A stretch of DNA of 64,000 nt, taken from the NCBI GenBank assembly GCA_965247115.1, contig CBDFGR010000003.1, positions 1,088,001-1,152,000 of the forward strand, given 5' to 3'. Of this stretch, positions 1 to 64,000 are shown piece after piece. The notes beneath the pieces are model-generated. The model made no database searches and was not told the origin of the DNA. It saw only the letters and a program-made list of their open reading frames with translations. Origin of the DNA: Myxococcota bacterium. GTDB lineage: Bacteria; Myxococcota_A; UBA9160; SZUA-336. Made by a program: the position numbers and the translations under genes. How positions within the stretch are numbered: position 1 is the stretch's first letter; each line of letters opens with the position of its first letter.

Positions 1-8
1 CGGCGCCT

Positions 9-83
9 TGGTGGGCGAGGAGGGATTTGAACCCCCGACCAACGCGGTGTAAACGCGTCGCTCTACCCCTGAGCTACCCGCCC
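9..83 (-). tRNA. tRNA-Val (anticodon TAC)
   Basis: Reverse complement GGGCGGGTAGCTCAGGGGTAGAGCGACGCGTTTACACCGCGTTGGTCGGGGGTTCAAATCCCTCCTCGCCCACCA folds as a cloverleaf: anticodon stem ACGCG/CGCGT, loop TT-TAC-AC, GGTTCAAATCC T-arm, encoded CCA. Confidence 0.96.
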
Positions 84-103
84 TGGACGCCCTGTGGCGG
101 CGG

Positions 104-2560
104 CTAGTTGACGCCTGCCGGGGCTTCGACCGTGGGCTCCACCCCGAAGATCTCCTCGAGGGGGTACTCCACGATCTCGTGGAAGAGAACGCGATCCTCC
201 GCCACCAGCGCGTGCTCGAGCACCTGATCCATGTTCTCGACCAGGATGAGGTTCAAGCGGCGCTTGACCTTCGCCGAGATCTCCTTGAGATCGCGCTCGT
301 TCTCTTTGGGAATGAGAACGTGCTCCACACCGCCCCGCAGCGCCGCAATCAGCTTCTCCTTCAACCCACCGATCGGCAGGATGCGGCCACGCAGCGTGAT
401 CTCTCCAGTCATCGCGATGTCCGAACGCACTGCCAGTCCCGTCAGCGCAGAGGTGACCGCCACGGCCATCGTGATGCCCGCCGATGGACCGTCCTTCGGC
501 ACCGCCCCTTCGGGGACGTGTACGTGGATGTCCACCTTCTGGTAGAAGTCGCGCGCGAGACCCAGCTGCTTCGCGCGCCGGCGAACGTAGGAGATCGCGG
601 CCTGAGCCGACTCCTGCATGACGTCACCGAGCCGCCCGCTGATCTGAACGCGTCCCTTGCCGGACGTGACGAGCGCCTCGATCGTGAGCAGGTCTCCACC
701 GCCAAGCTCCGTGAAGGCCAGACCGGTGGCGATGCCCACCTGGTCGCTGTCCTCCTTCGTGCCGAAGCGATACTTCACGTTTCCCAGGTGCTTCCGCACC
801 TGCTTGGGGCCGATCTTCGCCTTGAACTCGGAGTCCGCGACGACCTCGCGGGCGATCTTGCGGCAGATGGAGGCGATCTCGCGCTCGAGGCTCCGGACGC
901 CGGCCTCCTTGGTGAAGTAGCGGATGATCTCGAGTATGCCCTGATCGCTGAACTCGAGCTGACCCTCGACGAGCCCGTGCTCCTTGACCTGCTTGGGGAC
1001 GAGGAACTTCCGGGCGATCTGCAGCTTCTCTTCCTCGATATACCCGGGCAGGTGGATGATCTCCATCCGGTCCTGCAGCGCAGGAGGAATGCGGCCGAGC
1101 GTGTTCGCCGTCGTGATGAACAGGACCTTCGACAGGTCTGTCTCGAGATCCAGGTAGTGATCCTCGAAGGTCTTGTTCTGCTCGGGATCCAGGACCTCGA
1201 GCAGAGCTGAGCTCGGATCGCCACGGAAGTCGGTCGACATCTTGTCGACCTCGTCCAGCAGGAAGACCGGATTCCCGGTGCCCGCCTTCTTGAGACCGTG
1301 CACGATCTTGCCGGGCAACGCGCCGATGTACGTGCGGCGATGACCCCGGATCTCCGCCTCATCGCGGACGCCTCCCAGGCTGATACGCACGAAGTCCCGT
1401 CCGGTGGCGCGTGCAATCGAGCGCCCCAGCGAAGTCTTGCCTACGCCTGGCGGCCCGACGAAGCAAATGATCGGCCCCTTCATCTCGCCGGCAAGGACGC
1501 GAACGGCGAGGTACTCGAGGATCCGCTCCTTCGGCTTCTCCAGTCCGTAGTGATCCTCGTCCAGGATCACCGCCGCCTCGGAGACGTCGGTCTTCTCGTC
1601 CTTCGTCTCGTTCCACGGCAGGGAAAGGATCCAGTCGATGTAGTTCCGGACCACTGTGGCCTCGGCCGACATCGGCGACATCATCTTGAGCTTCTTGATC
1701 TCCTTCTCGCAGCGCTCGTGGGCCTGCTCTGGGAGATCCTTGGCCTTGAGCTTCTCGTCGAGCTCGTCGACCTCGTTCTTGAACTCGTCCCGGTCGCCGA
1801 GCTCCTTCTGGATCGCCCGCATCTGCTCGTTGAGGTAGTACTCCTTCTGCGAGCGCTCCATCTGCTTCTTCACGCGGGAGCGAATGCGCGTCTCGACCTG
1901 GAGCACGTCGAGCTCGCCCTGCATCAGGGTATAGATCTCCTCCAGGCGCTCGCGCGGACTGGCGATCTCGAGAATCCGCTGCTTCTCCTCCACGTCAAGG
2001 TTCAAGTGAGCAGCGACGGTATCCGACAGGCGCGCGGCGTCCGTGATGGCGGCAACGCTCGCTACCATCTCCGGCGGAACCTTTTTGTTCAGCTTTACGT
2101 AGCTCTCGAAGGTCGAGTTCACGCTGCGCATCAGCGCCTCGGTCTCGATCGTCAGCTCCTCACTCTCGTCGACGTCCTCGACCTTGGCGAGAAGGAAGTC
2201 CTCACCGGACTCGAAGTCGAGGATCCGAACGCGGCGCTTCCCCTCGACGAGGACCTTGACCGTCCCGTCGGGCAGCCGGACCAGCTGAACGATGGCTCCC
2301 AGCGTTCCGATCTTGTTGATCTCGTCCGCTGTGGGCTCGTCCGCCTTCGCGTCCGTCTGTGCCGAGAGCAGGAGCACGCGATCGCGTTGCATGGCGTATT
2401 CGAGGGCGCGGACCGACTTCTCGCGTCCTACAAAAAGCGGCACGACCATGTGCGGAAACACCACTACCTCGCGCAGAGGGAGGAGCGGGACAGCCGTCGC
2501 TTCGGCCGTATCGTCCGACCTCTCGTCGCCCTCGTCCTCATCACCCTTGAAGAAGGCCAT
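104..2560 (-). CDS. lon: ATP-dependent protease La (Lon)
   Basis: [11 protein letters not shown]-domain, Walker [17 protein letters not shown], catalytic PKDGPSAG and IGGLKEK; follows clpX. Confidence 0.98.
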
Positions 2561-2571
2561 GAACGTCCCCT

Positions 2572-3810
2572 CTACGCACTCTCTGCGCGGTCGTACACTA
2601 TCATAGGCTCCATACCGTTCCGGATCACGTCCTCACCAATGACGACCTCCGAGACGTCATCCCGGGACGGGATCTCGTACATGATGTCCAGCATGGTTGC
2701 CTCGAGGATCGTGCGGAGTCCGCGGGCTCCAGACTTTCGCTTGATCGCCTCTCTCGCCACCGCTACGAGGGCAGCGTCGGTGAAGCGCAGCGCGACCCCC
2801 TCGAGCTCGAGCAGCTTCTGGTACTGCTTGACGAGCGCGTTCTTGGGTTCGGTCAAGATGCGGACGAGAGCCTCGCCGCTGAGCTCCTCGAGCGAGGCGA
2901 CCACGGGTAGGCGGCCCACAAACTCCGGAATCATGCCGTACTTCAGCAGATCTTCGGACTGGACCTTGGCAAGGGTCACGCCCACTCCGCGCGTCTTCGT
3001 CTTCAGCTGGGAGCCGAAGCCCATTCCCTGAACTCCGACGCGGCGATCGACGATCTCCTCGATCCCGTGGAACGCGCCACCGCAGATGAAGAGGATGTTC
3101 GTCGTGTCGACCTGCACGAACTCCTGCTGCGGGTGCTTGCGCCCGCCCTTCGGAGGCACGTTGGCCACAGTGCCCTCGATGAGCTTGAGCAGAGCCTGCT
3201 GAACCCCCTCGCCGGAGACGTCGCGCGTGATCGATGGGTTCTCGCTCTTGCGCGCCACCTTATCGATCTCGTCGATGTACACGATGCCGCGTTGCGCGCG
3301 CTCGACGTCGTAGTTCGCGATCTGCAGCAGGTTGAGGATGATGTTCTCGACATCCTCACCGACGTAGCCCGCCTCCGTCAGCGTTGTCGCGTCGGCGATC
3401 GTGAAGGGGACGTCGATGATGCGAGCCAGGGTCTGCGCGAGCAGCGTCTTGCCACAGCCGGTCGGTCCGAGCAGCAGCACGTTCGACTTCTGCAGGTCGA
3501 CGTCGCCCACGACCGAGTGGTTCTCGATGCGCCGGTAGTGGTTGTGAACCGCGACCGAGAGCACCTTCTTGGCCTTGTCCTGCCCGATCACGTACTGGTC
3601 GAGGATGTCCCTGATCTCCTTCGGCTTCGGGACGGACGAGGTCGCCGCCTCGGTCTCGCGGCTCGCCTCCTCGGCGATGATGTCGTTGCAGAGCTCGATG
3701 CACTCATCGCAGATGTAGACGGTCGGCCCCGCGATGAGCTTCTTGACCTCCTTCTGGCTCTTTCCGCAGAAGGAGCAGGCCAGGTTCGTCGCGTCTTCCT
3801 TCTTCCTCAC
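2572..3810 (-). CDS. clpX: ClpX ATPase subunit
   Basis: CSFCGK...ICDEC zinc finger, [21 protein letters not shown] start overlaps the clpP stop (GTGA). Confidence 0.98.
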
Positions 3811-4430
3811 GACTGGGCCTCCAGGCTCTCGCTGGTCCCGGGTCGCTCATGTCTGGAGATGATGCGATCGACGATGCCGTACTCCACGGCCTCGGCGGCA
3901 GACATGAAGCGGTCTCGCTCGGTGTCCTTCTCGATCACCGCGACGTCCTGCTGGGTGTGCTCGGCCAGGATTCCCGTCATCGCCTCGCGCAGCTTGAGGA
4001 TCTCGTCCGCCTGGATCTGGATGTCGCTGGCCTGGCCCTGGGCCCCACCCCACGGCTGATGGATCATCACCCGGCAGTTCGGCAGCGCTTCGCGCTTGCC
4101 CCTTGCGCCGGCCGCGAGCAGGAGGGCTCCCATGCTCGCCGCCTGACCCATGCAGATCGTGTGCACGTCCGGGTTCACGTACTGCATGACGTCGTAAATC
4201 CCCAGGCCCGCGTTCACGTCTCCACCGGGCGAGTTCACGTAGAGGTAGATGTCCGTCTCGGGATCGTCGTGCTCCAGAAACAGGAGCTGGGCGATTACGA
4301 TGTTCGCGACGTCCTCGTTGATCGGCATCCCCAGCACGATGATGCGATCCCGGAGCAGACGCGAGTAGATGTCGTAGGCGCGCTCGCCTCGGTGCGATTG
4401 CTCGATCACGGTAGGAATGAGGAGCGACAT
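3807..4430 (-). CDS. clpP: ClpP proteolytic subunit
   Basis: [22 protein letters not shown] (Ser), MIHQP (His). Start placed at [11 protein letters not shown]; 4439 is an alternative. Confidence 0.96.
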
Positions 4431-4514
4431 GGACTTCATTCTAGCGAATCGGACCCGGGGACGGGTCCGGGCCCGTTCCACGGAAGCCGACATTTCCCCT
4501 TAGAAATCAACCTC

Positions 4515-5801
4515 TTATGCATCCGAGAGCCTAGCTTCTGAGACCAGGAATGCAACGACCTTCTCCTCCAGGAGAGCCCCCTCGAGAGCGGGGAGAACCC
4601 CCCCGTCCTTGTAGGCCTTGCGGATCTCGGTGGTGCCACGGTCCTGCTCCTTCGCGATCTCGGCCAGGCGCTCGTCGACCTCTTCCGCTGTGACCTCGAT
4701 CGCCTCGGCCTTGGCGATCTCCGGCACGAGCAGGCCGAGCTGGACGTCGCGCTCCGCGAGTGGGCGCCACTCTTCCCGCCAGCTCTCGATCAGCCCACCG
4801 AGCTGCTCGCGAGGGAGCTGGTTTCCGAGCTGGCCCAGAGCGCGTTGCAGTCTGCTCTGCAGCTGGCGCTCGACCAGGCTCGGTGGCAAGGGGAAGGTGT
4901 TCGCTTCGATGAGCGCATCGACGACCGCCTCCCGCTGCATCTGCTCCAGCTGGCGTTCGCGTCCCTCGTCCACGCGTCTTCGCACGTCGGCTCTGAGCTC
5001 CTCCAGCGTGTCGAGGTCGGACACGTCCTTTGCGAGCTCGTCATCGAGCTCGGGCAGCTCCTTGCGCTGGATGCCCAGCACCTTGACCTCAAAGCGGGCC
5101 AGCTTCCCAGCGAGCTCGTCGCGCTGGTACTCCGCTGGGAACTCCAGCTCGAAGGCGTGCTCCGCGCCGACTGCCAATCCTTGGAGCTGCTCGTCGAAAC
5201 CGGGAATGGCCTGCTCCGAGCCGACGGTGAACGTCGCGCTCTCGCTGCTTCCGCCCTCGAAGGGCTCGCCATCGATCCTGCCCACGAACGAGATGTTGGC
5301 GAGGTGACCCTCCCCCAACACGACTCCAGGCTCCTCCTCGTGGACCTGGGCCTGACTCTCGCGCAGCTCCGCGAGGTGGGCCTCGACGGGATCGGTCTCG
5401 GGCTCGGGGAGTGCGGGGCGAGCAACTTCCAGGCCCCTGTGCTTCACCAGCTCGATCGTCGGCCGGATCTCGACCGTCGCCTCATAGGCGTAGGAAGAGC
5501 CCAGCTTGGGCTGTTCGCCCGGCTCGAGCTGTGGCTCCGAGATCACGTCGAGCTCGGAGTCGGCGAGCGCCTTCATCAGCGAGTCCCGCACGAGCTTCTC
5601 GAGAACCTCGGCCCCCGCGCGGGCGCCAAAATAGCGCTCCAGCACCGAGCGGGGCGCCTTGCCGCGGCGGAACCCCGGGATCCGGGCCGAGCCTCGCAGC
5701 TCCTTGTAGACGTTGTCGAAGGCAGCATCAACGTCCACAGTCGGGATCTCGATCCGGAGCCGCCGCTCGACCGGACCTGTCTCGTCGATGTTGAGATTCA
5801 T
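4515..5801 (-). CDS. tig: Trigger factor
   Basis: IPGFRRGKAP ribosome-binding signature, FKBP-like F.G.IDG..FEGG and IPGFDEQL; canonical position upstream of clpP. Confidence 0.95.
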   Translation of the reverse strand: MNLNIDETGPVERRLRIEIPTVDVDAAFDNVYKELRGSARIPGFRRGKAPRSVLERYFGARAGAEVLEKLVRDSLMKALADSELDVISEPQLEPGEQPKLGSSYAYEATVEIRPTIELVKHRGLEVARPALPEPETDPVEAHLAELRESQAQVHEEEPGVVLGEGHLANISFVGRIDGEPFEGGSSESATFTVGSEQAIPGFDEQLQGLAVGAEHAFELEFPAEYQRDELAGKLARFEVKVLGIQRKELPELDDELAKDVSDLDTLEELRADVRRRVDEGRERQLEQMQREAVVDALIEANTFPLPPSLVERQLQSRLQRALGQLGNQLPREQLGGLIESWREEWRPLAERDVQLGLLVPEIAKAEAIEVTAEEVDERLAEIAKEQDRGTTEIRKAYKDGGVLPALEGALLEEKVVAFLVSEARLSDA

Positions 5802-5997
5802 CCGCCCTCCGGCCCAAACGGGCCAGGTTGCCCCTCTAGAGCCATGATAGAGAACGAGCCGACGGGCTCAAAGTGGTGTTCGCGCCGAAGCTAACCTTCG
5901 GCGGCGCTCGCACTTTTCGCTTCCGGTCGGACCTGTCGCTCGTTGACGTCTATTTTGGATGGCCGTCCGATCTCGAGTCTGCGGTAGGGTCGAGGCA

Positions 5998-6088
5998 CCC
6001 TGCAAGCGCCGCATGTGCGGCGCGCGCAGCGAAGGGCGAAGCCCTGAGCGGAGGTGGGTGGCCGCGGCCGCCCGCGGCCGGGTCCCAC
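5998..6088. repeat. REP-like multi-hairpin intergenic repeat, copy 1
   Basis: Near-identical to 34271-34363. Three hairpins: GCGCCGCA-TG-TGCGGCGC, AGGGC-GAA-GCCCT, GGCCGCGG-CCGC-CCGCGGCC. Confidence 0.85.
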
Positions 6089-6110
6089 AAGAACCGGTGG
6101 CCGATCCTCC

Positions 6111-7013
6111 TCAGGCGAGGAGGGCCAGGGCGAGCAGCAGGCCGTAGACCGCGTGCAGCCGCGCAGTCTCGGCGAGGCTGCGCCCGAACTGCTCCGCGCT
6201 TCGGGCCGCGCGCAGATTCCTCGCCGCTAAAATCGCGAGGGGTAGACTCGCCAGGCACAGGACGGCCCCCGCTCCCGCAGCCGTCAGGACCAGGACCCCG
6301 GTCCAGAGCACGGCGATGCCTACGAGAACGGCGTACAGGCGCAGGCTGCGCTCCGGGCCCAGGCGCACCGCCAGCGTCCGCTTGCCAGACGCCGTGTCGC
6401 TCTCGATGTCGCGCAGGTTGTTCACCAGCATGAGGCAGCTGATCAGGGCGCCCACCGGAACGGCCGCGGCGAATGCCGTGCTGGAGAGCCGACCTGTCTG
6501 CAGGTAGGCCGTGCCGGCGACGGCGACGAGCCCGAAGAAGACGAAGGCGGCCAGCTCTCCCAAGCCGAGAGCCGAGAGCGGAAACGGGCCAGCGGAGTAC
6601 GCCACAGCCGCAGCGATCGAGGCCATCCCGACGACGAGGATCGGAAGGCCCCCCAGCACCGTGAGATAGACGCCGCACAGGCTAGCCAGGCCGAACGCGC
6701 CGCCCGCGGCGGTGAGGACCGCTCGATAGGAGAGCAGACCCGCCTGCGTGACACGGGTCGGACCCATCCTGCGCTCGCTGTCGATCCCTCGCGCGAAGTC
6801 CAGCGCATCGTTCGCGAGGTTCGTGCCTGCTTGCAGCAACATCGCGGCCAGCAAACACACAAGGGTGACACTCGCTCGATGGGCGCCCTCCGCGTACCCG
6901 ACCGCACTGCCGACAAGTACCGGCACGGCCGAGCCTCCAAGGGTCCTGGGACGCACCGCCAGAACCCAGTGCCCCAATACCCGGCGGGCGGGAGCGAGGC
7001 ACCCGGAGCTCAA
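6111..7013 (-). CDS. menA: 1,4-dihydroxy-2-naphthoate polyprenyltransferase
   Basis: [34 protein letters not shown]...[10 protein letters not shown]. Probable TTG start overlapping the menB stop; start uncertain. Confidence 0.9.
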
Positions 7014-7831
7014 GGGAGCCGCGGATAGGCGGAGAAGTCGGGCCGCCGCTTCTCCATGAACGCGTCGCGACCCTCCTTTGCCTCGTCGCACATGTAGTAG
7101 AGGAGTGTCGCGTCCCCGGCGAGCACCTGCAGGCCCGCCTGGCCATCGCAGTCCGCGTTGAGGGCCGACTTTAGCAGCCGGATCGCGAGCGGGCTGTTCG
7201 CCAGGATCTCGCGGGACCACGCCACGGTTTCGCTCTCGAGCTGATCGAGGGGTACCACGGCGTTGACCAGCCCCATGTCGAGAGCCTCCTGCGCGCCGTA
7301 CTGGCGGCACAGAAACCAGATCTCCCGGGCCTTCTTCTGACCCACGATCCGCGCCATGTAGGAAGCGCCCCAACCGCCGTCGAAGCTGCCGACACGCGGC
7401 CCCGTCTGACCGAAGCGCGCGTTGGTCGCAGCGATGGTCAGGTCGCAGAGCATGTGCAGAACGTGACCTCCGCCAATCGCGTAGCCCGCAACCATCGCGA
7501 TGACAGGCTTGGGCAGAGCGCGGATCTCGCGCTGAAGGTCCAGCACGTTCAGCCGCGGCACGCCTCCCGAGTCTACGTACCCGCCGTGGCCGCGGATGCT
7601 CTGATCTCCACCAGAGCAGAAGGCCAGATCACCCTCCCCGGTCAGGATCACCACGCCAACCTCGGCGTCCTCTCTCGCGTCCTGAAAAGCCTGGCGCAGC
7701 TCGAAGACGGTCTCCGGGCGAAAGGCGTTTCTCACCTCGGGTCGGTTGATCGTAACCTTGGCTATGCCGTCGCCCGACTTCTCGTAGCGGATATCATCGA
7801 AGTGACCTGACCCCTTCCATTCGACCATCAT
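7010..7831 (-). CDS. menB: 1,4-dihydroxy-2-naphthoyl-CoA synthase
   Basis: [41 protein letters not shown] before the ATG at 7831. Confidence 0.96.
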
Positions 7832-7851
7832 CGTCGCTCTCCTTCTGTGGT

Positions 7852-8544
7852 TCAGACTCGCTCTGCCGACAGGAGCTGGATCGCCCCGAGCATGCGGCTC
7901 GTCTTGCCGACTCGGGTGAAGCCCGCACGCTCCAGGTGCGAGATCAGCTGCTGCTCCGAAGGCAGGTAGTGCATCGACGCCGGCAGGTAGCGGTATGCAG
8001 GTCCGTCGGAGAGCCAGGCTCCGATGCGGGGCACGATGCGCCGCAGGTGGAGCTCGTGGCCCCAGCGGAGCAAACCAGGGGGAGGCTGATCGAACTCGAC
8101 GAAGCCCACCCGCCCGGCCCTGACCAGTACCCGCGCGCACTCGCGAAAGACCGCGTCCAGGTTCTGGAAATTGCGCAATGCAAAGCCGCAGGTCACCACG
8201 TCGGCACAGGCATCCGGAAGGGGGAGCAGCGCAGCATCCGCCTGAACCCGCCACGCCCCTTCACCCCGCGGGCGCGCGGCACGCAGCATTCCGAGCGCGA
8301 AATCCACCGCGACTACCCTCGCCCCCCTGGCGCGGGCGAGCTCCGCCAGGTCTCCTGTTCCGCTGGCCACGTCGACGACGAGAGAGCCCGGCCCGATCCC
8401 CGACGCTTCGACGACCTCGGACCGCCAGCTCCGATCCATGCCAAGAGACATGAGGCGATTCAAGAGATCGTAGCGCGGCGCGATGCGGTCGAACATGGCA
8501 CGCACGAACCCGGGTTTCTCTTCTGCCGGGGGAAGCTCGGTCAC
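7852..8544 (-). CDS. menG: Demethylmenaquinone methyltransferase (UbiE/MenG family)
   Basis: [41 protein letters not shown]; adjacent to menB and menA. Confidence 0.85.
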
Positions 8545-8652
8545 GGGTTCAGTCGGCGTAGCAGGTCTCCTCTTCGCTCAGGGCCAGCATACACGCCGCC
8601 TCCGGTATGATGAGAGTCTCGGGCCACGCGCCGCCCGCAGTGGAGGAGGAAC

Positions 8653-9567
8653 ATGGCAGAGGACTACACGTCGCTCATGGCAGAGGCCGCGGCAGCGGCA
8701 GGACTCGAGCCACCTGCCATCGTCGCGCCGAAGGATCACTACGTCGAGCTCAACGCACTCCGCTTTCACTACCTGGACTGGGGAAATGAGCACCTGCCGC
8801 ACGTTGTGCTGCTGCACGGGGGGTCCCTCACCGCCCACACATGGGACATGGCCGCGCTACTCCTGCGCGATCGCTACCATTTGGTCGCCCTCGATCAACG
8901 CGGGCATGGCGACACAAGCTGGACGTCGGCGCAGCGGCTCGGCGAAAACGGCTCGGATCTCATGTTGGAGGACACGCGCCAGTTCATCGAGCAGCTCGGC
9001 TACGAGCGGCTCTCCCTGGTCGGAATGTCCATGGGAGGGATGAACACGATCCGCTATGCAGCGCGCTATCCCGGGCAACTTGCGGCCGTGGGCATCGTAG
9101 ACGTTGGCCCCGAGACGATGCGCGCCGGGCAGATCGAGATGGAGCAGTTTCGCCACGCCACAGAGACGCTGGAGCGCTTTGACGACTTCCTGGATCGGGC
9201 CATCAAGTTCATGCCGCACCGTCCCCCGTCCCACCTTCGCTACAGCCTGACGCACAGTCTCAAGCAGACTGCGGATGGTCGCTACACCTGGAAGCAGGAT
9301 CGCCGGCCGCGCCCCTCCGGGGTCACGGACGATGCGGCGGCCCGTACCGATGCGCTGTGGGACGACGTGCGAGCGATCCAGCAGCCGACCCTCTTGTTTC
9401 GCGGTGCGGAGAGCAAGATTCTCGCGCAAGACGCGGCGGAGCGAATGGTGAAGGCCATGCACTCCGCACGCCTCGTTGTGATCCCGCGAGCCACGCACAA
9501 CGTACACAGCGACAACCCTGCCGATTTCTCGCGCGAGCTGGACCGTTTCCTCAGCGACGTCCTGTAG
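8653..9567 (+). CDS. Alpha/beta-fold hydrolase
   Basis: LLHGG, DQRGHGD, GMSMGG nucleophile elbow, C-terminal His; GGAGG RBS. Confidence 0.9.
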   Translation: MAEDYTSLMAEAAAAAGLEPPAIVAPKDHYVELNALRFHYLDWGNEHLPHVVLLHGGSLTAHTWDMAALLLRDRYHLVALDQRGHGDTSWTSAQRLGENGSDLMLEDTRQFIEQLGYERLSLVGMSMGGMNTIRYAARYPGQLAAVGIVDVGPETMRAGQIEMEQFRHATETLERFDDFLDRAIKFMPHRPPSHLRYSLTHSLKQTADGRYTWKQDRRPRPSGVTDDAAARTDALWDDVRAIQQPTLLFRGAESKILAQDAAERMVKAMHSARLVVIPRATHNVHSDNPADFSRELDRFLSDVL

Positions 9568-9576
9568 GGAATCGCT

Positions 9577-11895
9577 GTGAGCGCTTCGGAGACGGCGGCC
9601 TTCGATGGGCTCCGCGTCCTCGACTTTAGCCAGGGGATCCCCGGGCCCATGGCCTGCATGCTGCTGGCCGACCTGGGAGCCGAGGTCATCAAGGTCGAGA
9701 CGCCGTCCGGGGATCGACTCCGTTCGCATCCGGGCTACCTGTGCTGGAACCGCAACAAGCTGCGCGTCGAGATCGACCTGGAGACGGGTGCTGGACTGCA
9801 GCGGGCCCTGGAGCTCCTCGCGAGCGCGGACGTCGCCGTTTTCGACGATCCCCCCGCCGGATTGGAGGCGCACACCGTGTGCGCGCAACAGCCCGGGCTG
9901 CTCTACGCCGCCCTGCCGCCCTACGGACATACACGATCTGGTGTGGATCTGCCGCCCGATCATGCACTGCTCACGGCTCTCTGCGGGGTCGCCTTCCAGC
10001 AGTTCAGCTGGGAGGATGTCCCCGTCTACCTGGTCACACCGCAACTCGGCTACGCGCACGCGCTGGTCGCGGCGGTCGCGCTCGCGGCCGGCGTGATCGA
10101 GCGAGCCGGGACCGGCCTGGGACAGGTGCTCACGGTGAGCGGCCTGGACGGAGTCGCTGCGGCGACCAGCGGGAGCATGCTGCACGCCGAAGGCGTGCCC
10201 CACCGGCAGCGCAGCCGAGGTGCCAGGGGCGGAGTCCCGAACTATCGGCTCTATCGCTGCGCCGACGGAGAGTGGCTCTTCCTCGGTACGCTGCTCTTCG
10301 CGCACTTCGTGAGGGCGCTGAAAGCCATGGACCTGCTCGACATCATGGTCATGGAGGGCGTGGAGGGCGAGTTCGCAAACGTGATGAAGCCTGGCGTGGC
10401 CGGACGAGTTGCGGCTCTATTCGAAGCCCGCTTCGCGGAGAAGGATCGCGAGGAGTGGCTTGGCATCCTGCACGAGCACGGTGTGCCGAGGGGCCCGGTC
10501 GGAACCAGGGCCGAGTGGTTCGCAGGCGAGACCGTTGCCGCAAACGAGATGCGCATATCGCTTCACCACGCCGAGCTCGGACGCGTCGACGTCCCCGGAG
10601 TGCCCGTCAAGCTGAGCGAGAGTCCGGGCCGGGTCCGTCACCTCATGCAGACTGTGCCGGTGGACGCGCTCGCGCCGCGTGAGCCCGCCCGGCTCGGCAA
10701 CGCCCCCGCACGCCCCGGAGGTCCGCTCGCCGGAGTGAGGGCGCTGGATCTCGGCGCGATCATTGCCGGGCCCTTCGCGACGACCGTACTCGCGAACTTC
10801 GGCGCGGACGTCATCAAGGTCGAGCCCCCCCCAGGGGATGCGCTCCGAGCCTACGGGCCGGGCTTCGTCGGCTTCAATCAGGGCAAGCGCAGCCTGGTTC
10901 TCGACCTGAAGCGCCCTGAGGGGCTCGAGGTCTTCTATGAGCTTGTTCGGCAGGCCGATGTGGTCTGCGACAACTACCGCCACGGCGTGCTGGAGCGCTT
11001 GCGGATCGACTACGACACCTTGAGCCGGATCAACCCGCGCATCATCTCCACCTCGGTGACCGGTTACGGACCCGTGGGTATACTCTCCCGCGACCCGGGC
11101 TTCGATCCGATCACGCAGGCGCGCAGTGGCCTCATGGCAGCACAGGGCGGGAACGATGAGCCCGTCTTCCACACCATCGCGGTCAACGACAACACGAGCG
11201 CGTTGGTCGCGGCGTTCGGAATCCTCGCAGCGCTCCACGCGCGTGATACGACCGGGCGCGGCCAGCGGGTGGAGACGTGCCTTGCGAACCAGGGTGTCCT
11301 GTCCCAGTCCGGCGAGCTCACCTGGTACGAGGGCCGACCTCCGGCGCCGCTCGGCGACCGCGACTGTCTTGGAGTGGGCGCGCTGCAGCGCTTTTACCCT
11401 TGCCGCGACGGTTGGCTCGTGGTCGCGTGCACGGAAGGCTCGCACTTCCGTGGACTCTGCGCGGCGCTCGAGCACCCGGACTGGCTCGGGCGCTGGTCGG
11501 CCGAGGCCGCACTCGACGAGCCCCGCGACGGGGCATTGGCCGCTCTGATCTCCGACACGCTGAAGCAGCTCCACTCCGCCGAGGCGCTCGAGCGCTTGTT
11601 GGCCCAGCGTGTGCCCGCGGCACCTGCCACGAGAGACGAGGACGTGTTCTCGAACTCCTTCTTCCTCGACAACGACTTCTTCTGGGAGACACACCACCCG
11701 ACGCACGGCCCGATGCTGAGCGTGCGGCGCTACGCGGGCTGGAGCCGCACCCAGGCGGGCTTTGCCCGACGCGCCCCGGAGCTCGGCGAGCACAGCGAGG
11801 AGGTCCTGAAGGAGGCCGGGTTGGCGGAGGAGCGTATCGCAGCGCTGATCGACGCCGGGATCGTCGGCGCCCAGGCGCGTAGCGACCCCAGATGA
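9577..11895 (+). CDS. Tandem-domain class III CoA transferase (CaiB/BaiF)
   Basis: Two repeats of the GxRxLD...GP...LAxxGAxVIKVE domain; ends RRAPELGEH. Confidence 0.9.
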   Translation: MSASETAAFDGLRVLDFSQGIPGPMACMLLADLGAEVIKVETPSGDRLRSHPGYLCWNRNKLRVEIDLETGAGLQRALELLASADVAVFDDPPAGLEAHTVCAQQPGLLYAALPPYGHTRSGVDLPPDHALLTALCGVAFQQFSWEDVPVYLVTPQLGYAHALVAAVALAAGVIERAGTGLGQVLTVSGLDGVAAATSGSMLHAEGVPHRQRSRGARGGVPNYRLYRCADGEWLFLGTLLFAHFVRALKAMDLLDIMVMEGVEGEFANVMKPGVAGRVAALFEARFAEKDREEWLGILHEHGVPRGPVGTRAEWFAGETVAANEMRISLHHAELGRVDVPGVPVKLSESPGRVRHLMQTVPVDALAPREPARLGNAPARPGGPLAGVRALDLGAIIAGPFATTVLANFGADVIKVEPPPGDALRAYGPGFVGFNQGKRSLVLDLKRPEGLEVFYELVRQADVVCDNYRHGVLERLRIDYDTLSRINPRIISTSVTGYGPVGILSRDPGFDPITQARSGLMAAQGGNDEPVFHTIAVNDNTSALVAAFGILAALHARDTTGRGQRVETCLANQGVLSQSGELTWYEGRPPAPLGDRDCLGVGALQRFYPCRDGWLVVACTEGSHFRGLCAALEHPDWLGRWSAEAALDEPRDGALAALISDTLKQLHSAEALERLLAQRVPAAPATRDEDVFSNSFFLDNDFFWETHHPTHGPMLSVRRYAGWSRTQAGFARRAPELGEHSEEVLKEAGLAEERIAALIDAGIVGAQARSDPR

Positions 11896-11929
11896 GCTTG
11901 GATAGAGTCCGAATAGGGGGGGAGCAAGA

Positions 11930-12115
11930 ATGAAGACACGTCTGCTAGCGCTTCTGGTCCTGATCGCGGGGGCCACGGGCTGCTTCGCGACCAAGCTCGT
12001 ATCGGTCCCTATGCGTGTGACCGGCGCCGTGATCTCCGTGATACCAGTTGCGGGCAACACGGCCCACGACGCGATCGACTCGGCGGCCGACATCGTCGAC
12101 GAGGTCCCGATCTAG
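11930..12115 (+). CDS. Small lipoprotein (DUF6726-like)
   Basis: Signal with GATGC lipobox; TKLVSVPMRVTGAVISVIPVAGNTAHDAID pattern; GGAG RBS. Confidence 0.7.
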   Translation: MKTRLLALLVLIAGATGCFATKLVSVPMRVTGAVISVIPVAGNTAHDAIDSAADIVDEVPI

Positions 12116-12135
12116 TCGCTCGCGAGCCGGCCCTG

Positions 12136-12552
12136 CTAGCGGTCGGGAAGCGCGTCCTCGCCCACGTAGCCCGGGTCGTCGTCGTAGAGGGTTACCGTCA
12201 GCGGGAGCTGGTGACCTCCGACAGTCCACTCCCAGCGTCGTGGGCGCTCCGACACCAGGGGTGCGGTAATCAGATCGCCCATCCCCCTGTAGAACCGGAT
12301 CTGGCCCTTCACGAAGCCCACCGGAAGCCCGAGGGCCGCGCCGAGCGTTGCGGGGACGTCATGCCGATGAAAGTCGATCCCGTGCGTTACCGGAGTCACG
12401 ATCAGCTCCATGGGCGAGTACAGGACGTCTCCGACGGCGTAGATGATCTTGACGGTCACTCGCTTCAGATAGGATCCGGGACCAGCGTGTGCGTCGAGCG
12501 GCAGCGTCCACGTCAGGCCTACGATCGTCATCGCCAACAGCAGTCGTCTCAT
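12136..12552 (-). CDS. Exported hypothetical protein (weakly TIGR04073-like)
   Basis: MRRLLLAMTIVG...AHA signal peptide with GGAGAGG RBS; family resemblance is tentative. Confidence 0.55.
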   Translation of the reverse strand: MRRLLLAMTIVGLTWTLPLDAHAGPGSYLKRVTVKIIYAVGDVLYSPMELIVTPVTHGIDFHRHDVPATLGAALGLPVGFVKGQIRFYRGMGDLITAPLVSERPRRWEWTVGGHQLPLTVTLYDDDPGYVGEDALPDR

Positions 12553-12910
12553 GTCGCTTCCTCTCCAGTCCCCTCCGAGCTTGGACCATGGCTCCATGCT
12601 TGGATCATTGCTCATCGGCGCCCGACAACCGGGACTGTACGCGCTGGCGAGAACGTCAGTCCTTGTCGTCAACTGGTCGCAAGACGATCGCGGAGCAAGT
12701 GCCGCAGGCGCCGCCAGGATGTGGAGCAGAACGGCAAGGCTCTACGGAAGATGGACGACGGCCGGCTGCAGAGGGCCGGGAAACAACGAAATTCTCCCTT
12801 TTCTTGCTGCAGTGGTGGACATTCTGCCTCAAGTAGGATAGCTAGCGGTGTGGCCCGCCACTCGGCTGCGCCTCGGACCCCCGGGTCGCGTGCCTCCCGG
12901 GGGCCTAGTC

Positions 12911-12926
12911 CGGCACGCCCCGTGCA
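12911..12926 (+). promoter_or_regulatory. Possible sigma-54 -24/-12 promoter
   Basis: CGGCACGCCCCGTGCA has exact GG-N10-GC spacing and resembles TGGCAC-N5-TTGCW; about 350 nt upstream of the sigma factor gene. Confidence 0.3.
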
Positions 12927-13274
12927 TCAGAATCGGGCATCCAGCTGGGTGGCAGCGAGAGAGGCGCTCCGCTCCGCGGAGAAGGAGTTTACTTCCACTA
13001 GACGGGTGAATATTTCTCCGGGGTGGGCGTCTGACCGGTGGCCCAATCCCCGGAGGGTTCGGCAGGCGCACAAAGCCGCGTCGGCCGAACGGCTTGTCAT
13101 CCCGCGCAAATGCGTGGGACCAGCCCGTCGCGGCTCTCACTCCCGGGCCGTGACCCACACAAAGCAGCGAGAAGACAATGCGCGCGTGCACCTCTCACGC
13201 GCTCGAGGGGACCTGGCGGTTCCCGGCTACGAAAAGCCGGGCCCCGTCTCGAGGGCCCAGGAGGACTGGAGGGG

Positions 13275-14807
13275 ATGACCCTGAACGCAGCCTCGAGTGA
13301 ACTCGAGAAATGGAATTCGAACGCGCCCGATCTGGGATCGGACACGGACTCTGAGGCCGTGCGTCTGCCCCTGGGAGTAAAGCTGCCGGAGGCGCAGCCC
13401 CGGACCAAGCCGACGAACGAGCTTCACGATCGCGACCCGCTGGTCTCGTACTTCGGGGACATCGGGGGGATTCCGACCCTGCAGAGGGAGCACGAGATCA
13501 TCCTGGCCAAGGAGATCGAGTCAGCCACTCACGACTTCCGTTTGGCGATCCTCTCGATCCCATGGACTGCGGAAGAGACGGTCCGGACCTGGCGCGGTCT
13601 GCTGGACCAGAGTCGCGTCACGGGCAAGATCTCCGAGTCCTTCAACAGCAGCGCTCCGGCTGCCGAGGATCTCGGCGAGCGCGTGGACACGAGCCTGGCC
13701 AAGGTAGAGCGCCTGCTCGCGAGGCGGGAGAAGCTGGTGAGCGAGGCCCGCCCGCCCATTGCGAAGCTGCAGCGTCTCGATCAGCGCATGGCGCGGCTCC
13801 TCGGAGACATCGATCTCTCCCTTCGGCTTCTCGAGCGCATTCGCACCGCTCTGCTCGAGCGGCGCGACAGCCTCGTGCACGCCCTGGCGCAGCGTGAATC
13901 CCTCAGCGCGAAGCGCCGCGCACCCCGCAGCGAGCGGGGCCGCGCACGGCGGCGCGCCGAGTTGAGCGAGCTCGAGAGGCGACTGGCTGCCCTCGAGGCC
14001 GACGTCGGGGTACCGGCGAGCGTGTACCTGGAGCGCCTTCGGGCGATGGAGGACGCCTGGGATCGCCTGACAGTGTTCAAGAATCGCTTCGTCCAGCACA
14101 ACCTCAAGCTCGTCATCACGCTGGCGAAGGACTTCCGGAACATGGGGATCCCCTTCCAGGATCTGATCCAAGAGGGGAACATCGGCCTGATGCGCGCGGT
14201 GGAGAAGTTCGATCATCGGCGCGGGTTCAAGTTCTCCACGTACGCAGTTTGGTGGATTCGTCAGGCGCTGGTGCGGACCATCCAGAACCACTCGCGCACC
14301 ATCCGCATCCCGAGCCACCTGCACGACACTCTTCGCAAGTACCACCGAGCCCGAAACGACCTCGAGCGGGAGCTCGGCCGGGAGCCTAGCCCTCCCGAGC
14401 TGGCCCGCTTCATGGAGCTGGACGAGGAACGGGTAGAGCAGCTCGAGGGAATCGTGCGCGAGCCGGTGAGCCTGGAGAAGGCGGTACCCGGCACCGACTC
14501 GAAGAAGCTGCAGGACACGGTCCGAGATCCGGATCCGGTCTCCCCGCTCAGGGGGATGGATCACTCTCGCCTCGAGCACGCGATGCAGGAGTCCATCCAG
14601 ACACTCTGCGAGCGTGAACGCGACATCCTCCGCTGGCGCTTCGGGCTGGACGGGGGCCGCGAGCACACGCTCGAGGAGATCGGTCAGAAGCTCGGGCTAT
14701 CCAGAGAGCGCGTGCGCCAGCTGGAGGCACGGGCGCTGGAGCAGCTGCGCAGCGGCGAGACGCACTCCCGCCTCGAGCCCTTTGTCGCGGAGCACCAGGA
14801 CCTCTAG
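13275..14807 (+). CDS. Sigma-70 family RNA polymerase sigma factor (RpoD/RpoS-like, no region 1.1)
   Basis: Region 1.2 DPLVSYFGDIG; region 2 DLIQEGNIGLMRAVEKFD..RGFKFSTYAVWWIRQA; region 4 TLEEIGQKLGLSRERVRQLE; GGAGGG RBS. Confidence 0.93.
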   Translation: MTLNAASSELEKWNSNAPDLGSDTDSEAVRLPLGVKLPEAQPRTKPTNELHDRDPLVSYFGDIGGIPTLQREHEIILAKEIESATHDFRLAILSIPWTAEETVRTWRGLLDQSRVTGKISESFNSSAPAAEDLGERVDTSLAKVERLLARREKLVSEARPPIAKLQRLDQRMARLLGDIDLSLRLLERIRTALLERRDSLVHALAQRESLSAKRRAPRSERGRARRRAELSELERRLAALEADVGVPASVYLERLRAMEDAWDRLTVFKNRFVQHNLKLVITLAKDFRNMGIPFQDLIQEGNIGLMRAVEKFDHRRGFKFSTYAVWWIRQALVRTIQNHSRTIRIPSHLHDTLRKYHRARNDLERELGREPSPPELARFMELDEERVEQLEGIVREPVSLEKAVPGTDSKKLQDTVRDPDPVSPLRGMDHSRLEHAMQESIQTLCERERDILRWRFGLDGGREHTLEEIGQKLGLSRERVRQLEARALEQLRSGETHSRLEPFVAEHQDL

Positions 14808-15112
14808 ATCCCCAAGTTGCTCAGCATCTGGGTGAGGCGGTTCAGCGTTCCCGCGATCGTAGTATGATCCGCCTCGAACTCCAGGGCCAGCTCCGAGATG
14901 CGGCTGGACAGCGAGTGCTGCTTGCGCGCGGCGGCGCGCGCGTCCTGAGTCGAGTCCAGGCTACGGCCGATCTCCTCCATCGCGCTCCGTAGCGGTGCGT
15001 GTCTCACTATCTGCCCGCTCGCCCCAGTGCGAGCTGCGAGGGCCGTCCAAGTGGTCTGGACATCGGTAGGCAGGTAGTCTCCGACCTCCGGAAGATCGAT
15101 GGTCGTCCCCAA
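14804..15112 (-). CDS. DUF4404-like small protein, 5' end unclear or degraded
   Basis: C-terminus FEADH..IAGTLNRLTQMLSNLGI matches the DUF4404 pattern; N-terminal part atypical. Confidence 0.5.
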   Translation of the reverse strand: MGTTIDLPEVGDYLPTDVQTTWTALAARTGASGQIVRHAPLRSAMEEIGRSLDSTQDARAAARKQHSLSSRISELALEFEADHTTIAGTLNRLTQMLSNLGI

Positions 15113-15127
15113 CAGCAGAGGTCGGGC

Positions 15128-16378
15128 ATGAGCAGGGACGGCACCCCGAGAGCCGGAGCTGGCCGGCAGCAGGGCGAGGGTTCCCGCCGCTTGCGTGCCG
15201 GGCTACGCCGGCACGGTCTCGCCCGGCAGCCGACCGCGCTCATGCGCCTGACCCGGGCTCACGACCTGCGGTTCACGGACGGGAACCGGATCGCGCTCTT
15301 CGACACGGGTCGTGCCGGGCTCGAGGCCATGCTGGACGCGATCGATGCGGCGAGTGAGCGGGTCCACCTCGAGACCTACATCTTGCGAGATGACGAGATC
15401 GGCAAGCGTTTCCTCGAAGCCCTGTCTGCGCGGGCGCGCCAGGGTGTCGCTGTGCGTCTTCTCTACGACGCCGTAGGCTCACGCGGTCTCCATGACTCCT
15501 CGCTCGAGGAGCTGCGCAGTGTCGGCGCGGACGTGATCGCCTTCAATCGGCTCGGACGCTTGTACGCGAGGTTCGCGCCAAGGAAACGAGATCATCGCAA
15601 GATCCTGGTCGTCGACGGGCGGGTCGCGTTCACTGGCGGACTCAACATCGGCAACGAGTACTACGGCGGACCCGGAGACTCGAGGCTGGGCTGGCGCGAC
15701 GCCCACGCGCTCATCGAGGGTCCGGCAGTTCGCGATCTGGAGGCCGTCTTCCTCGAGAGCTGGTTCCGGGCCGACGGCCCAGGGCTGATCTGGAACGACT
15801 TCCTCGACCGCGCGCCTCCTCCCTGCGGCGATAGTCGCTGCGCTGTCCTCGCGGACGGCCCGGTCTATCGGCGCCGACGGACCCGGGCGCTGCTGATCGG
15901 CGCGCTGGGCGATGCGAACGCCACGGCCGGGCTCACCAGTCCGTACTTCGCACCCGGCAGGCGGGTGCTCGAGGCTCTTGCACGCGCCGGGCAGCGCGGG
16001 GTGCGCGTGGACTTGCTGCTCGCCGGCAGAAGCGACCACCCGGTGCTCCGCCGCGCGGCCCGGGCAAAATTTTCCGGCCTGCTACGCGCGGGGGTTCGGG
16101 TGTTCGAGTACGAGCGGACCATGATGCACGCGAAGACGGCCGTCTTCGACGACTCCTTCGCGGTGATCGGCACTTCGAACCTGGACCGCCAGAGCTTCGA
16201 ACGCTCCTACGAGGTCAACCTGGTGATCGCCGGCGGGGACGTCCCTCGCCAGCTGCTCGGGAACTTCGAGCGAGACTGCGCGCTCGCGAGCCCGATCGAC
16301 GAGTCGATGCTCGCATCGAGGGGAGTGGTGGAGCGAGTCCTCGACGCGCTCGCGTCTGTTCTCGCTCGCTTCATGTAG
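15128..16378 (+). CDS. Cardiolipin synthase (ClsB-like phospholipase D)
   Basis: Two HKD motifs (DHRKILVVDG...GGLNIG; MHAKTAVFDD...GTSNLD), YDAVGS; no N-terminal TM helices; start approximate. Confidence 0.88.
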   Translation: MSRDGTPRAGAGRQQGEGSRRLRAGLRRHGLARQPTALMRLTRAHDLRFTDGNRIALFDTGRAGLEAMLDAIDAASERVHLETYILRDDEIGKRFLEALSARARQGVAVRLLYDAVGSRGLHDSSLEELRSVGADVIAFNRLGRLYARFAPRKRDHRKILVVDGRVAFTGGLNIGNEYYGGPGDSRLGWRDAHALIEGPAVRDLEAVFLESWFRADGPGLIWNDFLDRAPPPCGDSRCAVLADGPVYRRRRTRALLIGALGDANATAGLTSPYFAPGRRVLEALARAGQRGVRVDLLLAGRSDHPVLRRAARAKFSGLLRAGVRVFEYERTMMHAKTAVFDDSFAVIGTSNLDRQSFERSYEVNLVIAGGDVPRQLLGNFERDCALASPIDESMLASRGVVERVLDALASVLARFM

Positions 16379-16404
16379 AAACTCGGGACGAATCCAGCTC
16401 GCGG

Positions 16405-16734
16405 TCAGTGTGTCCGATGGCGGCGCAGCTCGTAGAGCCCTTCTCTCAAATCTCCGAAGAGCTCTTCGACCTGTGGATGCTTGACAGGCCCTCCTGTCGC
16501 ATCCGCCAGGAGGTTCTGCTCGGACACATAGGCGATGTAGGGAACGCTCGCGTTCTCGGCGAGCAGGTGGTAGTAGGGCTGGTCCTTGCTCGGTCGCACC
16601 TTCTCGGGGATCGACAACCACCACTCTTCGGTATTGCTGAAGGTCGGATCCACGTCGAACACGACACCGCGAAATGACCGGAAGCGGTGCCGCACTACCT
16701 GTCCGATCCGGAATTTCGCGTTTCGATTGATCAT
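16405..16734 (-). CDS. hspQ: Heat shock protein HspQ (YccV-like)
   Basis: AKFRIGQVVRHR...RGVVFDVDP...DQPYYHLLAEN...YVSEQNL. Confidence 0.9.
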   Translation of the reverse strand: MINRNAKFRIGQVVRHRFRSFRGVVFDVDPTFSNTEEWWLSIPEKVRPSKDQPYYHLLAENASVPYIAYVSEQNLLADATGGPVKHPQVEELFGDLREGLYELRRHRTH

Positions 16735-16845
16735 TGAGCCAGCGCCACGCCCATCTTATCAAACTGCTCCGTTGGGTTTGGCCCAACCTCGGCAAGAGCG
16801 GGTGCACTGGCAGCGTAGCGGCACCCAGGCTTACCTTCCGGGCTC

Positions 16846-18954
16846 ATGGCGATTCTCCCGCAGAGACGGCGTCTCAAGAAGGAGCTCACGCTTCTCAACG
16901 TCTACGCGATTGCCACGGGCACGACGCTGAGTGCGGGGTTCTTCCTGCTCCCTGGACTCGCTGCAGCGCAGATCGGCTCCACGCTGGTCTTGGCGTACCT
17001 GATCGCTGCCCTCCCTTTGATCCCCGCAATGTTCAGCGTTGTCGAGCTCGCAACAGCCATGCCTCGGGCCGGCGGCATCTATTACTTCCTGGACAGAAGT
17101 TTGGGTTCGTTCGTGGGCACGGTCGGTGGTATCGGAACCTGGCTAGCGGTGGCACTCAAAGCATCCTTCGCGCTGGTCGGGATGGGTGCGTACCTCGCCC
17201 TCTTCTTTCCGGAGCTTCCGGTCAAGCAGCTAGCGATCGGCTTCACGCTGACCATTGGCGCGCTCTGTCTCTACGGCGCGAAGACGAGTGGAGGCTTTCA
17301 GGTTCTCCTCGTTTCAGGCCTGCTCTGCATCCTCGCGGCCTTCGTCGGTGGCGGGCTACCGCTGCTCCAAGAGTCTCACTTCAGCGCTTTCTTCGAGCCT
17401 GGCGTGGGCTCGATCCTGTCCACGGCCGGGTTCGTGTACATCAGCTACGTAGGCGTTACGACCGTGGCGAGTCTCGCAGAGGAGGTGAAGGACCCAGAAC
17501 GAAACCTACCCCTTGGCGTGTTTCTCGCGCTGGGCACTGCGATTCTCGTGTACGGCCTGGGAACGGCAGTGATCGTGGGCCTGGTCCCACCCGACCGGCT
17601 CGCAGGAGACCTCACATCGGTTGCGACCGCCGCAGACATCCTGATCGGAGGGTGGGGCACGGTGCTGATCTCCGTCGCGGCGATCCTGGCCTTTACATCC
17701 GTGGCAAATGCCGGCCTGCTGAGCGCCTCGCGTTTGCCACTTGCGATGAGCCGCGACCATCTCGCGCATCCTGCCTTGCGACACCTTGGGCGACGCGGCA
17801 CGCCGACATACTCGATCCTGCTCACCGTCGGGCTCATCGTCATGATTCTGGTCTTCCTCGACCCGACGAACATCGCGAAGCTGGCCAGCGCCTTTCAGCT
17901 CACGGTCTTCGGCCTCGCCTCGGTGGCCGTCATCGTCATGCGCGAGAGCCGCATCGAGTCGTACGATCCAGGCTACCGCTCACCCGGCTACCCATGGATG
18001 CAGCTCTTCGGCGTAGCTGCCGCCGGCCTGCTGATCGTCGAGATGGGCACGGCACCCGCGCTCTTCTGTGCCGGGCTGATAGGGCTGAGCTCCGCCTACT
18101 ACTGGTTCTATGGCCGCGGGCGGACCGACCGCGCTGGCGCGATCTTCCACGTGTTCCAGCGCCTGGGCGAACGACGCTCGCTCGCATTGGATCCCGAGCT
18201 GCGCAGCCTCTTGAAGGAGAAGGGTCTTCGCGAGGAGGATCCCTTCGAGGAGGTCATCGCGCGCGCGGAGGCGATCGACGCGGAGGACGGGATGACGTTC
18301 GAAGACGTCGTGGAGCAAGCCTCTGAGTGTCTCGCGCGGCGCCTGCGTTACCCTGCAGGAAACCTGCGAGAGGGCTTCCTCCAGGGGACTCTGATCGGCG
18401 CGACGCCGGTCGAGCGCGGGGTCGCACTTCCCCACCTGAGAATGGCGGATGTGGATTCGCCGGAGCTGGTGCTCGTACGCTCGCGCGACGGAATCCATGT
18501 ATCGACCGGAAGCCTGCTCGGGACCCCCCACGCCCCTGAGCCCGTCTACGCGATGTGCTTCCTCGTGAGCCCCGAGCACGATCCGGCACGTCACCTACGG
18601 CTACTCGCCCAGATTGCGAGTCGGGTAGACCAGGACGACTTCCAGCCCGCCTGGCTCGAGGCCGCGGACGAGCACGCCCTAAAAGAGGTACTGCTGCGCA
18701 ACGAGCGCTTCCTCTCACTCGGCGTCCACAGGGGATCTCCGACGGAAGCCCTCCTGGGCCGAGCGATCCGCGAGATCTCGTTTCCCGACGGTTGCCTGGT
18801 CGCGATCGTCCGACGCAGCGACGAGGTCATCGTGCCGCGCGGGAGCACGGTGCTGCACGAAGGCGACTGGCTGACCGTGATAGGCACCCCCACGGGAATC
18901 CGGCGCTTACACCAGCAGTTCGTAGATGAGCGGGAGCGACCCAGCCAGGCTTGA
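16846..18954 (+). CDS. APC-family amino acid permease fused to PTS EIIA-like and TrkA_C (RCK_C) domains
   Basis: GTTLSAGFF, ELATAMPRAGG, AEEVKDPERNLP; GVALPHLR EIIA motif; C-terminal IVRRSDEVIVPRGSTVLHEGD. Confidence 0.85.
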   Translation: MAILPQRRRLKKELTLLNVYAIATGTTLSAGFFLLPGLAAAQIGSTLVLAYLIAALPLIPAMFSVVELATAMPRAGGIYYFLDRSLGSFVGTVGGIGTWLAVALKASFALVGMGAYLALFFPELPVKQLAIGFTLTIGALCLYGAKTSGGFQVLLVSGLLCILAAFVGGGLPLLQESHFSAFFEPGVGSILSTAGFVYISYVGVTTVASLAEEVKDPERNLPLGVFLALGTAILVYGLGTAVIVGLVPPDRLAGDLTSVATAADILIGGWGTVLISVAAILAFTSVANAGLLSASRLPLAMSRDHLAHPALRHLGRRGTPTYSILLTVGLIVMILVFLDPTNIAKLASAFQLTVFGLASVAVIVMRESRIESYDPGYRSPGYPWMQLFGVAAAGLLIVEMGTAPALFCAGLIGLSSAYYWFYGRGRTDRAGAIFHVFQRLGERRSLALDPELRSLLKEKGLREEDPFEEVIARAEAIDAEDGMTFEDVVEQASECLARRLRYPAGNLREGFLQGTLIGATPVERGVALPHLRMADVDSPELVLVRSRDGIHVSTGSLLGTPHAPEPVYAMCFLVSPEHDPARHLRLLAQIASRVDQDDFQPAWLEAADEHALKEVLLRNERFLSLGVHRGSPTEALLGRAIREISFPDGCLVAIVRRSDEVIVPRGSTVLHEGDWLTVIGTPTGIRRLHQQFVDERERPSQA

Positions 18955-18994
18955 CAGTGCATCAAGCGCCGTCTTGTAATGGCCGCGCTTAACC

Positions 18995-19996
18995 ATGGAC
19001 ATGCGCAACGGATTCTCAGAGACCATCGGCAACACGCCGCTCATCAAGCTCCGCAAGGCGTCTGAGCTCACGGGCTGCACCATTCTGGGCAAGGCGGAGT
19101 TCCTGAATCCCGGCGGCTCGGTAAAGGACCGCGCTGCCCTCTACATCATCCAGGATGCCGAGGAACGAGGCACGCTCAGACCTGGTGGTGTCATCGTCGA
19201 AGGTACGGCCGGAAACACCGGGATCGGCCTCGCGCTCGTCGGAAACGCGCGCGGCTACCGCACCGTCATCGTGATCCCCGACACGCAGAGCCAGGAGAAG
19301 AAGGACATGCTGAGGCTGTGCGGAGCGGACCTGCGCGAGGTCCCGGCGGTGCCGTACAAGAATCCCGAGAACTACGTGCACGTCTCCGAGCGGGTAGCCA
19401 AGGAGCTGGCGGCGAGCGATCCCAACGGCGCGCTGTGGGCCAACCAGTGGGACAACCTGGCCAATCGCGACGGGCACTTTCGCACGACCGGACCCGAGAT
19501 CTGGGAGCAGACGGAGGGCACGGTCGACGGGTTCATCTGTGCCATGGGAACCGGAGGCACTCTCTCGGGGGTCGGGCTCTTCCTCAAGGAGCGCTCCAAA
19601 GACGTCGTGATCGGACTCGCGGATCCGGCGGGGGCCGCCATGTACCACCTGTTCAAGGATGGAGAGCTGCGGGGAAGCGGGGGGGACTCCATTACGGAAG
19701 GCATCGGGCAGGGCCGCATCACGGGAAACGTAGAGGGCGCACCGGTAGACAACCCCTACCGGATTCCGGACGAGGAAGCTCTTCCAGTGATCTTCGATCT
19801 GCTCAAGGAAGAGGGGCTTTGCCTCGGCGGCTCGAGTGGCATCAACGTCGCAGGCGCAATCCGCCTGGCGGAGGACATGGGTCCGGGGCACACAATCGTG
19901 ACGATCCTCGCCGACTACGGCACCCGCTACCAGTCCAAGCTATTCAACCCCACCTTCCTGAAAGAGAAAGGCCTGCCGAGCCCCGACTGGCTCTAG
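18995..19996 (+). CDS. cysK: Cysteine synthase A family PLP enzyme
   Basis: IGNTPL, KAEFLNPGGSVKDR, EGTAGNTG, GTGGT. Confidence 0.88.
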   Translation: MDMRNGFSETIGNTPLIKLRKASELTGCTILGKAEFLNPGGSVKDRAALYIIQDAEERGTLRPGGVIVEGTAGNTGIGLALVGNARGYRTVIVIPDTQSQEKKDMLRLCGADLREVPAVPYKNPENYVHVSERVAKELAASDPNGALWANQWDNLANRDGHFRTTGPEIWEQTEGTVDGFICAMGTGGTLSGVGLFLKERSKDVVIGLADPAGAAMYHLFKDGELRGSGGDSITEGIGQGRITGNVEGAPVDNPYRIPDEEALPVIFDLLKEEGLCLGGSSGINVAGAIRLAEDMGPGHTIVTILADYGTRYQSKLFNPTFLKEKGLPSPDWL

Positions 19997-20433
19997 TCAG
20001 CGGCGTTCGCGGGGGATCGCTCCGGCGCTGCGTAGTGGAAGCTCTTGGATTCGAGCACGGATCCATCTTCCGCGACGACCGAGACAGTCCACTCGCCGAG
20101 CCAGAACTCGTGCAGCTTCTTCGTGGACCACACGCGCCAGCGAGGGCCTGCGACCTGAAAGGGCACGTCCGCCATCACCTGGCCGTTGTACTCCCAGCGA
20201 TGCGAGACGGACTCGCCGCTCATGTTCCGGAGCTCGGTGAAAAAAGTGATCATCCGCTGGTCGTTCATGATCTCGCTGAGACTGTCGACGGGCTCGCGAT
20301 CTGCGACGCCGCTCGTGAAGCTGGCTCTGACGATGATTCCGTCCGCCCAGCTGGCCTCATCGGCAGCCTCGGCTTTCGTTGCGCCGGAGACTGTAACGAG
20401 GCACCCCAACAGCAGGACTCCCAAAAGCTTCAT
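19993..20433 (-). CDS. DUF2914-domain exported protein
   Basis: Signal peptide; FFTELRNM.G..V.HRW...RWRVWSTK...GEWTVSV; AGGAGG RBS. Confidence 0.8.
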   Translation of the reverse strand: MKLLGVLLLGCLVTVSGATKAEAADEASWADGIIVRASFTSGVADREPVDSLSEIMNDQRMITFFTELRNMSGESVSHRWEYNGQVMADVPFQVAGPRWRVWSTKKLHEFWLGEWTVSVVAEDGSVLESKSFHYAAPERSPANAAD

Positions 20434-20551
20434 GGTCTCAATCCTCCTGGGACGACGGGCCGCTCTTTCGACGGGGCGTCCCGCTAGGGAGATCGGCTTC
20501 TCCGACGCGCTCTTGAGCCCTGTGCCTTCCTGGTAGCTCATGTCGCAGGCG

Positions 20552-21874
20552 TCACGCGAGATTGCGGTAGGCCGGAACGAAGATCAGCAACACGCTCGCC
20601 ATGATCACCAAGGCGAGCGCGGAACCACCAACCGCGAGCTGAGGACCGATCTCGTTCGCGAGAACTCCGATGAGGAAGATGCCCAGGCTCATCAGACTGA
20701 ACTCCATCATGTAGAAGCTCATCACACGGCCTCGAAAATCGTCCGCGACGTAGGCCTGGATCAGGACGTTGCTGAGCGACATGCGCCCGGCCTGTCCGAG
20801 GCCCACGACGGTGAGAATCGCGACCGACAGCCAGTACGACGTCGAGATCGAAAACGCCACAAGCGCGCACCCGAGGAGCAGTGAGCTCAGCAGAAGCACG
20901 AGCCCACGACGCCGGTTCGGAAGCGAGGCGATGATGAGCGAGCCGATGACGGAGCCCATGCCAGAGATACTGGTCAGATAGCCGAGCCGCGCCGGTCCAG
21001 TGTCGAGCACCTCCTTGGCGAATCCAGGCAGCAGCATGAAGTACGTCATGGAGAAGAGGACCATCAGGAAGTTGCATCCGAGCAGCATTCGAATCGTGGG
21101 TGTCTCCCAGACATAGCGGAATCCTGCGGCCAGCTCCTGCAGCGGAGGATTGCTGCCACCGTGCGGAGGCACACGGTCCGCCACCCTCACCTTGAGAAGT
21201 CCGAGGATCGACGAGCCGTACAGTGCGGCCATCATGTAGTACACGAACTGCGCGGCCCGGATGCCCCCGCCGTTGCCCCCGTCGAACGCACCGACGAGCC
21301 AGCCCGCAAGGCCGGGCATCAACAGACGAGCCGCGTTCATGCCCATCGTGTTGATGGCGATCGCGTTCATCAAGCGCTCCATGCCGAGAATCTCAGGAGT
21401 CAAGGCCTGACGCGAGGGCATCATCGTGTTCATGGCCGCGCCCTGCACCATGGCCGCCACGATGAGGTGAGAGAAGCGCAGCAGATCGGTCGCGATGAGA
21501 GTGCCCACGACAAGCACGACGAGCGTGTTCAGCGCCTGACCGACCTGAACCACGTGCTTCTTCTGTCGCACGCGATCTGCGATCACGCCACCGAAGAGCG
21601 CCGTGGCCACGCCGGCAGTGCCGTTGGCCAGCGAAATGATCCCGAGCGCGGCAAACGAGCCGGTCAGCTCGAAGACGAGCCAGCCACGGATGAACATCTG
21701 TGTGTTCATCGCCGTGAAGCTCCCGAACTGAGCAGCGAAGAACCAGCGAAAGTTCCGATCCTCGAGCGCGCGGAAGGTGTTACGCCAGACGCTCCGCTTG
21801 GGGCGCAGACGGGTAGCGCCGGAGCGCTCTACTGGGCCTTCAGGTTCCGGCTGCTGTCGCTGCGGTGCACTCAA
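20552..21874 (-). CDS. MFS transporter
   Basis: TFRALEDRNFRWFF, GGVIADR, RGRVMS; about 12 hydrophobic segments. Confidence 0.88.
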   Translation of the reverse strand: MSAPQRQQPEPEGPVERSGATRLRPKRSVWRNTFRALEDRNFRWFFAAQFGSFTAMNTQMFIRGWLVFELTGSFAALGIISLANGTAGVATALFGGVIADRVRQKKHVVQVGQALNTLVVLVVGTLIATDLLRFSHLIVAAMVQGAAMNTMMPSRQALTPEILGMERLMNAIAINTMGMNAARLLMPGLAGWLVGAFDGGNGGGIRAAQFVYYMMAALYGSSILGLLKVRVADRVPPHGGSNPPLQELAAGFRYVWETPTIRMLLGCNFLMVLFSMTYFMLLPGFAKEVLDTGPARLGYLTSISGMGSVIGSLIIASLPNRRRGLVLLLSSLLLGCALVAFSISTSYWLSVAILTVVGLGQAGRMSLSNVLIQAYVADDFRGRVMSFYMMEFSLMSLGIFLIGVLANEIGPQLAVGGSALALVIMASVLLIFVPAYRNLA

Positions 21875-22033
21875 TCCCGTCCCGATCCGGGCATCGGGGA
21901 CGGGCTAACAAATGGGGCGGGTGCACCGGGAAGGAGACTCACGTGATGCCGATGATACGGAGCCTCGAGCTACAGCGCCAAGCCCGCGCCTTATCGGCAC
22001 GGTCGAGGGCTCGGTCGCTGTTCGCCGCCGAGG

Positions 22034-22576
22034 CTAGGAGGCGCTTGCCGGTGTGTGCTTGACGTCTTGCTCGGCGAACTCGCGCGTCCACCCCGCGAAC
22101 TCCAGGAGGATCCCGTCCGGATCGAAGAAGTAGATCGACCGGACGAACGTGGTCTCGTTGACCTCAGGGCTCTGCTGCTCCGAGCTGTCATCGTGGTTCA
22201 CCACGTCGGTGACCTCAATGCCCTTTGCGGCAAGCCTGCGCTGGTAATCCTCGATCTTCTCCACAGGGATATCGAACGCCACGTGATTCATCGACGCATG
22301 GGCAGTCGTGAGACCGGCGCCCCACTTCGGCTGCGGTGAGGCCACGCCTGGCGCGGCCTCGGGTGCGTCGGGGAACCAGAAGAAGGCGAGTGAGCCCCCG
22401 TTCCCCATGTCGAAGAAGAAGTGCTGTCCCATGCCATTGGGAAGCTCGATCGTCTTGATCAGTGGCATACCCAGGACGTTGCTGTAGAAGTCCACTGTCC
22501 GAGCCATGTCCTTGCAGACGAGCGCAAGGTGATTGATGCTGCGAAGCTCGAACTCCTTGTTCTGATTCTCAGGCAT
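22034..22576 (-). CDS. VOC/glyoxalase family protein
   Basis: INHLALVCKDM..TVDFY, MNHVAF, SIYFFDPDGILLEF. Confidence 0.9.
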   Translation of the reverse strand: MPENQNKEFELRSINHLALVCKDMARTVDFYSNVLGMPLIKTIELPNGMGQHFFFDMGNGGSLAFFWFPDAPEAAPGVASPQPKWGAGLTTAHASMNHVAFDIPVEKIEDYQRRLAAKGIEVTDVVNHDDSSEQQSPEVNETTFVRSIYFFDPDGILLEFAGWTREFAEQDVKHTPASAS

Positions 22577-22630
22577 ATGGCCCTCCCGCAAGGGAGCGTA
22601 TCAGAGCAGTCAGGGACACCCAAGCCTTGG

Positions 22631-23065
22631 TCAGTTCACCCAGGCGTTGGCCACGCGGCCGGCCTGAAAGGACACGTAGAGTGAGCTGTGGCCTTCCCGG
22701 TGGTAGATCCACTTGTCGTCCGCCGGATTCGATTTGGAAGGAGCGCCCATCGCTGCGAGCACCGCGCAGCGGGACATCCCGGCTCGAACCTGACCGGAGT
22801 CGGCATCGGGCCAGCTATCCGGAGAGATCAGCGCGCGCTTTCGAATCTCCGCAGCGGCTGCCTTGTGGAGATCTGGGTCGTAATCACGAGCGGAGTCGGG
22901 CTCGTGCAACTTTCGGAGCCGCGCCCCGGGGTCGTCGACCCGCACGTGATACAGGACGCAGAGCTCGTCGTTGCTCAGCTGATCGATCGACATCGCGGCG
23001 CACCCCGCGGTCGCGACCACCAGCAAACCAAGCAGCGCAGCGTTCTGTCCGGCCAGTCTCCTCAC
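22631..23065 (-). CDS. Hypothetical lipoprotein
   Basis: ATAGC lipobox; C-terminal GMS..VLAAMG.P...W.Y (SmpA/OmlA-like) pattern. Confidence 0.6.
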   Translation of the reverse strand: MRRLAGQNAALLGLLVVATAGCAAMSIDQLSNDELCVLYHVRVDDPGARLRKLHEPDSARDYDPDLHKAAAAEIRKRALISPDSWPDADSGQVRAGMSRCAVLAAMGAPSKSNPADDKWIYHREGHSSLYVSFQAGRVANAWVN

Positions 23066-23231
23066 CCGGGCGGAGACTAGCCGACTCGCCTCTGGAGGCG
23101 TGGGCTCCCCCTGCAGGGCTGCGCGCCGTGGGCACAGCTCGGCTCAGCGTGCGAAGCTGCCGCCTCCCTCCGCCCTTGCCGAGCTCACACTCGGAACGTG
23201 GAGGCGTCGTACCCGTCTTGCGCCAGTCGGC

Positions 23232-24710
23232 TCACCGCGCGACCGTCTCCAGCGTGCGGTAGAGGAACTCGACCGCCCAGGCGAGTGCGGGGAGTGGGAC
23301 CCGCTCGTTGTCTCCGTGCATGCGGAGCTCATCCTGCTCCACCAACGGAAACGGCAGGATGCCGTACGTCGGGATTCCACGGGCGCGCAGAGCGGCGCCG
23401 TCCGTCGCACCCGCGGACATGAACGGCATGACGACAGCACCAGGAGCCATGTCCCCGCTCGTCTCCTCGAGCGCTCGAAAGAGGGCAGTCCCGACCGGCG
23501 AAACCGGAGGCGAGCTCCGCGGCTCGCCAACCAGCGCAAAGGTTACCGCCGCCTCTCCGCCGGCTGCCTGCATGCCAGTCACGATCTCGCCTACGTCATC
23601 GCCGGGAAGCACGCGCACGTTGAAGGTCGCCACGCCTTCCGAGGGGATCACGTTCGCCCGAATTCCCCCACTGATCAGTGTAAGTGCCTGGCCGGTTCGG
23701 AGCATCGTGTTGTGCAGTGGGTTTCGTGACAGGATCTCGGCAGCCGCCATCGAGCGGGGCGAGGCGTCTCCCACCAGGTCCAGCATGGCCTGGCGGAGCA
23801 TCCCATCCGACTCGATCTCGGCCAATCGACCAAAGTACAAGCGCGTGGTCTCGTTCAGCCGGACCGGAGCGCGCCAGGCGTGGACGCGTCCCAACGCGCG
23901 CGCGAGCGCCGCAAGGGCGTTGTCCGGCAGCGGCACGGAGCCGTGCCCGCTGGGACCAAGCGCTCGGACCTCTACGTCGTAATAGATCTTCTCGGTGGTC
24001 TGGATGCTGACCGAGCGGATCTCGCCGCTGGTTATTCGGATGCGGCCGCCCTCGTTCAATGCAAACTCGGGATCTCCGAGCAGCGCGAGATGCTCTGCGA
24101 GCACGACATCTACTCCAACCGGGTCGCCCCCTTCCTCGGCAGCGGTGGCGAGGAGGACGACGTCGCGCGAAAGCTGGTCGCGCCGCTCGGCCAGGGACTG
24201 CAGCGCCGCCACAGCAGCTGCCAGCATTCCCTTGTCATCGATCGCACCTCGGCCATACAGATAACCGCCGCGGATCGCGGGTGAGAAGGGAGGGCTGTCC
24301 CACTTGTCCGGCTGCGCCCCCACCACATCCATGTGCCCCATCACGAGGACGGGACGCTCCGTTGGCTGCCCTGCGCGCACCCGCGCGACGAAGTTCGCGC
24401 GTCCTTCCCCAACCGGGAGCACGTGCGTCTCGACACCGTCGGCGTCGTTGAGTACGGACTCGAGATAGAGCGCGCTCGAGAGCTCGTTCCCTGGCGGGTT
24501 CTGGGTGTCGATTCTGATCAGCGCCTCCAGATGTGCCAGGGTACGCGCCGCGGCTGCCGGGCGGTCGAAGCCCTGCGGCGCCGGGGCGACCAGCGTCCAC
24601 GGGCCTGTCGCTGCATGCAGGACGGCAGCGCGTATGCCGAATGCCGCTGCAAGGGAGAAGCTCAGTACGACGAGGAATAGCAGTCGAACCATCCGGGACC
24701 TCGGACGCAC
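23232..24710 (-). CDS. Exported M20 family metallo-amidohydrolase/peptidase
   Basis: Metal ligands GHMDVV, GAIDDKG, AAEEGG, LNEGG, MHGDNE; N-terminal hydrophobic signal; start may be 24692. Confidence 0.9.
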   Translation of the reverse strand: MRPRSRMVRLLFLVVLSFSLAAAFGIRAAVLHAATGPWTLVAPAPQGFDRPAAAARTLAHLEALIRIDTQNPPGNELSSALYLESVLNDADGVETHVLPVGEGRANFVARVRAGQPTERPVLVMGHMDVVGAQPDKWDSPPFSPAIRGGYLYGRGAIDDKGMLAAAVAALQSLAERRDQLSRDVVLLATAAEEGGDPVGVDVVLAEHLALLGDPEFALNEGGRIRITSGEIRSVSIQTTEKIYYDVEVRALGPSGHGSVPLPDNALAALARALGRVHAWRAPVRLNETTRLYFGRLAEIESDGMLRQAMLDLVGDASPRSMAAAEILSRNPLHNTMLRTGQALTLISGGIRANVIPSEGVATFNVRVLPGDDVGEIVTGMQAAGGEAAVTFALVGEPRSSPPVSPVGTALFRALEETSGDMAPGAVVMPFMSAGATDGAALRARGIPTYGILPFPLVEQDELRMHGDNERVPLPALAWAVEFLYRTLETVAR

Positions 24711-24728
24711 GGTGAGGAATTCGTCGCC

Positions 24729-26844
24729 CTAGATACTAGCTCGACGGTCTCCGATAATCCTCGTCGGTTCCAGCGCGAGCTCGTGGTCCATGCTCCCGAT
24801 GAGCTCCGCACGATGTGTGACAACCACTCGAGTCACGTCGAGCTTTCCAATCTCTTCGTTGATCTGGGCCTCCAGTCGGGCATCCAGGTTCGACGTCCAC
24901 TCGTCGAGGAACAACACGCGAGGCTCTCTATAGAGCGCTCGGGCGAGCAGCACGCGCTGACGCTGTCCAGCGGACAGCATGCTCCCCATGTCGCCGATCT
25001 GGCTGTCGTACTGCATGGGCATGCTGGCGATCTCTCGATGAATCGCCGCCGTCTCCGCGCAGGAACGGATTCTGTCGGCGTCGCGCTCCACGTCGAACAA
25101 GCAGATGTTGTCCGCGATCGAGCCCGAAAGAAGCTGGTCGTTCTGCATGACCGCCGCGATCTGATGGCGATAAGTGCTCAATCCGAGCTGATCCAGACGC
25201 GTTCCGTCTACCCGTACCTCGCCCGAGCTCGGCGAAAGGAGCCCGAGCAGGAGCTTGATGAGCGTAGTCTTGCCACAGCCGGAAGGTCCCGTGATGGCGA
25301 TCGACTGGCCACGCTCGATCGTGAGGTTGAGACCCTCCAGGACCGGTGGGTCAGAGGCAGCGTAGCGGAACCCGAGGTCTACGAGCTCGATGCAGCCATC
25401 GACTCGTCTCGGACGCGAGCCGTTCGCAGGAGACCCGTCCTCCGCGCGGGTCAGCGCAATGTCCGCCACGCGGACGAGATGCAAGTCCAGCATCCGGAGC
25501 TCGATCGCCTGGTCAATCAGCGCGGAGAGCCTCGTCGTGAACTGACCCTTGTAGGACATGAACGCGAAGAGCATCCCGACCGTGAGCTCGTGGCTCAGGA
25601 CCAAGGTGGCTCCGAGGTAGATCACGGCCACGTTCTCGAGGCCGAAGAGAACGCCGCGGATCGCATCCTGACCGATAGCCAGCCTTCCTAGCCGGACACC
25701 TGCATTCAGCTGAGCGGCGTGGCGATTCTGCCAGACCACCTCACGATCCGACTCGCAGCCGAACACCTTGATGCTTTGCAGGGCCCGGAGCGTCTCGAAC
25801 ACGCTCGAGTCCTCCCTTGCGCCGGCCACGATCTGTTCCTCCGAGAGATCCTTGAGAGGAGCGTAGAAAGCGATGCGCGTGAACCAGTACAGGGTCACGG
25901 AGGCGAGTACGACCGAGGACAGCACCGGGCTGTAGGCGAGGATCATGGCGAGGGTCGCGAGCGCCATCAGCCCATTCGATCCCGACGGTGACCAACCCGG
26001 TGGTGAAGAGCCTGGTGATCGGCTCGAGCGAGCCGAAGCGGGAAACAACGTCTCCCAGGTGGCGCTTCTCGAAGTACGAGATGGGAAGTCGCAGCAGGTG
26101 GTGAAACAGGTTCGAGACGATCTGAAAGCCGAGCTCCGACCCCAGCCGCAAAACGAGCCATGAGCGCAGCGCCCTGGTCCCCAGATGGATCAGCATCAGA
26201 AGCACGAACGCCAGGGCGAGTAGCGAGAGAAGGTCCCGATCGCGCCTCGCGAGGCCCTCATCCACCACGAGCTGCATGTAGAACGGGCTCGCCAGCGCGA
26301 AGACCTGGAGGACCAGCGACACGACGAAGAGCTGAGCGAGAGCGCCCTTCAAGCCCGAGGCACGTCTCCAGAGATCCGCCAGCTGGAGCTTCTCGCTGCT
26401 GGGGCCGGGCTCGAATCCGTCCATGGGCAGGAGCTCCAGGGCCACCCCGGTCAGGTGTGGTGACGCCTCCCGAAGCGAGTAGGTCCGTCTGCCGAGGGCC
26501 GGATTGTGGACGACGATTCCGCGGCGTGAGGCGCTCCTCAGCACGACGAAGTGCGTCGCGTCCCAGTGCAGGATGGCCGGTGTCCTCAGTGCGCAGAGCT
26601 CATCCAGGGCGATCCGGAGGGGTCGGCAGCTCAGGCCGAGCTGGCTCGCCGTCAGCATGAGGGACTTGAGGCTGGTGCCTCGAAGCGACGCCGCGTGATC
26701 ACGCCGCAGAGAAGTCAGGTCGGTCTGGCGTCCGTGATAGCTCGCGACCATTGCAAGGCACGCCAGTCCGCACTCGGCCGCTTCCGTCTGAAGGAGCACA
26801 GGAAGTGCGGAGCGCCTCGAGAAGCGCAGCGCGGCGCTACTCAT
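24729..26844 (-). pseudogene. C39 peptidase-containing ABC transporter (CvaB-like), split by a +1 frameshift at 25975-25976 (may be a sequencing error)
   Basis: QTEAAECGLACLAM and HWDATHFVVL peptidase domain in one frame; GPSGCGKTT, LSAGQRQR, LDEWTS in another. Removing one T restores ...VGIDGLMALA... and a 704-aa ORF. Confidence 0.88.
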
Positions 26845-27773
26845 TCGGCGGCTCTCCAGAACTCCGGAAGGCGGTGCCATAGCAGCCACTCACCGGGCCG
26901 CGCACGGATCCAGCCCTCCGCTCGAGCCGCGAGCTGTCGCATGATGCGCGCGCTCGCGAGGGCCACGTCCTCGCCGTCGAGGACTCGTGCCAGCATGGGC
27001 CTTTCGAAGTGCACGACCTCTCGTCCGAGCTCGTCCGCATAGCTGACCGCTGGCAGAATGACCGCTCCAGCCAGCAGGGCGAGCAAGGCCGCGCCTGCGG
27101 GGAGTCGTGCGCTTCGGCCGAACAGCGGCACTACAACCGAGCGACCGGTTCCGAACGCGAGTGGCGTATCGAACTGTATGAGGAGCGTGTTGCCGGCGCG
27201 TAGCTCCAGCCAGGCTTTGAGGCCCGGCCGGTCCGAGAAGGGGATCGCGCCTACCTCGACACCGGCTGGTGCGAGCCGTCGGTAGGCAAGCTCTTCACGC
27301 CCGGTCCACTCTCGCAGCGTGATGACGCGGATCTGTCGGCCGGGCGGCGAGATCCGAACCAGCTTCGCGAACCCGCGCAGATAGCTGCCCATGTGAATCG
27401 TCGCCACCACGAGCGGGGTGCTCTCGCTCGGACCTACACGATCGCCGAGCTCGACACCGCTGTACGCGAACCCCTCTCCCCTGACGTCGACGCTATCTGC
27501 CAGCTCGACCGCGCGCGCCCGGCTCCCCAGGATGAGGTCGCGATAGTCACAGTGAAAGGAACAGGCGCGGTGAAATTGCTGCAGCGCGATGCGCCTCGCC
27601 TCGCGCGGAGACTCGTCCAGCGCCAGCTCTACGATCCGAGCAGCGCGGCGATGCGCCGAGCGCCCACACGTTGCGTAGGCTGCACCACCTAGCACCCGCG
27701 CGCAGCTTCGAGCGAGGGTCGCAGGGAGGTGCGAGGCGAGGAGCGTAGCCACAGAGACGATCCAACCAGGCAT
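26841..27773 (-). CDS. LpxL/HtrB-like (LPLAT superfamily) acyltransferase
   Basis: VVATIHMGSY, LLIQFD, VPLFGRSARLPAGAALLA, WIRARPGEWLLWHR; stop overlaps the transporter start (ATGA). Confidence 0.78.
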   Translation of the reverse strand: MPGWIVSVATLLASHLPATLARSCARVLGGAAYATCGRSAHRRAARIVELALDESPREARRIALQQFHRACSFHCDYRDLILGSRARAVELADSVDVRGEGFAYSGVELGDRVGPSESTPLVVATIHMGSYLRGFAKLVRISPPGRQIRVITLREWTGREELAYRRLAPAGVEVGAIPFSDRPGLKAWLELRAGNTLLIQFDTPLAFGTGRSVVVPLFGRSARLPAGAALLALLAGAVILPAVSYADELGREVVHFERPMLARVLDGEDVALASARIMRQLAARAEGWIRARPGEWLLWHRLPEFWRAAE

Positions 27774-27800
27774 GACCGTCGCAGGCTCGGCCCTGTGCGC

Positions 27801-28130
27801 TTACCAGCAGGCGGCAGGCTTGCCGCCATCCCCGCCCGAAAATGGAGCTCCGAAACTCATCATGCCGATGAAGCTCGAAATAGTATCCGTCACGTGCAGG
27901 GTGCCGACGGCCGCGTTGTAGGTCTTGCCGGGGTTGTCGTAGGCGTAACCAGCGACCTGGCCCCCGATCTCGCTGGTCAGCCCCATCGTCATGGTGGTCG
28001 CAAAGCCGCCGCAAGGCAGGCACATTCCGTACCCGAGGCCCAAACCGGCTAGCTGGCCTGCACTCACTGCGATCTGCCGCCCATCCCCACCGGACACGAA
28101 CTCGACCTCGGCTGGCGTCAACTCACGCAT
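27801..28130 (-). CDS. Double-glycine-leader bacteriocin/microcin-like precursor (15-aa leader + 94-aa core)
   Basis: Leader MRELTPAEVEFVSGG, strong AGGAGG RBS, Gly-zipper core, adjacent to a C39 exporter. Confidence 0.85.
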   Translation of the reverse strand: MRELTPAEVEFVSGGDGRQIAVSAGQLAGLGLGYGMCLPCGGFATTMTMGLTSEIGGQVAGYAYDNPGKTYNAAVGTLHVTDTISSFIGMMSFGAPFSGGDGGKPAACW

Positions 28131-28734
28131 TTCTTCCTCCTGTTTCTCTTGGTCTGACGTTGATGAGAGGGCCCAGCAGCCACCCGATTAGGGAGCGCCG
28201 CTCGACGGTGATCTGCGTGCTGAGGCGCATCCCGGCGCGCAGCGGGACCTGCCTGCCGTGCACGACGAGCTCGTGCTCGACCAGCTCCACTGTGACGCGG
28301 TGTACCGGTTCCTCGATCACGATGGGGAGCTGCGGATCCCGTGGGAGCAGGATCGCCTCACTGACTTCACGCACCCGACCCCGGAAGCTGCCAAAGCGCG
28401 GGGATGGGAACGCATCGTAGTGCAGCCAGACCTGCTGGCCGGGCCCCAGAGAGCCGAAGGCGCGCGTCGGAACGTACAGCTCTGCGTGCAGCCCAGCACT
28501 TGCCGGTACGAGCGAGACGTCTGATTCACTCGCGCGCCCGAGTGACAGAACTCCTCGGACCGTCACCTGTCTTGCGTAGTGGCCCCAGACAAGCAGAGCG
28601 CCGAGCGCGCTACACGTGCATATGGCAAACACCGTCACCAGCGAGAGCCCAAGCGGCTGCGTCAGGATTACACCGCCCCAGATCGATGCGCTAGAGCGTG
28701 CGGTGGCTTCTTCTCGAAATAGCGTTTCCCTCAC
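28123..28734 (-). CDS. CvaA/HlyD-like membrane fusion protein, internally shortened (~203 aa)
   Basis: LFREEA...WGGVIL, TM helix, YARQVTVRG, then directly AELYVPTRAFG...GQQV.LHYDAFP..RFG...G.V..VS and LRAGM...ERRSLIGWLLGPL; GTG start inferred. Confidence 0.8.
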   Translation of the reverse strand: MRETLFREEATARSSASIWGGVILTQPLGLSLVTVFAICTCSALGALLVWGHYARQVTVRGVLSLGRASESDVSLVPASAGLHAELYVPTRAFGSLGPGQQVWLHYDAFPSPRFGSFRGRVREVSEAILLPRDPQLPIVIEEPVHRVTVELVEHELVVHGRQVPLRAGMRLSTQITVERRSLIGWLLGPLINVRPRETGGRNA

Positions 28735-28768
28735 TGCTCTCTGAGTGGAGCGAGCGGGGCACAAGGTG

Positions 28769-29068
28769 TCAGCATCGGTCAGACCTCCGCTTCGTCGGAG
28801 CCAGCGGCAAGCACGCACGACATAGCAAGAGTGCGCCGAGTACCAATAGTGTCGTCAGGCCGAGCCGGAGTCCGACCGAGAGCCCACCGCCAAGCAGCGT
28901 CGCCACGACGGCAACCGGCACCATGGCGACCAGACTCCAGATCGTCTCTTGCCGGGAACGGAAGTTGGAGCTCGATCCGCAGCGTGGACAGAGGTAGGGA
29001 CGACTCCGCGAGATCGCCAGCAAGCTCCAGGCCGTCGGCCGTCGTCCGCAGCTCGGACACTGCGCCAT
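28769..29068 (-). CDS. Small CxxC-x19-CxxC zinc-ribbon membrane protein (TIGR04104-like)
   Basis: CPSC and CPRC followed by two hydrophobic helices. Confidence 0.65.
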   Translation of the reverse strand: MAQCPSCGRRPTAWSLLAISRSRPYLCPRCGSSSNFRSRQETIWSLVAMVPVAVVATLLGGGLSVGLRLGLTTLLVLGALLLCRACLPLAPTKRRSDRC

Positions 29069-29168
29069 TTCATGAGTCCTGCGGGACCGAGCTGACGTTC
29101 GCCGGAAATGCCCTGGGGAGAACGTCCCCGAGTCTAGCGACGCGCCCGAAAAGTGCAGCCGGGCAGGA

Positions 29169-29507
29169 TCAGTTGGGGAGATCGGGGCCGAGCCCGCTCT
29201 CGCAACGAAACAGAACCCGGCTCAAGAGGCGACGTGAAGGGGCGTCCAGGTTGGAGAAGCGGACGGCAAACCCGGTCGGTGTCGTCCGAACGACCTCAGA
29301 GGGCAGCTCGATCTCGAAGGATCCCGGGTAGTAGGACAGCCGCATGCGCAGCGGGGTTCCGCTCTCCACAACGATGGAGGCACGCTCGACAAGGGCGCCG
29401 GAGGCGGAGACGTTCCACACCGTCCCGGTGCCAACCTGATCGTCACATCGGAACTCGACGGGTCCAGTCAGCTCGTAGCGCGTCGCCGCAGGTTTATCGG
29501 TCGGCAT
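29169..29507 (-). CDS. PilZ-domain protein (degenerate c-di-GMP motifs)
   Basis: NVSASGALVE, EVVR...GFAVRF; GGAGG RBS. Confidence 0.8.
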   Translation of the reverse strand: MPTDKPAATRYELTGPVEFRCDDQVGTGTVWNVSASGALVERASIVVESGTPLRMRLSYYPGSFEIELPSEVVRTTPTGFAVRFSNLDAPSRRLLSRVLFRCESGLGPDLPN

Positions 29508-29582
29508 GCCGGACCTCCGGTGACGGCATCGGCGAGGAATCTGCTCAGCCTGAGTCGGGCAGGCTGGGCTCGCTGCAAGGCG

Positions 29583-29978
29583 TCAGCGGAGATTGGCTAG
29601 GACGACGCGGAGGATGTCGAAGCGGGTCACGGCGCCGATCAACTTCCCATCCAGCACGACCGGCAGGCGTCGGAAGCTGTTCCTGAGGAACAGGCCCGCC
29701 GCAAAGTAGATGTCTGTATCGGGCGTGATCGTGGTGATGTCCGTCTCCATGAAGCTCTCGACTTTGCCGCTCGGGACATCGGCTCCGTGACCGGTGGCGA
29801 TCAGCTTGAGACAGTCCTTCTCGGTCAGCATCCCCACGAGCTGCCCGGTCTCGTCCAGGACGGGCGCCCCGGTCACGTGGTTCTTGAGCAAGGACTCGAC
29901 GGCCACCAGAATGTCCGTGTCCGTTCGCACCGTGTGCACGCGGGTATCCATGAAGTCCCCGACTGCTGGCAAGGTCAT
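29583..29978 (-). CDS. CBS-pair domain protein
   Basis: VGDFMD, GAPVLDETGQLVGMLTEKD, RRLPVVLDGKLIGAVTRFD. Confidence 0.88.
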   Translation of the reverse strand: MTLPAVGDFMDTRVHTVRTDTDILVAVESLLKNHVTGAPVLDETGQLVGMLTEKDCLKLIATGHGADVPSGKVESFMETDITTITPDTDIYFAAGLFLRNSFRRLPVVLDGKLIGAVTRFDILRVVLANLR

Positions 29979-30169
29979 GAGCAGGCTGGAGGTGCTCCCG
30001 CGCGGCATTCGTTATCCCCTCGATCCCGACCCGATCGGTACCGGCCGGGCAGCGTTTCGAGTCGCGGCGTCGACTCGTGGACCTATTGTGACCCATCGTT
30101 CGCTTGGATGGCAATCGCCAGCGCCGGCTCGCGGACTCCTGGAGCCGTTCCAGAAGTCCCCTGGTTCCG

Positions 30170-30823
30170 CTAGGTTACGCCGCTCGATGCGCACGCGCTG
30201 CGCAGCAGTCTGCGGTATCCAGCCAGGACGAGGGCGAGCGCGACCGCCTGCACCGCGTGGTAGAGCGAATTGTGATTGAAGTAGACCGGATGGACGGAGA
30301 TCTGCAGCAGCTGGATAGCCGCCGCGACGAAGGATAGGACGAGTCCCCAGGCCCCGATCGTGGCTCCGACCAGCTCGCCCCGCCGCGAAACCACGACGAA
30401 CACAACAAGCAAGAACAGAGCGGCTGGCAGGTAATTCGCGACGGCGACCCAGAACGCATCGGTCACGAACACCACCACCGCACAGTACGCTCCGAGCTGC
30501 AGCACCCCCATCCGGATGATCCAGCGGGCAGCCTCGGGACGAATCACGAGGTGTGCGCCGATCGCCCAGCCGGAGAGGGTGGTCAGGCCGATTCCCAGCA
30601 GCGTCCCGGGCCACAACAGCGCGTGGCCGCTGCTCGTGGGATCGACGAAGAAGCCGTGGACGGTCCCTCCGAACAGGGAAGACACCGACAGCGAGGCGAA
30701 GAACAGAGTCATCCAGCGGCGCAACGCTCCCTCGCCGATCCGGGGTCGCCAGACCAACCAGGCGAAGACCGCGCATTCGAGCGCCAGTGCGTAGTCCGTC
30801 AGTGTGACGTCGGGCTCGGTCAC
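30170..30823 (-). CDS. Integral membrane protein (DUF6962-like)
   Basis: EPDVTLTDYAL, GGTVHGF, FNHNSLYH; GTG start overlaps the HAD gene stop. Confidence 0.7.
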   Translation of the reverse strand: MTEPDVTLTDYALALECAVFAWLVWRPRIGEGALRRWMTLFFASLSVSSLFGGTVHGFFVDPTSSGHALLWPGTLLGIGLTTLSGWAIGAHLVIRPEAARWIIRMGVLQLGAYCAVVVFVTDAFWVAVANYLPAALFLLVVFVVVSRRGELVGATIGAWGLVLSFVAAAIQLLQISVHPVYFNHNSLYHAVQAVALALVLAGYRRLLRSACASSGVT

Positions 30824-31473
30824 GTCATCAGCCGAAGAATCTCCGAGGGCTCCCGGACCATGGCCCTGGCGCCGGCGGCCTGGAGCTCTTCGGCAGTGCG
30901 ATAGCCCCATAGGACCCCGAGAGGAAACATGCCCGCGGCGTTGGCAGTTCTCACGTCTACCTCGGTGTCACCGACGAAGAGGCATTCGCCCGGTGACACG
31001 TTCAAGCTCTCGGCGATCTCGAGCGCCCCGGCAGGATCGGGCTTTCTGGGGCGTGCGGGGTGCTCTCCGATCACTGGGGTAAACGTCCAGCGTCCCAACA
31101 GGTCGTTCACGCAGCGCTCTGTAGCAGACTGGGACTTGTTCGAGAGCACTGCCAGACCGACCCCTCGATCTGCCACATCGTCCAATAGCTCGGGAATCCC
31201 GCTGAAGGGTCTGGTAGAGACGTTCCAGCTTCGCTCGTACTCCTCGAAGTAGGCCTCGACACACTCCTTTATCAGTGCCTCGCTACGGCGGTGGGCGGGC
31301 AACGCCTGTCTCACGCACTCCGGAGCGCCGTCTCCAATGAGCATGCGATAGGACTCGATCTGGTGCGTGGGAAAGCCGCGAGCCTCGAGCACCCAATTGC
31401 AGGATGTCCCGATGTCGTGGAGGGTATCCAGGAGGGTACCGTCGAGATCGAAGATCAGAGCTGGGAAGTGCAT
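30820..31473 (-). CDS. HAD hydrolase (phosphoglycolate phosphatase-like)
   Basis: FDLDGTLLDT, LSNK, KPDP, VGDTEVD. Confidence 0.9.
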   Translation of the reverse strand: MHFPALIFDLDGTLLDTLHDIGTSCNWVLEARGFPTHQIESYRMLIGDGAPECVRQALPAHRRSEALIKECVEAYFEEYERSWNVSTRPFSGIPELLDDVADRGVGLAVLSNKSQSATERCVNDLLGRWTFTPVIGEHPARPRKPDPAGALEIAESLNVSPGECLFVGDTEVDVRTANAAGMFPLGVLWGYRTAEELQAAGARAMVREPSEILRLMT

Positions 31474-31515
31474 GGACCCACAGGGTGTAGGTTCCGAGTC
31501 TACCTTTCCTCGAGC

Positions 31516-32160
31516 TCAGCTGATGCGGATCAGCTCGAGGAGACGCGTACGAACGGCATCGACCTCCTGGAGCCGCAGGCCGACGCCTGGGGGCTCCTGG
31601 ACGTGCGTCACCACGAGGGCCTGACACTCGATGCTTCCGTTCTGTTCCGGCAGCAGGAACGTCACGTGGACTTCTTCAGCGATAGGGGGACGCTCCGACA
31701 CCAGGATCTGAACCCCCCCGTGCTTGATGTCGCGCTCGTAGATGCGCTTCAGCTCGCCCGGATCTCGCAGGTCCACCAGAAAGCCGGCATCCGTGCGAGG
31801 CGTCTCGCAGGTTCGGGGCGAGTCATCCTCGGGCTTCTCCTCGAGCAAGGCACGGATGGCCTCTCCGAGACTCACGAACCGGAAGCCGAGTGCGGACTTG
31901 AACATGGACGCCGCATAGCGGGGGTACACCTTCTTGCGTACCACGACACCCTCCGTGAAGTAGGGCGTACCCTCGGGAAGCTGGAGCTCGATGTGAAGGC
32001 GGGTGCCAATGTCGACCGATATGGTCGTTTCGACCATGAGACCCGTGTTCGAGATGTCCGACGTGAAGCCCGTGCCTTCGATGTCTCCGCGCCAGAACTT
32101 CACCGCCAGACGACGTCGCCGGCGCTTGCTCCGCCGGCGCTCCTTGCTTCCAGCCGACAT
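31516..32160 (-). CDS. Tandem PilZ-domain protein
   Basis: ERRRSKR...DISNTG first domain; DIKHGGV...GVGLRL second domain. Confidence 0.8.
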   Translation of the reverse strand: MSAGSKERRRSKRRRRRLAVKFWRGDIEGTGFTSDISNTGLMVETTISVDIGTRLHIELQLPEGTPYFTEGVVVRKKVYPRYAASMFKSALGFRFVSLGEAIRALLEEKPEDDSPRTCETPRTDAGFLVDLRDPGELKRIYERDIKHGGVQILVSERPPIAEEVHVTFLLPEQNGSIECQALVVTHVQEPPGVGLRLQEVDAVRTRLLELIRIS

Positions 32161-32200
32161 CCACCTCCCCCGTCCAATTACCTCCGGAAAGCGAGCGGGT

Positions 32201-32662
32201 CTAGCCGTCAAGTCGCCCGGAGATGATCCTCTCGAGTTCTTCGGCCGTACGACGGAAGATCGGTAAGTCGGTCTGGCGGTAGAGGACCTCGCCGTCGGAG
32301 CGAATCAAGAAGAGGGAGCGCTTGGTCATTCCGAACAGGCCGGAAGCAGCGTACGCATCGCACACCTTGCGCTCCGGATCAGAGAGAAGCGGGAACGGGA
32401 GGTCAAAGGCCTGGGCAAACTTCTCGTGCGATGAGAGAGGCTCGGGGTTGATCGCAAGTACCTGCACACCCAGCTTGGAGAACACACCGAGATTGTCCCG
32501 GTAGTCGCAAAGCTGCTTCGTGCAGACGGGCGTCCCATCTCCCGGATAGAAGACGAGCAACACAGCGCCGCTCGCGAGCTTCTCGCTCAGGCGGACTGCC
32601 CCACGCGTCGACAGCAGCTCGAACTCTGGAGCCTTATCCCCAACGGCCGGACCTCGCGCCAT
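32201..32662 (-). CDS. Peroxiredoxin (BCP/PrxQ type)
   Basis: FYPGDGTPVCTKQLC (PxxxTxxC), FPLLSD. Confidence 0.9.
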   Translation of the reverse strand: MARGPAVGDKAPEFELLSTRGAVRLSEKLASGAVLLVFYPGDGTPVCTKQLCDYRDNLGVFSKLGVQVLAINPEPLSSHEKFAQAFDLPFPLLSDPERKVCDAYAASGLFGMTKRSLFLIRSDGEVLYRQTDLPIFRRTAEELERIISGRLDG

Positions 32663-32805
32663 GCACCTGCTCCTTCGACTCTTCGACAGCTGCTCGCAGG
32701 CTAACCGAAGCAGGCATTCCTGGGGGCTCTTTTCCGCTCGAGCATCAATCGCAGCTCACCAGGAACGCCCACGCTCCATGTTCGACAGGAGTCACTCCTA
32801 CCGCT

Positions 32806-33867
32806 CTACGTCGAGCAGCCCCGGGGGCAGTGACCTTGGATCGCGAAGCGCGCCATGTGTGCGGCCCCATAGTCCTGCAACGCCGCGAGGTGATTATGCC
32901 CGCGACAGCGGAGCTCGATTCGGTCGATCGAGTGCCGCTTCGCCCTGGCCCACGGGTCGATGTGATGGAACTCGAGAAAATCGCGCGAGCCGCAGCGGCG
33001 ACCATTCGGACCGGCGAACGCACACCGACCCCCGTCCCGCGCGACAACGGCGCGCTTGATCTCCGCCGGAATGTGCCGAGATGCGGTTCCGGGCTTCTTC
33101 GCACTCTTCGACCGACCTCGGGGTCTCGATGTCAGGGCGAACTTCTTCCGCTTCGCGTCCTCGAGCAGCAACGCTAGGGCTCGACCGAAGATCTCCGCGA
33201 GGTCGCCGTCTGGAATTTGGTTGCGGAGCAGCGCCTGCGCCTCACGCAGCTTCCCGCAGAGCGTCTCGCTGCCAGTGAACTGGATCTTGAACCGCTTGCC
33301 GCCGAGCGGGCCCGGGACCGGACTCGGTGCGCGCCGCACCGTAGGCGTGGCGACCCCCTCGCAACTCGTCACCTCGCGCGAAGACTCCGCGATCTCCAAG
33401 GGCATCCGGACCGCAGAGGCCGACCTGGGAACGGGTAGCTTCCTGACCTGCCCAGGCACATCCGGGTTCGGAGCGCGGTCCGCAAGGAGCTCTTCGATCG
33501 CACGCTTGCTCTTGTGGCGCGCCAGGTCGAGCAGCTCCCCGTGGTTCTCCGGAGTGAGCCTGGGAGCGAGCAGGTTCGCTCCCGCCAGATGAAGCGCGCC
33601 CTCGCGAATTCGCTCGAGCAGGAGCGGATATGAGCGCGCAGCTCGCGCGGCGCCAATCCGGTGAAACGCCGTCGCCTCCGAGAAGTGGAGCACCTCGGTG
33701 CAGTAGCGATACATCGAGGAGTAGCCCTGTTCGAGATAGAGCTTGCGCTGGTCGACCTCCGCAAGATACCCGAGCAGATCCGCCTCGTCCTGGCGACTCT
33801 TCGCTACCAGCTCGTCGAGGCCTCGAAGCAGCTTGTGGTCGGAAACGGTATTGAGAGAAATCTTCAT
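32806..33867 (-). CDS. HNH endonuclease with DUF222-like N-terminal region
   Basis: GYSSMYRYCTEVLHFSE N-terminal motif; SRHIPAEIKRAV..RDGGRC...C...LEFHHID...CRGHN. Confidence 0.85.
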   Translation of the reverse strand: MKISLNTVSDHKLLRGLDELVAKSRQDEADLLGYLAEVDQRKLYLEQGYSSMYRYCTEVLHFSEATAFHRIGAARAARSYPLLLERIREGALHLAGANLLAPRLTPENHGELLDLARHKSKRAIEELLADRAPNPDVPGQVRKLPVPRSASAVRMPLEIAESSREVTSCEGVATPTVRRAPSPVPGPLGGKRFKIQFTGSETLCGKLREAQALLRNQIPDGDLAEIFGRALALLLEDAKRKKFALTSRPRGRSKSAKKPGTASRHIPAEIKRAVVARDGGRCAFAGPNGRRCGSRDFLEFHHIDPWARAKRHSIDRIELRCRGHNHLAALQDYGAAHMARFAIQGHCPRGCST

Positions 33868-34143
33868 CGGTGTCTTTTCATTCGGGACCGAGGGGGGTGA
33901 GGTCCAAACGATAGCACGACGTATTTCGGTGTCGGAGGATCCGCCACGCTGAGAGATCGGGCGCGCTTACACTTCGGGAACGGAACTCGCCCGAACGACT
34001 TGCAGAGAGGCATCACTGTCTCGACGGATGAGTCTCTGGTTCAAAGCTCGGTACGATTCGGTTGAGCCTACGAAAGCTGTCAAGAGCTATCTTGCTCTTC
34101 TCGCAAAGAAACCTCGCGCTGGGGAACTGCCCCCGGGGGCAGT
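32819..34143. mobile_element. Putative HNH-encoding element bounded by CCCCGGGGGCAGT copies
   Basis: Same 13-mer at 32819-32831 and 34131-34143; the latter is part of the perfect palindrome ACTGCCCCCGGGGGCAGT (34126-34143). Mobility is inferred. Confidence 0.45.
33908..33916 (-). promoter_or_regulatory. Possible extended -10 promoter of the HNH gene
   Basis: Minus-strand TGcTATCGT about 40 nt upstream of the ATG at 33867. Confidence 0.3.
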
Positions 34144-34270
34144 CGCAGATGACGGCGACGTAGAACGGGAATCCATCGCTGCGAGACGCACTGCGCCTGG
34201 ACCGGGCCGCGGAGGGGATCTCGAGACGCTACCACCTGACCCCGAACGAAACCAAGTCGGCACGCGGCCC

Positions 34271-34363
34271 CCCTGCAAGCGCGCCGAAGGCGCCGCGCGC
34301 AGCGAAGGGCGTAGCCCTGAGCGGAGGTGGGTGGGCCGCGGACGCCCGCGGCCCGGGTCCCAC
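34271..34363. repeat. REP-like multi-hairpin intergenic repeat, copy 2
   Basis: Matches 5998-6088 in the same orientation, with stem-preserving differences. Confidence 0.85.
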
Positions 34364-34501
34364 CAGGACTGGCGCAGCTGACGCCAACGTCGCGTCCCGT
34401 CCCGGCGGAGCGCTGAATCTCTTCCGTGATCTACCGATAAGACGACGACCGTCTCCAAACCCCATCTGTCACCGGGCCACGCCAGCCCCGCGAGAGGGAA
34501 G

Positions 34502-37500
34502 ATGTCCGACACTCACGACCTGCAAACCGCCAAAGAGCGGGTAGAGCGGGTATTCCGCTACCTCATGGAGATGCATCAGGTGAGGACCCCACCGGTCGTC
34601 CGGCTCGACGACCGAGAGTGGATCCTCAGGATCGACGACATACCGGAATCGGCGTACCTGCTCAAAGGCTACGATCCGGTCGACGAGAACGCGACTGCAT
34701 TTACGCGATCCCCTGGCGACTTCCTCATCAAGGTCGGGCGGCCAAAGGAAACCGAGTGCCCGGAGCCCTCGGTGGTCATCAAGAACTGGCTCCGCGCCGG
34801 CTGGGATGACGTGGACACGGATCCGGAGTCGATCGCACGCAAGACTCGCAAGAGCTCCACGGGGAGCGAGGAATCCTTCTCGGACTCGGAGGACCGAGTC
34901 GAGGCTCTGGCAGAGTTCCTCGAGGCAAAGAAGTCATGGGCCAGCGAGGAGCGGGGGGCCATCGATGCCCTCGGCGTCTTCTCGGAACTCTTCGAGCTGC
35001 ACGTGAAGCTGCAGCGTGAAGCGGAGAAGTACCAGCTCTTTCTCGGAGACGGGATTCTGGTGTTGGACCACCCTGCAGGGAAGGTGCACCACCCCACCCT
35101 GCTCCAGCGAGTCGAGCTCAAGTTCGATGCAGGCATTCCGGAATTCACGATCGTCGAGACCGACAGTCCGGAGGTCTACACACCGCTTCTCCGACACGTG
35201 GACATCGCCGGGAAGGCCATCCGCGCGCTCAGCGATACCCTCGCGGGCATGGACTTCCACCCGCTTGGGGGCGAGTCTACGAGCCAGTTCCTGAAGGACT
35301 TCGTCCAGCGCTTCTGGACGAACGGTCAGTACTTCGAGAACGAGCTCGAGGTCGAGAGCCCGAGTGGCCCGTATCTCTACCGGCAGCCACAGCTGTACCT
35401 CGGCTACCGGAATTACGGTCTGGGGGACAACATCGCGCGCTATCTCGACACGATCCCGGACCTGACCGAGCTCCCGGAGTCTTTGTATCGCGTCGTCGGC
35501 ATCGACACGGGCCGATCGGCCGAGCGGGCGGAGGATGCGAACCCGACGGACGTCCTGCTCACGAAGCACGCGAACAGGGAGCAGGAGCAGGTCATCCGCC
35601 GGCTGGAGGAAACCGGCGCGGTGATCGTCCAGGGTCCCCCCGGGACCGGCAAGAGCCACACGATCGCGAACCTCATCGGCCACCTCCTGGCTCAGAACAA
35701 GAGCATCCTCGTGACGAGCCACGCCTCGAAGGCCCTGCGCGTGGTCCGCCAGCAGCTCGCAAAGCCGCTCCAGTCGCTCTGCGTGAGTGTGTTGGAGAGC
35801 GACGAGGAGAGCAGCCGCCAGCTCGAGGAGTCGATCACCGGCATCGTCAACTATCTGGCATCGACCGGTGAGAACAAGCTCACGAAGGATATCGAGCGGC
35901 TGACCGAAGCGCGCGAGACGCTCAGTCGCGAACAGAAGGAGCTGCGCGTCCGACTGCTCGAAGCCGTCAAGGGCGAGTACCGGGAGCTTGAGGTTCTGGG
36001 CGAGAGCGTCACGCCTGCCGAAGCGGCGCGGAAGATGGCAGAGCTCGCGGGAACGGACGACTGGATTCCCGGACCGTTGCCCGAGGGTGCGGATCCGCCA
36101 CTCTCGAGCTCCGAGATCCACGAGCTCTACGCGCTGAACGCGAAGCTCACTGCCGAGGACGAGAACGTCCTACACTCCGAGCTTCTGGACCTCGGAGCGT
36201 TTCCAAGCGCAAAGGACTTTGCAGCGCTCTACGACGAGCTCTCGGAGCTCGACCGGATGAGCCTCAAGACCGGCGCAGAGTTCTGGCTCAACGACGATCA
36301 GAACACGGCCACACTGCGCGAGCTGCTGCAGGCGCTGACGCACGCGGGGGAGACCCTCGCCGCGGACGCTGCGGGAGAGCTTCTCGAGAGCGACGCCGAC
36401 TGGATCCGCGACTGCCTCGAGGCCGGCCGTGTGGGTGGAGAGCGCGCTCAGTCATGGCGCGAGCTGCGCGAGCTGATCGAGGCCTGCAGCAGCGACACGG
36501 CGGACAAGGAGCCGCTCACGCTGGAATACGGGCCGAGTGTCGAGGGCGACATACCGCAGAGCGAGCTCGCCGAGACGTGTAGGGCCATCCTGAAGCACTT
36601 CGAATCAGGCAGGGAGCTCTCGAAGCTCGCTCTGATCAGGCACCCGGAGTGGGGCGATCTGATCGCCTCCACGCGCGTCGACACCGGCGCCCCGGCGGAG
36701 GCCCTGCACTTCCAGGCGATCCTGCACCATCTGGAGATTCGCGCCTGGCGCGACCGCCTGGGGCAGCGCTGGGACCGGCAGATGCTTCCCTTCGGCCTCC
36801 CCGAGTTTGCCGCGCTCGGTCCGGCGCCCGAGCGGGAGGCCCGGCGTTACGCCGAGGGCATCGCGCTGGCACTGACGTGGCACCCCGAGATCTGGTCGAC
36901 GTGCGAGTCCAAGCTCGAAGAAGCAGGACTCGACTGGACGCGGCTCTCGAGGAAGACCGCCAGCCGTGCGTCGCGCAAGAGCGAGCTCCAGCGAACGCGC
37001 GAGCTCACCACCGAACGCATTGAGCCCCTGATCGAAGCCAGGATCGGCTTCCTGCGCAAGAAGAGCCTCGAAGCGCGGAAGGGGTACTGGCTGGGCGAGC
37101 TCGAGCCCTTCTCCAAGAAGGACGCCATCTACCCACTGACCAAGCAGCTCGCGACGGGGATCAAGAAGGGCAACTACGACACGTACAGCGTCGCGAGAGA
37201 CCGGCTCGAGCAGCTGATGGAGCTGCGACCGAGCTTCGCACGGCGCGAGGAGCTGCTTGACGGACTGGCCGCCGTGGCGCCGGGCTGGGCGAGCGCTGTC
37301 CGCGAGCGGCATGCACCCCACGCCGACGGCGCAGCGCCGGGTGATGTCGAAGGGGCATGGCGCTACCGCCAGTGGGAGCAGCACCTCGCCCGCCAGGCAG
37401 CGCTGGATCTCGACGAGCTGCAGGAGCAGCTCGACCTGGTGACCGACAAGCTGATCGGGGTCACGGCAGACTACGTCGAGAAGCTCTCCTGGCAAGCGCA

Positions 37501-39061
37501 GCTGCGGCGGACCGGTCTGAAGCAGCAGCAAGCGCTCAACGGCTGGCTCGGGCTCCACAAGAAGATCGGCAAGGGCACCGGAAAGCACGTCCCGCGGCTC
37601 AAGGAAGAGGCCAGGCGCACCCTGGTAGAGTGCCGCACCGCGGTTCCCGTCTGGATCATGCCGCTCTCGAGGGTGGTCGAATCCTTTGACCTCGCGACCA
37701 CGCGCTTCGACGTCGTCATCATCGACGAGGCCAGCCAGAGTGACGTCATGGGTCTCGTGGCCTTCGCGCTCGGCAAGGAAGTCGTCGTCGTCGGTGATCA
37801 CGAGCAGGTGAGCCCCTATGCCATCGGCCAGCGCGGGGAGCGGATCCACGCGCTGATTGACGAGATTCTGAGGGAGATACCGAACAAGCAGCTCTACGAC
37901 GGCAAAACCTCCGTCTACGACCTGGCACGTCAGTCGTTCGGTGCCACGATCCGCCTGGTGGAGCACTTCCGCTGTGTTCCCGACATCATCCAGTTCAGCA
38001 ACCAGCTCTGCTACGGTGGCGAGATCCGGGCACTGCGCGAGGCCTCTTCCGGTCGCGTCTACCCCCACCTGATTGCGCATCGGGTCGAGAACGGGACCAA
38101 CTCCAACGGGGTCAACAAGGCCGAGGCGCTCGAGATCGCGGCGCTCGTCTCGGCGATCTGCCGCCTCGACGAATACAAGGATTCCACGATCGGCGTCATC
38201 TGCCTGGTCGGAACGGATCAGGCGCTCTATATCGACTCGCTGCTGCGGATGCGCCTGACCGTCTCCGAGTACCAGAAGAGACGCATTCTGTGCGGCAACG
38301 CCTCGCAGTTTCAGGGCGATGAGCGGGACATAATCCTGCTCTCCATCGTGAACTCGCCCTCAAAGCGTCCCCTCATGCTGCGGCAACGGGACGATGCCAA
38401 GAAAGTCTTCAACGTGGCGGCCAGCCGAGCACGGGACCAGCTCTGGGTCGTGCACTCCCTCGATCCTGGCCGTGACCTGAAACACGGCGACTTGCGGCTG
38501 CGGCTCATCTCGCACGCCGAGAACCCTGAGGCCTTGCGTGCAAAACCGATCGAAGAAAAGAAGCGGTTCAACTCTGAACTCGAGAAACGGGTGTTCCAGG
38601 GTCTCAAGAACGCAGGACATCGCCTGACGCACCGCTACCAGGTAGGGGAGTACACGATCGACCTCGTCGTCGAGGGCGAGGAGGGGAAACGCGTCGCCGT
38701 TCAATGCGACGGAGATCGTACTCAGACGATGGAGGCGCTGACGGAGGAAATGGACCGCCAGCTGACCCTGGAGAGGCTGGGCTGGGAGTTTATCCGTGTG
38801 CGCGGAACCGAGTTCTTCAGCGATCCGGCGCGTGTGCAGAAGAAGTTGACGAAGCGGCTGGCGGAGCTCGAGATCCGTCCTCGAAGAGCGGCGGCGAAGG
38901 GCGAGCGGAGCAAGGAGGAGCCTCTCGATGTCCGCGTCGTCAAGCGCGCGGAGATGATCCGGAGCCGCTGGAAGGACATCCCGACGGTGACCTCGATACG
39001 CAGAAAGGCGGCAGTCCGCGCCGAAGACACTTCTGGCGCCGAGGAGGCCTCTGAGGAGTAG
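34502..39061 (+). CDS. SF1 (DNA2/NAM7-like) helicase with C-terminal Vsr/DUF559-like (MTES_1575-type) nuclease domain
   Basis: QGPPGTGKS, DEASQ, VGDHEQ, EHFRC, FQGDERD, NVAASRARDQ; C-terminal SELE...IDLVVEG...QCDG...RQ..LERLGWEFIRVRG. Confidence 0.88.
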   Translation: MSDTHDLQTAKERVERVFRYLMEMHQVRTPPVVRLDDREWILRIDDIPESAYLLKGYDPVDENATAFTRSPGDFLIKVGRPKETECPEPSVVIKNWLRAGWDDVDTDPESIARKTRKSSTGSEESFSDSEDRVEALAEFLEAKKSWASEERGAIDALGVFSELFELHVKLQREAEKYQLFLGDGILVLDHPAGKVHHPTLLQRVELKFDAGIPEFTIVETDSPEVYTPLLRHVDIAGKAIRALSDTLAGMDFHPLGGESTSQFLKDFVQRFWTNGQYFENELEVESPSGPYLYRQPQLYLGYRNYGLGDNIARYLDTIPDLTELPESLYRVVGIDTGRSAERAEDANPTDVLLTKHANREQEQVIRRLEETGAVIVQGPPGTGKSHTIANLIGHLLAQNKSILVTSHASKALRVVRQQLAKPLQSLCVSVLESDEESSRQLEESITGIVNYLASTGENKLTKDIERLTEARETLSREQKELRVRLLEAVKGEYRELEVLGESVTPAEAARKMAELAGTDDWIPGPLPEGADPPLSSSEIHELYALNAKLTAEDENVLHSELLDLGAFPSAKDFAALYDELSELDRMSLKTGAEFWLNDDQNTATLRELLQALTHAGETLAADAAGELLESDADWIRDCLEAGRVGGERAQSWRELRELIEACSSDTADKEPLTLEYGPSVEGDIPQSELAETCRAILKHFESGRELSKLALIRHPEWGDLIASTRVDTGAPAEALHFQAILHHLEIRAWRDRLGQRWDRQMLPFGLPEFAALGPAPEREARRYAEGIALALTWHPEIWSTCESKLEEAGLDWTRLSRKTASRASRKSELQRTRELTTERIEPLIEARIGFLRKKSLEARKGYWLGELEPFSKKDAIYPLTKQLATGIKKGNYDTYSVARDRLEQLMELRPSFARREELLDGLAAVAPGWASAVRERHAPHADGAAPGDVEGAWRYRQWEQHLARQAALDLDELQEQLDLVTDKLIGVTADYVEKLSWQAQLRRTGLKQQQALNGWLGLHKKIGKGTGKHVPRLKEEARRTLVECRTAVPVWIMPLSRVVESFDLATTRFDVVIIDEASQSDVMGLVAFALGKEVVVVGDHEQVSPYAIGQRGERIHALIDEILREIPNKQLYDGKTSVYDLARQSFGATIRLVEHFRCVPDIIQFSNQLCYGGEIRALREASSGRVYPHLIAHRVENGTNSNGVNKAEALEIAALVSAICRLDEYKDSTIGVICLVGTDQALYIDSLLRMRLTVSEYQKRRILCGNASQFQGDERDIILLSIVNSPSKRPLMLRQRDDAKKVFNVAASRARDQLWVVHSLDPGRDLKHGDLRLRLISHAENPEALRAKPIEEKKRFNSELEKRVFQGLKNAGHRLTHRYQVGEYTIDLVVEGEEGKRVAVQCDGDRTQTMEALTEEMDRQLTLERLGWEFIRVRGTEFFSDPARVQKKLTKRLAELEIRPRRAAAKGERSKEEPLDVRVVKRAEMIRSRWKDIPTVTSIRRKAAVRAEDTSGAEEASEE

Positions 39062-39132
39062 CTCGAGAGCCTGTCCACAAACAGACTCCTTCACGGTAAG
39101 ATCGGTGTATTTCCGACGTGGAGGAGAGCCGC

Positions 39133-39687
39133 ATGGCGGACAAACCGAGCTACCTGGGATTGCTGAACGAGATTGCCCTCGGGGAAGGTCGCGCCTATCG
39201 CTATCTGCGCGCCTGGGCCGAGAAGACGGACGATCCCGATGTCCGCCAGGTGCTCGAGACCGTCGCGATCCGCGAGGGCGAGCACTCGTTGGCCTTCGAG
39301 AAGCGCCTCTGCGAGCTCGGCTTCTCGGTGCTCGAGAAGTCCGACCCGAACTTCGAGAAGACACTCGACCTGGTCACTTCCGAGAAGAGCGACCTGGAGA
39401 AATTCGAGGGCCTGGGGCTCGGAAAGGAGCGGGGCGAGGACCCCTTCTCGGGGTTCTTCGAGGACCAGACCATCGACATTCAGACTGGCGAGCTGCTGGG
39501 GCGCTTCATCGCCGAAGAGCGCGACAGCGGCAGGCTCTTGCGCGGCTGCTACGAGGAGCTCAAAGGGCGAGCGGAGGCGCCCTCCCCCGGACTCTCGGAT
39601 CAACTACGTCAGATCTCGAGCTGCCTCGATTCCGTCACGACAGGGCTGGAGCAGCTCCGACGCGAGGTCGCCACTCTCCGCGACTGA
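39133..39687 (+). CDS. Ferritin-like domain protein
   Basis: LNEIALGE, REGEH, EERDS di-iron-like motifs; C-terminal coiled coil; GGAG RBS. Confidence 0.65.
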   Translation: MADKPSYLGLLNEIALGEGRAYRYLRAWAEKTDDPDVRQVLETVAIREGEHSLAFEKRLCELGFSVLEKSDPNFEKTLDLVTSEKSDLEKFEGLGLGKERGEDPFSGFFEDQTIDIQTGELLGRFIAEERDSGRLLRGCYEELKGRAEAPSPGLSDQLRQISSCLDSVTTGLEQLRREVATLRD

Positions 39688-39713
39688 CTCGACCAAGCCT
39701 CCAACACCGGATT

Positions 39714-40085
39714 CTATCGATCTGACCAGGCGAGTCCCTTCAGGTAGTTTCGGATGCGTCGACTGTCCGCACGGGAGATGTCGCTGAACTCGACTCCGAA
39801 GAACTCGTCCACGCTCTTGGTGCGGTGCGCGATGCGCCCTCGCGCCAGGAAGGGACGCTCTCCGGGAAGCGTGATCACCAGATCGACGGCATCGTCGAGC
39901 CGACAACCCTCGAAGCGGTGGGGAACGTAGACGCCCACTCCCCTGGCGGAGATGTCGCGTACGGCGAGAACATCCAGGAAGCCAGTCCCCATGATCTGCA
40001 CCGTGACGGGCTGATCGGGACTCGGCTGAGCGCGCTTGGGCGGACGGCGAAACACTCCTCTACCTCCGAGCGCAGGACGCCGCAC
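39714..40085 (-). CDS. PilZ-domain protein
   Basis: RRPPKR...DISARG...FGVEF; real start probably the GTG at 40055. Confidence 0.8.
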   Translation of the reverse strand: MRRPALGGRGVFRRPPKRAQPSPDQPVTVQIMGTGFLDVLAVRDISARGVGVYVPHRFEGCRLDDAVDLVITLPGERPFLARGRIAHRTKSVDEFFGVEFSDISRADSRRIRNYLKGLAWSDR

Positions 40086-40214
40086 CTGTATTCGGAGGCA
40101 AGCCTGTCCAACCTGAGCCTGACGGAGCCAGTCATTTACACCTGCAAGTACGCATCCGGTACACTGCCGAGGGTGGTCGAGACAAGCATCACGAAATCCA
40201 GGAGAGAGCTTCGG

Positions 40215-40973
40215 ATGAGATCAATTCGCATCGCAACGTCGGTCGCACTGCTCCTCAGCGCGAGTGCTCTCGGATCCGCACGCGCGGACTCCCATGGATC
40301 CTCGGCTGCTCTCAGTAGGGCGCTCGCCGATACGTCCCGCTCCGAAGTGGACCGGAACCGAGACGCGGGCCGGAAACCCGCCGACGTCATTCGCTTTCTG
40401 GGCATCGAAGAGGGGATGCACGTCATCGATCTGATCGCCGCGAGCGGCTACTACACCGAGGTCCTTTCTCGTGCTGTGGGTCCTACCGGCACGGTGTACG
40501 CGCAGAACCCTCCGTCCGTGTTGCAATACCGTGATGGCGCAGCCGACAAGGCCATGTCGGTCCGCCTCGCGGACAGCAGATTGGCAAACGTGATGCGAGT
40601 GGACCGGGAGATGTCGGACACCGGATTGAAGCCCGATTCGCTCGACGCTGCCATCACCGCGCTGAACTTTCACGACATCTACAACGACGATCCGGCCGCA
40701 GCCGCGTCCTTTCTCAAGGCGGTGCGCATGCATCTCAAGCCGGGCGGCGTGCTCGGCGTCATCGACCACTTCGGAAGCGCGGGGGCGGACAACGCGAAGC
40801 TCCATCGCATCGAGGAGCAGCTGGTCATCGATGCCGTCGAAGCAGCAGGATTCGTGGTGGAAGACACGAGCGACGTGCTCCGAAACCCATCCGACGACCG
40901 GACCACGGGAGTCTTCGACCCCAGCGTGCGCGGAAAGACGGACCGCTTCGTCCTGAAGCTGCGCAGCCCATAG
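40215..40973 (+). CDS. Exported SAM-dependent methyltransferase-like protein (COG4798 type)
   Basis: Signal peptide; RDAGRKP, GYYTEVLS, NFHD, LKPGG, RGKTDRFVL. Confidence 0.8.
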   Translation: MRSIRIATSVALLLSASALGSARADSHGSSAALSRALADTSRSEVDRNRDAGRKPADVIRFLGIEEGMHVIDLIAASGYYTEVLSRAVGPTGTVYAQNPPSVLQYRDGAADKAMSVRLADSRLANVMRVDREMSDTGLKPDSLDAAITALNFHDIYNDDPAAAASFLKAVRMHLKPGGVLGVIDHFGSAGADNAKLHRIEEQLVIDAVEAAGFVVEDTSDVLRNPSDDRTTGVFDPSVRGKTDRFVLKLRSP

Positions 40974-41028
40974 CCCGACTCCTCTCGCTGCCCCGATTCA
41001 GATAGAATGGCGAGAGGAGGAGAGCCTC

Positions 41029-42159
41029 ATGCGTTTCAGCTTCTCCGACGAGCACGAGGAGCTTCGCCGGGTCGTCCGAAGCTTCATGGAGGACAAATCG
41101 CCGCCGGGCGAGGTCCGTCGGCTGATGGAGACGTCGGAAGGGTACGACCGCGAAGTCTGGAGGCAGCTCTGCCAGGACCTCAGCCTGACTTCCGTCCATA
41201 TCCCCGAACAGTACGGCGGGCAGGGGTTCGGTTTCATCGAGCTCTGCATCGTTCTCGAGGAGATGGGTCGCGCGCTGCTCTGCGCTCCCTACTTCGGCTC
41301 GGTCGCCCTCGCGACCAACGCGATCCTGAACGGGGCCACCGAGACGCGGAAGAAGGAGCTCCTCCCGGCCATAGCCGCGGGTGAGACGATCGCTACCCTC
41401 GCGCTCGCCGAGCCCAGCGGACGCTGGGACGCCTCGGGTGTCGAGCTCACCGCGACCCCAGCAAACGGGGCGTTCCGACTCGATGGCGTGAAGACGCTCG
41501 TGCTCGATGGTCATATTGCAGACCTGGCGGTCGTCGTGGCTCGCACTCCCGGATCCAGGGGGAATGACGGCCTCTCCTTCTTCACCGTCGTCGGAGCGGC
41601 GAGTGGGCTCTCGCGTCGATTACTCTCATCCGTCGATGCCACTCGCAAGCTGGCAAGCCTCGAGTTCTCCGGCGTGGAAGCCGAGCTGCTCGGCGAGCTC
41701 GGCGCAGGCGCGACCGCGCTCGAGAGAACGCTCGACCAGGCCGCGATCGCCCTGACAAACGAGATGGTCGGTGGCGCACAGAAGGTGCTCGAAACGTCGG
41801 TCGAGTACGCGAAGGAGCGCGTGCAATTCGGGCGTCCGATCGGCTCATTCCAGGCGATCAAGCACAAGTGCGCGGACGTGTTGATCGAGGTCGAGCTGGC
41901 CAAGTCGGCGGCCTACCACGCAGCCGCGGCCGTCGCGGAGGGCGACGAGGAGCTGCCGGCCCTCGCCTCGCTCGCCAAGGCGCTCGTCTCCGACACGTAC
42001 CGGCAGGCCGCAGCAGAGAACATCCAGATCCACGGAGGCATCGGCTTCACCTGGGAGGACGACGCGCACCTCTACTTCAGGCGCGCCAAGGGCTCGGAGG
42101 TCTTCCTGGGCGACCCGACGTACCACCGCGAGCGCTTCGCCCAGCACTCGGGGATCTGA
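41029..42159 (+). CDS. Acyl-CoA dehydrogenase (probable beta subunit of a heteromeric pair)
   Basis: RVQFGRPIGSFQAIKH, QIHGGIGFTWE; lacks the GGTxEI tail. Confidence 0.88.
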   Translation: MRFSFSDEHEELRRVVRSFMEDKSPPGEVRRLMETSEGYDREVWRQLCQDLSLTSVHIPEQYGGQGFGFIELCIVLEEMGRALLCAPYFGSVALATNAILNGATETRKKELLPAIAAGETIATLALAEPSGRWDASGVELTATPANGAFRLDGVKTLVLDGHIADLAVVVARTPGSRGNDGLSFFTVVGAASGLSRRLLSSVDATRKLASLEFSGVEAELLGELGAGATALERTLDQAAIALTNEMVGGAQKVLETSVEYAKERVQFGRPIGSFQAIKHKCADVLIEVELAKSAAYHAAAAVAEGDEELPALASLAKALVSDTYRQAAAENIQIHGGIGFTWEDDAHLYFRRAKGSEVFLGDPTYHRERFAQHSGI

Positions 42160-42179
42160 ACCATGGTGAGGACACGACG

Positions 42180-43436
42180 ATGAGCGAGTCGACTGAGGAA
42201 AGCGTACGCGGCGAGGTTCGCGCCTGGCTCGAGGCGAGCTGGAACCCGGACATGAACTTGCGCGACTGGCGCGACCTGCTCGTAGACTCGGGCTGGGGCT
42301 GCCCGACCTGGCCGAAAGAGTGGTTCGGACGCAACCTGCCCCTGGCACTCGGAGACGTCGTGAGCGAGGAGTTTCGTCGCATCGGCGCGGTGGGCGTGCC
42401 AGGAGTGGGTGGCGTAGGCCTGGCTGGCGTGACGATTCTCGAGCACGGGTCCGACGCGCTGAAGAGCCGCCTGTTGCGCCCGGTCCTCACCGGTGAGCAC
42501 ACCTGGTGCCAGCTCTTCAGCGAACCGGGCAGCGGCTCGGACCTGGCTGGACTGACCACCAGAGCGGACTTCGACGGCGACGAGTGGGTGATCAACGGAC
42601 AGAAGGTCTGGAACACGAGCGCGCACCACGCACGGTACGGGATGCTCCTCGCGCGAACCAACTGGGACGTAAGCAAGCATCGCGGCATCACCTACTTTGC
42701 GCTCGAGATGAACCAGCCAGGCGTGGTGGTCCGACCGCTCCGCCAGATGAACGGCTACGCATCGTTCAACGAGGTCTTCATGACTGACGCGCGCGTCCGG
42801 TCGGACGACGTGATCGGCGAGGTCGGGAACGGCTGGACTGTCGCGCTCGCAACACTGGCGCATGAGCGGCGCTTGGCGGGTAGATTCGGACGTACTCTCA
42901 AAGGTAGCGGTCGCGCCCTCGACGAGTACCGGGCGGAGCTCGCCGATCTCATGGAGCCTTACACCTGGTATCCGCAACGTGCGGGGCGCGTGGATCTCAT
43001 CGTGGAGCGGGCAAAGGCCACGGGGCGGAACACCGACCCGGTGGTGCGGCAAGCGATCGCCAAGCTGTTCGCGCTGACCCGGGCGTCCGTGTGGACCGAG
43101 CAGCGCGCGAAGGCCGCTCGTCAGCTCGGAAGACCGCCGGGCGCCGAGGGCTCCATCGGCAAGCTCTGCAGCAGCAACATCGCGCGAGCCGCCGCGCAAG
43201 TGCATACGCTGATCTCCGGTGCGGACTCGATGCTCTCGGGAAGTGACGGCGCGGTCGACGGGCTCATCGCCGAGATCCTCGTCTCGGTCCCGGCCCAGTC
43301 GATTGCGGGCGGTACCGACGAGATTCAGCACAACATCATCTCCGAGCGCGTCCTCGGCTTACCGAGGGAGCCCGCGGTCGACATCGGTCGCTCGTTCCGA
43401 GACGTGCCGAAAAACCTGGCGCAGTCAGAGCGCTAG
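42180..43436 (+). CDS. Acyl-CoA dehydrogenase (probable alpha subunit)
   Basis: WCQLFSEPGSGSDLA, NGQKVW, FNEVF, HER, IAGGTDEIQHNII. Confidence 0.9.
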   Translation: MSESTEESVRGEVRAWLEASWNPDMNLRDWRDLLVDSGWGCPTWPKEWFGRNLPLALGDVVSEEFRRIGAVGVPGVGGVGLAGVTILEHGSDALKSRLLRPVLTGEHTWCQLFSEPGSGSDLAGLTTRADFDGDEWVINGQKVWNTSAHHARYGMLLARTNWDVSKHRGITYFALEMNQPGVVVRPLRQMNGYASFNEVFMTDARVRSDDVIGEVGNGWTVALATLAHERRLAGRFGRTLKGSGRALDEYRAELADLMEPYTWYPQRAGRVDLIVERAKATGRNTDPVVRQAIAKLFALTRASVWTEQRAKAARQLGRPPGAEGSIGKLCSSNIARAAAQVHTLISGADSMLSGSDGAVDGLIAEILVSVPAQSIAGGTDEIQHNIISERVLGLPREPAVDIGRSFRDVPKNLAQSER

Positions 43437-43465
43437 CTCCCTGTAGCTGCAGGCAGAGAGGGACC

Positions 43466-45841
43466 ATGCTCTCTCCGTATCGCGTGCTGGACCTGACGGA
43501 CGACCGGGGACACCTGGCCGGTCACCTTCTCGCGCAGCTCGGTGCCGACGTCGTTGCCGTGGAACCGTCGGGGGGTCAGCGCGCACGACACCTCGGCCCG
43601 TTTGTCCAGGATCGCAACGGCCCCGAGGCCTCACTCTCACACTGGGCATACAACAGGGGCAAGCGTTCCGTGGTCCTCGAAGATCCCGGCCAGCTGGAAA
43701 CGCTCGCACTCGGCGCAGACATCCTGATCGAGTGCGGAGCCCTGCCGGTGGACCTGGAACGGCTGCGCGAGCTCAACCCGGCCCTGATCACCGTCTCGAT
43801 CTCGCCCTTCGGCCAGACGGGGCCGAAGGCGGACTGGGTAGCGACCGACCTCACCGTGAGCGCCGCGTCCGGTACCCTAGGGCTGACGGGCGACGCGGAT
43901 CGCCCTCCGGTTCGGGTAGGAGTCCCGCAGACGTGGGGATTTGCGGCGACGGATGCGACCTGCGCCGCGCTCCTGGCACTGTGGGAACGCCAGCGCTCCG
44001 GACGCGGCCAACACGCCGACATCTCCGCGCAGCAGTCCTACACCACGGCGACCCAGTTCCAGACCATGGCCGCGCTGGTTGGAAAGCAGGCCGGGGGACG
44101 GATCGGGGGTGGCCTGCGCCTCGGACACATGACCCTTCAGGTCGTGCGCGCTTGCAAGGACGGTCACGTCACTGCGGGGTTTCTGTTCGGTCCGGTGTTC
44201 GGCCCCTATGCCACGCGCATGTTCTCCTGGATCCACGAGGAGGGGCAGTGTGACAGGAGCTGGGCCGAGACCGACTGGATCGGCTTCGGCTTGCTGCTGA
44301 CGGAGGATCCGAAGGCCCTTCGGCTGATGCAGGAGGGCAGCCGCATTCTCGGCGATTTCTTCGCCACCAAGACAAAGGCCGAGCTCCTTGCAGCCGCCTT
44401 GGATCGACGCCTTCTCATTGCCCCCATCATGACCACGCGCGACCTGCTCGACTTCGAGCACCTCGACGCGCGCGAATGGTGGGACGACGTCGAGGGTGTG
44501 CGCTATCCGGGCACGTTCGCCAAGGCGCCTGCGTCGCCGTTGCAGGTGCTGAGGCGTCCACCGAAGGTGGGTGAGCACACGCGTGAGGTGCTCGGCGAGC
44601 GGTCCCGGCAACCCGCAGTAGCTGCTCCGTCAGGAGACCAGGACGCTCTGCCGCTCGCCGGAATCAAGGTCCTCGACTTCACCTGGGCACTCGCTGGCCC
44701 CGGAACCACCCGCATCCTGGCCGATCACGGTGCGACTGTGATTCGCGTCGAGTCGCAACGCAAGCCCGACGCGGTCCGCGGCGCCACGCCCTTCATTGCG
44801 GAAGATGGCCAAACGGAGAACTCGCTTCACTGGCACTCTCCCAACGCCGGAAAGCTCGGCTTCACACTCGATCTTGGCCATCCCCTTGCGAAGCGGGTGG
44901 TGTTGGAGCTTGCGGCATGGGCGGACATCGTCGTCGAGTCGTTCTCGTCTGGCACGATGGACCGCTTCGGCATCGGCTACCGGGCGCTGCGCAACGCGAA
45001 TCCCCGGGTGATCATGCTGTCGAGCTGTCTGATGGGGCAGACAGGACCTATGAGCACCTACTCTGGCTTCGGCACGGCCGGCGCCGCGTTCGCCGGGTTC
45101 TACTCGCTTGCCGGCTGGCCGGATCGCCCGCCGAGCGGCCCCTTCGGCGCGTACTCCGACTATCCATCCCCTCGTTACGCGGTCGCCGTTCTGCTGGGCG
45201 CGTTGGAGTGGAGGCGTCGCACGGGCGAGGGTCAGTACCTGGACTACTCCCAAATGGAGGGCGCCGCTCAGCTCATTGCTCCGGCCATCCTCGACGACGC
45301 GGTAAACAAGCGTACGGCCAGCCGCCACGGGAACGAGGACGTGTGGATGTCACCTCACGGGGTGTACCCGGTGATAGGCAAGGACCAGTGGGTTGCGATC
45401 GCCTGTGAGACCGACCGCCAGTGGGGGGTGCTGGCGCAAGTGCTGGGTCGCTCCGACCTTGCCGACCTCTCCCTGGACCAGCGTCGCGAGCGCCGACCCG
45501 AGCTCGATGCGCTGGTCGCCGCCTGGACGAAGGGGCGCGGGGGCGAGGCGATAGAGGCGGAGCTGCAGGCGCGGAGCGTTCCCGTTCATCGGGTCCTGTA
45601 CGCTCCAGAGCTGATCGAAGACCCTCAGCTAAAGCACCGCAACCACTTCATCGCGGTCCCGCATCCGATCCATGGGACGAGCTGGGCGGAGGGCTCCTCG
45701 ATCCAGCTCTCCAGGACGCCCGGCGCCCCGAAGTGGGCCGGCCCTACCTTCGGCCAACACCTGCATGAGGTCCTGGCAGACATCCTCCGCTACGACGACG
45801 ATCGCATCACGGAGCTGATCGCCTCGGGCGCCTTGGAGTGA
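43466..45841 (+). CDS. Tandem-domain class III CoA transferase
   Basis: RVLDLT...LAQLGADVVAVE and GIKVLDFT...LADHGATVIRVE; PHGVYP. Confidence 0.9.
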   Translation: MLSPYRVLDLTDDRGHLAGHLLAQLGADVVAVEPSGGQRARHLGPFVQDRNGPEASLSHWAYNRGKRSVVLEDPGQLETLALGADILIECGALPVDLERLRELNPALITVSISPFGQTGPKADWVATDLTVSAASGTLGLTGDADRPPVRVGVPQTWGFAATDATCAALLALWERQRSGRGQHADISAQQSYTTATQFQTMAALVGKQAGGRIGGGLRLGHMTLQVVRACKDGHVTAGFLFGPVFGPYATRMFSWIHEEGQCDRSWAETDWIGFGLLLTEDPKALRLMQEGSRILGDFFATKTKAELLAAALDRRLLIAPIMTTRDLLDFEHLDAREWWDDVEGVRYPGTFAKAPASPLQVLRRPPKVGEHTREVLGERSRQPAVAAPSGDQDALPLAGIKVLDFTWALAGPGTTRILADHGATVIRVESQRKPDAVRGATPFIAEDGQTENSLHWHSPNAGKLGFTLDLGHPLAKRVVLELAAWADIVVESFSSGTMDRFGIGYRALRNANPRVIMLSSCLMGQTGPMSTYSGFGTAGAAFAGFYSLAGWPDRPPSGPFGAYSDYPSPRYAVAVLLGALEWRRRTGEGQYLDYSQMEGAAQLIAPAILDDAVNKRTASRHGNEDVWMSPHGVYPVIGKDQWVAIACETDRQWGVLAQVLGRSDLADLSLDQRRERRPELDALVAAWTKGRGGEAIEAELQARSVPVHRVLYAPELIEDPQLKHRNHFIAVPHPIHGTSWAEGSSIQLSRTPGAPKWAGPTFGQHLHEVLADILRYDDDRITELIASGALE

Positions 45842-45865
45842 ATGTCGCCGTCAACGCATCCACTC

Positions 45866-46318
45866 TTACAACTCCCGAGGCTTCTTCCCCCGCTTGCTTC
45901 GAGCGTGGCTCCACGTCCAGGCTCCAAAGGCCTGATCCGTCGTCGCACGCCACCGAGCGTATTCGGTCTCTAGGCTTGCTCTGATCTCCAGAAACCTCTC
46001 GTGAGCGAGCCGTCCTCTTTCCCGCTCGGCCGATGTTCGTCCCTCGCGGTACTGGCGGTCGGCCTCAGTGATCGATTCGTCGATCGAGCGGAATGTCTCC
46101 TTCCACTCCCGTTCCCCGCCGGCCGAGCTCACATAGACCTCCGACGATCCGAAGGTGAGCGGCCACAGGAGCCCTCTCGCGCTGAGCTTCGCGACCCGGG
46201 TCGGGAAATGATCGTCGTTCTGCAGCTTCAGGTTTGCGCAGCCCACCAGCGCAAGGGCGGTGGTGACGACAATGACCGGTCCGAGCGCTGGTGTCCTCGA
46301 GCGGAGTTGTTTGCTCAT
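45866..46318 (-). CDS. Hypothetical lipoprotein
   Basis: LALVGC lipobox; GGAGG RBS before MSKQ. Confidence 0.5.
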   Translation of the reverse strand: MSKQLRSRTPALGPVIVVTTALALVGCANLKLQNDDHFPTRVAKLSARGLLWPLTFGSSEVYVSSAGGEREWKETFRSIDESITEADRQYREGRTSAERERGRLAHERFLEIRASLETEYARWRATTDQAFGAWTWSHARSKRGKKPREL

Positions 46319-46473
46319 GGGGGCCTCCGGCGTGGCTCTACATCGGACACATCGGGGGCCAGACGTCCACCCTTGAGCAACCTCGACGACTCGCCAAGGG
46401 CGGGTCCACGTAAAGCCCGACGCGCTCGAGTCGATCAGAAGAGCGGTTCTCAATCATGAAATGGAGAGTAGTC

Positions 46474-46929
46474 ATGCAACAACGCAGATGGTCCCGCGCC
46501 ACCGCCGCTCTTGTCCTCGCCAGCTTTCTACCCCTCACCACCGCCTGCTTCGGCAGCTTCTCGCTCGTCCGGAAGGTTCACGGTTTTAACGCGGAGATCA
46601 GCTCAGACAAGTGGGTGCGAGAGGGGGTATTCCTGCTCCTGAATGTCCCCTACGTCCCGGTCTACGCGCTCGCCTCCGCAGTCGACGTGCTGTTCTTGAA
46701 CTCGGTCGAGTTCTGGACCGGCGACTACCTGCTCGCTCAGGATACGAGCCGTACGGTTCGGGGAGAGAACGGCGAGATCTCGAGCGCCACGTTCCACCCC
46801 GACGGCACGGCAGATCTCACGATTGTGGAGGCTGACGGGAAGACTCACGTTCTCAAGCTCGTGAGCCGGAACGGGACGCTTGCAGCACTGAATGAGGACG
46901 GCGACACCGTGGCGCGCGTCGCCAGGTGA
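46474..46929 (+). CDS. DUF3332-family lipoprotein
   Basis: ACFGSF.L...N...KW..E.VF...PVY...D....NSVEFWTG. Confidence 0.8.
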   Translation: MQQRRWSRATAALVLASFLPLTTACFGSFSLVRKVHGFNAEISSDKWVREGVFLLLNVPYVPVYALASAVDVLFLNSVEFWTGDYLLAQDTSRTVRGENGEISSATFHPDGTADLTIVEADGKTHVLKLVSRNGTLAALNEDGDTVARVAR

Positions 46930-47029
46930 ACGGCCTCATCGCGCTGATAACCCGCTAAGCTTGTTCCGGCGGCGTTCTATTCGTCTCCCGAGATAGCGCG
47001 CCGGAACACAGCGAACGCGGGTGGGTCCG

Positions 47030-47851
47030 ATGAAGACAGACGTCCTCCTCATACCGATGGGGGAGACGTATGCGCAGATGCGATCGGCCGGTCTCATGGT
47101 CGAGCGGGCCGGATTCGACGGCATCTGGACCTGGGACCACCTTCGCGACCCCGAAGACGACGGCTCGAGCGTTCCCGAGTGCTGGACGACGCTGACGGCA
47201 CTCGCCGAGGTCGTCCCGCGGGTGACGCTCGGGCCTCTGGTCCTCAACGTTGCGAACCATGATCCCGGAGTTCTTGCCAACATGGCGGCGACACTCCAGC
47301 AGGTGAGCGGGGGAAGGCTGCTACTCGGAATCGGTGCGGGCGGGAGCCTGCGAACCCCCTACGCCCGCGAGCAGATCGGCATCGGTCGGGCAGTGCATCC
47401 AGACGGCCTGCGGCGACAGCACGTGATCGAGGCCGTGCAGGTGCTTCGGCGACTCTGGTCAGGAGACACCTCGGACTTCGACGGATCGCACTACCAGCTT
47501 CGACGTCCGTCCGGCTACCTGCGGCCCGACCCACCACCGCCGATCGTGGTCGGCGGCTTCGGCCCTCGAATGGCAGCAGTCGCCGGTCGGTACGGCGATG
47601 GGCTGAACACACAGGCCTTCCACCCGCAGCTTCCTTCGCTGATAGAAATAGCCCGGCGAGAGCGCGAGGAGACTGGCCGCGACCCCAACGACTTGCTGAT
47701 CACGGTCTTTGCAGGGATGGGCGCGCGCTGGCTGCAACGCGACAGTCCCGATCGCTCGACCTTGCTGCAGCTCGGTGTCAGTCGCCTGATCCTGCTGCTG
47801 GAGCCGCCCTTCGACGTGCCGAAGCTCGAGACGAGCAGACAGCGCTCCTGA
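47030..47851 (+). CDS. LLM-class flavin-dependent oxidoreductase
   Basis: GFDGIWTWDH, SGGRLLLGIGAG, PPIVVGG. Confidence 0.85.
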   Translation: MKTDVLLIPMGETYAQMRSAGLMVERAGFDGIWTWDHLRDPEDDGSSVPECWTTLTALAEVVPRVTLGPLVLNVANHDPGVLANMAATLQQVSGGRLLLGIGAGGSLRTPYAREQIGIGRAVHPDGLRRQHVIEAVQVLRRLWSGDTSDFDGSHYQLRRPSGYLRPDPPPPIVVGGFGPRMAAVAGRYGDGLNTQAFHPQLPSLIEIARREREETGRDPNDLLITVFAGMGARWLQRDSPDRSTLLQLGVSRLILLLEPPFDVPKLETSRQRS

Positions 47852-47930
47852 GCCGGCCTAGGCCGCATCGAAGGGGCAGCGACCGGTTATACTCCGCCCC
47901 GAGCCAGCAAGACACAGGGAGGATCCCAGG

Positions 47931-49229
47931 ATGGCAGGTCTCGACGTCACGCCCGAGATGTTCGATCTCAGAATGTCGGAGGGCGCGAGGCCGCTCTTCG
48001 AGAGGGTAAAGGACTTCATCGCGAAGGAGGTCGAGCCTGTAACGCACGAGTTCCACAGGCTCGGCGAGAATCGCACGGATCGTTGGTCGTGGGCTCCAGG
48101 CCAGCTCGAGCTGCTCGACACGGTCAAGGACAAGGCAAAGGCCAACGGACTGTGGAACTTCTTCCTGCCCGATGACGAGACTGGACAGGGGCTATCCAAC
48201 CTGGACTACGCCTACATTGCCGCCGAGCTCGGAAAGAACCCGATCGCATCCCAGTGCCTCAACTGCTCTGCACCCGATACGGGCAACATGGAAGTGCTCG
48301 AGCGAGTGGGGACCCCGGAGCAGAAGGCAAAATGGCTCACGCCCCTTCTGAACGGTGAAATCCGCTCGGCCTACGCGATGACAGAGCCAGACCTGGCATC
48401 GTCGGATGCCAAGAACATCGCCTGCCAGGCCGTGCTCGACGGGGACGAGTGGGTGATCAACGGCGAGAAGTACTACATCTCCGGCGTCGGGGACCCTCGC
48501 TGCAAGATCATGATCGTGATGGTCCAGACGAATGCGGAGGGTCCGCCGCATCAGCGCCAATCGCAGATTCTCGTGCCCACGGATGCAGCGGGCTTCGAGA
48601 TCCTGGGTGCGATGCATGTTTTCGGCAACGACGACGCGCCCCACGGGCATATGCACGTTCGGTTCGACAACTGCCGCGTGCCGAGAGAGAACATCCTGCT
48701 CGGGGAAGGCCGTGGCTTCGAGATCTCGCAGGTGCGCCTCGGTCCGGGGCGAATCCACCACTGCATGCGCTCGGTCGGCGCCGCCGAGCGAGCCATCGAA
48801 TTGATGGCCAAGCGGGGCCTCACGCGGAACGCCTTCGGGAAGCAGCTCGCGCAGCTGGGCAAGAATACCGAGGTCATCGCCAAGGCCCGCATCGAGATCG
48901 AAGCGATGCGGATGATGGTGCTGAAGGCCGCCAAGGCGATGGATTCACTCGGCAACTCTCAAGCGCGAGTATGGGTGAGCGCGGTGAAAGCGATGGTCCC
49001 TGAGCGGGTCTGCAAGATCATCGACGACGCCATTCAGATCCACGGTGCCACGGGGGTATCGCAATGGACGCCACTCGCGCAGATGTACGCTGGCCAGCGA
49101 ACCCTGCGGCTCGCCGACGGTCCGGACGAGGTGCACTGGTTCGTGGTCGGCCGCGCCGAGCTAGCGCACTGGACGGAGCACGGGGCCAGCAGCTACGACC
49201 CCAAAGCGGCGGCCATGGCACTGAGCTAA
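47931..49229 (+). CDS. Acyl-CoA dehydrogenase (ACAD10/11-like)
   Basis: NCSAPDTGNMEV, MTEP..ASSDA, RLGPGRIHHCMR, LRLADGPDEVH. Confidence 0.92.
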   Translation: MAGLDVTPEMFDLRMSEGARPLFERVKDFIAKEVEPVTHEFHRLGENRTDRWSWAPGQLELLDTVKDKAKANGLWNFFLPDDETGQGLSNLDYAYIAAELGKNPIASQCLNCSAPDTGNMEVLERVGTPEQKAKWLTPLLNGEIRSAYAMTEPDLASSDAKNIACQAVLDGDEWVINGEKYYISGVGDPRCKIMIVMVQTNAEGPPHQRQSQILVPTDAAGFEILGAMHVFGNDDAPHGHMHVRFDNCRVPRENILLGEGRGFEISQVRLGPGRIHHCMRSVGAAERAIELMAKRGLTRNAFGKQLAQLGKNTEVIAKARIEIEAMRMMVLKAAKAMDSLGNSQARVWVSAVKAMVPERVCKIIDDAIQIHGATGVSQWTPLAQMYAGQRTLRLADGPDEVHWFVVGRAELAHWTEHGASSYDPKAAAMALS

Positions 49230-49272
49230 GCGGCACGGCTCTCTCAGCTTCGAACCTAGCTCGTTGCGGGCG

Positions 49273-49713
49273 ATGATGGACCCAAAGAGTCTCAAGAAAT
49301 GGTTGATCATCATCGCCGTCTTGTACCTCGTCTTTCCCCGAGATCTGATCCCCGACTTCCTCGGGAGCGGACTCGGTTTGATCGACGATCTGGTGCTCAT
49401 CGCGCTCCTGATCTACTTCTATCGCACCCGTGTGCGGGATTCTTCCGCTCGCGCAGGCCAGGGCAGCACAGAACGGGATCAGCGCGAGCATTCAAGCGGT
49501 GGGGAGGCGGAGGCGTCCGACAGCTCGCCTGATCCCTATCAGATCCTGAGCATCGACTCCTCGGCATCCGGAGAAGAGATTCAAGCCGCCTACAGAGCCC
49601 GCATGCATGAGTACCATCCAGACAAGGTGGCTCATCTGGGTGAGGAGCTGCAAAAAGTCGCTCATCGAAAGACGGTGGAGATCCAACAGGCGTACGAGCG
49701 GCTCCGCAAGTAA
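49273..49713 (+). CDS. DUF1232 membrane domain + C-terminal DnaJ domain protein
   Basis: YLVFPRDLIPDFL...GLIDD; DPYQIL...YHPDK. Confidence 0.85.
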   Translation: MMDPKSLKKWLIIIAVLYLVFPRDLIPDFLGSGLGLIDDLVLIALLIYFYRTRVRDSSARAGQGSTERDQREHSSGGEAEASDSSPDPYQILSIDSSASGEEIQAAYRARMHEYHPDKVAHLGEELQKVAHRKTVEIQQAYERLRK

Positions 49714-49794
49714 GCAAATCATCTGAGGGCGAGAGACACTCATGAAATCGTCAGTGGTCCTACAGCAGCTGCGCAGGGCGGCAGATCGCTAGCC

Positions 49795-51363
49795 ATGGTC
49801 TGGGAGCCCGAGATCGATGAGCTGGAGGAGCGGCGGAAGCTCGCGGCCCGAGGCGGGACGCCCGATCGAATCGAGCGGCAGCACAAGCAGGGCCGCCTGG
49901 TGGTACGGGAACGCTTCGAGCGCTTGACGGATCCCGGTTCCTTTCACGAGATCGGCCAGCTGGCCGGCTCCGGGACCTACGAGAAGGGGTCGCTCGTCGA
50001 CTTCACACCCGCCTCCTACGTGATGGGTCTGGGAAAGCTCGACGGGCGCTCGGTTGCGATCGGCGGGGAGGACTTCACGATCGAGGGCGGCTCGTCGGTG
50101 GCCAGGATGGCCCGCATGAAGGGCAACAGTCAGGGTGGCTTTGTCGAGGAGATGGCCCTGGAGTACAAGATCCCGCTCGTCCTCTTGATCGATGGGGCCG
50201 GAGCCAACATCAAGGCCGTTTCCAAGATGGGGCACACCTACCTGCCCTCGTCCGCGACGTTCGCGCGCAGCGTCGAGGTAATGCAGTCTGTGCCGGTGGT
50301 CGCGGCGGTTCTCGGCTCCGTCGCGGGTGGCCCGGCCGGCCGCGCGATGCTCACCCACTGGAATGTGATGACGAAGAGCACCTCGGAGCTGTTCGCGGCG
50401 GGACCGCCCGTCGTGGCGCGGGCACTCGGCGCCGAGCTGTCGAAACAGGAGCTCGGCGGCGCCGACGTACACGTTCACGTGTCAGGCGCGATCGACAACG
50501 AGGCCGAGGACGAGGAAGACGCCTTCAGGCAGATCCGGCAGTTCCTGTCGTACATGCCGACGAACGTCTGGGAGGCGCCACCCGTTCTGGGCTCGTCCGA
50601 CCCGCCCGATCGGGCCGAAGAAGACCTGATCTCGATCGTCCCCCGCCACCGCGCGCGCATCTACGACATGAGGCAGCTGCTGCGCTGGGTGGTCGACAAC
50701 GGCGAGCTCTTCGAGATCAAGCCGCACTTCGGCGCCTGCGTGATCACTGCGTTGGCCCGTGTCGCTGGGAAGCCCATCGGGATCATCGCCAACAACCCCA
50801 TGCAGAACGGCGGAGCGCTGGACGCCAGCGGCGCGGACAAGCAAGGACACTTCATCGAGCTCTGCGACTACTTCCGCATCCCGCTGGTCTACTTCGCCGA
50901 CATCCCGGGTTTCATGGTGGGGCTCCGTGCGGAGCAGCACGCAACGCTCCGGAGCGGCATGCGAGCGGTCTGGGTCGGCTCCCAGGCGAGCGTACCCTCG
51001 ATGACCGTCGTCGTCCGGAAGTGCTACGGGATGGGCGGGATGGCCACCGGGAACGCGGCCCGACTCAATTACCGGATCGCCTGGCCCAGCGGAGAGTGGG
51101 GCTCGATCCCGATAGAGGGCGGCGTGGACGCCGCGTACCGTCGTGAGATCGCGAACGCGGAGGACCCGGACCAGCGGCGCCAGGAGATCGAGGCCGAGCT
51201 CCGCTCGATGCGCTCCGTGTTCCGCACGGCGGAGAGCTTCGGTGTCGAGGAGATCATCGACCCGCGGCGTACGCGCGGCTACCTGGCGCGCTTCGCCGAC
51301 CTGGCGTACGGGGCGATCCAGCACGAACTGGGCCCCAAGTCCCTCACGGGCGTCCGTCCGTAG
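49795..51363 (+). CDS. Acyl-CoA carboxylase carboxyltransferase subunit
   Basis: QHKQGRL..RER, DFTIEGGS, ELGGA..H, DIPGFMVG, IIDPRRTR. Confidence 0.9.
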   Translation: MVWEPEIDELEERRKLAARGGTPDRIERQHKQGRLVVRERFERLTDPGSFHEIGQLAGSGTYEKGSLVDFTPASYVMGLGKLDGRSVAIGGEDFTIEGGSSVARMARMKGNSQGGFVEEMALEYKIPLVLLIDGAGANIKAVSKMGHTYLPSSATFARSVEVMQSVPVVAAVLGSVAGGPAGRAMLTHWNVMTKSTSELFAAGPPVVARALGAELSKQELGGADVHVHVSGAIDNEAEDEEDAFRQIRQFLSYMPTNVWEAPPVLGSSDPPDRAEEDLISIVPRHRARIYDMRQLLRWVVDNGELFEIKPHFGACVITALARVAGKPIGIIANNPMQNGGALDASGADKQGHFIELCDYFRIPLVYFADIPGFMVGLRAEQHATLRSGMRAVWVGSQASVPSMTVVVRKCYGMGGMATGNAARLNYRIAWPSGEWGSIPIEGGVDAAYRREIANAEDPDQRRQEIEAELRSMRSVFRTAESFGVEEIIDPRRTRGYLARFADLAYGAIQHELGPKSLTGVRP

Positions 51364-51414
51364 CGGCGCGCAGGTTCGACAGTCGTGTAGAATTAGGGCT
51401 GAAGGAGGTCACAC

Positions 51415-52272
51415 ATGCCCAACTTGAGCTGGACCGTCGGCGACGCGCGCATCACCCGCGTCGTCGAGATCGAGGCCGTGCTTCCCATGGAGGAGTTCCT
51501 CCCGCAGGCGACGCCTGCAGCACTAAAGCCCCACGTCGAGTGGCTCCGCCCCCACTTCCTCGACGAGGCAGGCAACCTCACCCTGTCGGTTCACGCCCTT
51601 CTCGTCGAGTCGTGCGGTCAGCGCATCATCGTCGACACGTGCGTGGGCGAAAAGCCGGTCCCTGGCTTCGAAATGCTGACCCCGGAGGTGTTCGATTTTC
51701 CCGACAGGCTGGCGGACGCGGGCTTTGCGCGCGAGAACGTCGACACCGTTCTCTGTACGCACCTGCACTTCGATCACGTGGGCTGGAACACGATGCGAGT
51801 GGACGATCGTTGGGCGCCGACCTTTCCGAATGCCCGCTACTTGTTCGGCCGAACCGAGTGGGACCACTGGCGGAACGAGGAGGACAGCCCCTTCACTTCC
51901 ACCCTCACCGACACGGTGGGCTGCATTATCGATGCCGGGCTCGCGGATCTGGTCGAGACAGACCACAAGCTGACGGATGAGGTGTGGCTGGAAGCCACGC
52001 CGGGCCACACGCCTGGTCACGTCTCGGTGCACATCGAGTCCGCAGGACAGCGCGCCATGATCACGGGAGACATGACCCACCACCCCGTGCAGTGGGCGGA
52101 GCCCGACTGGGGCATCTCTGCGGACGTGGATCCCGAGCGCGCAGCCGAGACACGCAGGCGCCTGATCCGGGAGCACGCCGACAGCTCGGTCCTACTGATC
52201 GGAACCCACTACGCGACCCCCACGGCAGGCTATCTCAAGCTGCATGAAGGGGGCTGCCGTTTCACGGTGTAG
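51415..52272 (+). CDS. MBL-fold metallo-hydrolase
   Basis: THLHFDHVG, PGHTPGH, GD, TH. Confidence 0.9.
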   Translation: MPNLSWTVGDARITRVVEIEAVLPMEEFLPQATPAALKPHVEWLRPHFLDEAGNLTLSVHALLVESCGQRIIVDTCVGEKPVPGFEMLTPEVFDFPDRLADAGFARENVDTVLCTHLHFDHVGWNTMRVDDRWAPTFPNARYLFGRTEWDHWRNEEDSPFTSTLTDTVGCIIDAGLADLVETDHKLTDEVWLEATPGHTPGHVSVHIESAGQRAMITGDMTHHPVQWAEPDWGISADVDPERAAETRRRLIREHADSSVLLIGTHYATPTAGYLKLHEGGCRFTV

Positions 52273-52286
52273 CCGACCGGAGCTCC

Positions 52287-53555
52287 TCAGTCGAAGATTC
52301 GCTCGCCCGTTGACAAGGTCAGCCAGACCACGAGGCCCAACAGGTAGAGGCCCGCGGCGATGCCGAACACAAGGGCCCACGACCCGGTTGCATCGAGAAT
52401 GAAGCCAGTGAGCGTAACGCCGACGATCCCGGGAAGCGTGCCTGCCGTATTGGAAAGGCCGAGCAGCACGCCGGCGTAGCGGGGTCCGATGTCCAGGTGG
52501 TTTACGCCAAAGCCACCCAGCGCAAACGCCCCGAGCCCGGTCGCCGCGCAGATGCAGGCGATCGCGCCGACGGCAGAGCTCACAGCGCCCACCGCGAGAA
52601 GGGAGGCGGCGGCGCCGCCGAACCCGACCGTCTGCATCAGCTTCCGGGTGGTCGTCACCGAGAGCCCGCGCCGGATCAGGCTGTCGGCGACTATGCCCGC
52701 GACATTGATCATCGCGAACGAGACGAGGTGGGGCAGTATGGAGTAGAGCCCGACCTGCGCCAGGTCGATGCCCAGCTCCTGATTGACGAACACAGGGAGC
52801 CACGTGAGCAGCACGTAGAAGCCCCAGTTGTTGCAGAAATGGCAAATGATGATCGCCCAGACCGGCGCGCGGGAGAGGAGCTTGCCCCAGGGTGGGTTCT
52901 CGGGTCGAACTGCCGCGTCGGGAGTGCCGGCGCTGCGTCCGATCAGCTCGAGCTCTTCGGGCCGTATCGTGGGGTGGTCCTCGGGAAGGGCGGTCACCCG
53001 CAGCTGCCAGATCGCGAACCAGATCACACCGAGCGCGCCAAACGCGTAGAACGCCATCGGCCAGCCCCAGTACACCACGATGTAGGGCGTCAGGAGCAGC
53101 GCCCCGACCGTGCCGAGCGGAATACCGCTCGTGATCAGCCCAATCGCGCGAGTGCGCTCACCGCTCGGGATCCAGCGCGCGAACAGGCTGTAGATTGCCG
53201 GGAAGGTGACGCCCTCGCCGAGTCCCATCCCCACGCGGGCCAGGAAGAGGCCAAGGAACGACGCGACGGCGGCGGGCGGGGTCACAATCGTGAAGAAAGA
53301 CCACAGGAGAACTCCCGTCGCGAGCACGACCTTGCCGCCGTAGCGGTCCGCCAGCCAGCCGCCAAGGATCTGTGTCGCGAGGTAGCCGTAGAAAAACGAT
53401 GAAAGAACTACACCCTGGGTTGTGCGATCCCACCCGAACTCCTCCGCCATCGGGATGATCGCGACCGAGATGTTGACCCGATCGAGGTAGCAGATGAGCG
53501 CGGCGAGAAAGCAGAGACCTACAACCGTGTAGCGCCGGGGCCAGTAGCGGACCAC
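52287..53555 (-). CDS. ACS-family (SLC17-like) MFS transporter
   Basis: YLDRVNISVA, SSFFYGY, GLGEGVTFPA, NHLDIGPRYAG; GTG start with GGGAG RBS. Confidence 0.88.
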   Translation of the reverse strand: MVRYWPRRYTVVGLCFLAALICYLDRVNISVAIIPMAEEFGWDRTTQGVVLSSFFYGYLATQILGGWLADRYGGKVVLATGVLLWSFFTIVTPPAAVASFLGLFLARVGMGLGEGVTFPAIYSLFARWIPSGERTRAIGLITSGIPLGTVGALLLTPYIVVYWGWPMAFYAFGALGVIWFAIWQLRVTALPEDHPTIRPEELELIGRSAGTPDAAVRPENPPWGKLLSRAPVWAIIICHFCNNWGFYVLLTWLPVFVNQELGIDLAQVGLYSILPHLVSFAMINVAGIVADSLIRRGLSVTTTRKLMQTVGFGGAAASLLAVGAVSSAVGAIACICAATGLGAFALGGFGVNHLDIGPRYAGVLLGLSNTAGTLPGIVGVTLTGFILDATGSWALVFGIAAGLYLLGLVVWLTLSTGERIFD

Positions 53556-53652
53556 TGATCTACTCCCATGGGAAGAGTTTGGCACCTGGAGTGTATCTTC
53601 GATATCTACACGCGGTCTCCTTGGACTGACTCCCGTGACGGAGGCTCGGTCG

Positions 53653-54405
53653 ATGAGCACAGGCCAGCGCTACGACCGCATCGGTCACGGCTACGCTAGG
53701 CACCGGCGCGAGGACCCTCGCATCGCTGCGCGCATCCGTGCTGCTCTCGGCGGCGCAGAGTCCGTCGTCAATGTGGGCTCGGGGGCGGGCTCCTACGAGC
53801 CTACGACGCCTCTTGTCCTTGCCGTGGAGCCCAGCCAGGTCATGGTCTCCCAACGCGCTGCGAGCCGGACGCCGACGATCCGCGCCCTCGCTCAGGCCCT
53901 GCCCTTGCGCGATGACTCGGTCGACGCGGCGATGAGCGTGCTGTCGCTGCACCACTGGGCCCCCCATGCCGAGGCGGGTGTGCGCGAGATGCGCCGGGTG
54001 GCCAGGGAGCGCGTCGTGATCGTTACCATCGACGCGGAGGTCAGCGGAGAGATGTGGTTGATGGCGGAGTATCTGCACGAGGTCGCCGAGCTGGATCGGC
54101 GCATCTTCCCGCCAGTCGATGTGATCCGTGGCTGGCTCGGCGGTCATGCCGAGGTTGTTGTGGTGCCCGTACCCGCCGACACATGCGATTGGACGCTGAT
54201 GTCGTTCTGGGCGCACCCCGAGCGTGTGCTGGATGCCAGCGCTCGCGCCGCGACTTCGGGCTTTGCCCGAATGACGCCTCAGGTCGTTCAGCGCGTGGTT
54301 CGCGCGGTCACCGAGGATCTCCGGTCGGGCACCTGGGATGATCGCCACGGTGAGCTCAGACGGACAAAGGAGTTGGACGTCGGCTTGCGCCTTGTGGTCG
54401 GCTGA
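53653..54405 (+). CDS. Class I SAM-dependent methyltransferase
   Basis: YDRIGHGY, NVGSGAGSY, LSLHHW. Confidence 0.85.
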   Translation: MSTGQRYDRIGHGYARHRREDPRIAARIRAALGGAESVVNVGSGAGSYEPTTPLVLAVEPSQVMVSQRAASRTPTIRALAQALPLRDDSVDAAMSVLSLHHWAPHAEAGVREMRRVARERVVIVTIDAEVSGEMWLMAEYLHEVAELDRRIFPPVDVIRGWLGGHAEVVVVPVPADTCDWTLMSFWAHPERVLDASARAATSGFARMTPQVVQRVVRAVTEDLRSGTWDDRHGELRRTKELDVGLRLVVG

Positions 54406-54428
54406 GGCGGACGAGAGCTGGCGTCAGC

Positions 54429-55148
54429 TCACGGCGTGTGCTTCTGCAGGAACTCCACGACTGTGCGTCGCGTATCGTCCACCGCGTCCGGCTCTTTCCA
54501 ACGCTCCACGAGAGTCGCGTTCGGAGCGAGAGCAGCGACCTCGCGGGAGGTCACCTCGGGGTGGTACAGGTCGTTGCCGAGAAGGACCAGCATTGGGGTG
54601 GTGCAGGCCTTGACCCACTCCCGTGATACGTTGAAGACGAAGTCGCCGTCGTACATGTTGGAGCGGAACGATGCCCAGATCTCGTCAGTAACCTCGGGGC
54701 GAGTTTTGCGCAGGGCGTCGGCCCAGCCGTCGAACATCTCGTAGAAGGCCTTGCGGTTGTCGTGGCAGCCGATCGTCTGCTGGAGTACGGCGGCAGCGAC
54801 GCGGCCCGGCGCGGCCTCCACGACGCCAAGGCAGTACGGACCGCCGATGCACCCGCCCAGCACGTGGCAGCGCTCGGCGCCAAGGTGATCTAGCAGTGCG
54901 AGGTGGTCGGCGGTGTAGGTGTGCCAGCCGTCCTCGCCCGAGATCGGGGCGGTGGACCGGCCGGCGTTGCGCTGGTCCATGGCAATGACTCGGAAGTGGG
55001 GAGACAGGGTCTCGATGGGGTTCCAGGGGCCGCTCTCCCAGAAGGGGATTGCGGATTGCATGCCGCCCGGAGCGAAGAGCAGAACGGGAAACCCCTCGCC
55101 GAACTCCTCGTAGTAAAGCCGGGTGTCGTCGCGCTCGAAGGTCGGCAT
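54429..55148 (-). CDS. Alpha/beta hydrolase with Cys nucleophile
   Basis: MDQRNAGRS, GGCIGG, DLYHP; AGGAGG RBS. Confidence 0.85.
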   Translation of the reverse strand: MPTFERDDTRLYYEEFGEGFPVLLFAPGGMQSAIPFWESGPWNPIETLSPHFRVIAMDQRNAGRSTAPISGEDGWHTYTADHLALLDHLGAERCHVLGGCIGGPYCLGVVEAAPGRVAAAVLQQTIGCHDNRKAFYEMFDGWADALRKTRPEVTDEIWASFRSNMYDGDFVFNVSREWVKACTTPMLVLLGNDLYHPEVTSREVAALAPNATLVERWKEPDAVDDTRRTVVEFLQKHTP

Positions 55149-55253
55149 GGAGACTTCCTCCTGATTGGGCGTCGTGCCCGTACCCCCGAGCATAGCGCGT
55201 CTGACTGGCCGAGTTCCTCCCTCGCGGGCCCTCGAATGGCCTATCCTCACAGC

Positions 55254-56093
55254 ATGCCGATCATCGACGCGCAGGTACACGCCTACGAGAAGGACCACAC
55301 CGAACGCCCGTGGGCCGCCGTATTGCAGGGTCCACCCGAGGTAACCGGCGACGACATGGTGGTCGCGATGGATAAGGTAGGCGTCGACGGGGCGCTCCTG
55401 GTCTCGCCCTGGACCATGTACCGCTTCGATGCCAGCTACGCGCTCGAGGTGTACGAGGCGCACGCGGGGCGCTTCGGGCTGATCAAGCCCGTCAATCCCA
55501 ACGAGGACGACGTGGCCGATACGATCGCGGAGTGGGCCGAGACGCGGGGCGCGGTCGGCGTGCGGATCATGATGCTGGGCAACGTTTCGACCGATCCGGA
55601 CGATACAGGCCTGAATCGGGTTCTGACCGCTGGCACGCAGCATGGCCTACCGGTGAACATCCTGTGCTGGGGCAAGCTCCCGCTGCTGGGTGAGCTCGCG
55701 CGGCGTCACCCCGACACCCAGCTCGTCGTCGATCATCTCGGGCTCCCGCAGCCCTTCGAGCCGCCCGCACCCCCGGAGCCGTTCGCCGATCTGCCCCAGC
55801 TCATCGATCTGGCCCGGTACGACAACGTTGCGGTGAAGGTGACCGGCGCGTGCACGCTTTCGCACCGGCCGTTTCCCTTCGACGATCTGTGGGAACCCCT
55901 GGGCCGGCTGTTCGACGCGTTCGGTTTCGAACGCTGCATGTGGGGCACCGACTGGACCCGAGCCGTCGAGCTGTTGACGTACGAGCAGGGCGTCGAGGCC
56001 TTCCGGACCACCGACCAGCTATCCGACGAGGACCGCTCGGCCCTGATGGGCGGCACACTCCAGCGTATCTACAACTGGTCGCCGACGACCTAG
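55254..56093 (+). CDS. Amidohydrolase_2 family protein
   Basis: IDAQVH, VVDHLG, MWGTDW. Confidence 0.88.
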   Translation: MPIIDAQVHAYEKDHTERPWAAVLQGPPEVTGDDMVVAMDKVGVDGALLVSPWTMYRFDASYALEVYEAHAGRFGLIKPVNPNEDDVADTIAEWAETRGAVGVRIMMLGNVSTDPDDTGLNRVLTAGTQHGLPVNILCWGKLPLLGELARRHPDTQLVVDHLGLPQPFEPPAPPEPFADLPQLIDLARYDNVAVKVTGACTLSHRPFPFDDLWEPLGRLFDAFGFERCMWGTDWTRAVELLTYEQGVEAFRTTDQLSDEDRSALMGGTLQRIYNWSPTT

Positions 56094-56213
56094 TATCGGA
56101 CCACCTTGGCGGCTCCCGAACGGTCGACGGCGGGGGCCGTCGGCCTATACAATGTCACCGTGATCGTACCCCTCGGGCTAATCGAGAGCGCTGCGGCGGG
56201 CTGGGGCTGACGC

Positions 56214-57194
56214 ATGCGCATCGCCGCCTGCACTCGCCGGATACCCCGGATCTACAAGATCCTCAAGCAACAGCTTCCTGACGACGAGGTCCTTGACTGC
56301 GATCGCTCGGAGGTCGTCGAGCTCGCGCCCACGGTAGATGTCTTCATTCCGACGAACGTGCCGATCCCGGCCGCCGCCTTCGCCAACGACCGAGTCAAAC
56401 TCGTTCAGCAATTCGGTGTGGGATTGGACATCGTCGATATTCCCGCGGCGACGCGAGCCGGGGTGCTCGTCGCAAACGTCTCTAGCGTCGGGACCGGCAA
56501 TGCAGAGTCCGTTGCAGAGCTCGCGATTGCTCACATGATGATGCTGTCGCGGCGAATCCCTGACGCCATTGAGCGCTTCCGAAAGGGAGACTTCGCCGCA
56601 ACTCTGGGGCAGTGTCTTTGGGGCGGGACGGTTGCCATCCTGGGTTACGGTGGGATCGGCGAGGAGATCGCCCGTCGCCTGGCGGGTTTCGGAATGAAGA
56701 TCATCGCGGTTTCGCGCCACGGCCCGAGCGGGCCCCGGGAGCGCGATTCGTCGGTCCGCCCCGACGAGCACGTCGGAGCCGAGAAGATGGGCGACGCGGT
56801 GGCCGACGCGGACTTCGTCGTGGTCGCGGCACCGGCCACGCCAGAGAATATCGGGTTGATCGGCGAGTCCGTCTTCGCGCGCATGAAGCCGAGCGCATTG
56901 GTCGTCAACATCGCGCGGGGGCCGGTGATCGACTACCAGGCGCTCCTGCGGGCCCTGCGCGAGGGCCGCGTGGCGGGCGCCGGCCTCGACGTATTCTGGA
57001 ACGAGCCCTTCAGCCCCGACGATCCGCTGCTGAGCGAGAACGTGATTCCCACACCTCACATAGGCGGTGGAACCGAGCGCAGTCTGTGGGGAATTGGGCG
57101 GGTTGCTGTGGAGAATATCCATCGCGTGAGGCGCGGCGAACTCCCGCGCAACTGCGTGAATCCAGAGGTCGGAGTCGACCGCCTCAGGGGCTGA
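56214..57194 (+). CDS. D-2-hydroxyacid dehydrogenase
   Basis: GYGGIG, NIARG, AGLDVF..EP, TPHIGG. Confidence 0.9.
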   Translation: MRIAACTRRIPRIYKILKQQLPDDEVLDCDRSEVVELAPTVDVFIPTNVPIPAAAFANDRVKLVQQFGVGLDIVDIPAATRAGVLVANVSSVGTGNAESVAELAIAHMMMLSRRIPDAIERFRKGDFAATLGQCLWGGTVAILGYGGIGEEIARRLAGFGMKIIAVSRHGPSGPRERDSSVRPDEHVGAEKMGDAVADADFVVVAAPATPENIGLIGESVFARMKPSALVVNIARGPVIDYQALLRALREGRVAGAGLDVFWNEPFSPDDPLLSENVIPTPHIGGGTERSLWGIGRVAVENIHRVRRGELPRNCVNPEVGVDRLRG

Positions 57195-57220
57195 GCGAGT
57201 TCGGCCGACCGAGTGGTCTG

Positions 57221-57607
57221 TCAGCCTCCCGCCCGGACCGCCCGATGTCCGCGCTCGACGAGGAACACCATGACCTTGTCACAGTGGTCGCCCTGGATCT
57301 CGATCACGCCTGCCTTGACCGCGCCGCCGCTTCCACAGTGGCGCTTGAGCTCGGAGGCGAGGTCGCGCAGCTTGGACGCCGGGAGCGGAACTCCCGAGAT
57401 CGTCGTCACGGTCTTGCCTCTGCGACCCTTTAGCTCACGTCGGACCCGCACTTTGCCGTCTGTCGCCGCGGTTTCGGGCGTGGCCTTGTGGCGACAGCGA
57501 CACTGCGCATGGGGCTGGCCGCAGTTCCGGCAGAGCCGTCCGCCCTCCGTCGAGTAGACCAGGGTCGAGCCGTCAGGTTGCCTGGGATCGCGTGTTCGAG
57601 AGCTCAT
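57221..57607 (-). CDS. yciH: SUI1/YciH translation initiation factor
   Basis: LVYST, GRRGKTVT, LKRHCGSGG.VK.G.IEIQGDH, AGG end. Confidence 0.9.
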   Translation of the reverse strand: MSSRTRDPRQPDGSTLVYSTEGGRLCRNCGQPHAQCRCRHKATPETAATDGKVRVRRELKGRRGKTVTTISGVPLPASKLRDLASELKRHCGSGGAVKAGVIEIQGDHCDKVMVFLVERGHRAVRAGG

Positions 57608-57693
57608 CCGCTTGTGAAGTGCGTGGGGGACCGGAGGTAACTGCCGACGTCGATTTCCGCCAGGCCGCAGGGGGGCACCCTGGGTGAATCCGT

Positions 57694-58458
57694 CTAGATG
57701 TGGTCGAAGAGAACGTGCTCCTTCCCCGTCCAGATCGAGGAGCGTCGGAAATCGATGAACTTGCTCTCGTCCTCCACGGCGCGCCGGCCCGCCGCCTCGA
57801 CCTCGGGACCCCGCCGCGACGAGCTGCGGTCGAACCACACCTCCGCGTGCCCCATGTAGGGCTCGGTCTGCGTGCCGCGGGCCTCCCTCAGCGCACTCTC
57901 GAACTGGCTCTCGAATCGGTGCACCTGCTGGTAGCGCAGGATCCCGCTGGCCGCGGCCTGGGAGCGAATGATCGGGCCGTGGCTAGTGCGCCAGTAGAGC
58001 TGGGCGTCCTCGACTTTGAGGCCACTCGGGGGCCTCAGGGGGAAGTAGAGCTTGACGATGGGGCTCTTCTCGCGCGCGACGATGTTCTCCGGCGTCGGAT
58101 TCACCTGTGGGTATTCGTACGCGAGCCAGACCGGCGAGTGGGCAAGGTCGATGAACTCGCGCTCGTCCTCCACGAGCACGTTCCCCGGCTCGGGATCCTC
58201 GAATGCCGTCGCCAGACTCGCCTCGCTCTCCCACCAGGCCTCCGCGACGCCGTCGTACCCGGGCTCCATCTCGCCGCGCGCGCCCGCCAGGCGGCCATCG
58301 AGCGAGTCCTCGATGGAGTGAACCTGAATGCAGCGGAGCATGTTGAGCCGCTTCGAGAAGCTGGCCACGAGCGGTCCGTGCCGGTCCCGCCAGTAGGTCT
58401 GGAACTCGTCCAGTGATAGCCCTGACTTGCGCCGGAGCAGAAAGGTGAGCCGGATCAT
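57694..58458 (-). CDS. Tandem EthD-domain protein
   Basis: Two repeats of YW...HGP...Y/C.QVH...AE.W...DE..FID. Confidence 0.85.
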   Translation of the reverse strand: MIRLTFLLRRKSGLSLDEFQTYWRDRHGPLVASFSKRLNMLRCIQVHSIEDSLDGRLAGARGEMEPGYDGVAEAWWESEASLATAFEDPEPGNVLVEDEREFIDLAHSPVWLAYEYPQVNPTPENIVAREKSPIVKLYFPLRPPSGLKVEDAQLYWRTSHGPIIRSQAAASGILRYQQVHRFESQFESALREARGTQTEPYMGHAEVWFDRSSSRRGPEVEAAGRRAVEDESKFIDFRRSSIWTGKEHVLFDHI

Positions 58459-58581
58459 GTTGGCCTCCTCGATGCGGGCCGACCTGAGCAGAGCCCGCAC
58501 CACCCAGTATGGCCTGGCCATTGTCAATACCTCAAGAATTCTCGTAGGCTACCTATCCGCCTCGAGCGCGAAGGGGACTCC

Positions 58582-59673
58582 ATGCACGTCGGCTACACCT
58601 CTATGTTCCAGAATCCGTTCAACGCACTCGCCGATCACGAGGTGTACCGCGAGGAGCTGCAGCTCTGCGATCTCTCGGTTCAGCTCGGCTTCGAGTCGTT
58701 GTGGACCGTCGAGCATCACTTCGACGACTACACGATGTGTCCCGACGTTGTGCAGTTCCTGTCTTACATGGCCGGTCGCCATTCGGACGTCCTGCTCGGC
58801 TCCGGCGTGATTGTCTTGCCGTGGCACGATCCCCTTCGGGTGGCTGAACAGGTCGCCCTGCTCGACCACCTCTGCGACGGTCGCATGATCCTCGGTCTCG
58901 GTCGCGGGCTCGCCCGGATCGAGTACGAGGGCTTTCGGGTCGACATGAACACCTCGCGAAAGCGCTTCGTCGAGTATGCCCGTCTCGTGTTGGAGTCACT
59001 CGACAAGGGCTACATGGAGTACGAGAACGAGTTCGGCACGCAGCCCCGCCGCGAGATCCGGCCGCAGCCGCACCACCCGTTCCGCGGGCGCACCTACGCC
59101 GCCGCCGTGTCGCCCGAGTCGATGCCGCTGATGGCCGAGCTCGGAATAGGGGTCCTGATCGTCCCCCAGAAGCCCTGGCCCGTGGTCGTGGACGACCTGG
59201 CTGAGTACAAACGCGTCTACCAAGAGGTCAACGGCTCCGACGCTCCGCCGCCGTTCTGCGGTGGGTCGATCGTGGTCGACGAGAGCTCCGACCGGGCGGA
59301 GGAGCTGGCTCGCAAGTGGATCGGCGAGAACTACTCGACCGTCCTGCGGCACTATGAATTCGAGGACGCTCCGCACAAGGGGGTGAAGGGCTACGAGTTC
59401 TACACCGGCATCACGAAGCACCTCGAGAAGCGCGGCAAGCAGGGCGCGATCGACGACTACGTGAACCTGATGCCCTGGGGCACGCCCGCACAGGTTCTGG
59501 AGAAGTACGAGACGATCTACAATGCCGTGGAGACGAACGCGGTCATGCCGAGCTTCAGCTTCGGCGGCATGCCCTTCGAGACGGCAGAGGGCAGCATGCG
59601 CCTCTTTGCCGAGAAGTGTCTCCCCGAGCTCAACAGCTGGGACACCCTCCCGCTCAACATTCCCCCCAGCTGA
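58582..59673 (+). CDS. LLM-class flavin-dependent monooxygenase
   Basis: GFESLWTVEHHF, PWHDPLRVAE, GLGRG, AAVSPES. Confidence 0.88.
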   Translation: MHVGYTSMFQNPFNALADHEVYREELQLCDLSVQLGFESLWTVEHHFDDYTMCPDVVQFLSYMAGRHSDVLLGSGVIVLPWHDPLRVAEQVALLDHLCDGRMILGLGRGLARIEYEGFRVDMNTSRKRFVEYARLVLESLDKGYMEYENEFGTQPRREIRPQPHHPFRGRTYAAAVSPESMPLMAELGIGVLIVPQKPWPVVVDDLAEYKRVYQEVNGSDAPPPFCGGSIVVDESSDRAEELARKWIGENYSTVLRHYEFEDAPHKGVKGYEFYTGITKHLEKRGKQGAIDDYVNLMPWGTPAQVLEKYETIYNAVETNAVMPSFSFGGMPFETAEGSMRLFAEKCLPELNSWDTLPLNIPPS

Positions 59674-59694
59674 CAAACGGAGGACCCCCCCAAA

Positions 59695-60156
59695 ATGAGT
59701 CGATCGGTCTCCATCTGGCTCGCGACTGCATTGGCGCTGGCATCCCTCGGTTGCCAGCCCTCAGAGACCAGACCCGGCCTATGGCTGAATGGTGAAAGTG
59801 TCGAGGCACCGGTTGCAGACTGGAGCTTCACGGACGCCTTCCAGAGCGTCTTCATCCAGACGAGTCCCTGGTACGGCCTCCCCCACTCCGTGACCATCTG
59901 GTGTGCCGCGCAGGATGGCGAGCTGTTTATCGGGTCGTACATCGAGAAGAAGACCTGGGAGAAGTACCTGTTGCGAACTCCCGAGGCGACGCTTCGCGTC
60001 GACGGGAAGCTCTACGAGGTCGTCGTGAAGCCCGTCGAGGATCAAGCGCTTACCAGAGTGCTCGATCGCGTCTACACACAGAAGTACGACATGCACGCCG
60101 TCTTCGGCGACGACGTCCCCGAGTGGTGGTACTACCGAGTCCAGAGCCGAACGTAG
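59695..60156 (+). CDS. Hypothetical lipoprotein
   Basis: ASLGC lipobox; PGLWLNG...DWSF...PHSVTIW; GGAGG RBS. Confidence 0.65.
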   Translation: MSRSVSIWLATALALASLGCQPSETRPGLWLNGESVEAPVADWSFTDAFQSVFIQTSPWYGLPHSVTIWCAAQDGELFIGSYIEKKTWEKYLLRTPEATLRVDGKLYEVVVKPVEDQALTRVLDRVYTQKYDMHAVFGDDVPEWWYYRVQSRT

Positions 60157-60174
60157 GCGCGAACCGGGTTACCC

Positions 60175-62716
60175 CTAGTTTCCGAAGCGATACCTCAGCT
60201 TGACAACGAAGTTCTCGACGATGGGATCTCTGAAGGCATCTCGGAACAGCTCGGGAAAGCCAGAGTCGCCGCTTCGCTGCAAGCTGTTGCCCAGGTTGTA
60301 GACGATATAGAGATCCGTCAAAGGGGCTATCTCCCAACGATAACGCAGCTGTGCGGTGACAATACTCACCGTGAAATCGTGATCGGGTAACGTAGGCTGC
60401 GCTGGTACCAGGTCTCCATCGCCGACCGGCACCTCAAGGAATCCGCGCTCAGTGGCTCGCACGCCTACCCATTGCAGCGACAACCGCAGCTGATGCCTGG
60501 GCGCCATGAACCAGTTCAAGTTGAGAGTCGGTTGCCAATCCCGCGCGCGGTAACTGCCAAAGTTGCGGCCACCCTGGTAGACGATCCAACCGCGGCGATC
60601 CTTGTAGCGCAGATCCAGGTCGAGTGAGAGCCAATCATTTGGACGATAGGTCACACCAGCGGCAGCGGTGTAGGACCAGTCGCCGAGATTCTCCTGCAGC
60701 GCACCGATGCTTGCGGAGTAACTCAGCTTCTTACCCGCATCCGTGGCGATCTGAATGTCTGCCCACCAGCGGTCTTCGGTCCTGTAAGCGCCGTTCCCGC
60801 GGCTGTCGACGTCTTCCCATCGTCTGGGCAGATAGGCGAGCGCGGTCTCGAGCGTGTTGCGGCCCCGTAGGATCATCGAGTTTCGCCAATACACGCCGCT
60901 GTCCACCACCTGGCCCTCGCTAATGTTGTACTCCTGGCGAAAGATCACGGTACCCCGAATGTCTTCGAGGTGACGGGGGCCTTTGGCCTTGTTGTACGAG
61001 AGTATGTACTGAGCACCCACGTAATCGTTCCGGCGCAGGAAGCCCGCGTCGTTGAGTTCGACGTCTTCGTCGAAGTAGTCGAGCTCGATCTTGTGCTGGA
61101 TCCTGGGATTTTGAGAGTACCGGAGATCGAAGAGCACTCCGTAACCCGATCGATCGTCAACATCACTGGACACCAGCTGCGCATCAGCAATCCACCTGCC
61201 GTCGGCGCTCGTGAAGTGACCATCGACACCGTGAACGATCGCGTCATAAACCGGTCCGCTCACGAGCGTGCCGAGGTAACCAACGGATTTGCGGCTGGAG
61301 CCGACACTCTCGTAGAGTATTCTGGCCACGCTGAAGTCGCGACCCGAGTCCTTTATGCCAACGCTGTTGCCCACCGCATCGGTGCCGAACCAATCAACAT
61401 CGTCTTCCACCGCGCCGAGTACTCCGTACCGTAAGCTCCCAACAGTTCCAGTGAGCTTGGCCGCACCGAGCAAATCGGTAGGTAGATCCCGCTCACCGGG
61501 GTCAGGCGTGACGCCGTCCGGCAGCGTCACTTGAGTGGCGGTCCCACCAATGCGTCGAGTGTCTAGCAACGAAATGGGCGCTGTCAGAAACTCCGACCGA
61601 GATACGCTTCGCGATGCGGTCGAGGCGTTGCTGTTGCTCATTGCGATAAAAATGCTGCTCAGGTTCGATCGAGGGGTCGACTCGAAGACCTCATTGCCTT
61701 CCAGGAAGAACACTCTCTTTTCGGGAAAAAACGTCTCGAAGGCAGTTAGGTTGAGAACCACGTCATCGGCTTCAACAGCTCCGAAATCCGGATACGCGCT
61801 AGCCGTCAACCCTAGCTCGGATGAGGGTTTCCACGTTACGTCGGCACCAACTCGAACCTCGTCCTCATCTCGCGCTTGGTCGATCGTGGCAGAAGTGTAT
61901 GGAATGGCATAAAACAGCTGCGTCGGCTGTACACCGGTCACTTCCATCGTATTCAAGGCGGTAACGAATTGCCGTGACGTAGGCGGATGACCGGGCCATT
62001 GGTACATTTTCTTGTTATGTGAGACTTGCCGAACTACCGCAAAACCGAGCTTTCGCGGCCCCTCGATTTCACGCAGGTTCATCATCGACCAGGGCAGCAG
62101 CATCTCCGCACTCCAGCCCTCGTCGAAGCGGGCGGACTTGGCTATCCAATGCCCGTCCCAGTCCATTTGGTAGTTACGCTCTGGCAGAACCTTGCCATCC
62201 ATCATCGAATCGCCGAGTGAAATGAGGAATTCGTACGCATACAGACCCTCACCCGTAGTGTCGAGCGTAATCCCAAAGCTATCCCGATCGGATAAATTCG
62301 TCGCGGTTCGTCATCCGAGCAACCAACGTGTCCGGAGGCTGGTACATGACAGCACTGACCATGAGCCCCCGATCCGTGGCCAATATCCGCATCTCAGTGG
62401 GGTAGTCTGCCGGTTCACCGGTACCCGGTACGTAAGACAAGAGGTTGTCGTAGGCGGGTACTTGCTGCCAGAGGGGTTCGTCAACACGCCCGTCGACGAC
62501 GATGTCGACTTCGCTTTGTGGAAGACTCGCTACCAGGATGTGGTGGCGCGGTATGCCATCGATAACTTCGATGACTTCCTGACGAGCGGCAGCGCTCGTC
62601 GACTCCGCCGCCGGCGCGGTGCCAGCCAGGCCCGTGGCAAGCGCCGCACAGAGAAGGAGACAAAGCAAAGGCTCGCGCTTCGCGACGGATCGCCCATGTT
62701 CTGGTGAATGCGCCAC
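60175..62716 (-). pseudogene. DUF5916 / CBM9-like outer-membrane protein, split by a +1 frameshift at 62290-62291 (may be a sequencing error)
   Basis: Signal peptide + VDGRVDEPLW; PDFGAVEAD...NLTAFETFFPEKRVFFLEG; C-terminal KLRYRFGN. Removing one G joins ...DEFIDRDSFGITLDT... in frame. Confidence 0.8.
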
Positions 62717-62776
62717 GCGAGTCCCTGTGTTCCGGAGGGCCGTTCCGCGAGCGAAGTTCAGCCGGAACAAGTTGGA

Positions 62777-63664
62777 TCAGTCCGACCCCGAGCTCTGCAT
62801 GCGGCGGCCGAATCGGTCGATGTATTCCAGTTCGATGCCCTGCTCTTCGATGATCCGGTCCACCGCTTCGATGAGCGGCGCGGGATCGACGGGGGTCAGT
62901 TGGTGGAGGTGATCGGGCCGGTCCAGGGCGTCGTTGATCTTGAACGCGTCGGGTGCGGTGTCGTTCAGTTCGTCCCACGTGATCGGCATCGCCACTGGGG
63001 CGCCTTTCCGCGCCCGCAACGACCACGGCGCAACGACGGTGGCGAGCCCCATGTTGCGCATCCAGTCGATGAGGACCCGGCCCCCTCGGTTCTCCTTGAG
63101 GAACTCGTTCGTCAGGAGGTCGGGATGCCGTTGCAGCAGGATCGCGGCGAGTTTGTGGGCCGTCCGAGTCATTGACTCCGTGGGGAGCAGACGCGCGCAC
63201 ACGTGGTAGCCCTTGCTGCCGGTGGTCATCGGCGTCGTCTCGATGCCGAGCTCATCGAACAGCTCCTTGCATGCCCACGCTGCCTCACACGCACCCGCGC
63301 CACCTCCTTCGGGGGGATCCAGGTCGATCACGAGCCGATCCGGCCGCCACGAGTCGTGTTTCGTCGCGAGGGGAATGTGGAATTCGATCGTCGCCTGGTT
63401 TGCGAGGTACGCCAGCGCGTCGGCGGTCGTGGCCGCGGGGTGCACGGTCACCCCCTCCCGACGGGGCATCTCGATGCGGCCGATCAGATCTCTCGGGTAG
63501 TGCTTCGCGACGTTCTTCTGGAAGAACCCCTTCGCGGCGATGCCGCGCGGGTGGCGGACCAGGGTGAGGGGTCGGTCCAGCAGATGGGGGAGCATGTGGG
63601 GCGCGACCCGATAGTAGTGCGCGACGACGTCGCCTTTGGTCACGCCAGCCTCCGGGAAGAGCAC
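62777..63664 (-). CDS. LigD-type primase-polymerase domain (NHEJ PolDom)
   Basis: TKGDV..Y, RHPRGI...FFQKN, PDRLVIDLDP, TTGSKGYH, IDWMRN, APWSLRAR. Frame continues upstream (VTVSNADR) with no start codon. Confidence 0.85.
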   Translation of the reverse strand: MLFPEAGVTKGDVVAHYYRVAPHMLPHLLDRPLTLVRHPRGIAAKGFFQKNVAKHYPRDLIGRIEMPRREGVTVHPAATTADALAYLANQATIEFHIPLATKHDSWRPDRLVIDLDPPEGGGAGACEAAWACKELFDELGIETTPMTTGSKGYHVCARLLPTESMTRTAHKLAAILLQRHPDLLTNEFLKENRGGRVLIDWMRNMGLATVVAPWSLRARKGAPVAMPITWDELNDTAPDAFKINDALDRPDHLHQLTPVDPAPLIEAVDRIIEEQGIELEYIDRFGRRMQSSGSD

Positions 63665-63720
63665 GCGGTCCGCGTTCGAGACCGTGACAGCGGGCCTGGC
63701 TTGCTCCCTGCGGGCGGCTC

Positions 63721-64000
63721 CTACCCTGGCCCGGATCCGGCCGTCCTTGATGGCCCGCGGGCAAACCGAAACGCCAGCTTGCTGTCGTAGCGGCGGCTGG
63801 GGAAGAGCTCGGCGAACGCAACCTCCACCACCAGCTCCGGGCGGACGTAGACCGTGATCTCGTCCCGGTGCGTCTCCAGTTCGAGCAGCCGCGCTGTCTG
63901 CCAGCCGAGTATCTCGTCGGTCATGCCCTTGAAGGTCTTCCCCAGCATGACGTAGGTGTCCGTCGCTTCGTCGCGGACGCCGAGGTGGAGGTTGCTCAGC
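63721..64000 (-). CDS. ATP-dependent DNA ligase (LigB-like) OB domain, partial; aberrant 3' end
   Basis: LSNLHLG...MLGKTFKGMTD...VRPELVVEVAF...S.RY...LAFRFAR, then premature divergence; runs off the window edge. Confidence 0.8.
   Translation of the reverse strand, partial: LSNLHLGVRDEATDTYVMLGKTFKGMTDEILGWQTARLLELETHRDEITVYVRPELVVEVAFAELFPSRRYDSKLAFRFARGPSRTAGSGPG

Follow-up and report, generated by a model that had tools for sequence, protein, structure and literature searches.

An operon with the layout of a colicin V-type export system, which also carries a gene for an acyltransferase (AT), raises the question of what this enzyme acylates. The operon is real, and lies on the minus strand of the window (the whole 64,000-nucleotide stretch of DNA analysed here). 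Comparison with related loci leads us to suggest, with a probability of roughly 55%, that it combines a double-glycine peptide, a C39 exporter and an AT which would move a fatty acid from acyl-ACP to a C-terminal Ser/Cys of the peptide, predicted to be Cys108, and thus yield a lipidated class II microcin, likely antibacterial. All five genes could be read back from the sequence in the order proposed by an earlier sequence-only reading (zinc-ribbon protein, adaptor, precursor, AT, exporter), and the tight linkage that it described was confirmed, with an adaptor/precursor overlap of 8 nt, a precursor-AT gap of 27 nt and an ATGA overlap of AT and exporter at 26841-26844 (Table 1). The M20 peptidase gene is found 3' of the exporter also in genome G001 and not in the same-genus genome G002, and is absent from the recurring neighbours of AT-family loci.

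Table 1. Positions of the operon's features and of the adjoining downstream gene within the window.
Feature	Position	Strand	Remarks
Zinc-ribbon membrane protein, candidate immunity protein	28769..29068	-	CxxC-20-CxxC and hydrophobic tail; immunity role predicted
Shortened HlyD/CvaA-type adaptor, 203 aa	28123..28734	-	TIGR01843 partial match
Double-glycine precursor, 109 aa	27801..28130	-	GG leader at 28086-28130 and 94-aa core
Cys108, penultimate precursor residue, predicted acyl acceptor	27807..27809	-	Predicted from C-terminal Ser/Cys pattern
LPLAT-fold (PatA/LpxL-like) AT, 310 aa	26841..27773	-	PF03279; His127 and Asp202 predicted catalytic pair
C39 peptidase-ABC exporter (CvaB-type)	24729..26844	-	Split by +1 frameshift near 25975 in the window's sample
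M20 peptidase directly downstream of exporter	23232..24710	-	PF01546; operon membership uncertain

The precursor is as it had been described, with a leader of 15 aa (MRELTPAEVEFVSGG), which falls within the form of class II microcin leaders (15-18 aa, ending GG/GA), and a core of 94 aa with 2 Lys and 3 Cys. The core is Gly/Ala-rich, contains 6 Ser and 8 Thr and ends in AACW; its CxxC (C37/C40) is invariant in the orthologue alignment. An AGGAGG lies upstream of the start, the match to MccV is weak (E=0.04), and the precursor is the only convincing GG-leader ORF among 2 regex matches in the genome.

The acyltransferase and its gene neighbourhoods

The AT had been called LpxL/HtrB-like, and it matches PF03279 (35.7 bits, cut-off 22.3). 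Its predicted structure (pLDDT 93.8) finds the best fold matches in PatA and LpxM (Foldseek E ~1e-10, TM 0.6), and His127 and Asp202, conserved in 144/151 and 150/151 alignment rows, correspond to PatA His126/Glu200. Both the fold and the His/acid pair of the LPLAT/PF03279 superfamily are present, as they are in PatA, LpxL/LpxM and VexE. Unlike these enzymes, the AT lacks the HX4D/E acid (HMGSYL in its place), forms a separate clade with 15-20% identity to them and stands in a peptide-exporter context; VexE remains active in spite of losing the HX4D/E acid (PMC9597891). Scores against the LpxL/LpxM equivalogs are 12-33 bits (cut-offs 209-540). The AT is a member of a PatA/LpxL-fold family of its own.

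In profile searches of the class of G061 and of the phylum of the window's genome (G000), with 400 genomes in each, no new member of the AT family appeared among the best 5 candidates per genome; the sole extra profile match (G1012) was placed outside the family in the tree. A plasmid search returned 3 weak matches. The N-terminal extension of the long AT is helical with one hairpin and without a fold match, and its identification as an RRE is unsupported. Complex prediction for AT and precursor scored 0.00, which carries no verdict.

The gene neighbourhood check that the sequence-only reading had proposed places the AT homologues of many uncultured bacteria with C39 exporters and double-Gly peptides rather than in lipid A loci. 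A C39 exporter adjoins the AT in 30/32 GTDB and 24/32 JGI family loci, and a C39 or HlyD gene in 31/32 and 29/32, compared with a C39 gene beside other PF03279 genes in 0/14 GTDB and 0/16 JGI loci of the same scans; the surveyed loci are related to one another, and these counts overstate their independence. The loci were collected with a degenerate DNA motif, and since a similar protein-level motif matches only 46/151 representatives, the survey covers part of the family. Genes for a fatty acyl-AMP ligase (FAAL; 20/32 GTDB, 20/32 JGI), an ACP (21/32, 23/32) and an AurF-like diiron enzyme (21/32, 16/32) recur, and a dedicated acyl donor is therefore present in many family loci. The diiron enzyme has an AurF Pfam assignment, its nearest solved structure being aldehyde-deformylating oxygenase (E=8e-6), and one long-AT locus also has a P450. 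Of the C39 loci sampled from one gammaproteobacterial order, 8/57 have the cassette. In many AT loci no precursor adjoins the AT, and G064 and G065 yielded none that was convincing. A C39 gene is missing from three family loci (L078, L097, L118), where a plain ABC exporter with a ketosynthase or S9 peptidase lies next to the AT.

Peptide C-termini and the predicted acyl acceptor

Of 24 distinct double-Gly peptides encoded next to the AT, 18 have Ser as their last residue and 23 have Ser/Cys within the last two positions, as against 1/14 peptides beside AT-less exporters showing the terminal pattern, where the leader model used to find the peptides was itself built from AT-side peptides. Counted by cluster, the pattern holds in 7/8 AT-side and 1/11 AT-less clusters. 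GG peptides distant from the AT in AT-positive genomes all end in Ser (7/7). In a test set examined after the idea was noted, 10/12 peptides end in Ser or Cys versus 1/6 in comparison genomes, and the looser criterion of the last two residues is also met by 3/6 comparison peptides. Ser and Cys replace each other between homologues (NNS in L075, NNC in L108; SW and CW in the window's orthologues). At the position of Cys108, 8/10 aligned orthologue rows have Cys, the most distant has Ser and one has Arg. The last of these, ending Arg-Trp, is an exception to the pattern, as is L158, where an AT (148 bits) is paired with a peptide ending RRKHH. The window's own peptide, ending Cys-Trp, is at the weaker end of the rule.

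It is possible, though unlikely, that the AT acts on a lipid or small molecule, either in self-protective envelope remodelling or to make a co-produced lipid, leaving the peptide as a class IIa-like microcin without modification. What counts against peptide acylation in general is that the LPLAT substrates described in the literature consulted are all lipids or sugars; PatA, LpxL/M and VexE use glycolipids or sugars (PMC9597891), and a sister subclade without C39 sits with a ketosynthase. However, a lipid substrate leaves unexplained why Ser-ending peptides occur with the AT and are rare without it. The recurring AT neighbours include neither glycosyltransferase nor head-group genes, and the window's genome has another, ordinary PF03279 gene at a separate locus (180 bits versus 32 for the operon AT). 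Overall, we consider some modification of the peptide by the AT probable.

Where the acyl group would be placed is a separate question. The sequence-only reading had proposed fatty acylation of the core with Lys among the targets. The linkage of AT, exporter and peptide does recur, with FAAL and ACP in many loci, but the Lys target does not hold, as 15/24 AT-side cores are Lys-free and neither Lys is invariant among the window's orthologues. These numbers also bear on the rather doubtful alternative of an acyl group placed by the AT at another point of the peptide, be it Lys, an internal Ser/Thr or the N-terminus, with a role in uptake or recognition for the terminal Ser/Cys. Such acceptors are available in the window's core, known lipo-RiPPs carry their acyl groups on Lys/Orn or the N-terminus (PMC13647313), and the L158 peptide has no terminal Ser/Cys; yet a free N-terminus would arise only upon export, and the cores otherwise differ from one another, the C-terminus being their clearest common feature. 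The C-terminal Ser/Cys, not Lys, is the best reading of the acyl site, and the balance of these patterns tips towards acylation of the C-terminal side chain by the AT.

State of the export and immunity genes

The exporter had been taken to be an intact C39-ABC gene. Its C39 assignment stands (PF03412, 103 bits) but its intactness does not, as one extra base near 25975 cuts the gene into 25741-26844 and 24729-26048. The extra base is absent in six runs from six other samples. Two runs on a single sample, which may be the source of the window, have it in their contigs; because both do, an assembly error is disfavoured, though these may be the source data. The frameshift would likely abolish export in this particular sample, and the exporter is the only C39 gene in the genome. 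Of its C39 triad, Cys and His are present and Asn replaces Asp at the third position. The exporter is intact in G001 and in G002 (709 aa).

The CvaA-like adaptor, as it had been named, has a membrane anchor and C-terminal domains, but alignment to full-length adaptors reveals that it is short and without the lipoyl-hairpin-lipoyl segment of a complete membrane fusion protein able to connect with TolC. Its start is the GTG at 28734, the longest ORF reaching 28818. The short form is common to six close clusters (72-98% identity), and adaptors in distant AT-family loci are of full length. The zinc-ribbon protein scores 31.7 bits against TIGR04104 (cut-off 45); relatives lie 3' of precursors in five loci (L028, L035, L045, L052, L083), and the two scanned (L028, L045) are weak TIGR04104 matches.

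One could regard the cluster in the window's genus as a decaying remnant without a secreted product, whatever the AT family does elsewhere. The frameshift, the shortened adaptor, the triad Asn, the zinc-ribbon gene mostly deleted in G002 and scattered lesions in single contigs of other samples (X5 exporter, X11 AT, X7 zinc ribbon) are suggestive of such decay. Against it, dN/dS relative to G002 is 0.14-0.27 for exporter, AT (0.27) and precursor (0.24), inside the range of five flanking genes (0.08-0.33), with the adaptor at 0.45; all six clusters have the short adaptor as a clean, in-frame version, and contigs X6 and X8 lack the extra base and any other lesion. By this measure the operon is under purifying selection relative to G002, and decay appears improbable. 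No RNA dataset was present among the sequencing runs listed as carrying the operon.

Proposed route and relation to known systems

In the acylation route that we favour, the precursor would be made with its 15-aa leader and the membrane-bound AT (His127/Asp202) would acylate the C-terminal side chain. Short-AT loci, the window's included, would use housekeeping acyl-ACP, and long-AT loci would charge a dedicated ACP via their own FAAL, the AurF-like enzyme tailoring the chain. The C39 transporter then cleaves after GG and exports the peptide, as is established for the exporter family, and the zinc-ribbon membrane protein may confer immunity. In the window's genus the shortened adaptor is not expected to reach TolC, and the lipopeptide would therefore remain in the envelope or periplasm, or else exit in some other way.

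Class IIa systems (microcin/colicin V: CvaC, Cvi, CvaA, CvaB, TolC) share the 15-aa GG leader, the hydrophobic Gly/Ala-rich core, the C39-ABC exporter, a fusion protein, a small membrane immunity candidate and TolC homologues encoded elsewhere in the genome. Their peptides are unmodified except for disulfides (PMC10233263), whereas the window's operon carries a dedicated AT and its adaptor is shortened in the genus. The presence of this AT in the operon argues against membership in a class with disulfides only.

The class IIb siderophore microcins (E492, H47, M) resemble the system in a predicted modification at the C-terminal serine of a GG-leader peptide. However, the Ser/Gly-rich C-terminal motif (8 residues) is not in the window's precursor, the window's system has no siderophore genes, siderophore-attachment genes are not among the recurring neighbours, the donor is apparently acyl-ACP, and the enzyme has an LPLAT fold, MceI/MchD being HlyC-like. 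Class IIb-like chemistry, with an ester between the C-terminal carboxylate and a lipid or hydroxy-acyl unit that comes from FAAL, ACP and diiron enzyme and is built or linked by the AT, is an improbable alternative: in class IIb microcins the modification is at a C-terminal serine (PMC10233263) and the diiron enzyme and P450 could provide a hydroxyl, but FAAL is the only carboxylate-activating enzyme among the recurring neighbours, Ser-ending peptides also occur in short-AT loci lacking FAAL and diiron genes (L026, L032, L041, L096), the Ser/Cys swap fits a side-chain nucleophile and the siderophore tail is missing.

Acylation by the AT also has to be set beside other modified peptides. Fatty-acylated RiPPs (selidamides, lipolanthines, goadvionins, lipoavitides, aphotorhaptins) likewise combine a ribosomal precursor with fatty acyl transfer, some with dedicated fatty-acid machinery; all are described as GNAT N-acylations on Lys/Orn or the N-terminus (PMC13647313). 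The window's enzyme is instead a PF03279 protein with a PatA fold, its predicted bond is O- or S-acyl, Lys is not conserved, and lanthionine or azole enzymes do not recur. RaxX/RaxST/RaxB of Xanthomonas is comparable in that a GG peptide receives a single group-transfer modification and is processed and secreted by a peptidase-ABC transporter; that modification is tyrosine sulfation (10.1101/442517), and acylation is predicted here. Our literature search found no paper describing LPLAT-type acylation of double-Gly microcins.

It seems plausible, with somewhat better than even odds, that these lipo-microcins are a new RiPP class, in which a lipid A-type (LPLAT) enzyme was repurposed to O- or S-acylate double-Gly peptides of diverse kinds at their C-terminal Ser/Cys; in gammaproteobacteria of the OM182/Pseudohongiella type, several genome-scattered precursors would receive a fatty acid, oxidatively tailored, from the FAAL-ACP-diiron cassette. 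Since the cassette carriers include named strains (LSUCC0112, Pseudohongiella sp. O18), this is directly testable. The acceptor rule is apparently minimal (terminal Ser/Cys on unrelated cores), and the AT could therefore be used as a portable enzyme for lipidating peptides at the C-terminus. If true, the system would represent a new route to ribosomal lipopeptides and a third modification type for class II microcins, and peptides would be a new substrate class in an enzyme family whose described substrates are lipids and sugars.

The damaged operon and other genes of the window

The operon occupies the minus strand and comprises genes for a zinc-ribbon protein, an adaptor, a double-glycine (GG) precursor, a PatA/LpxL-fold acyltransferase (AT, 310 aa) and an exporter with a C39 peptidase domain. 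Re-reading of the sequence upheld the five genes, their spacing and the precursor composition as described in the sequence-only reading. That reading treated the copy as intact and overlooked three defects. One extra base near 25975 splits the exporter ORF; it is present in contigs of two runs of one sample, perhaps the source of the window, and is absent from six runs of six other samples, while the exporter orthologues of the two same-genus genomes (G001 and G002) are intact. The adaptor, of 203 aa, is devoid of the lipoyl-hairpin-lipoyl segment, a shortened form common to six close clusters. In the C39 triad, given as conserved Cys-His-Asp in the available text of a review (PMC10233263), Asn replaces Asp, as in 4 of the 55 exporter domains counted (G002 copies included). 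Further lesions are seen in single low-depth contigs from other samples, in the exporter (X5), the AT (X11) and the zinc ribbon (X7). Export is probably lost in the window's sample, and the short adaptor suggests that in this genus the product is released only to the periplasm or envelope.

The dN/dS values against G002 are 0.24 for the precursor, 0.27 for the AT, 0.14-0.17 for the exporter and 0.45 for the adaptor, compared with 0.08-0.33 for five flanking genes. Among 60 relatives searched, a close AT occurs only in the two same-genus genomes. The window genome contains TolC-type genes, a single C39 gene (the operon's own) and, on another contig, an ordinary PF03279 gene. An M20 peptidase with a hydrophobic N-terminus lies 18 nt downstream of the exporter; it is linked to the exporter in G001 too and is missing from the site in G002. 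Elsewhere in the window, a helicase-nuclease is a possible defence or repair gene, and a 353-aa ORF, which lacks a Pfam match at 1e-5 and has nothing corresponding to it in the alignment with G002, may be mobile.

Coordinates of features in the window and in surveyed loci (L numbers)
Feature	Location	Remarks
Zinc-ribbon protein	window 28769-29068	
Adaptor	window 28123-28734	
GG precursor	window 27801-28130	
AT	window 26841-27773	
Exporter	window 24729-26844	
M20 peptidase	window 23232-24710	
SF1-type helicase	window 34502-39061	1519 aa; C-terminal REase_MTES_1575 nuclease domain
353-aa ORF	window 32806-33867	HNH-like C-terminal motif (by eye)
Permease fusion	window 16846-18954	amino-acid permease, PTS EIIA and TrkA-C domains
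TolC-MacAB-type genes, AT, ABC exporter, ketosynthase	L118:763-8938	
Same, in part	L078:698-4190	
AT, ABC exporter, S9 peptidase	L097:2232-6309	
P450	L056:1581-6209	beside AurF-like gene within FAAL-ACP cassette
Long-AT locus	L042:4856-6255	ACP and diiron gene; no adjacent FAAL
Long-AT locus	L073:7276-7536	ACP; no adjacent FAAL
Tandem GG precursors	L028:10969-11303	35- and 40-aa cores
GG peptide	L139:3031-3231	Ser/Gly-rich tail

The acyltransferase family and its neighbourhoods

The AT profile retrieved 191 representatives at E<=1e-10. The predicted catalytic pair is nearly invariant (His127 in 144 and Asp202 in 150 of 151 aligned rows), and the HX4D/E acid is missing from the family in the same rows. 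The closest solved structures by profile are PatA (E=1e-22) and LpxM, which are also the fold matches of the AT model (pLDDT 93.8). His127 is aligned with PatA His126; Asp202 appears equivalent to PatA Glu200 when a two-column gap is shifted, by our reading of the alignment. The available text of PMC9597891 describes the LPLAT catalytic dyad as His and a distal acid, and VexE without the motif acid as still active. In a FastTree tree the family forms a group distinct from the ordinary PF03279 proteins (support 0.945), into which a single low-scoring outsider, L015, also falls. Two members (P0042 and P0052) carry a fused C-terminal GNAT-like domain, with weak Acetyltransf_4 matches.

A degenerate motif scan gave 46 GTDB and 52 metagenome loci (four of the latter chance matches), sets which overlap and hold many relatives; proteins above 150 bits on the AT profile were taken as family members. 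A C39 exporter adjoins the family AT in 30 of 32 GTDB loci, the remaining two being cut by contig ends, and in 24 of 32 metagenome loci (C39 or adaptor in 29), against C39 or adaptor in 0/14 and 0/16 loci of non-family PF03279 proteins from the same scans. The linkage to peptide export first read from the window recurs among the homologues of its AT. An unbiased check covered 401 genomes of one gammaproteobacterial order, in which C39 genes are found in 54, at 58 places; a family AT is present at 8 of the 57 places retrieved, two of them divergent (112-114 bits).

That order is the one of the long-AT clade, whose record titles point for the most part to Pseudohongiella and related gammaproteobacteria. 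Its loci carry a fatty acyl-AMP ligase (FAAL; 20/32 of all GTDB family loci, 20/32 of the metagenome ones), an acyl carrier protein (ACP; 21/32, 23/32) and, in divergent orientation, a gene for an AurF-like diiron enzyme (21/32, 16/32); the AMP-binding protein scores highest on fatty acyl-AMP ligase models, yet under their cut-offs. The P450 found in one locus suggests further tailoring of the acyl chain. Long ATs have an N-terminal extension (P0068 residues 15-185) that is modelled with confidence as helical, apart from a single beta-hairpin, and for which no fold match was found; it co-occurs with the FAAL/ACP cassette and, speculatively, may dock the ACP. Two Klebsiella-titled records (L037 and L048) with a FAAL-ACP-AT-C39 cassette nest among Pseudohongiella-type sequences in the tree and may be mislabelled. 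A sister subclade (L078, L097, L118) breaks the rule: C39 is missing, and the neighbours are an ABC exporter that lacks the peptidase and either a ketosynthase or an S9 peptidase. No precursor was identified in these three loci, which may represent a second system for a lipopeptide or a lipid.

Terminal Ser and Cys in the precursors

AT-side precursors share a leader and have cores in several unlike groups. Ser is last in 18 of 24 distinct AT-side peptides, and Ser/Cys falls within the last two residues in 23, versus 1/14 for both counts beside AT-less exporters; by cluster the figures are 7/8 and 1/11 (Fisher p=0.001, overstated by kinship). In a looser, hand-picked AT-less list, Ser is last in 1/26 and within the last two in 2/26. 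Peptides of the divergent loci L184 and L185 end in VKS, and L158 is a plain counterexample. Where the AT locus has no adjacent precursor, precursors lie elsewhere in the genome, with Ser last in 7/7 (G062 and G063); genome searches of AT-positive G064 and G065 gave no convincing precursors.

After the idea had been written down, the search was extended to five further genomes with the AT and ten for comparison. The former gave 12 peptides, including some homologues of the training peptides; the last residue is Ser in 9 and Cys in 1, and the other 2 carry Ser at -2. Among 6 comparison peptides past the filter, the last residue is Ser in 1, and Ser occupies one of the last two positions in 3; no AT was found in the five of the ten comparison genomes searched for it.

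Lys is absent from 15 of 24 AT-side cores, and neither Lys of the window precursor is invariant among its orthologues, in which C37/C40 and the final Trp are. In the penultimate position, 8 rows have Cys, the 49%-identical row has Ser and one row has Arg. Glycocins F and ASM1 are a known case in which the modified terminal residue switches between Cys and Ser. Short tandem GG precursors, resembling a two-peptide bacteriocin, are paired in six loci (L028, L035, L045, L052, L083, L190). The L139 peptide has a tail resembling class IIb microcins; its neighbours are a C39 exporter without an AT and an Rce1-like protease.

Known systems and a proposed mechanism

Fatty-acylated RiPP families are listed as GNAT-made in the available text of PMC13647313. 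Searches of open PMC and bioRxiv text found no account of a PF03279/LPLAT enzyme in a peptide cluster. The cluster appears to function in the manner of a class II microcin system, one equipped with a putative tailoring enzyme; it differs from the canonical class II layout in its incomplete adaptor and belongs neither to the class IIb microcins nor to the GNAT lipo-RiPP families.

Our proposed mechanism starts from the observed gene content, linkage, catalytic residues and C-terminal bias. C39 transporters cleave GG leaders while exporting, LPLATs take acyl-ACP or acyl-CoA as donor and activate a hydroxyl, and FAALs charge ACPs. The AT would acylate the side chain of the terminal residue, a hydroxyl for Ser or a thiol for Cys, ahead of export; in the window precursor, CxxC would form a disulfide and leave Cys108, the penultimate residue, free. 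The diiron enzyme would tailor the chain carried by the ACP. The zinc-ribbon protein, encoded after the precursors in five distant loci, would confer immunity, and the product would be antibacterial. The cluster is possibly a new RiPP class, and the interest of the finding lies in the AT family rather than in the damaged copy of the window.
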